A DNA stretch of 32,000 nucleotides from Nostoc sp. PCC 7120 = FACHB-418. Its GTDB lineage: Bacteria; Cyanobacteriota; Cyanobacteriia; Cyanobacteriales; Nostocaceae. Position 1 is the first letter of the stretch, and every line of letters starts with the position of its first letter. Both the position numbers and the translations under genes were made by a program. The notes below the pieces were generated by a model. That model saw only the letters and a program-made list of their open reading frames with translations, made no database searches and had not been told where the DNA came from. The stretch is from NCBI RefSeq assembly GCF_000009705.1, contig NC_003272.1:4710001-4742000 (forward strand), written 5' to 3'. Below are positions 1-32,000 of the stretch, piece after piece.

Positions 1-71
1 AGCCTAAATCTTCCTCGTTGACTGCATCTGGGTTTGCCGCAACGCCGAATTTTAGTAGAGTGGAATGAATT

Positions 72-650
72 ATGACTGCTTTAACATTACAGTTACCGCC
101 TCATCTCAAATTTACGGATGAGGAATTTGAACAGATTGTGGCTGTAAATCAAGAGTTGCGTTTGGAATTAACTGCGGAAGGGGAATTGGTCATCATGTCA
201 CCCACTGGGGGGGAAACAGGAAACCGCAATTTTGATTTATTGGGTCAACTATGGTGGTGGAACAGTCAGAATAATTTAGGTAAAGCTTTTGATTCTTCCA
301 CTGGTTTTAAACTTCCCAATGGTGCAACCCGTTCTCCTGATGCTTCTTGGGTCAAGATGGAAAGATGGGAGATTCTCACACCACAACAAAGAAAAAAATA
401 TCTTCCTTTGTGTCCAGATTTTGCCGTGGAGTTGGTTTCAGAAACTGATGATGTAGAAGATACTCAAGCCAAAATGCTGGAATATTTAGCAAATGGTTTA
501 CAACTTGGTTGGTTAATTAACCCCAAAGATAAGCTAGTGATAATTTATCGTCCTCATCAAGCACCAGAAGTATTACAATCTCCTATAAGTTTATCTGGGG
601 AAAATGTTCTTCCTGGTTTTATTTTAAATTTACAGCCAATTTTTGCATAG
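72..650 (+). CDS. Uma2-family (DUF820) PD-(D/E)xK endonuclease-like protein
   Basis: 192-aa ORF. The core motif CPDFAVELVSETD (PD...E.xS) is typical of Uma2/DUF820 proteins, which are greatly expanded in cyanobacteria. Confidence 0.8.
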   Translation: MTALTLQLPPHLKFTDEEFEQIVAVNQELRLELTAEGELVIMSPTGGETGNRNFDLLGQLWWWNSQNNLGKAFDSSTGFKLPNGATRSPDASWVKMERWEILTPQQRKKYLPLCPDFAVELVSETDDVEDTQAKMLEYLANGLQLGWLINPKDKLVIIYRPHQAPEVLQSPISLSGENVLPGFILNLQPIFA

Positions 651-658
651 ATTGAGAA

Positions 659-1618
659 TTACTGGTGAGAAGCATCAACACCGCTAATTTTTAGAACATC
701 AGTCATAGTTGCACAGTAATTTGGCAAGCCAAAACTATCGGGATTAATCACAGTGTTGTATGTGAAATGGCGATAGTTCATACAGAATCTATCCCAATCT
801 GCCATCTGAATGCGAAAGACGGCAATGATGAGATTTGCCAATGATAAAGATAGGGGGATACGGAAGGAAATCTTTTTGCCTAGATAGGAGCAAAGTTGTT
901 CTATTGCTTGGTTAGCAGTTAAACGCTTTTGACCTAATACTAATCTACGTGATGTATTTTCTTGAGGAGGATTGGCTATTAAATATTTAACTACGCTGGC
1001 AATATCTTTGCCGTGGATGAAGTGGAAACTACCATCAGCTTGTAAAAAGCGAATTAAATTAACATACTTGGTAACTTCGGGGATACCTGATGTGAGATGA
1101 GAATAAGGTTTTTTGCTATCACCACCTAACACTAATGTGGGAAAAACTGTGGTGATTTTAGAGGCAATACCTAATTCTGATATTTTATGTAAGCATTCAT
1201 ATTTAGAACGAATATAATCTGTGCCGATTTCCCCTGCTTCTTTAAGTGGCTGATTTTGACTATCTAAAACGCTGGCTGTAGAAAAATAAATAACTTGTTG
1301 ACAACGGTCAGGGTCTAATAGATTAAGTAACTCTATAGTTTTAGATACATTAATATCAAAGGTTTGCTCACCACCCCAAGCGGTTGCGGTGAGGATGGCT
1401 ATATCAATTGTGGATAATAAATCAGCAAATTGACTAATATTTTGCATATCACCCTGTAAGACGGTGACACCCGGACGAACCTGAGTATCAACTTGTAATT
1501 TACTGGGGTTTCTAACTAGTAAATATAGTTCGTAATCGGTTTCTTGAATTAAGGTTTCGCTAATATAATGACCTATGCAGCCACTAGCACCGGTCACAAA
1601 AATTCTTTTTTTGGTCAT
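659..1618 (-). CDS. NAD(P)-dependent epimerase/dehydratase-family (extended SDR) oxidoreductase
   Basis: N-terminal Rossmann motif FVTGASGCIGHY and a YxxxK catalytic motif (YIRSK). The 319-aa length fits an extended SDR. Confidence 0.75.
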   Translation of the reverse strand: MTKKRIFVTGASGCIGHYISETLIQETDYELYLLVRNPSKLQVDTQVRPGVTVLQGDMQNISQFADLLSTIDIAILTATAWGGEQTFDINVSKTIELLNLLDPDRCQQVIYFSTASVLDSQNQPLKEAGEIGTDYIRSKYECLHKISELGIASKITTVFPTLVLGGDSKKPYSHLTSGIPEVTKYVNLIRFLQADGSFHFIHGKDIASVVKYLIANPPQENTSRRLVLGQKRLTANQAIEQLCSYLGKKISFRIPLSLSLANLIIAVFRIQMADWDRFCMNYRHFTYNTVINPDSFGLPNYCATMTDVLKISGVDASHQ

Positions 1619-1760
1619 GTGTTTGCAGTTTGGTTATTAGTTGTAGTGATAAATTGACAACTAATAAATACGCTAAGTTCCTAAGTATGATTTATTCACG
1701 CAGAGACGCATACCGCAAGCGGAACCCGTAGGGTAGGCGCAGAGAGAAAATAAGAGAGTT

Positions 1761-1861
1761 TGTCAACTGTCAACTGTTCCTTCGGGTTCGCCAGTTGCTT
1801 ATGGGGGAAACCCCCAAGACCGCACTGGCTCACAACCGACAACTGACAGCTGACAACTGAC
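1761..1861. repeat. STRR-like heptamer runs flanking an imperfect GC hairpin
   Basis: CAACTGT x2 at 1761-1777 and CAACTGA/CAGCTGA/CAACTGA at 1838-1861. Between them lies GCCAGT...GGGGGAAACCCCC...ACTGGC, which has nested inverted repeats. The element sits just 3' of hemE. Confidence 0.5.
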
Positions 1862-2913
1862 TACACCAAAACATTTAGTTGCTTGGCTGTTTCAAAGAAG
1901 AAGGCGACGTTTTCTTCTGGTGTGTCTGGTAGTACACCGTGTCCAAGGTTGAGAATATGACCCCAGTTACCAGCTTTGCGAACGGTATCGATGATGCGAT
2001 CGCGGATAAACTGTTTAGAGGCATAAAGTACACCAGGGTCAAGATTGCCCTGTACTTTCATCTGTTTGCCTAATCTGGCTCTAGCATCAGCCATGTCCAC
2101 TGTCCAGTCTACAGTGACAATATCAGCACCAGATTGTCCCATGCGTTCTAGTACGCCGGCGCTACCACTAACTAGCAAAATCAAGGGTGTATCAGGATGG
2201 GTTTGCTTGATTTGCTGGAATACTCGTTGCTGATAGGGTAAGGCAAAGGTGTCATAATCTTGGGGGCTGAGTTGCCCTGCCCAAGAATCGAACATCTGTA
2301 CTACTTGTGCGCCGGAGTCGATTTGGTAACGAGCATAAATGGCGATCGCATCTGCTAATTTACTTAACAGTTGATGCAGTATCGTAGGGTCTGAGAACGC
2401 CATGTTTTTGATGATGGAGTAGGTTTTGGAACCTTTACCCTCCACAGCATAGGCGGCTAGCGTCCAAGGCGCACCTACAAAGCCCAATACCGTTGATTGA
2501 TTACCTACTTCTTGGCGTAAAGCCTGCAATATGGTTTTAATGAACGGTAAAGCTGCTTCTGGTTCTAAGGGGCGCAGTTGTTCAATTTGTGCTTGAGTGC
2601 GAATGGGCGCATGAATGATGGGGCCTTTACCTTCCGCAATGTCCATTTCAATCCCTAAGCCGGGTAAGGGGGTGACAATATCGGAAAATAAAATTACTCC
2701 GTCTGGCTGAAAGGCTTTCCAAGGTTGCAGGGAAACTTCAATCGCTACCTCTGGAATTTCAGAGCGATCGCGAAATGAAGGATACTTTTCCCTTAAATCC
2801 CGATAAGCTTTCATGTATCGTCCTGCTTGGCGCATCATCCATACAGGGGGACGATCTACAATTTCACCACGAGCAGCCCGCAAAAGGTGAGGAGCCGTTG
2901 AAGTAACACCCAT
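1861..2913 (-). CDS. hemE: uroporphyrinogen decarboxylase
   Basis: Full-length 350-aa ORF with the URO-D N-terminal signature [14 protein letters not shown] and conserved family blocks throughout. Confidence 0.95.
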
Positions 2914-3184
2914 TTAACACTTCATCCTAAGTCACTTTTTTATGTCACTGTTTAGCTTATCATTCTGGGATTACGCTTTATCGAAGGGAGTTAGGGCGCA
3001 GGTGGCAGGAGGCAGGAGATGGGAAATAAATTTGTGGTTTAGTATTGCTTTTTTGCTTAAGTCAAAATAACTTGAAAACGCTGATAAAAGGGAAATTCAG
3101 TAGTTGAGTTATAAATCTCTTTAGTCAAATTCTGTCCTCTGTCTTCTAGCTTCTGCCTTTTTTAATAGCTTTACTAAACTTAAT

Positions 3185-3943
3185 ATGCCAGCCAATTTTC
3201 ATAGCTCACCTCGTGTTGCATCAGCTAACACTAATTCCTACGTAAGTAAGTTATTGATACCACGTTCCCAACGTCGGATATTCTTTCTGCAATTTACCTT
3301 GATGACTCTTATGGGCTGGGTTGTAGGTGGTATTGCTAGTATCGCTTTAGAAAAAGTTCTCTGGGAAAGCCTACCGAATGCTTTTGCTTCTGCACCGGAA
3401 ACTTGGAGTTTTTGGGTAAAATTACTAAGTAATGTTGTTTTTGCTGTAGTTTTTGCTGCCGATCAAGCTTTAGTTATCCGCCGTTATATTTCTGGACGCT
3501 TGTGGCTGCTGGCTACCAGCATAGGTTGGTTGATTGCCCATAGTGTGGCGACTGGTTGGAATAATTATATTTCATCTATTGCAACTTCCCTCAAGGAAAG
3601 TTTAACCTTAGAAATAACCTTTATCTTGGCTTTTTTGTCAACATTTTTATACATTTTTTCCGGAATTTGGCTGGGATTGTTTCAATGGTTAGTTCTTCGA
3701 CGCTATACGGCTAAATCTTGGTGGTGGTCTTTTTTCCCTTCCATTTCTTTCTTGTGTATCAGTGTGTTAGTTTGGTTGCTTTCTTTGGGGCAAAATTTAT
3801 TTCCCGAAAATTACCGAACTCCTATATTGTATTGGAGTCAACAAGGATTTACCGCTATTATTCTAGGAATTATCCCGGCAATTGGCTTATGTAGTTTAAG
3901 AAGAAAATCTCATCGGAAAATCGGAATTACTAGCTCATCTTAA
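3185..3943 (+). CDS. multi-pass membrane protein of unknown function
   Basis: Several hydrophobic, Trp-rich helices and an internal duplication (QALVIRRY / QWLVLRRY). No family recognised. The start is uncertain; an alternative in-frame ATG is at 3302. Confidence 0.55.
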   Translation: MPANFHSSPRVASANTNSYVSKLLIPRSQRRIFFLQFTLMTLMGWVVGGIASIALEKVLWESLPNAFASAPETWSFWVKLLSNVVFAVVFAADQALVIRRYISGRLWLLATSIGWLIAHSVATGWNNYISSIATSLKESLTLEITFILAFLSTFLYIFSGIWLGLFQWLVLRRYTAKSWWWSFFPSISFLCISVLVWLLSLGQNLFPENYRTPILYWSQQGFTAIILGIIPAIGLCSLRRKSHRKIGITSSS

Positions 3944-3980
3944 GTGGCTATTTGCTGGATCTAGAGTACAGGTTGCATAT

Positions 3981-6047
3981 ATGATGAATAAGGACAAGAT
4001 TTCGCAAAATCAAATCACGCCACCCATTGCCGATAAACAGCCCCAAGTTTTAGAATTGCATGGCGATCGCCGAGTAGATAATTACTTTTGGATGCGCGAT
4101 ATAGATAACCCAAAAGTAGTTGCATATCTAGAAGCAGAAAATTCATATACAAAAGTCATGATGCAGCACACAGAAACGCTGCAAAAAACTCTTTATAATG
4201 AAATGCTCTCACGAATCAAAGAAACTGATTTATCCGTACCTTACCGCAAGGATAATTATTATTATTACTCTCGAACAGAAGCAGGCAAAGACTATAGAAT
4301 TCATTGCCGAAAAGAAGGCGATTTAGATGCTCCAGAAGAAGTCATTTTAGACGAAAATGAATTAGCCGCCGGACATGATTTTTTTGAATTAGGAATATTT
4401 GCTATTAGCCCCAATCATCAGATACTAGCTTATTCCTATGACACCAGTGGTTCGGAGCAATATACGCTTTTATTTCTTGACTTAACGACCCGTGAGTTAT
4501 ATCCAGAAACTATTGCTGATACTTATTTTTCTTTTTGTTGGTGTAACGATAATCAAACATCATTTTATACAAAAATTGATGCAGCAAATCGCCCTTACCA
4601 GCTTTTTAAGCACACTTTAGGAACGCCACCTACAAAAGATGAATTAATCTACCACGAGCCAGATCATGCTTATGCTTTATATGTAGGGAAAACCCGCAGT
4701 CAAGCATATATATTGATGACTTTGCAAAGCAGCATCACTACAGAAGTTCACTATTTAGATGCCAACAATCCTGAGAGTAATTTTCAGATAATTTATCCAC
4801 GAGAACCTGGAGTAGAATATGACGTTGAGCATCATAGTGATTACTTTTATATAGTCACAAATGAAGCTGCTACAAACTTTAAATTAGTAAAAACTCCATT
4901 AACTATGCCATCCAAGGAGAATTGGCAAACTGTTATTCCCCACCGTGAAGATGTGCTGTTATCTGGAGTGAGCCTGTTTATTAATCACTTAGTCATCTAT
5001 GAAAGAAAAGATGGACTACAAACTGCTAGAGTGCAAAATATATCTACAGGTAGTGAAAGTAATATTATTTTCCCAGAACCAACTTATCAATTTTATGAAG
5101 GGAATAACCCCGAATTTAATACTAATATTTTGCGGTTTAATTACACTTCTTTAATTACACCGCCATCTGTATTTGATTATGATATGGAAACCCACGAACA
5201 GGAGTTAAAAAAACAGACAGAAGTTCTGGGGGACTATGACAAAAATCAATATCAGAGTGAGTGGTTACTTGCTACTGCTGAAGATGGTACGCAAATTCCC
5301 ATATCAATTATTTACAAAAAAGTTACTAAAAAAGATGGGAAAAATCCTTTACTAATGACAGGTTATGGAGCCTATGGTGCATCTTACCCGGCATCTTTCT
5401 CATCAGCTAGACTAGCATTGCTAGACCGAGGAGTAGTGTTTGCTATTGCCCACATTCGTGGTGGTGAAGAAATGGGGCGTAAATGGTATGAAGATGGCAA
5501 ATTTTTGCAGAAAAAGAACACCTTTACAGATTTTATCGCCTGTGCTGAGTATTTAATCAAAGAAGGTTGGACAACAAGCGATCGCCTAGCTATTACAGGC
5601 GGTAGCGCAGGTGGTTTATTGATGGGAGCGGTGATTAATTTGCGTCCCAAATTGTTTAAAGTTGTAGTTGCCGATGTACCTTTCGTAGATGTAGTGACAA
5701 CAATTTTAGATACATCTTTGCCCTTATCAGCAATGGAGTGGGAAGAATGGGGTAATCCTAATGATCAAATCTACTATGAGTATATGAAATCTTACTCACC
5801 CTATGATAATGTCGAAGCCAAAGATTATCCCCATTTGTTAATTACTGCTGGCTTAAATGATTCTCGCGTTAAATATTGGGAACCAGCCAAATGGACAGCT
5901 AAATTGCGAGAACTTAAAACAGATCATCATGTTCTGTTGTTAAAAACTAATATGGATGCTGGTCATAGTGGCGCATCTGGACGTTATGAAAGCCTACGGG
6001 AACTTGCTTTTGAGTATGCTTTTATTTTGGATCGTTTAGGGTTGTAG
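3981..6047 (+). CDS. ptrB: S9A prolyl-oligopeptidase-family serine peptidase (oligopeptidase B-like)
   Basis: 688 aa. N-terminal propeller region with DNYFWMRD, catalytic Ser motif GGSAGGLLMG, and a C-terminal Asp/His region (NDSRV...DAGHSG). Confidence 0.85.
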   Translation: MMNKDKISQNQITPPIADKQPQVLELHGDRRVDNYFWMRDIDNPKVVAYLEAENSYTKVMMQHTETLQKTLYNEMLSRIKETDLSVPYRKDNYYYYSRTEAGKDYRIHCRKEGDLDAPEEVILDENELAAGHDFFELGIFAISPNHQILAYSYDTSGSEQYTLLFLDLTTRELYPETIADTYFSFCWCNDNQTSFYTKIDAANRPYQLFKHTLGTPPTKDELIYHEPDHAYALYVGKTRSQAYILMTLQSSITTEVHYLDANNPESNFQIIYPREPGVEYDVEHHSDYFYIVTNEAATNFKLVKTPLTMPSKENWQTVIPHREDVLLSGVSLFINHLVIYERKDGLQTARVQNISTGSESNIIFPEPTYQFYEGNNPEFNTNILRFNYTSLITPPSVFDYDMETHEQELKKQTEVLGDYDKNQYQSEWLLATAEDGTQIPISIIYKKVTKKDGKNPLLMTGYGAYGASYPASFSSARLALLDRGVVFAIAHIRGGEEMGRKWYEDGKFLQKKNTFTDFIACAEYLIKEGWTTSDRLAITGGSAGGLLMGAVINLRPKLFKVVVADVPFVDVVTTILDTSLPLSAMEWEEWGNPNDQIYYEYMKSYSPYDNVEAKDYPHLLITAGLNDSRVKYWEPAKWTAKLRELKTDHHVLLLKTNMDAGHSGASGRYESLRELAFEYAFILDRLGL

Positions 6048-6094
6048 ATAAGAAGTTTACGCAGGTGGACTAACAAAAAAATCAAGCTTTGTTC

Positions 6095-6116
6095 AACCCG
6101 CCTGCGCGGGTTTTGT
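6095..6116 (+). terminator. candidate intrinsic terminator downstream of ptrB
   Basis: 7-bp GC-rich stem AACCCGC / GCGGGTT with a 4-nt loop, followed by TTTT. It lies 48 nt after the ptrB stop. A wider imperfect inverted repeat CGCAGGTGG...CCGCCTGCG suggests a repeated intergenic element. Confidence 0.5.
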
Positions 6117-6185
6117 CCGGATGGCTGGGATCTCTATCTACAGATGGACTTCTAAGTCTAAAATCCAAAATGATATAACCTGTCT

Positions 6186-7070
6186 ATGAACAAAATCAAT
6201 CGTGTTGCTATTGTTGGTGGTACTCATGGGAATGAATTTACAGGCGCATTCCTGGTTAAAAAATTTCAGCAGTTTCCAGAGGTAATCCAAAAACCTAGCT
6301 TTGAAACGTTAACAATACTGGGTAATCCCAAAGCTTTCGAGGCTGGTAAGCGCTATATAGAAAAAGATTTAAACCGTTGCTTTTTAACCGAAAGTTTGCA
6401 AAATACAAATCTTTCTAGTTATGAAGACATCAGGGCAAAACAAATAGCCGGAGTTTTAGGAGCAGAGAATAAACCCAACGTAGATGTAGTTATTGATTTA
6501 CACAGTACAACTGCAAATATGGGATTGAGTATTATTTTAGGTAACCAAGATCCATTTTTATTAAAGCTATGTGCTTATTTAAGTGACATCAACCCTTTAG
6601 TAAAGGTTTGCTATACTATCCCCGAAAAGGGTAGTAATTTTCTGCGCTCTCTTAATAAACTGGGTTTTGTGATTGAGGTAGGGGCTGTAGCTCAAGGTGT
6701 ATTAAATGCTGAATTATTCCAAAAAACTGAACAATTAATATATACGATTTTGGATTATTTAGAACAATATAATCGAGGCAATATTCCAAAAATAAATAAT
6801 CTACTAGCTCTGTATAAATTTACGGGTACTGTTGATTACCCCAGAAATGAAAATGGTGACATTCAAGGGATGATTCATCCAGACATTCAATTTCGAGATT
6901 ATGAACCTCTAAATCCTGGCGACCCTTTATTCTTAACCTTAGATGGTAAGGCGATCGCCTACGAAGGTACATCAACAGTTTACCCCATATTTATCAACGA
7001 AGCCGCTTATTACGAGAAAGGAATTGCTATGCTGTTCACTGAAAAGCAACTCATAAATCCGTCATCTTGA
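6186..7070 (+). CDS. aspartoacylase / succinylglutamate-desuccinylase-family zinc hydrolase
   Basis: N-terminal Zn-ligand motif [11 protein letters not shown] and a second His motif [10 protein letters not shown], as in the AstE/AspA family. 294 aa. Confidence 0.75.
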
Positions 7071-7075
7071 ATTAC

Positions 7076-7957
7076 TTAATGAATTGCTTTTTTTAATAAT
7101 TGGGGAATCAAAGAAGGACGTTCTGCAACAGGAACTTCGGCGGCTTCAAAAGCTGTAATTTTACTTTGAGCAGTGCCAAAATTAGGTGGACGACCGACAA
7201 CAGTAGCTAAAGTCCCCGTTTGTCGCCAAGTTTTTCCCGGTGGTGCTTGTCTGCCGGCGATATAAGCAATTACTGGTTTATCGATTGCTTCGGCAATGTA
7301 TCGCGCGGCTGCTTCTTCACTACCCCCGCCTGGTTGTCCTACTAAAACGATCGCCTCAGTTGTTTCATCCTCATCGAGAATTTGTAACCATTGCAGAAAC
7401 GATGAACCCACAATTGCATCACTACCAATGCTCACACTAATTGATTGTCCCCAGCCAGCTTGAGTTAATTCTCGCGCCACTTCATAAGTCAAAGTACTAC
7501 TACGGCTAACAATACCCACTACTCCAGGTGTGTAAAATTCACTTGGTTGAGTACCCAAGAGGATTTTGCCTGGGACGATAATTCCGGGACTGTTGGGCCC
7601 GACTACCAGCGTTTCACCCGCTTCAGCTTTGCGGAGTAATTCCACCATATCCAAGGGTGGCACACCAGCAGAAATAATAATAATTTGTCGGATATGAGAG
7701 GCGATCGCTTCTAAGGCCGCATCTAGTACTTGATAAGGGTGGACACAGATAATTGTGGTGTCAATACTGCCAAATTGCCCTACTACTTCCTCAACCAAAT
7801 CAAAAACTGGCAGATGATAAAGTTCCTGTCCACCGTATCCAGGCTGAACACCAGCTACCAAATTTGTACCATAGGCTTTCATCTGGGCGATATGATTTTC
7901 AGAAATGAATTCATGGAAGCCTTGAATAATAACTTTACTATCTGGCGTTAAGTTCAT
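7076..7957 (-). CDS. sucD: succinate-CoA ligase alpha-subunit-like protein (divergent; phosphohistidine position is Gln)
   Basis: Collinear by eye with E. coli SucD along its whole length (VGIVSRSSTLTYE, TEAIVLVG..GGSEEAAA, KPVIAYIAG). Several catalytic or cofactor motifs are altered; see findings. Confidence 0.8.
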   Translation of the reverse strand: MNLTPDSKVIIQGFHEFISENHIAQMKAYGTNLVAGVQPGYGGQELYHLPVFDLVEEVVGQFGSIDTTIICVHPYQVLDAALEAIASHIRQIIIISAGVPPLDMVELLRKAEAGETLVVGPNSPGIIVPGKILLGTQPSEFYTPGVVGIVSRSSTLTYEVARELTQAGWGQSISVSIGSDAIVGSSFLQWLQILDEDETTEAIVLVGQPGGGSEEAAARYIAEAIDKPVIAYIAGRQAPPGKTWRQTGTLATVVGRPPNFGTAQSKITAFEAAEVPVAERPSLIPQLLKKAIH

Positions 7958-7964
7958 AAGGTCA

Positions 7965-8005
7965 GGGATGGGGGATTGGGGAAGGATAGCAGGGAGCAGA
8001 GGGGA
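7965..8005. repeat. STRR1-like heptamers (reverse orientation) plus AGCAGGG-type units
   Basis: GGGATGGGGGATTGGGGAAGG is the complement of CCCCAAT/CCCCATC units, followed by AGCAGGGAGCAGAGGGG. It lies in the sucD-sucC spacer. Confidence 0.4.
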
Positions 8006-8087
8006 ACATACGAATTAATGATATCTTCTTAACTCAGCATTCAGGAAGCTGCTCAACGCCATGTTATAGCACTTATAATTCATCCAC

Positions 8088-9314
8088 TCAGGAAACTTTT
8101 TTATACGCGTGTGATTTAGTCAAACGAACTGCGGTGGCGACTGCTTCGTCTAAATCTTCTACTAATATCAGTCCCTCTTCACGGGTTTGTAGAGCCGCTA
8201 AAACCTCCTTAGCTACATTCAACTCTGAACCGGCTAGACGAATGACTAATTGTGGTGACTGATGTTGACTAAGGTTTTTACCATTAGACTTGGCAATTGA
8301 TGGCGGATATTCACCTTTGTTCTGTTGTATAAATTGAGCGATCGCTTGTGCTGCTTCTTCTGGTTGAGGAATACTTCCTAGTAGGTTAATCAAGATCACC
8401 TGAGTGTTTTTGTCAGCAGACAAGGTATTTAGACCTTTAGTGAGGCGATCGCCAAATTTAGTTGGTGACAGATCAGTAATTGCCGCATGGCGGAGATTTA
8501 GGCAAATTCCTGGTTTACCGCCGCCACTAGCAACTAAATCATAGGTCGCCAAAATAGAACCAGTACCATTACCTAAAATACTAATTCTGCGTTGTTTTTC
8601 TAAATTATTCCAGTCACGCCCATTACTAAAACTTTTATCATAATGGCGAGGGACTATTTTGGCTGCCATTGCGGCAATTTCTGGATGTCGCCCGATAGCC
8701 CTTTCGTTGACTCCAACTTTACCATTGAGAGCCATCACCTCACCAGCAAGGTTGACACCCAGAGGATTTATTTCTACTAAATCCAGGTCTTTCTGCACGA
8801 ATAGCTGGTACATTTTTTCTAATACTGTGCTGACCGACTGCATCAGTGTACCTTGCAGACCCATTTTTAAAGCCAACCTACGAGCATAAAAAGGTGAAAA
8901 CTCTTGCTCAACAACCACATACTGCATTTTTTGATCAGCTAATTCTAAATCAATATCCGCTTCTGTGGAACCTAAAAGTACCGGACGACAAACAGCCGTA
9001 TCTAAAACGACAGCTAAATAAAATTCCTGGTGGGAATTATACTTAGATTCTGCTAATAAAACTTCTGGTAATTCGCCCCATATTGATAGATTAAAGATAG
9101 TTTGAGCTGCGGCGATCGCGTCGATTGTGGTTTCTACCATTCTCACACCACCGACTTTTTCCCTCTCCCCCGCATGAACCTGTGATTTCAGCACAATTGG
9201 GTAGCGAATTTTTAAGCGTTTTAAATCTGTAGGATGGTCAATTCTTTGGGATGGCAATACAGGAATGCCTATTTCCCCAAACCATTCTTTAACTTGGTAC
9301 TCCAATAAATCCAT
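8088..9314 (-). CDS. sucC: succinate-CoA ligase beta-subunit-like ATP-grasp protein (divergent)
   Basis: MDLLEYQVKEWF...VLKSQVHAGEREKVGGV aligns with the SucC N-terminus (MNLHEYQAK...VKCQVHAGGRGKAGGV). The ATP-grasp and ligase-CoA regions are collinear. It lies immediately upstream of the sucD-like gene on the same strand. Confidence 0.8.
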   Translation of the reverse strand: MDLLEYQVKEWFGEIGIPVLPSQRIDHPTDLKRLKIRYPIVLKSQVHAGEREKVGGVRMVETTIDAIAAAQTIFNLSIWGELPEVLLAESKYNSHQEFYLAVVLDTAVCRPVLLGSTEADIDLELADQKMQYVVVEQEFSPFYARRLALKMGLQGTLMQSVSTVLEKMYQLFVQKDLDLVEINPLGVNLAGEVMALNGKVGVNERAIGRHPEIAAMAAKIVPRHYDKSFSNGRDWNNLEKQRRISILGNGTGSILATYDLVASGGGKPGICLNLRHAAITDLSPTKFGDRLTKGLNTLSADKNTQVILINLLGSIPQPEEAAQAIAQFIQQNKGEYPPSIAKSNGKNLSQHQSPQLVIRLAGSELNVAKEVLAALQTREEGLILVEDLDEAVATAVRLTKSHAYKKVS

Positions 9315-10024
9315 TGCTATGCACCTTAATTTATACGTTTAGAAAATTTCTCTGGTGCTATTCTCCATTTTTTACCGCACCTTCATCACATAATCAAGTC
9401 TTGTCCTACTATTAAAACTTATTTTTTACGGATCAATTTTATCGAATTCCCTAAATAGGTCAAATTAATTTCTGGGATTAACTCCTAAAGCAATATTTTA
9501 AAATTATTGTTATTAACATCAAACGCTCAGAAGGCTCTAGACTTGTTTCCTGGAAGGTAAAAGACTTGAAAGTCGTGTATCCCCCTCCTTATTGCTTACT
9601 CACTACTTTCACATCAGAGGTACTCTACAAAAAGGCTTATGCCTCCATACTTCTACAGGCAAACAAGCTATGACTTGCTCCTACGGAGATGCTAACGCGG
9701 ACAAAACTTGCTCAACATACTATAAGCTTGTGTCTACCTGGAGTAATTAATCCTATCAGTAAATATACAGTTGCACAATCAAATCAGCTTAAAAATAGGG
9801 AGTAGAGAATGATCGATAATATTCCTCCTCCTGATACCCGGTTTTAATTCCCAGAAAATTTATTATTCCCATTTTTGAATTGTAATTTCTATTACAAGTC
9901 AGATTATAAAATTTAATAATCAACATTCTCAAACACTAATAGCACTAAGTCCTGGAGGATTATTTTTCTTTTGGTGAAAACTCAGAAATTGTGTTAAAAA
10001 GTTGGTCTATCAGATATTACGGTT

Positions 10025-11896
10025 ATGGTTGGTTACACTGTGCATCTGTATTCAACAAACAAACACCCTTCTTTTTCGGTTCTCACCGATACAGGAAATA
10101 GTCTAGAAGACCAGCAGGAAGACTCTATGAGAGTAGCAGTCCAGCAGGAAGATTTACAGCTATTAAGCAGAACTTTGCAAGAACAATTTCTTGCCGAAGT
10201 TCCCTCTGGCGAATTTTTCCAGATTAAGTGTGCGGTCAACAAAGATGAGTTAATGATCCTAACTCAACATCCAGTTAGCGTAAAAGTTAATACAGAGGAA
10301 ATTTTTGCAGTACTTGAGGAAGCACTGCAATCATTACCACCTTATCAGGATCAGCAAGTCCAATGTTTTCTGAGAATTGTGGGGGAAAAACTCCCTTACG
10401 CTAAACGTTCCCTGACTATGAAGGGATACGGAAAGACGGAAAGCCCTATCATTCAACAAGATGATGAAGACCAGGAAGACGAGGAAGCAACGTCGTTTTC
10501 ATCGTTGGCATTACCTTTAAGTCATTCAACTGCAACAGATGCCGTCGAATATGAAGAAGGAGTATTTGACCCCTTAGCTGGTACACCAGATTTATTAACA
10601 AACCCGTCTCAGCGCCCTTTGAAAAAGATTCTGTTAGGGGCTGTGGTGGGAATTTCTCTCTTAGGTAGTGGTGGTGCTTACCTAGTAACTCGTCCTTGTG
10701 TGATGTCTGTGTGTCAAGAGTTCCAATCTGCCCAGCAACTCAACACTCAATTTAGGCAATTGATCAGTCGTGCCAGGTCAGAAAAAGATTTGACAACATT
10801 ACAACAACAGCTAGAAACGACTAGCATAGCCTTAGGGGTAATCCCTCCTTGGTCATCTTATTCCCAACAAGCAGCAGAACTCAAAACTAATCTGTCTGGA
10901 CGTTCCGAAAAAATTAGCCAAGTCAACAAAGCTTTGCAGGCGGCTTCAGTTGCAGAGCAAAAAATGCAAACTCCTGCTACTAGTCAAGACGAATTACAAG
11001 CTAGACAACAACTGTGGCGACAAGCGATAACGCCCCTGGAAGCAATCAGCCCTAATCATGAACTCTATAGACTGGTACAGCCAAAATTAATTAAATATCG
11101 GATTCATTTACAAACCATCAATCAGCAATTACTCGCTCAAGAAAAGTGGGTGAAAAAGTTAGCAGATGCTAAGGGCGTGGCCAGTGTAGCCAATAAGTGG
11201 GAAACAACAGCCAAATCTTTGAAAGATTGGCAAAGGGTGCAGTCTACTTGGCAAGTAGTAATTAATGCCTTGAATGTTATACCTCAGTCGAGTCCGGCAT
11301 CTCAAGAGGCACAACAACTATTACTAGAATATAAACCTAAACTTGCAAGAGCGCGCGATCGCGTTACCATCGAACAACTAGCAGCTAAAAGCTACCAACA
11401 ACTTCTTGGTATAGCCAGCCAAGCTAAAGCTTATGAGCAAAAACAAGAATGGCAGGCAGCTGTTATTTATTGGCAACAAGCTTTACAGGCAGCTAAACAA
11501 ATTTCTAACAATAGCTTGTATTACAATCAAGCTCAGAGTTTAATCACACCATACTCAGCTTCCCTTCAACAGGCACAGGAAAAACTAATTTTAAATAATA
11601 GTTGGCAACAAACCCGTGCTGACTTAAATAAAACTTGTTCTAGTGAAATTAGGATTTGTAACTTTACCGTAGACGATAAAGGAATCATCGTCAAAATTAC
11701 CCCTGAATATGAACAAGTACTACAAAGTAGTATTTCCGATAATAATGCTCAAGATTCTTCTCTTGCGGTTGGCATTACTAATCATTGGCAAACCTTACAA
11801 GAAGCTTTAACAGTAATTAGCGAAAACGCCAACTTGCCTCTGTTTATTTATAATGTCCAAGATCAAGTAATTTATATGCGAACACCAGGGGAATAG
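10025..11896 (+). CDS. membrane-anchored Gln-rich helical protein of unknown function
   Basis: 623-aa ORF with an acidic tract (DDEDQEDEE), one clear TM helix (ILLGAVVGISLLGSGGAYLV) and a long Q/A/L-rich helical C-terminal part. The start is uncertain; an in-frame ATG at 10127 is possible. Confidence 0.6.
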   Translation: MVGYTVHLYSTNKHPSFSVLTDTGNSLEDQQEDSMRVAVQQEDLQLLSRTLQEQFLAEVPSGEFFQIKCAVNKDELMILTQHPVSVKVNTEEIFAVLEEALQSLPPYQDQQVQCFLRIVGEKLPYAKRSLTMKGYGKTESPIIQQDDEDQEDEEATSFSSLALPLSHSTATDAVEYEEGVFDPLAGTPDLLTNPSQRPLKKILLGAVVGISLLGSGGAYLVTRPCVMSVCQEFQSAQQLNTQFRQLISRARSEKDLTTLQQQLETTSIALGVIPPWSSYSQQAAELKTNLSGRSEKISQVNKALQAASVAEQKMQTPATSQDELQARQQLWRQAITPLEAISPNHELYRLVQPKLIKYRIHLQTINQQLLAQEKWVKKLADAKGVASVANKWETTAKSLKDWQRVQSTWQVVINALNVIPQSSPASQEAQQLLLEYKPKLARARDRVTIEQLAAKSYQQLLGIASQAKAYEQKQEWQAAVIYWQQALQAAKQISNNSLYYNQAQSLITPYSASLQQAQEKLILNNSWQQTRADLNKTCSSEIRICNFTVDDKGIIVKITPEYEQVLQSSISDNNAQDSSLAVGITNHWQTLQEALTVISENANLPLFIYNVQDQVIYMRTPGE

Positions 11897-11969
11897 CAGC
11901 TAGAGCGCCGTAGTAGTGCGGTGCTTAGGCTTTGCTAGTCCCCAGTCTCCTAATCCTTGTCCCAACTTT

Positions 11970-13121
11970 TTAGGGCGGTGGTGGTGGTTCTGGTGGTGGT
12001 GGTGGCGGTCGGTCTGGCGGTGGTGGGTCTGGTGGCGGTGGTGGGTCTGGCGGTGGCGGTGGCGGTGGGTCTGGCGGTGGCGGTGGGTCTGGTGGTGGTG
12101 GTGGGTCTGGCGGTGGCGGGTCTGGCGGTGGCGGGTCTGGCGGTGGCGGTGGGTCTGGCGGTGGTGGTGGGTCTGATGGCGGTGGCGGGTCTGGTTGTAC
12201 GTTATTGATATTGTTATTGATATCGTTTATATCGCCATCATTACCTAATTGTTGACCATTCTGAAATAGAAATTCTCCTATGTCTACTAACGAATTGATG
12301 GGAAAATCATTTGTTATGAAATCATCTTCGTCATTATCTTCATCTATTACCTCAGAGGAGGTAGTACTTAGTTCTAAAAAAGCTGGGTTTTCCATCACCC
12401 CTTGACCCGCAACAGGTGACTGTGCTGCCAAGGCGGCCTTAATTTCCTCTCGAACAGCAATCATAGCTGGATCTAGTGTTGCTGAAGAGTTTTTGCCAGT
12501 TAAATCCAAACCTTCAGTCAAATCACTTGTTTCATAGAAATTTTGTAGATCAAAATCATATAAACTCTGAATTTTGCCTTTGACAAGAACTAAAAGTTGT
12601 CCTGCTTTTAGCGGTTGAGTTTGAGATGCGTCTTTGTTAGACACTGCTATCCCACTATTTGTTAGCGCACCAATAATCGTCGTATCCGTTTTTTGGTCAT
12701 AACGAATGAATAGCGCGGAACCACGAATGGCGGCTGTTGCACTTGGTGTTTGAATACGTGTTTGTCCTCTTCCTGGTGGAATTAGCAGTAATACTGTCCC
12801 ATTAGACAATCGAAAATTCCGCGTCCTGGGCATAAATTGAAATACTGCTTGTTCACCAACCCTTGCCAGAGAACCGTCGTTGAAACGCAAGTCCGCTAAA
12901 GAAGCTCGACCAGTTGATAACCCATCCCCTGGAATAATTGCATCCGATTTTTGTGCTGGACGTTTATTTCTAGATGCTCTTTGAATTAATTGGACAAAGT
13001 TACGAATGCTCTGAATCTCAGCACGAGTTAAGGGAGTATTGGCATTTACTTGAGGTGGCGAAATCAATACCATCACCCCGCACAATCCAAAGCAAAATAA
13101 TGGGATAAGGTTCAAGCGCAT
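11970..13121 (-). CDS. secreted FecR-domain protein with C-terminal poly-proline (DPPPP[P])n tail
   Basis: Signal peptide MRLNLIPLFCFGLCGVMVLISPPQVNA. FecR-like core LRFNDGSLARVGEQAVFQF...RLSNGTVLLLIPPG. The last ~75 aa are almost pure D/P repeats. Confidence 0.7.
   Translation of the reverse strand: MRLNLIPLFCFGLCGVMVLISPPQVNANTPLTRAEIQSIRNFVQLIQRASRNKRPAQKSDAIIPGDGLSTGRASLADLRFNDGSLARVGEQAVFQFMPRTRNFRLSNGTVLLLIPPGRGQTRIQTPSATAAIRGSALFIRYDQKTDTTIIGALTNSGIAVSNKDASQTQPLKAGQLLVLVKGKIQSLYDFDLQNFYETSDLTEGLDLTGKNSSATLDPAMIAVREEIKAALAAQSPVAGQGVMENPAFLELSTTSSEVIDEDNDEDDFITNDFPINSLVDIGEFLFQNGQQLGNDGDINDINNNINNVQPDPPPPSDPPPPPDPPPPPDPPPPDPPPPDPPPPPDPPPPPDPPPPPPPDPPPPPDPPPPDRPPPPPPEPPPPP
11973..12197 (-). 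repeat. in-frame 15/18-nt tandem repeat encoding (DPPPP/DPPPPP) x ~12
   Basis: The plus strand reads GGTGGCGGTGGGTCT-type units reiterated with small variations. This is the 3' end of the FecR-domain CDS. Confidence 0.85.
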
Positions 13122-13315
13122 AATTTTGAATTTAGAAAATTTAACTGAAACTAACCCCGCAAAACAAACTTAGTTTTTTAAATTATGATTTTGTGAATTT
13201 TATATTCTAGTTCGTTTTGACTATAAGTTCTCTCGTTTTTATCTACTAAATATAATATGAGGTTGTGTACATTTAAGTATAATATTAAGATTCATCTTTA
13301 CATCGATTCATCAAG

Positions 13316-14659
13316 ATGTATCTTCAAGGCTGGCAACATTTTTTACTGACGATTGTGGTTGCTTCTATTAGCGGAAGCGGCTTTTGCATCAAAGCAGATG
13401 CAGCAAAGGTTAAACAGTCTGATAGATTATATTGTCAGAATCAGATAGGCAACGAAGAAAAAAATTTTTATTTTGAAAACACAAATTCAACGATATGCCA
13501 AGTTAGCACTAACTCGTCTTTGTCTGAGTTAGATGGGTTTGATAGGGTATCTACACGACAGATCCTGTTAGATGTCATAGCTGCAAAATCGCTAACGCCT
13601 GAGGTTATTCCCGCTTATGAACTTCCTAATCTTAGTATTAGTCAGCAAAATAATGAATCTCCGCAGTTAGAAGGACAACCTGGGTTTGTTCCTCAACCTA
13701 ACCAGAAACCGATGGAACCTTTATTAACCTCACCTCCACTAAATTATAGTGAAAGGTTAGAGAGACTCAGACAAAGGTTGCGGAAAGCAAAACAGCCAAG
13801 TTCGGAAGCGGAAAGTTACCGGGAATTAGGATTAAGGGTGAGAGAGAGAGCATTACCAGCACCGATTGAACAACCTCCACAACCTCCGACAGAGCGACCT
13901 AGAGATAAGTTTAAGCCCATAGGTTCGTTACAAGCTTATGTAGGCTATTTTCATACAGATAATATTTTTTCGTCTGATACTTCACCTATAGAAGATGGGT
14001 TATTTTTTTATGGGTTAAGACTCGCTTCAGCATATTTCCCCTTGGGAAGGAGTACTTATTTAAGTGGATCGATTGATGGCAACTTGATTCGTTATGTAGA
14101 TCAACCAAAGTACAATTACAACCAATTAGTATTTAACTTGGGGATTTATCAACAGTTTTCCAAACGAATGTATGGTGAAATCGGTTGGAGTAATCAACAG
14201 TTTTTTCATGCTAAAAATAGCGATGTCTTCCAAGTGGGCGATCGCTTCCTAAATGAAAATTCCTTGCATTTATCTTTAGGAAGGAGAGATCCTCTCACCG
14301 ACAAACTCACGCTAGATAGCTTTTACGAATTGAGTTGGAAGTTAGCTGACCCGGATGATCGTAGTCGGATCATGAACTCCTTCTGGTTATCTTTAAGTTA
14401 TTCCCTGCAAAAGCCTTTACAGGTTGGGTTGAACTATCAGTTAAACTTATCAGATTTTACGGAGAGCGATCGCCAGGGCGTAGCCCATCGCACCGATCAA
14501 TATCATCGCTTATATGGCAGCATCATTTACCGTGTATCTGGTTCTAGTAGCCTGAATCTTCAGACTGGCTTTAGTTTTGGTGATTCTACAGCAAGTAACA
14601 TTGATTTTGAAAGCTGGTTTTTGAATATTAACTATCATTTGAAAATTGGGGAATTTTAG
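13316..14659 (+). CDS. putative outer-membrane beta-barrel protein (unknown family)
   Basis: N-terminal signal-like hydrophobic segment (LLTIVVASISGSGFCIKADA), a Pro-rich linker, a C-terminal half with alternating hydrophobic/aromatic pattern, and a terminal Phe (...HLKIGEF), as in OMP C-terminal signatures. Divergent from the FecR-domain gene. Confidence 0.5.
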   Translation: MYLQGWQHFLLTIVVASISGSGFCIKADAAKVKQSDRLYCQNQIGNEEKNFYFENTNSTICQVSTNSSLSELDGFDRVSTRQILLDVIAAKSLTPEVIPAYELPNLSISQQNNESPQLEGQPGFVPQPNQKPMEPLLTSPPLNYSERLERLRQRLRKAKQPSSEAESYRELGLRVRERALPAPIEQPPQPPTERPRDKFKPIGSLQAYVGYFHTDNIFSSDTSPIEDGLFFYGLRLASAYFPLGRSTYLSGSIDGNLIRYVDQPKYNYNQLVFNLGIYQQFSKRMYGEIGWSNQQFFHAKNSDVFQVGDRFLNENSLHLSLGRRDPLTDKLTLDSFYELSWKLADPDDRSRIMNSFWLSLSYSLQKPLQVGLNYQLNLSDFTESDRQGVAHRTDQYHRLYGSIIYRVSGSSSLNLQTGFSFGDSTASNIDFESWFLNINYHLKIGEF

Positions 14660-14661
14660 AT

Positions 14662-14720
14662 TTGGTCAATTCAAAGGTTGTACACCAATGACCAATGACT
14701 AATAACTAATCCAATCACTC
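14662..14720. repeat. STRR2-like heptamers (TTGGTCA / TGACCAA) forming an inverted repeat
   Basis: TTGGTCA at 14662-14668 faces TGACCAA at ~14689-14695. The run CCAATGA CCAATGA CTAATAA CTAATCC extends into the 3' end of the sulfurtransferase CDS. It lies between convergent genes. Confidence 0.5.
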
Positions 14721-15532
14721 CAACTACCTGCGTACAGTTTACCTGTATGAATCCCGGCTACTTCCAAAGAGAGAAGGTTCACACAAGCTGTTACACCCGA
14801 ACCACAGTAAACTAAAATTTCTTCGGCGGTCGCCAGATTTTGCCATCTTTGTTGATGTTTTGTTAGAGGAATTGAGTAGCCGCTACTATCTGTAACTTCC
14901 ATCCAAGGATAATTGACTGCGCCAGCAATATGGCCTGCAATTTTATCAATTGGCTCTCGTTCACCTCGGTAGCGATCGCTCTCTCTTGAATCTACCAAAA
15001 CGACCGTCGGTAAATCTTTACGATTTTTGACATCTTCAATATCTACTAACAGTTGTGTTTGTATTTGCGGCACAAAATTAGCTGTTTTGAGTTGAGGAAT
15101 AACATCAGTAATAGGATAGCCAGCTTGTTCCCATTGGCTAAAACCTCCATTTAATACTGCAACTTGCTCATGTCCTAAATAGCGCAATAACCACCAAAGA
15201 CGAGAAGCAAAAGCAAAGCGGGAGTCATCATAAGCAACAACCAAAGTTTTTTGAAACTCTATCCCCATACTTGCTAACTTCTGCGCTAACTCATCCGGGT
15301 TGGGTAAAGGATGTCTTCCACCATGCTCACCCACAGGACTTGAGAGATCCAAGTTTAAGTCTAGGTAATAGGCTCCTTCTATATGACTTGTTTGGTACTG
15401 CTGTTTTCCTAACTGTGGGTCGGCTAGAGAAAAGCGACAGTCAACAATCACAACATCTATATTGTGAAGGTTTTGCAAAAGCCAACTCGATGAAACAACC
15501 AATTGAGTATCTGTCATAAGGGACTTTTCCAC
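14699..15532 (-). CDS. sseA: 3-mercaptopyruvate sulfurtransferase (tandem rhodanese domains)
   Basis: 277 aa with two rhodanese domains. The active-site loop CGSGVTAC matches the CG(S/T)GVT signature of MST rather than the CRKGVT signature of thiosulfate sulfurtransferase. Confidence 0.85.
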   Translation of the reverse strand: MEKSLMTDTQLVVSSSWLLQNLHNIDVVIVDCRFSLADPQLGKQQYQTSHIEGAYYLDLNLDLSSPVGEHGGRHPLPNPDELAQKLASMGIEFQKTLVVAYDDSRFAFASRLWWLLRYLGHEQVAVLNGGFSQWEQAGYPITDVIPQLKTANFVPQIQTQLLVDIEDVKNRKDLPTVVLVDSRESDRYRGEREPIDKIAGHIAGAVNYPWMEVTDSSGYSIPLTKHQQRWQNLATAEEILVYCGSGVTACVNLLSLEVAGIHTGKLYAGSWSDWISY

Positions 15533-15615
15533 TAAAAAATATCCTGTTTACTGAGCAGTGCTGAAGTATGGTCTCCTGCTTTATCTAAACTATAAATATT
15601 AACGTTTATCTACTC

Positions 15616-16527
15616 ATGTCAGAATTGCAAAAATTTATACCCCAATCTACAGGAGATGGTTCTTTTACTTTTTTCTCCCAAGAATTTAATGAGGCTTTTC
15701 ACAGCCATTTCGGAGCCAAACAGGAAAGTTTTTTCAAGTTTGTCAGTCCTACTCAGTTGGCTATAGCTGCTCACCAACCAGTTTTGCGCTTATTAGATAT
15801 TTGTTATGGACTAGGATACAACACAGCTGCAGCTTTGGAGACAATTTGGGAAGTGAATCCCAGTTGTTCTGTTGAATTAATTGGTTTAGAACTGAATCTC
15901 TCTGTACCCCAAGCAGCTATTGAGCATCAGTTATTCGATAACTGGAACTACCCCTACACAGATATTTTGACTAGGTTAGCTTTTGAACAACAGGTGCAAA
16001 CAGATTGCCTCAAAGCAAAACTGATCATTGGTGATGCTAGAAATGCTATTTGTGAAGTAAATCATTTAAATTTTCAAGCTGATGCTATTTTTTTAGACCC
16101 CTTTTCACCTCCTCAATGTCCGCAATTATGGAGTGTGGAATTTATTCAGCAAGTAGCACTGTGTTTACACGCGAGTGGCTTGTTAGCAACTTATTCTTGT
16201 GCAGCTGCGGTACGTACAGCACTGTTAATGGCAGGATTGCATATAGGTTCGACTCCACCAGTCGGTAGGCGATCGCCTGGTACTGTTGCAGCGCACCCTA
16301 ACAGCTTTGAATGCAATATCCACTCAGTACTTCCTCCCCTTTCTCAAGCGGAAGAGGAACACCTTTTAACTCGCGCAGCAATTCCTTACCGCGATCCAAA
16401 ACTTAATGATCCTGCTCATGTAATAGTGGCGCGCCGAAGACAGGAACAACAAGCCAGTTCCCTGGAACCTACATCACGTTGGCGGAAACGGTGTTTACCG
16501 CGATCCGTAATGAGTCCTGAGCTATAA
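15616..16527 (+). CDS. stand-alone MnmC methyltransferase-domain (DUF752/MnmD-like) SAM-dependent tRNA U34 methyltransferase
   Basis: LLDICYGLGYN (SAM motif I-like) and DAIFLDPFSP..PQLWS are characteristic of the MnmC N-terminal methyltransferase domain. No FAD-oxidase domain is present. The protein has a ~90-aa basic C-terminal extension. Confidence 0.7.
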   Translation: MSELQKFIPQSTGDGSFTFFSQEFNEAFHSHFGAKQESFFKFVSPTQLAIAAHQPVLRLLDICYGLGYNTAAALETIWEVNPSCSVELIGLELNLSVPQAAIEHQLFDNWNYPYTDILTRLAFEQQVQTDCLKAKLIIGDARNAICEVNHLNFQADAIFLDPFSPPQCPQLWSVEFIQQVALCLHASGLLATYSCAAAVRTALLMAGLHIGSTPPVGRRSPGTVAAHPNSFECNIHSVLPPLSQAEEEHLLTRAAIPYRDPKLNDPAHVIVARRRQEQQASSLEPTSRWRKRCLPRSVMSPEL

Positions 16528-16561
16528 GTTCTGGGTAAATTCCCGGAAATTATGTCCAGTG

Positions 16562-16582
16562 GCCTCTAATATATTCAGAGGC
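16562..16582 (+). terminator. weak hairpin 3' of the mnmC-like gene
   Basis: GCCTCT-aatatattc-AGAGGC lies 35 nt after the stop. No U-tract follows, so terminator function is doubtful. Confidence 0.3.
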
Positions 16583-17101
16583 ATCAATTCAGTAGTAATA
16601 CTTAACTAGTTGTAGTTTAAAAAGATTTGCCGAGAACAAATGTAAAAATTTCAACAAGATTTCCAAATTTTCCTAAATAAATTGAGGTGTGCATATTAAG
16701 TTTGTATAATTTATGTATTGTAATATACAATATTACCTGTGAATTGAAATTATGTGATGATTTACTTAACGCTCTTAAAAGAAAATAAACACCGATTTTG
16801 TGCCATCGAAATAGAAACAAAGAAACTCAAACCTCCCAACCTGTATATGGATTGAACAATTATGAATTTTTCTGGCGCTATTATGTTAGTAAATATCAGT
16901 AAAAAACCTGATTTAACATTTGCGATAATTCATCATACTGGAGTTAGAAATAGGGAAGTTAGTAGAAGAATTATTTTCAGTACATTTTTTGGCTTTTGAC
17001 CTCGCATAAAAATTCTGGTGTGTTAACTTAAGCAGTCAGCTTTACATAGAATCTAAAACTTTTGAAAAGTCGGCTGGATATATTCGGCTACGCAGTTTGG
17101 T

Positions 17102-18391
17102 TTGAAGTCGGGCGCTATTAATTTTTTAAACGATTGGGGTACTTCTGTGATTAAAAGGAGTGGTGATAATACAACCTCTACTGAACATAATGTTAGTGGG
17201 TCAGACCCCCCAAACAAATTAAATAGTATTAGTTCAAATCGCGTTTCCGGAGTACAAAACGCCAAAGATAGTTCCTTAGCATTGTCCAAAGAAGATTTTC
17301 TGGTTAGTGAAAGCACGCAAAGTACTACTTGGCTGACCTGTGGGATTAATTCTGGTTACAACTCTTTAATCTCTGGAACTTTACAAGCCCAAATTTCTCA
17401 AGTGAAAGGCTTTGATGCAGAATCGCCAAAAGTTTTAGTAGTCGATGATCACAGTGCTAGTCGGATGACGGCTGCTGCTCTTTTGGGTATGGAAGGCTAC
17501 GCAGTAATTGAAGCAGATAGTGGTGCTACGGCGATAAAACTGGTAGGACAACAACAACCTGATCTGATCTTGCTGGATGTAATGATGCCGGAAATGGACG
17601 GGTTTGAAGTATGCCAATTACTCAAGCAAGATGAACATACTCGATTGATCCCCGTAATTTTTATTACGGCCTTGAATGATAGGCGATCGCGCATCCGAGG
17701 TATTGAAGTAGGTGCAGATGATTTCTTAAGTAAACCTTTTGACCGAGTGGAATTAGTAGCGCGTGTCAAATCTTTGGTGCAACAAAAGCGTTTGAATGAA
17801 GATTTAGACCATGCAGCACAAGTACTATTTTCCATAGCTAGCGCTATTGAAAGTCGTGATCCCAATACTGGCGACCACTGCGAACGCTTAGTTACCTTAG
17901 GACAAGCCTTTGGTGAGTACCTCACTCTTTCGCGCCACCAAATTCGAGATTTGATGTGGGGTGGCTATCTTCACGATATCGGCAAAGTAGGAATTCCCGA
18001 TGCTGTGTTGCTAAAAACAGGCAAACTTACCCCTGAAGATTGGGTAATTATGAAGCAACACGTTTTAATCGGCGAAAAAATCTGTCAACCTCTACGCAGT
18101 ATGCAGGGTGTAGTTCCCATCATTCGTCATCACCACGAACGTTGGGATGGTTCAGGTTATCCTGATGGACTCAAAGGGGATGAAATTCCTTACTTGGCGC
18201 AAGTCTTTCAGATTATTGATATTTATGATGCGTTAACTAGCGAACGTCCCTACAAAAAAGCTTATACTCCAGAAGAAGCATTGTGTATAATGCTGGATGA
18301 AACTGAAACGGGATGGCGTAATCCTAAATTGATGCAGCAGTTTGCGGAGTTTATTCTCTCACACCATAAGGATTCGGGGAGTGCTGAGTAG
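17102..18391 (+). CDS. response regulator with HD-GYP phosphodiesterase output domain (RpfG-type)
   Basis: REC domain (KVLVVDDH...DLILLDVMMPEMDG...SKP) followed by HD-GYP motifs (HDIGK, HHERWDGSGYP). The first ~100 codons are S/N-rich low complexity with no internal ATG, so GTG 17402 (VKGFDAESPKVLVVDD) is a plausible true start. Confidence 0.85.
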   Translation: MKSGAINFLNDWGTSVIKRSGDNTTSTEHNVSGSDPPNKLNSISSNRVSGVQNAKDSSLALSKEDFLVSESTQSTTWLTCGINSGYNSLISGTLQAQISQVKGFDAESPKVLVVDDHSASRMTAAALLGMEGYAVIEADSGATAIKLVGQQQPDLILLDVMMPEMDGFEVCQLLKQDEHTRLIPVIFITALNDRRSRIRGIEVGADDFLSKPFDRVELVARVKSLVQQKRLNEDLDHAAQVLFSIASAIESRDPNTGDHCERLVTLGQAFGEYLTLSRHQIRDLMWGGYLHDIGKVGIPDAVLLKTGKLTPEDWVIMKQHVLIGEKICQPLRSMQGVVPIIRHHHERWDGSGYPDGLKGDEIPYLAQVFQIIDIYDALTSERPYKKAYTPEEALCIMLDETETGWRNPKLMQQFAEFILSHHKDSGSAE

Positions 18392-18440
18392 TGAATGCTG
18401 AGTAAGGAATTATCCCTAGTCCCCATGCTCCCTCATTAGC
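18379..18440. repeat. STRR-like heptamers at the 3' end of the HD-GYP gene
   Basis: GAGTGCT GAGTAGT GAATGCT GAGTAAG (period 7), followed by CCCTAGT CCCCATG CTCCCTC. Confidence 0.4.
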
Positions 18441-18512
18441 TGGTATGATTTGAGCCTAAATCTCAAAGTACCAAGCGCAAAAGCGCTATTTATTGAAAGC
18501 TAATAGCTAATT

Positions 18513-19868
18513 ATGGTAGTCGTAGCAATACTAGCAGCAGGACGCGGCACAAGAATGAAATCGGACTTACCCAAAGTTTTACATTCTTTGGGTGGGCGAT
18601 CGCTAGTTGAAAGAGTTATTGACAGTGTAGAACCGCTTTCACCTTCACGGCGACTCGTCATTGTCGGTTATCAGGCTGAACAAGTTAAAACAGGTCTCCA
18701 GTCTCCTAATCTGGAGTTTGTGGAGCAAACTGTGCAGTTAGGAACAGGTCACGCTATCCAACAATTGCTCCCCCACCTTGAGGGTTACAGAGGGGATTTG
18801 CTAGTACTCAATGGTGATGTGCCACTGTTACGCACTCAAACCTTAGAACAGCTATTACAAACTCACCAAACAAATCAGAACGCCGCTACTATCCTGACAT
18901 CCCACCTACCTAACCCCAAAGGCTACGGACGAGTTTTTTGTAACGGTAACAATATTGTGCAGCAAATTGTTGAGGACAAAGATTGTTCTCCAGCCCAGAG
19001 GCAAAATCACCGGATTAATGCCGGGATTTATTGCTTCCGTTGGGAAAATTTAGCGCAAGTTCTACCCCATCTGGAAGCAAACAACGCTCAAAAGGAATAT
19101 TACCTGACAGACGCTGTTACTCAAGTTGGTCAGGTGATGGCAGTAGATGTAGAAGATTATCAAGAAATTTTGGGGATTAACGATCGCCTGCAATTAGCTA
19201 CAGCCTACGAAATTTTGCAGAGGCGAGTCAAAGAACAATGGATGATGGCTGGTGTCACTCTGATAGACCCTAATAGCATCACAATTGATGACACTGTAGA
19301 ATTACAGCCTGATGTGATTATTGAACCCCAAACGCACCTCCGGGGCAGTACTGTGATCCAATCCGGGAGCCGCATCGGGCCGGGAAGTTTAATTGAAAAT
19401 AGCCAGTTGGGTGCAAATGTCACAGTCCACTATTCTGTGGTGACAGATAGTACCATCCAAGATGGCACTAAAATTGGCCCTTATGCCCATTTGCGCGGTC
19501 ATGCTCAAGTCGGTGCTAATTGCCGTATCGGTAATTTTGTCGAGTTGAAAAATACAGAATTAGGCGATCGCACCAACGTAGCGCACTTATCATATTTGGG
19601 TGATGCTACTGCGGGAACACAGGTAAATATTGGTGCAGGGACAATTACTGCCAATTATGACGGCGTGAAAAAGCATCGCACAAAAATAGGCGATCGCACT
19701 AAAACAGGTTCTAATAGTGTCTTGGTTGCCCCTGTAACCTTGGGTGATGATGTCTATGTAGCAGCTGGTTCAACTGTCACCGAAGATGTACCCAATGATT
19801 CCTTAGTAATTGCCCGGACTCGTCAGGTGATAAAACTGGGATGGCGGAGGAAGAGCGGGGAATCGTGA
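18513..19868 (+). CDS. glmU: bifunctional UDP-N-acetylglucosamine pyrophosphorylase / glucosamine-1-phosphate N-acetyltransferase
   Basis: N-terminal [18 protein letters not shown] nucleotidyltransferase motif, a C-terminal left-handed beta-helix with hexapeptide repeats, and NYDG...KT. 451 aa. Confidence 0.95.
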
Positions 19869-19993
19869 GCAGGGAGCAGGGAGCAGGGAGCAGGGGGAGA
19901 AATTACTTCAGGATTTTCGCCCAGTCCCCAGTCCCCAATCCCTAACTGACTTAAAGATTTTCGCCCAGTCCCCAATCCCCAGTCCCTAACTGA
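19867..19993. repeat. STRR array: (GAGCAGG)x4, then two 38-bp direct repeats built of STRR1 CCCCAGT/CCCCAAT heptamers
   Basis: GAGCAGG x4 at 19867-19894. GATTTTCGCCCAGTCCCCAGTCCCCAATCCCTAACTGA at 19912-19949 is repeated at 19956-19993, with the two heptamers swapped. It fills the convergent glmU / peptidase spacer. Confidence 0.7.
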
Positions 19994-20942
19994 TACTACC
20001 CACCTGCGTACCAACCGCAAGTTCTAATGTATCGCCAATCTTTTCGCCATCATGGAAGGCGGCGAGGATGATGTCACAAGTTTTACCCCAGGCGATCGCA
20101 CCATTGGCATCTAAGGCGATCGCTCCGAAATCTCTTTTGTTGTCGTGTGCTTCGGCAAAGGATCGCTGCATAGAGTCTTGGAGGGACAATCCATCTGTGA
20201 CACGAATGACAATCTTGGGGGCTAGGCACTCATCAATAATGTCTTCACCGATGCCAGTACAACTGACTGCGGCATAACTAGTAGCATAATTACCTGCTGG
20301 CATAGCAGAATCACTGACGCGCCCAATGCGCTCAAAGCCTTTGCCACCTGTAGAAGTACCTACTGCTAATTTACCATAGGTATCTAAAGCTACTACACCG
20401 ATTGTACCGCGCCCAGCATTACTAGTTTCCAATAGTTCTGGTTCGGCTATTACCCCAGCCATTGTTCTTTTAAAATTATCTTGCCGTTCTTGTATCCATT
20501 CTTGTAATCGCAGCTCAGTTAAAGCATTGTAACTAGGGATTTGCATTTCCCTGGCTAATTCAGCCGAACCATAATCTGACAGCACTCTGTCTGGAGAATT
20601 TTGTAAAAATTGTGCTAACTCAATCGGATTTTTTACCCGTGAAACATTTATTACACCACTAAAGCGTCCTAATGCACCATCCATGATGGAAGCACTCATG
20701 CGGATTTGCCCATCAGATTGCAGCACCGAACCAGTACCAGCATTGAAGCGGGGTTCATCTTCCAACAGTTGACAACCGCGTACCACTGCCACAGAAGCAT
20801 TCACTCCTGACAATAATAGAGCGTAGACTTCCTCTACTACTGCATGAAGCGTTTGGCGCACTGCTTCTAATCCACCTTTGCCGTGGAGAGAACTACCTGC
20901 TCCCCCATGAATAATTAATTTTGGTTGCACCTGTGACTTCAT
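19986..20942 (-). CDS. isoaspartyl peptidase / plant-type L-asparaginase (Ntn hydrolase)
   Basis: IIHGGAG N-terminus, the autoprocessing/nucleophile site GRGTIGVVALD, and C-terminal GAIALD...G. 318 aa. In heterocystous cyanobacteria this family hydrolyses beta-Asp-Arg released from cyanophycin. Confidence 0.9.
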   Translation of the reverse strand: MKSQVQPKLIIHGGAGSSLHGKGGLEAVRQTLHAVVEEVYALLLSGVNASVAVVRGCQLLEDEPRFNAGTGSVLQSDGQIRMSASIMDGALGRFSGVINVSRVKNPIELAQFLQNSPDRVLSDYGSAELAREMQIPSYNALTELRLQEWIQERQDNFKRTMAGVIAEPELLETSNAGRGTIGVVALDTYGKLAVGTSTGGKGFERIGRVSDSAMPAGNYATSYAAVSCTGIGEDIIDECLAPKIVIRVTDGLSLQDSMQRSFAEAHDNKRDFGAIALDANGAIAWGKTCDIILAAFHDGEKIGDTLELAVGTQVGSIS

Positions 20943-20985
20943 TTATACCCTGTGCTATTTGCGTTTTAGTTTGAATATTGGGTGT

Positions 20986-21008
20986 GTCAGTTAACTGTCA
21001 ACTGATTC
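20986..21008. repeat. short STRR-like heptamer run
   Basis: CAGTTAA CTGTCAA CTGATTC, between the peptidase start and the DUF2256 stop. Confidence 0.35.
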
Positions 21009-21168
21009 AATCCCCGGTTTTAGCCTCAGAACGGCGACGGCGACAACGTTCTGAGCAATATTTCACCTCGTCCCAGCAATCTTCCCATTTTTTCCGCCAT
21101 GTAAAGGGACGTTGACATACCGGACAAATTTTTGTAGGCAGGTCAGATTTAGAACGAGTACGTGCCAT
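21007..21168 (-). CDS. DUF2256-type small zinc-ribbon protein (53 aa; not in the supplied ORF track)
   Basis: My own translation of the minus strand gives [53 protein letters not shown]. The CPVC...YCSERC arrangement and basic tail match my recollection of the DUF2256 family. Confidence 0.7.
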
Positions 21169-21429
21169 ATAAATACCGTACTGACTAGTGTTAGATTTCC
21201 AAAAGTGGTGGAAGATAATTATACATAGATTGCTACAAAGAGAGGATACACTTGGTGAACAATTGTGTTGTGTGTCCTCCTATAGACTGGTTTTGGGACG
21301 TTAGTTCAACAAGATATTAACATAGGCTGTTTATTTAATAGTTGATGCTATTTTTGCATTGCTCTATAGATAGATTTGATGATTATGGTCAGATAATCGA
21401 CTTCTTCAAGAAGTCAGGTATCCAGTAAC

Positions 21430-23979
21430 TCATTTGGGCATTAACTGCAATTTTGCCGACGTGTTAGCTGTTACCGTCTGCTGTTGCCAAAGCATTGGAT
21501 GATATTCAAGTTTGCGCCAGGACTCAATCATGTCGTCATAGTGTTGATGGAAGGCATGACCTGACTGTCCAGGGGCGTGAATAGCTACTGAGTCATCGAG
21601 ATTTGCTAAATCTACAATTATCCGCAGTGAAGGAATATCTGTGACTTCAAAGGATTGATTTGCTCGCCAACGGTTGGCATTGACGGTTTCTCCGTTACCC
21701 GACGTAGTAAAGGCACCACGGTTAAATAAAGCTTCGATTGGTGCAACTCCAGACTTACCCAAGGTGGCGTTACGAAAAGTGATGGTGTGCAGCTTTCCCC
21801 AATTCCAAGATTGAGGATTTTTACCTTGGAGGCGTTCTAGTTCGTCTACAGCTTTTGTAAAGGCTTGACGAAATATTTGGTCACGGTTCTCTACTTGACT
21901 AGTTTGGCGATTATCCCACCAATTACTGTTAGGTTGTTGGATAATATTCTCGATGACAGCATACCAGCGATCGCCTCCATCAGGAAAGTATTCTTTTGGT
22001 AGTTGTTCGTGGAATGTATCTGCTAACAAATGTTTCCAGAATACTTCAAATAAAGCAGCAGCAGATGATTGAGTTACTAGCTGTAAGTTCCAATTTTGAA
22101 ATAATTTTTGTGCTGTTTGCAACCGGGAATCATTAAATGATATTTGTTGTAGTATCGGCACAATATTCTGTGCATTTAAATTGAAATTATCACCTTGTAT
22201 CTGTTGTACATCTGGCAGCGAAATCTGTTTATCTTGCTGGGCAATCATATCTACAATCCGCTTTGCTCGGTAGCCATAAACCCAGTCTGTAGTTATTACA
22301 TAAGGATATTGATTGGCGACTAAATTATTTGCAGTGACAATATAACCTGATGATGGATTGAAGCTTTGAGGTAACTTTTCAAAATCAATATAGCCTTGCC
22401 ATTCATATTCATCTGTCCAACCAGGAACAGGATAACGTCCATTTCCCTTATTCCGAATAGGAAATTTTCCTGGCATTTGATAACCAATATTTCCTTCAAT
22501 ATCAGCGTAAACTAAATTTTGAGCAGCGATATCAAATTTATTAGCAGCAGTGCGGAAATCTTGCCAATTTTGGGCGCGATTTATTTGGGTAATTGCAGAT
22601 GCTAAGTTTGATGGTTCTAAAGCTGTCCACCGCAAAGCCACAGCATAATTTTGTGGTAAGTTGACAGTTGATTTTTGATTAAACTGTTTTAAATTCGGTG
22701 AAACATCCGAAAGAATCGGCCCGTGTCTGGTGTAACGAACTGTCTGCACAATAGACTCTTTCCCAGCAACTTTGATTGTCTCTGGCAAAACCTGCATATC
22801 TACCCATTTGCCATTGACTTCATATTGGTTGGGGTTGTTGGGATTAATTTTTTCAATGTATAAATCCATAACATCGCCTTGAGTATTTGTCACACCCCAA
22901 GCGATGCGATCGCTATGTCCCACAATCACGCCCAGCATACCAGGAAAAGAAAACCCGCTCACGTTGTAGGGGCAATCATCCGTTTGTTTTATGCAGTGTA
23001 GTGCTACCTCGTACCAAATAGAAGGCATTTGTACTGCTAGATGGGGATCATTTGCCAATATCGGCTTACCTGTAGCTGTGCGTTCACCAGATATTACCCA
23101 GTTATTCGAGCCAATTCCTACTCCTGTATGGCCGATGAGTTTTTCTAACGCCACCATCGGTTTTTTGATTGATTCTAAGACAGGAGCAATTTCACCAACT
23201 TCTTTGATGACAGTTGTAATTAGTTGTTTCTCCGGCAAAGCCTGAGCTTGTAAATCAGGCAAAATTACTGGCAAATTTGCGGGATAAGGCGGAAAAAGTT
23301 CTTCTACCTGAGCAGGGGTGAGAGTTTTCAGCAAAATTGTCCGTTCAATTTCGCTTTGAAAATTTCGCCCCAAGTCGTAAGCCATCACCTTACCCCAAGT
23401 CAGGGAGTGCAAGATTTGCCAGGGTTCGGGTTTGTAACCAGGATTGAGTAATTGCAATACGGCATATTCTAAACTCAGGGCGCTACCTTGATGCTCTTGG
23501 ATATAGGCATTGACACCATCAGCGTAGGCTTGCAAATCAGCCTTCATTACTGCATCCATCTGCTGGATTTCTTGCTGCGCTACCCTTCCCCAGCCCATCG
23601 TGCGTAGATATTTATCAGTTTCCACCTGGGAAGCACCAAACATTTCTGCCAGTCGCCCAGACCCGATGTGCCGCCAAAAGTCCATTTGCCAAAAGCGGTC
23701 TTGAGCATGAATATAGCCCTGAGCCATGAATAAATCATGGGAATTGCTGGCGTAGATGTGGGGGATTCCCCATTGGTCGCGTTTGATGGTAACTTCAGAT
23801 TTGATTGAGGATAAAGCGATCGCTCCATTTTCTACAGGGAAAGAACGCCGTACAGTATAGAATAAAAATCCCAACAATAATATACATAGCACCACTAGCA
23901 TAATTACGGTAATCTTTATTCCCTGATACAAACTATTTTTTCTGAAACTTTTCATATTTGGGTGCTGTGCCATCGTCAA
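21430..23979 (-). CDS. aiiC: penicillin-acylase-family Ntn hydrolase, AiiC/QuiP-like N-acyl-homoserine-lactone acylase
   Basis: 849 aa with an N-terminal TM/signal anchor. It has the family blocks DRFWQMDF and a beta-subunit nucleophile site G-SNNWVISG. The size and the neighbours (isoaspartyl peptidase, DUF2256) match my recollection of Anabaena PCC 7120 all3924 (AiiC). The symbol is given on that basis only. Confidence 0.8.
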   Translation of the reverse strand: MTMAQHPNMKSFRKNSLYQGIKITVIMLVVLCILLLGFLFYTVRRSFPVENGAIALSSIKSEVTIKRDQWGIPHIYASNSHDLFMAQGYIHAQDRFWQMDFWRHIGSGRLAEMFGASQVETDKYLRTMGWGRVAQQEIQQMDAVMKADLQAYADGVNAYIQEHQGSALSLEYAVLQLLNPGYKPEPWQILHSLTWGKVMAYDLGRNFQSEIERTILLKTLTPAQVEELFPPYPANLPVILPDLQAQALPEKQLITTVIKEVGEIAPVLESIKKPMVALEKLIGHTGVGIGSNNWVISGERTATGKPILANDPHLAVQMPSIWYEVALHCIKQTDDCPYNVSGFSFPGMLGVIVGHSDRIAWGVTNTQGDVMDLYIEKINPNNPNQYEVNGKWVDMQVLPETIKVAGKESIVQTVRYTRHGPILSDVSPNLKQFNQKSTVNLPQNYAVALRWTALEPSNLASAITQINRAQNWQDFRTAANKFDIAAQNLVYADIEGNIGYQMPGKFPIRNKGNGRYPVPGWTDEYEWQGYIDFEKLPQSFNPSSGYIVTANNLVANQYPYVITTDWVYGYRAKRIVDMIAQQDKQISLPDVQQIQGDNFNLNAQNIVPILQQISFNDSRLQTAQKLFQNWNLQLVTQSSAAALFEVFWKHLLADTFHEQLPKEYFPDGGDRWYAVIENIIQQPNSNWWDNRQTSQVENRDQIFRQAFTKAVDELERLQGKNPQSWNWGKLHTITFRNATLGKSGVAPIEALFNRGAFTTSGNGETVNANRWRANQSFEVTDIPSLRIIVDLANLDDSVAIHAPGQSGHAFHQHYDDMIESWRKLEYHPMLWQQQTVTANTSAKLQLMPK

Positions 23980-24457
23980 TCAAATCACTGGGACATTATA
24001 CAGCTTGCCGTCTCATCTCTCGTAAAATGTCTTACGTGAATTTTTGTTTTGTACTTAGGTATAAATAATTTTGTCAAGTAAATTCACCAGAGTTTTATTT
24101 ATTGACATAAGTATGAATATTGATTTTTTTGTATTAAAGAATAAATTCTTTGAGTAACCCATCTATATCTACTATTTTTGGAAAACTTTTAATTGACAAA
24201 GCTTATAAGTCTATGCTATTTGAACTTAACTAGAGAAATTACTGAATTATAAAATTTAATAGAATTAAATATTACAATACAAACTTATTACTTGAGCAAT
24301 GGGATCTGACAAAATCAACCACTGTCACCTATACCGATGTATTTCACAAGACTGTGTAATAAAAATATCTAGTATTGATCATATTTTCTTCCATAACAAA
24401 CTAGTCAAGGCGTGCTAAGTTTTAAATTCATTCCTAATTCCGTTCGCGGTTTGCCTC

Positions 24458-27400
24458 ATGCGTCTGCTAGATTTACACCCACAACACCTGGAAGAATTAG
24501 TCAAGGGTAGTGGTATAGAATTACACTTGTCACAGCTTAACTTTAGATCCCTCCAAGGCGTAAGCGCCTATGAGCATCTATTAATTTCCGAACACCTACC
24601 CCGTACCAACACGGGAATGGTGAAAAGTGGCTGGTTGCAGCGTTATAGTCATGTTACGGCTGGAGGTTGGTGGTGTTCTGGGTTAGATCCTCTCAACAAT
24701 TGGCAAGGTATGGAATGGGGGTGCTTTAAGCCAAATCAACCGCGCACGAATCAAAATGGCAAGTCTATTAAATATGAACATCCCCCCAGCACAGCAACAC
24801 GGATATTCTGTCTACGAGTGACATTAGAGATATGGCGACAAGTCTCAGGGCGTTACAATTTTCCTATCCCTGGAGATATCACAATTAATTCCCAAGGTGA
24901 AGCGGAAGGCTTTTGGCAATGGGTGATGGAACGCAACATACCAGTCATCATTTGCGAGGGAGCCAAGAAAGCTGCAACATTATTATCTCAGGGATATGTG
25001 GCGATCGCTATTCCGGGGATTACCAGTGGTTATAGAGTTGTTAAAGATAAATTTGGTAAAGTCACTAGTCGCCAGCTAATCCCTGATTTAGCTGCATTTA
25101 CAACCATAAAGCGTACTTTTTATATCTGCTTTGATTATGAAACTCAACAGAGAAAAATAGCAGCTGTTAGTAACGCTATTTCCCAGCTTGGTTGTTTATT
25201 CCAAGCAAAAAAATGTCCTGTAAAAGTTATCGAACTTCCAGGTTTAGAAAAGGGTGTAGATGAGTTAATTGTTGCTAAAGGCGCAAGTGTTTTTGAAAAA
25301 GTTTATCGTCAAAGTGTGGATTTAGAAATTTATCTCGCTCAAATCAAACCCCACAGCGAATTAACGATTCCAGCAGCCATCACAGTAAATCGCCCATATT
25401 TAGAAGAAATCCCCTTCCCTAACTCTGGATTAGTTGGTGTCAAATCAGCGAAAGGTACAGGAAAAACGACATCGTTACAAGCGGTCGTCCAGCAAGCTAA
25501 AAGTATAAATAGACCTGTATTATTAATTACTCATAGAATTCAGTTAGGGCGTTTCCTTTGTGAAAAAATTGGTATTCAATGGGGTCTTATTAATCATGCA
25601 GAAGGTTTAACAAAAAATAGGGATTGGCTAAGAAAAATAGAGCCACAATCTGTAGGATTATGCGTTGACTCTATCTGGAAATTACGCCCAGAAGAGTGGC
25701 AAGGGGCAATTATTATTTTAGACGAAGTTGAGCAGTCTTTGTGGCATCTCCTCAACAGTAATACTTGTAAACATAAACGCGTCAGAATTTTAAAATTATT
25801 TCAACAATTAATTTCTCTAGTTTTATCGACAGGTGGCTTAGTAATTGCCCAAGATGCTGATTTATCGGATGTATCTTTAGAATATTTACAAGGTTTATCA
25901 GGCTGTAAAATCATACCTTGGGTATTAGTAAATCAATGGAAGCCACAACGAGGATGGGAAGTAACCTTTTATGATTCTCCTAACCCTATACCCTTAATTC
26001 AGCAGTTGGAATTAGATTTACTTGCAGGACGTAAATGTTACGTAACTACTGATAGCCGTGCTGGACGTTATAGCTGCGAAACTATTGAACGTTATCTCAA
26101 GGAACGTTTAGAAAAATTGCGATATGAGTTTCCCAAAACCCTAGTAGTGAATAGCCACACAACTAATACTCCCGGTCATGCGGCTGTCGATTTTGTTGCA
26201 GCTATTAACGAAAAAATTACTGAATATAGTAATGTGTTTGTAACTCCTAGTTTGGGAACCGGTATTAGTATTGATGTGCAGCATTTTGACCGCGTATATG
26301 GCATTTTCCAAGGCGTAATTCCTGATTCAGAAGCACGACAAGCATTAGCTAGAGTTAGGGATAATGTGCCAAGAATTGTCTGGTGTGCTAAACGGGGAAT
26401 TGGTTTAATTGGTAGTGGTAGTACAAATTATCGTTTACTATCTGATTGGTATCAGGAAAATCAAAAAGAAAATTTAGCTTTGCTTAGTCCATTACATAAA
26501 ATAGATGTAGACTTACCCTTAGTTTATGACCCTATTCATTTACGAACATGGGCTAAATTGTCGGCAAGGGTTAATTCTTCTATTCGTCTCTATCGCCAAT
26601 CGATGGAAGAGGGATTAACTACAGATGGGCATCAAATTCGCTTGCGGAGTAATGCAGTTCACAATAATATTATCCGAGATTTACGCTTGGCATTCCTCGC
26701 AACTGAGCCAGGTGATTTAAGAGAACGTCAAAGATTAGTTTTAGAAATTGTCAAAGTCCAGAAGGATTGGGTAGAGAAAAGGCAAAAGGGTAAAGAAATT
26801 AAGCGTCAGATTAAGAAAATTAAGCAGCAAAATCAAATAACCGCAGCCACTAATGTAGCCAATGCTAAAGATATTGATTATTTAGAATACGAACATCTTT
26901 CAGGCAAGCATTCTCTAACTGATGAAGAACGCCATCAAATTCAAAAATATAATCTCCACCAAAGATACGGTATCTTAGTCACTCCTTCGCTCAAGTTAAG
27001 AGATGACCAAGGATATTACACTCAACTGTTAATTCATTACTACCTGACCCATGAAAGTGAGTACTTTCAAATCAGAGACCAAAAAGAATGGCATCAACAA
27101 TTATCCTGGGGTAATGGTAAAGTTTTTCTGCCAGATTTAAAAACGTATACTTTAGAAGTTGAGGCAATGAGAGCCTTAGGAATGCCACAATTTATTGACA
27201 TAGAACGAGAATTTACTGAAAATGCCTCTGACTTAATCTGGTTGAAAGATGTGGTCTTTCAACATAGTAGGCATATTAAAAGAGTTTTGGGTCTTGACTT
27301 TATTAGATGCCAAGAAAAAATTACAGCAATCAAGGTTCTTAGCCGGTTACTCAATTTGTTGGGATTGAGATTGAAAAGAGTTAACAATATTTATCAAATT

Positions 27401-27580
27401 GATTTAGAGACATTTAACGATGAGAGGCAAAACATATTTTCAGTTTGGCAACAACGAGATGAGGTCATATTAACTCAAATCAATAATATGAGACGCGAAA
27501 AATATAATTTACTCTCAAACCAAAATCCACAAGCGAAAAATACAAATTCGGTCATCTCTACTATGGTTTCCCTATTTTAG
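24458..27580 (+). CDS. CyRepA1/Slr7037-like plasmid replication protein (DUF3854 Toprim-like domain + P-loop NTPase/helicase-like domain)
   Basis: Toprim-like region VIICEGAKKAATLLSQGYVAIAIPGITSG...FYICFDYE. Walker A GVKSAKGTGKTT and Walker B IIILDEVEQ, followed by a long basic/helical C-terminal region. The architecture matches the primase-helicase Rep of Synechocystis pSYSA (Slr7037 / CyRepA1). Confidence 0.7.
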   Translation: MRLLDLHPQHLEELVKGSGIELHLSQLNFRSLQGVSAYEHLLISEHLPRTNTGMVKSGWLQRYSHVTAGGWWCSGLDPLNNWQGMEWGCFKPNQPRTNQNGKSIKYEHPPSTATRIFCLRVTLEIWRQVSGRYNFPIPGDITINSQGEAEGFWQWVMERNIPVIICEGAKKAATLLSQGYVAIAIPGITSGYRVVKDKFGKVTSRQLIPDLAAFTTIKRTFYICFDYETQQRKIAAVSNAISQLGCLFQAKKCPVKVIELPGLEKGVDELIVAKGASVFEKVYRQSVDLEIYLAQIKPHSELTIPAAITVNRPYLEEIPFPNSGLVGVKSAKGTGKTTSLQAVVQQAKSINRPVLLITHRIQLGRFLCEKIGIQWGLINHAEGLTKNRDWLRKIEPQSVGLCVDSIWKLRPEEWQGAIIILDEVEQSLWHLLNSNTCKHKRVRILKLFQQLISLVLSTGGLVIAQDADLSDVSLEYLQGLSGCKIIPWVLVNQWKPQRGWEVTFYDSPNPIPLIQQLELDLLAGRKCYVTTDSRAGRYSCETIERYLKERLEKLRYEFPKTLVVNSHTTNTPGHAAVDFVAAINEKITEYSNVFVTPSLGTGISIDVQHFDRVYGIFQGVIPDSEARQALARVRDNVPRIVWCAKRGIGLIGSGSTNYRLLSDWYQENQKENLALLSPLHKIDVDLPLVYDPIHLRTWAKLSARVNSSIRLYRQSMEEGLTTDGHQIRLRSNAVHNNIIRDLRLAFLATEPGDLRERQRLVLEIVKVQKDWVEKRQKGKEIKRQIKKIKQQNQITAATNVANAKDIDYLEYEHLSGKHSLTDEERHQIQKYNLHQRYGILVTPSLKLRDDQGYYTQLLIHYYLTHESEYFQIRDQKEWHQQLSWGNGKVFLPDLKTYTLEVEAMRALGMPQFIDIEREFTENASDLIWLKDVVFQHSRHIKRVLGLDFIRCQEKITAIKVLSRLLNLLGLRLKRVNNIYQIDLETFNDERQNIFSVWQQRDEVILTQINNMRREKYNLLSNQNPQAKNTNSVISTMVSLF

Positions 27581-27830
27581 AGACCATTTATAAAATAAAC
27601 CTTTAGACGACGCAGCATAATACAACTCACAACAGCATCACTTATTTCAGAGAGATGCTCATAATCCTTGCTGAGAAAACGGTCAAAGCTAGCAGGTAAT
27701 GTCTCAGAGCGCGATCGCTTTAGCCAAAAACACTCCGCGACAAGCAGACTAGCGAGATAATGGAGTCAATGGGTAAATTTGTATCGCCTGGTAAAGGCTT
27801 CAAGCGTATGCTTTGCAACACAGAGAATTT
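27577..27830 (-). pseudogene. decayed C-terminal remnant of an IS5-family DDE transposase
   Basis: Minus-strand translation gives ...RRYKFTH*LHYLASLLVAECFWLKRSRSETLPASFDRFLSKDYEHLSEISDAVVSCIMLRRLKVYFINGL*. The LSKDYE.L.E.S.A......ML+RL block is the conserved IS5-group transposase C-terminus. There is an in-frame stop and an indel relative to the consensus ERTFAWLNRFRRLSKDYE. Weaker transposase-like peptides continue to ~28020. Confidence 0.5.
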
Positions 27831-28080
27831 ACCAACTGAGGCGATCATGTAGTCAGAGTATTGAGGAAAGGCAAGGGACGCTCTTAATAATATTTCGGTA
27901 TTTTAGCCTGGGTATACATTACTTGATTGCTTGTCCCAGAACTTACATACAAAGGTTGTTGAAGACGGACTTACTATGGCAGTATTCTTTTTCGACGGTA
28001 TTTACTTTGAGGTGAAAGCTGTGCCGAAAAAGCTTTATACTTTTTCCATCTTTCTTTTTTATTAAGTTCCGTTAGTAAGT

Positions 28081-28236
28081 ATGTATGGCATCGATCCCGT
28101 GCTTATACGGTGGTTTTTATTTGTATTAGTAATTATTTTATTTGTGATCACAGTTTTTTACTGTCTGGTTGCTTCTTCAGGGTTTTTCGGTTCAGGTGCA
28201 ACATCTACCTTTCATAAAGTAAAATATGCTGTTTGA
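28081..28236 (+). CDS. 51-aa single-pass membrane protein (not in the supplied ORF track), overlapping the downstream 442-aa ORF
   Basis: My own translation gives MYGIDPVLIRWFLFVLVIILFVITVFYCLVASSGFFGSGATSTFHKVKYAV*. It has one strong TM helix. Its TGA stop (28234-28236) lies 11 nt inside the next ORF, whose ATG is at 28226 (sequence tATGCTGTTTGA), an arrangement typical of translational coupling. Confidence 0.45.
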   Translation: MYGIDPVLIRWFLFVLVIILFVITVFYCLVASSGFFGSGATSTFHKVKYAV

Positions 28237-29554
28237 ATTTATCTCTACTATTAAAGCGGGCATTGACTCTGGTCAATACTTGGAAATATTGAGTAATGGG
28301 ATACCCATTGGTATAGTACGTGATACTACAAGTGGAAGTTTTCTTGCTTATGCGGTTGGTGCTATAGCTAGTAATCATCCTTTACTACCACTAACTGTAC
28401 CTATTCAGTTCCTAATCCCCGGAGTAAATATGGTACAGGATTACATAGCTTTTCCACAAAGTTATCAGCAAAGTAGTTCTCTACAAACTGTATTAAAATC
28501 ACTTCAAACAAATATAAGCGTTCTGCAAGCAACTATAGCCTTGATTGAATTAGGTAAAATACCGAGTGTCGCATTAGAAGCAGTCAACTTACGCCAGACA
28601 CTCAAGCTTAAAAAAGAAGTTGAAGAAATGCAACTTGAACTTAAAAACGGCTTTATTGATTTGCAAAAAGCTCTCAAAGCTCAAGGAGCAGAAGTTAGAC
28701 AAATAGTCAAAGAAGTAGTCCATGATATTAATTTTGAACAACATTGTACAGTTTTAGGACGTGCCTATAGCCTGTTTATGCAGGCGTGTAATCGGTTACA
28801 ATCAGCGATGGAATCACCAGATATCAGTCAAAGAAAGTCCGAAATTGATAGTGCAAGAGAAATGTTCCTTGAGGTTTTAGCCGATTACATTAATCCTCAA
28901 ATATTGGAAAAAGTCTCCGCGCCGGGACAACTTCGCAGATTTGAATGTGCTTGGGCAATTGAACAAGCAATTGTTATCACATACCAAGTACAGAATCAGG
29001 TGGCATTTGTTAGCGATCGCCTCTGCCATCTCCGCGATAAAATTAAAGAACACATCTGTACAGTGATTAACAATTGTGAAACCTACGATGAGCTGAATTT
29101 TCTGTTTCCCGAAATAAGTCGCGTTTGTAAACATGATTTACCTATTTTGGAAGTATGGCAAGCACGAGTTGATTGGCTCAGGTCACTTTCGCCAGTGGAG
29201 ATAAAACTTTTAGCAAAAAACAATTGCAACGATTCTGAACTTGCAGATACTTTAGTTACTAATCAAACTAAAATTGTGTTATCAGTACCACCCGAACAAT
29301 TAGTATATGAAGATTTAGCAGAAAAATCCCATTTTTACTCTCTGCTTGATCAGATGATATTTATGTTTAAGCCTGTTTTACGTCAGGAGTACGAAGTTTA
29401 TATCAATCAACAAGCTCAAGCGGCGGGTCATAAGATATTAATTCCCAAAAACCTACAACAAGTCTCTGATATGACTGTTGCAAATCTTTATTACTATTTT
29501 AAGGTAAGAGATGAATCTAATATAGAAGAAACTCTAGAGGCAATAACAGCATAA
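28226..29554 (+). CDS. hypothetical 442-aa protein, no recognisable domain
   Basis: Long uninterrupted ORF in an AT-rich region. The N-terminal ~110 aa are moderately hydrophobic (G/A/P/I-rich). The rest is predicted helical, with charged heptad-like stretches (KLKKEVEEMQLELKNGFIDLQKALKAQGAEVRQIVKEV). No catalytic motif recognised. Confidence 0.65.
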   Translation: MLFEFISTIKAGIDSGQYLEILSNGIPIGIVRDTTSGSFLAYAVGAIASNHPLLPLTVPIQFLIPGVNMVQDYIAFPQSYQQSSSLQTVLKSLQTNISVLQATIALIELGKIPSVALEAVNLRQTLKLKKEVEEMQLELKNGFIDLQKALKAQGAEVRQIVKEVVHDINFEQHCTVLGRAYSLFMQACNRLQSAMESPDISQRKSEIDSAREMFLEVLADYINPQILEKVSAPGQLRRFECAWAIEQAIVITYQVQNQVAFVSDRLCHLRDKIKEHICTVINNCETYDELNFLFPEISRVCKHDLPILEVWQARVDWLRSLSPVEIKLLAKNNCNDSELADTLVTNQTKIVLSVPPEQLVYEDLAEKSHFYSLLDQMIFMFKPVLRQEYEVYINQQAQAAGHKILIPKNLQQVSDMTVANLYYYFKVRDESNIEETLEAITA

Positions 29555-29739
29555 TCTCTCTAAAAAATTTAGGGCTTGTTGGCAAGTAAATTAATCAAGC
29601 CGTTAGTATAAGTACAAATTAGACGTACAACATTGCTGATTTTTTGGCGAAATTAATTTCGTCATAACTTATGGCGAATTTCAAGTTAGTGATATACAAA
29701 AATACTCAACTTACTTGACGCAAGCGTAATTAAGCACTG

Positions 29740-31980
29740 TCAATTATGCGCTGCTTTAATAACTACTTTATTAATTTCCTCTGAATACCAAAGTGCAATA
29801 TCTTTGCTAATTCTACTGTTTAGTTTTTCAAGTTCTTCACACTTATCTAAAATCAAAGATTTAGTTGCATAATGTTGCTCTAGCATTGCTTGATTAGATT
29901 TTTCTTGCTGCTCTAAAAGTTTTTCATACATATATATAGCTCCTTCAATAACTCGACTTACTGATTCAACCTTAGTATCAAAAAATATCTCGATATTTTC
30001 CTGGATTTTTTCGTAAACTTTATCAAAGGATTCGTCAAACTTTTCCAACCCAATTTCTAAGACAGACAATTTAATTTCGCTATGGAATTTATCGCTGTCC
30101 ATCATCATAGATGCAAAAGAATTACCTATTACAGCACTAACATTAGCTAGTGCTGTCGGGATAAAGCCAATTCTTGTAAACTCCATTAATTCCCCCTTTA
30201 ATGGAGTACTAAAATCAATATTATCTAATTCAATTAATTGGTCAGAAATCTCATTAATAGAAAGCTTTAACTTTTCGCTGAATTTAGTATTATCTCTCAT
30301 GTCTAATAAATTAAATTCTGCTTGAATTGCATCTAACTCATACTTGATATTTCGATTTAAATTTTGTAAATTTTCTTCTAATATTATATTTTTAAGTTGA
30401 CTATTAACCCAGTCATCAATTTCATCAGATAAATCGCTAACAAAACACTGAATATAATCACGAACTAACTTGTCTTGTTTCCAAAAGAGCTTATATTCGG
30501 AATTCCAACGTTCACTTTTCAATAACATACGCTCTTCTAAACCTTCATACCACTCACCCCATGAAACATTTGCTTTTTCAAGGGATTTTTCTATTAGTTG
30601 AATGGTCAATAAGCATATTTTTACATCACGTCCACTAAACTCTCCAATTTGCTCTAAAATTTTACGTTTTCCTTCCTCAGCAATTTTTATTTTAGATTCT
30701 AACTCATCTTTAAATTCTCTCAAATTATTAATAATTCTTTGAATTATTTTATTAAGTTGATCAGGTAATGGCTGTAGTTTTAGCCTTCCACGTTCGAGGA
30801 TCAAAAATCTTTCAATTGATTTAATAAAAGTATCAAAGCTTTTTTTATATTCGTCTTCATAGCCATACATAACCGATCTCAAGGCTGCTTGGGCTGAAAT
30901 AAAGTGAACACGATTTTTTCCGGTAATTATTGGTTTTTCACCTTCAACAAAGTTGTAAATTCTCTTTTTTATCTGATCACGACTTTTTTCTGTATTCACT
31001 AAATCCATAAAATTGACAACGATAAATAAGTTATTTGCTGGCTCTTGATCTTTACCACCATTGAGTTTAAGCCTCAATTCATTTAATGATTGACGTTCGC
31101 CTTGCGTCAGTGAGCGTGAAGCATTAGTAACAAAAATTGCAGCATCTATATCTTGAAGTAAGTTTTGAGTAATAGCTGTGAGTTCTGGATTCTCATTTAA
31201 TCCTGGTGAATCGATGATTTCTACACCACTATTGCATAATGCCAGATTAGAGTGTTCAACTATGATTTCTTTAATATCAGATTGTTTGAGTTCTTTATTT
31301 AAAGAGTTAAGAGCAATATCTTCAGAAATACTTACTTTTTGTCGATACTCATCAAATGGTATTTCTTTTTCGCTTCCATCTTTATAGCGGTAAATTACAC
31401 GTTTTTGCGTTCCATACTTCAAGACTACTATATTCCCATTACAGGGAATCTCTCGCATTGGTTGAATTTCTTCGCCTAGTAAAGCATTTAGTAAAGTTGA
31501 TTTTCCTTGACTAAACTCACCAATAACAGCCAATCGAAACCGATGTAATTGGAACTTTTTAGATAACCCATTCACTTCGTCAATTAAATCTTTAGCTAGA
31601 AATCCAAGTTCATGACAAGTTTGAACTATTTGAGAAATCTGATTGCAATAATTACCTAACTGTTGGTTAAACTCTTGAAATTTTTTCAACCCTTCATAGT
31701 ATATAGAAACACGCGGCTGATTTGTGTTAGTCTTAGAGTTGGAAATCAGAGTCTTCCAATTATTGGAATGTGGTTTAATCTCTACATTTTTAAATCCTTG
31801 ATTACGTGGTGTATCTAGTAAAATTTCCACCTCATTCAAAACTGCTATATCTAAACTCTCTTGGGGTCTAAATGCAGATGCCAGAACTGCCAAATATTCT
31901 GTTTTAACGCCCAAATAATGAGCCAAAATCTCTAAATACCTTTGTTCACGTAAACCCAATTTATTATCACTTGTAGACAT
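29740..31980 (-). CDS. bacterial dynamin-like GTPase (BDLP family) with ~150-aa N-terminal extension
   Basis: G1/P-loop GEFSQGKSTLLNALLG, G3 IIDSPGLNE, a G4-like VVNFMDL, then ~400 aa of helical stalk/paddle-type sequence. The ATG is 20 nt from the window end. Confidence 0.85.
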   Translation of the reverse strand: MSTSDNKLGLREQRYLEILAHYLGVKTEYLAVLASAFRPQESLDIAVLNEVEILLDTPRNQGFKNVEIKPHSNNWKTLISNSKTNTNQPRVSIYYEGLKKFQEFNQQLGNYCNQISQIVQTCHELGFLAKDLIDEVNGLSKKFQLHRFRLAVIGEFSQGKSTLLNALLGEEIQPMREIPCNGNIVVLKYGTQKRVIYRYKDGSEKEIPFDEYRQKVSISEDIALNSLNKELKQSDIKEIIVEHSNLALCNSGVEIIDSPGLNENPELTAITQNLLQDIDAAIFVTNASRSLTQGERQSLNELRLKLNGGKDQEPANNLFIVVNFMDLVNTEKSRDQIKKRIYNFVEGEKPIITGKNRVHFISAQAALRSVMYGYEDEYKKSFDTFIKSIERFLILERGRLKLQPLPDQLNKIIQRIINNLREFKDELESKIKIAEEGKRKILEQIGEFSGRDVKICLLTIQLIEKSLEKANVSWGEWYEGLEERMLLKSERWNSEYKLFWKQDKLVRDYIQCFVSDLSDEIDDWVNSQLKNIILEENLQNLNRNIKYELDAIQAEFNLLDMRDNTKFSEKLKLSINEISDQLIELDNIDFSTPLKGELMEFTRIGFIPTALANVSAVIGNSFASMMMDSDKFHSEIKLSVLEIGLEKFDESFDKVYEKIQENIEIFFDTKVESVSRVIEGAIYMYEKLLEQQEKSNQAMLEQHYATKSLILDKCEELEKLNSRISKDIALWYSEEINKVVIKAAHN

Positions 31981-32000
31981 TTCATAACCAAGCCCAATTA

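Follow-up and report, generated by a model that had tools for sequence, protein, structure and literature searches.

A TerB-fused clade of cyanobacterial dynamin-like proteins and its adjoining partner family: a candidate two-gene membrane module

Bacterial dynamin-like proteins (DLPs) are abundant in cyanobacteria, although to our knowledge their in-vivo roles in these organisms are essentially unknown. Some eukaryotic dynamins are known to depend on adaptors, as in the case of Drp1 with Mff, Fis1 or MiD, and plastids have a dynamin-like protein of their own, FZL. TerB domains have elsewhere been tied to membrane-proximal stress sensing. Among the cyanobacterial BDLPs, the KGK, HSR1, chaperone and Tandem A/B clades have been distinguished, with a KGK protein, an HSR1 GTPase, a DnaK-type chaperone or a second DLP as neighbour (Jilly et al., 2018). 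Shango and Bunzi, two defence systems, likewise contain TerB domains, for which membrane surveillance has been proposed (bioRxiv 10.1101/2022.05.11.491447). In the literature that we searched, no dedicated non-GTPase partner of a bacterial DLP has been described, and TerB and dynamin-like proteins were found jointly only in the defence-system survey, which treats each of them separately.

The locus described here lies in a window of 32,000 nucleotides, the whole stretch of DNA analysed, from the chromosome of Nostoc sp. PCC 7120 (contig of 6,413,771 bp). Its 442-residue open reading frame is identical to BAB75625.1, which is alr3926, and the convergent dynamin-family gene is all3927. The features of the locus, in positions of the window, are as follows.

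24458-27580: CyRepA1/DUF3854 plasmid-type replication protein, upstream of the pair (NCBIfam E=1e-115)
27581-27676: faint IS5-like fragment of about 96 bp, matching at 68-70% identity DNA that overlaps IS5-family transposase genes
28081..28236, plus strand: micro-TM ORF of 51 aa within the alr3926 5′ leader, with a single, strongly hydrophobic helix (KD19 3.2)
28226..29554, plus strand: alr3926, 442 aa, from the ORF call; mostly helical
28523..28591, plus strand: predicted helix-turn-helix hairpin, residues 100-122, the best-conserved segment of the alr3926 family
28649..28966, plus strand: signature motifs common to the alr3926 family and the distant clade
28649-28666, plus strand: GFIDL[KQ] motif of alr3926
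28934-28966, plus strand: RRxECxWAIEQ motif of alr3926
29555..29739, no strand: spacer of 185 bp between the convergent alr3926 and all3927
29740..32000, minus strand, truncated by the window end: all3927, TerB-domain bacterial dynamin-like protein (Dynamin_N and NosDLP alignment)
30097..30210, minus strand: paddle/membrane-hairpin region, residues 708-745 of the full-length protein
31003-31020, minus strand: G4-like NFMD, invariant across 23 orthologues
31069..31533, minus strand: Dynamin_N GTPase domain
31192-31212, minus strand: G3 DSPG, invariant across 23 orthologues
31495-31521, minus strand: G1 GEFSQGKST, invariant across 23 orthologues
31897..32000, minus strand: C-terminal end of the TerB-like domain of all3927, the remainder lying past the window end

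The closest solved relative of the all3927 family is NosDLP of Nostoc punctiforme (Npun_R6513; PDB 2j68, 2j69, 2w6d), with which it can be aligned over the GTPase domain, neck, trunk and paddle, the next-best being mitofusins, Campylobacter DLP1/2 and IniA. The Dynamin_N domain (PF00350) of all3927 is recognised with E=1e-30, and positions 211-841 of the family profile align with residues 10-681 of NosDLP 2j68 (E=2.2e-44), helical neck and trunk included. The initial annotation had correctly described a convergent dynamin GTPase but gave it 746 residues, the length readable from an in-window ATG at 31980; the gene, on the minus strand with its stop codon at 29740, runs past the window and encodes 863 amino acids. 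The paddle of the canonical orthologues is a glycine-rich hydrophobic double segment, GIGGALAAGLLAFTGLGFIAIIVASVAATIAG, with a KD15 of 2.4-2.8 compared with 1.8 in all3927, where it is weakened yet present. all3927 is thus a bona fide BDLP of the mitofusin/NosDLP class with intact GTP-binding motifs, and may remodel membranes.

The clade is nevertheless distinct from NosDLP in carrying some 210 additional residues at the N-terminus, a domain that contains TerB. The TerB match (PF05099) is significant in most of 120 homologues (for example 1.4e-12 at locus L005, 5.9e-8 at L004 and 7.3e-6 at L073); all3927 itself gives a marginal match below the cut-off (E=0.019, residues 37-145), and because its alignment with the orthologues is continuous from residue 1, its N-terminus is most probably TerB-homologous, a diverged TerB-like domain. 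The clade is also absent from the groups of Jilly et al. (2018), whose supplement is without its orthologues: for Nostoc PCC 7524 only Nos7524_0028, _0596 and _3124 are given, and Nos7524_4510 is missing. None of the clade neighbours described there was found for the all3927 clade, whose sole conserved neighbour is the alr3926 family. In contrast to Tandem A/B, that neighbour is a non-GTPase helical protein and not a second DLP.

The 442-residue protein was initially annotated as a helical orphan with no assignable motif. No Pfam, NCBIfam or PADLOC family scored above threshold in 29 diverse members of the alr3926 family, and neither DNA-binding domains nor known signalling domains were detected in them; a PDB profile search with the family gave a best E of 0.54, and Foldseek with the AF2 model of alr3926 (pLDDT 72.8, pTM 0.78) gave no fold match (best E=0.34 against the PDB and 0.09 against BFVD). 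It is no orphan, however, as its relatives span at least 277 species genomes, with 233+ clusters counted at 90% identity and 236 representatives at 50%. It is also unrelated to the DLP, with an hhalign probability of 0.4% between the two families and neither a GTPase domain nor a P-loop found in alr3926. The predicted layout is a small beta domain (residues 1-50), a disordered linker, a hydrophobic helical hairpin and a long helical bundle. The canonical hairpin of the family, LQATTALIGVGTVAGVALSAVNL, is rich in small residues with a KD19 of 1.7-2.0, PCC 7120 having the charged variant LQATIALIELGKIPSVALEAVNL; its hydrophobicity is only borderline, and the prediction shows no full transmembrane helix. 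Two residues, C241 and D304, are the same in every relative. No homologue of known function is detectable for alr3926, so that whether it serves as adaptor, anchor or regulator is a matter of inference.

Evidence for a joint role comes from gene order. Across cyanobacterial genomes 85 distinct loci were collected, and in all of the 81 that could be assessed a DLP-derived gene of the all3927 clade directly adjoins the partner. A full-length DLP stands divergently to the partner in 59 of them, with a median of 142 bp between the two genes; tandem pairs are seen at L006, L007, L086 and L087 and convergent ones in the PCC 7120 window and at L104, adjacency thus being retained in three gene orders. 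The head-to-head layout with its spacer of about 142 bp is ancestral, and the tail-to-tail order of PCC 7120 a derived, lineage-specific rearrangement. Reciprocity was examined in one DLP-seeded edge case (L105), where the partner link held. No third gene is conserved beside the pair: the 264 flanking genes are spread over 157 families, and the next-best neighbour is present in at most 23 loci. The module is two genes, and not the three originally proposed. GUN4 is fused to the C-terminus of the partner at L012, L037, L054 and L061 and to that of the DLP at L073 (E=9e-37), and either protein now and then carries an added ACP or GUN4 domain. Because partner and DLP adjoin in every assessable cyanobacterial genome, the proposal that they work together is strongly backed on comparative grounds; the link between the convergent genes conjectured in the initial annotation gains from this adjacency, from joint divergence and from the fusion of GUN4 to either protein. 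It is further supported by the shift of the partner hairpin and the DLP paddle within one sub-clade and by the TerB or TerD genes beside distant relatives of the partner, both described below.

The six canonical loci whose DLP is without a TerB domain imply that TerB cannot be the sole interface with the partner. In seven lineages the GTPase domain has been deleted with the partner intact, which suggests that the partner may act independently of the DLP, or else that the module decays easily. The pair occurs mostly in cyanobacteria that are filamentous or otherwise of complex morphology, and Nostoc sp. PCC 7120 and N. punctiforme, which both have it, are genetically tractable models. Pairwise distances of partner and DLP co-vary (r=0.68, 66 pairs), as is expected of any linked, vertically inherited genes.

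PCC 7120 belongs to a sub-clade that is a single lineage for both proteins, and in which the partner hairpin and the DLP paddle are both less hydrophobic. Upstream of alr3926, the single-TM ORF of 51 residues is present as first described, overlapping the alr3926 ATG (28226) by 11 nt. It matches an ORF of Nostoc sp. MS1 in frame (65% identity, E=9e-15) and is absent from 76 canonical loci among the 82 scored. Confined to this one sub-clade and variable at its start and tail, it lies outside the conserved module and can be called a gene only tentatively. The joint change in hairpin, paddle and micro-ORF represents a single evolutionary event. The 185-bp spacer between the convergent genes has a fold z-score of -2.6, and neither a consensus terminator nor a GGGN5CCC motif was found in it. 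A HetR ChIP-seq peak has been assigned to the alr3926/all3927 junction, and expression of all3927 changes in a HetR-dependent manner (PMC4192349).

The reading that we favour, and hold to be somewhat probable, is that alr3926 and all3927 form a conserved, self-contained two-component module for membrane remodelling or maintenance. The alr3926 protein would be the dedicated non-GTPase partner of all3927, associating with the membrane via its hairpin, engaging the DLP by the TerB domain, the paddle or both, and targeting or gating GTP-driven remodelling (tethering, fusion, repair) at the plasma or thylakoid membrane. The ACP and GUN4 appendages hint at lipid or tetrapyrrole handling, which would speak for the maintenance of thylakoid membranes. 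The gene order of the PCC 7120 sub-clade has passed from head-to-head through tandem to tail-to-tail, with both membrane elements becoming less hydrophobic and a translationally coupled micro-TM ORF, which may have assumed the anchoring role, arising upstream of the partner. It is possible to go further and picture the hairpin and the Gly-rich paddle as a heteromeric intramembrane assembly in a two-component, mitofusin/FZL-like machine for thylakoid fusion or repair, with TerB sensing membrane or metal stress, GUN4 and ACP coupling it to the supply of chlorophyll precursors and acyl groups, and the anchor re-engineered as a micro-TM peptide in PCC 7120. We consider this extended version quite unlikely; if true, it would provide the first defined partner of, and functional handle on, any cyanobacterial dynamin-like protein.

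Could the pair instead be an anti-phage or abortive-infection system, in which TerB would sense envelope perturbation and the DLP would seal or remodel membranes like DynA, or the partner hairpin would serve as a membrane-disrupting effector? We think this rather unlikely, despite the presence of TerB in Shango and Bunzi, with the membrane surveillance proposed there (bioRxiv 10.1101/2022.05.11.491447), and the generic homology of the DLP to the PADLOC LeoA and LeoBC models. The highly variable contexts of the module, the repeated deletion of the GTPase domain, the persistently low GC and HIP1 density and the paralogous pairs of some genomes (L006/L014, L008/L063) also suit defence, as do a TerY-P-like triad adjoining the pair at L087 and the distant relatives of the partner core, which are fused to WD40, TPR or MORN arrays and have AbiEii, SocA/Panacea, HNH and helicase genes as neighbours. 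However, the flanks are not the defence islands that had been envisaged, each PADLOC family matching at most 3 of 141 neighbour families, and of the pair itself only the DLP matches PADLOC models, the partner matching none. The pair has no match in the plasmid collection, its breadth across at least 277 species genomes and joint divergence suit a stable cellular function better than rapidly exchanged defence, and the ACP and GUN4 fusions suggest metabolism or membranes over immunity.

That alr3926 is a transcriptional or allosteric regulator of the DLP gene or protein, the divergent layout reflecting shared promoter control, seems to us very unlikely. Regulator-target pairs typically stand head-to-head, as the ancestral layout with its spacer of about 142 bp does, alr3926 is without a strong predicted transmembrane helix, and the HetR peak and HetR-dependent expression (PMC4192349) mark the locus as regulated. 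Against this, in none of the 29 diverse members was a DNA-binding or a known signalling domain detected, the best-conserved element, a hairpin, is hydrophobic and rich in small residues, the link between partner and DLP has outlasted a rearrangement that destroyed the shared promoter region, and fusions to GUN4, ACP, WD40, TPR and MORN are atypical of transcription factors. The original picture of a mobile accessory island, in which micro-TM ORF, orphan and DLP arrived along with a plasmid replication gene, we now regard as highly improbable. The replication gene is indeed directly upstream, as annotated, and the micro-TM ORF does overlap the partner start and has a conserved in-frame counterpart in Nostoc sp. 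MS1. The supposed IS remnant survives as a faint IS5-like fragment, although the local ORFs around it have no Pfam match. The pair lies in the region of lowest GC in the window (0.30-0.37), with 1 of the window's 27 HIP1 sites inside 28081-32000, but what was observed correctly is not a signature of mobility: the DLP gene is more AT-rich than its flanks in 52/52 loci (mean -5.8 points), and HIP1 density is 0.47/kb in the pair compared with 0.83/kb in the flanks. Since these traits are family-wide, composition is no evidence of recent acquisition in PCC 7120. Only in the PCC 7120 group does CyRepA1 adjoin the pair; it is absent elsewhere, including from the nearest convergent relative, Nostoc sp. 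MS1; it and the IS5-like fragment are incidental to the pair. Together with the absence of the micro-TM ORF from 76/82 loci, the many relatives of the 442-residue protein and a chromosomal position between stable PG_binding and rhomboid neighbours common to PCC 7120 and its relatives, these comparative data largely refute the three-gene mobile island.

What is new here is a distinct clade of TerB-fused DLPs and an obligately linked, uncharacterised partner family. The pair offers a concrete two-gene target for the question of what targets or gates a prokaryotic dynamin, and allows thylakoid or plasma-membrane maintenance to be set against phage defence. Natural variants for comparison include TerB-less and GTPase-deleted DLPs, the GUN4/ACP fusions and the micro-TM sub-clade.

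With respect to known systems, the initial annotation rightly held that the partner set does not resemble DynA or LeoA/LeoBC. A BDLP-type GTPase is common to Eleos, DynA and all3927, and a membrane-protection role is conceivable; PADLOC LeoA (E=1.7e-16, the match spanning the P-loop region only) and LeoBC (E=5.5e-9) both detect the DLP. Eleos and DynA, however, consist of two DLP modules, as paired genes or as a fused two-headed protein, and Eleos is recognised by at least two DLP-type genes per operon, whereas each locus here has one DLP and an unrelated partner. Significant N-terminal TerB in the orthologues of all3927 connects the clade to the proteins of the Ter stress response and of Shango and Bunzi, yet none of the ter operon genes TerC, TerD, TerZ, TerA and TerE is conserved beside the cyanobacterial pair. 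Distant partner-core relatives do adjoin a stand-alone TerB (L088, E=2e-22; L090) or TerD (L091, E=1e-19), in only about 3/9 loci of that clade. The adaptor-dependent dynamins of eukaryotes have no sequence or fold relationship to the pair, but by analogy with Drp1 and FZL, where a dedicated non-GTPase membrane-associated partner sets the site of dynamin action, alr3926 may act as the adaptor of all3927.

The gene for the 442-aa protein alr3926 (the partner) and that for the dynamin-like protein (DLP) all3927 are neighbours both in the window and across the homologous loci compared, where the two proteins have diverged concordantly and their domain architectures can be read directly. ORF calling in the window returned all three ORFs that the initial annotation had described, and its view of the upstream gene as a plasmid-type replication gene agrees with the CyRepA1 assignment. 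The length of 746 aa given for the DLP does not stand, since that ORF leaves the window; the gene extends past the window end and encodes 863 aa in full, with orthologues alignable from residue 1. The names alr3926 and all3927 are also those used in PMC4192349.

Genes and junction in the window (window positions).
24458–27580, + strand: alr3925, DUF3854/CyRepA1 plasmid-type replication protein, 1040 aa (NCBIfam, E = 1e-115)
28081–28236, + strand: 51-aa ORF, a single very hydrophobic helix (KD19 3.2)
28226–29554, + strand: alr3926, 442 aa (BAB75625.1)
about 29555–29739: alr3926/all3927 convergent junction, to which a HetR peak is assigned
29740 (end of stop), − strand, convergent: all3927, the DLP (BAB75626.1; Dynamin_N, E = 1e-30)

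The 51-aa ORF, at its stop-codon end, overlaps the start of the 442-aa ORF by 11 nt. The product of alr3925 (1040 aa here vs 987 aa in the original PCC 7120 annotation) is a full-length plasmid-type Rep in a chromosomal position, with close copies in Trichormus variabilis and other Nostocaceae.

We tallied 85 distinct loci, four of which had less than 200 nt upstream and could not be assessed. A DLP-derived gene of one clade lies directly beside the partner in all 81 assessable loci.

Arrangement of the DLP-derived gene and the partner gene (number of loci).
Divergent, full-length DLP, median spacer 142 bp: 59
Divergent, truncated by contig end: 4
Divergent, DLP without N-terminal domain: 6
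In-frame GTPase-domain deletions, independent: 7
Tandem, same strand: 4 (L006, L007, L086, L087)
Convergent: 1 (the window)

A second convergent case, Nostoc sp. MS1 (L104), was found after this tally, and at the taxonomic edge a DLP-seeded check (locus L105) again placed the partner upstream and divergent. The pair has no other conserved neighbour, the next-best occurring in at most 23 loci, and as many as 157 families are represented among the 264 flanking genes. Over 66 pairs, the distances among partner proteins correlate with those among the DLPs (r = 0.68), and the sub-clade of the window, the rearranged PCC 7120 lineage, is one lineage in both proteins. GUN4 domains are found at the C-terminus of the partner in four loci (L012, L037, L054, L061) and at the C-terminus of the DLP in L073 (6600–9758, − strand; E = 9e-37). 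The suspected functional link between the 442-aa protein and the DLP is thus strongly supported by adjacency in 81/81 loci, and the proposed check of co-occurrence leaves the 51-aa ORF outside the conserved pair. The spacer of the convergent arrangement showed no homology to those of the tandem loci. Where the GTPase domain of the DLP has been deleted (L012, L036, L049, L060, L061, L067, L069), the breakpoints all differ and the partner gene is intact in each of the seven loci; the losses suggest either that the module has eroded several times over or that the partner has a role independent of the DLP.

The partner had been considered an orphan, yet it has relatives in 277 species-level genomes. 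Its homologues form at least 233 clusters, with 236 representatives at 50% identity from an exhaustive profile search of 1.84 billion proteins, and its hosts are mostly Nostocales, with some Coleofasciculaceae, Microcoleus, Chroococcidiopsidales and Pleurocapsales. The family is without a model in Pfam, NCBIfam or PADLOC and without a sequence relative in the PDB. The AlphaFold2 model (pLDDT 72.8, pTM 0.78) predicts a small N-terminal beta domain followed by a disordered linker, a helical hairpin and a long helical bundle, and the fold search proposed earlier, run with Foldseek against the PDB and BFVD, returned nothing significant. The best-conserved element is the hairpin, LQATTALIGVGTVAGVALSAVNL, which is rich in small residues. 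In four loci (L033, L047, L070, L072) the C-terminus of the partner carries an ACP domain whose DSLD motif, the site of phosphopantetheine attachment, is intact; in L066 an insertion of ~2.4 kb appears to have detached the ACP part. Several candidate affiliations were rejected. Similarity to domain I of Cry toxins amounted to a few weak Foldseek matches (probability ≤0.6, TM ~0.27) that do not constitute evidence, a GTPase-less DLP stalk is contradicted by an hhalign probability of 0.4% for partner against DLP, and membership of a TelA-like or other Ter family found no consistent weak Pfam match among 29 members.

On the DLP side, positions 211–841 of the family profile align with NosDLP residues 10–681 (E = 2e-44), the next-best solved relatives being mitofusins, Campylobacter DLP1/2 and IniA, and motifs G1, G3 and G4 are invariant in the orthologues. 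The additional ~210 residues at the N-terminus form a TerB-like domain, which orthologues match significantly (E as low as 1e-12) and all3927 itself marginally (E = 0.019). The paddle of canonical orthologues is a Gly-rich, hydrophobic double segment. Outside the window, ~1.6 kb past the DLP start of locus L001 (15695–16108, − strand), a 137-aa ORF has a weak, below-threshold match to SLATT_6 (E = 0.0034), a 2TM domain that serves as effector in conflict systems.

The proposal of a three-gene module is not supported by the 51-aa ORF, which is absent from the 76 canonical loci; their spacers leave too little room for it and hold no hydrophobic ORF. It lies within a ~150-nt leader conserved across the rearranged sub-clade, in which its TM core recurs while the start codon and the C-terminal tail differ among members and the frame is changed by some indels; in Nostoc sp. 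MS1, 40 residues are retained in frame (65% identity, E = 9e-15). Its distribution is exactly that of a variant partner hairpin with 3–4 charged residues, present in the six genomes of this sub-clade, and both members examined (all3927 and the tandem locus L006) have a less hydrophobic DLP paddle as well. The ORF and the charged hairpin amount to a single evolutionary event, and a compensatory anchoring role for the ORF is therefore only a hypothesis. The T-rich stretch of the leader shows almost no nucleotide change within the sub-clade; at 28097–28120 (+ strand), inside both leader and micro-ORF, a short hairpin is followed by a T-run (CCGTGCTTATACGG TGGTTTTTAT), which could be an attenuator-like element, although the terminator scan overall was not above chance.

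A HetR ChIP-seq peak (chromosome 4740704–4741151) has been assigned to the alr3926/all3927 junction, and at 6 h after nitrogen step-down a hetR mutant is reported to express all3927 at a 2.9-fold lower level (PMC4192349). The convergent spacer contains no GGGN5CCC-type HetR palindrome and no terminator above chance, and Rfam gave no hit for a structured RNA anywhere in the window.

The region had also been placed in a mobile context, a reading that is not supported: neither the region (megablast) nor the partner (tblastn) had a match among 72,556 plasmids, the Rep gene adjoins the pair in the PCC 7120 group only, and the low GC and paucity of HIP1 that might have signalled horizontal transfer are both family-wide traits. 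HIP1 (GCGATCGC) occurs at 27 sites in the whole window vs 0.24 expected by chance, an abundance that is the expected cyanobacterial signature, and the final 8 kb contain just 3 of these sites. What remains of the 'IS remnant' is weak similarity over 96 bp to DNA overlapping IS5-family transposase genes.

More distant relatives have the core of the partner in common (motifs GF[IL]DLK and LRRLECxWA, plus the hairpin), joined to WD40, TPR or MORN arrays. In three of ~9 such loci a Ter gene lies directly beside the core, either a stand-alone TerB (L088, L090) or TerD (L091), and therefore the link to Ter recurs outside the dynamin context. Partner-like core fragments (L099 and L103, ORFs of 84–166 aa) occur twice on contig BeggDRAFT_10015, whose name suggests Beggiatoa, one of them adjoining an HNH endonuclease gene; they could be a non-cyanobacterial occurrence or horizontal transfer. 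In Nostoc sp. NIES-3756 (L087:9949–14030, + strand), a trio of VWA, PP2C phosphatase and Ser/Thr kinase genes directly 3′ of the partner resembles the 'TerY-P triad'. The triad was rejected as a conserved neighbour, being seen only there and ~8 kb away in L073.

The best-supported reading is that the pair is a two-component module for membrane remodelling or maintenance, in which a TerB-equipped BDLP would act with a dedicated membrane-associated partner. The occurrence of GUN4 on either protein, the Ter neighbours and the joint change in hairpin and paddle are independent hints that the proteins act together; a physical interaction, membrane insertion and the physiological role are inferred. 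The main rival is a conflict or defence system, an idea that draws on several features: known defence systems employ TerB, the distant relatives have WD40 and TPR fusions and toxin-antitoxin-like neighbours, the genomic contexts of the pair vary, and the GTPase domain has been lost repeatedly. A defence-island setting was not borne out, however, as the 141 flank families scanned with PADLOC gave no defence enrichment; the broad conservation of the pair over cyanobacterial lineages and the ACP and GUN4 fusions likewise speak against defence.

In the literature searched, no account of a fusion between TerB and a dynamin turned up, and alr3926 and all3927 are mentioned only in the one HetR ChIP-seq study. 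Set beside the published classification of cyanobacterial BDLPs, which does not include this TerB-DLP clade and its partner, the pair represents a BDLP system in which the obligate partner is new.
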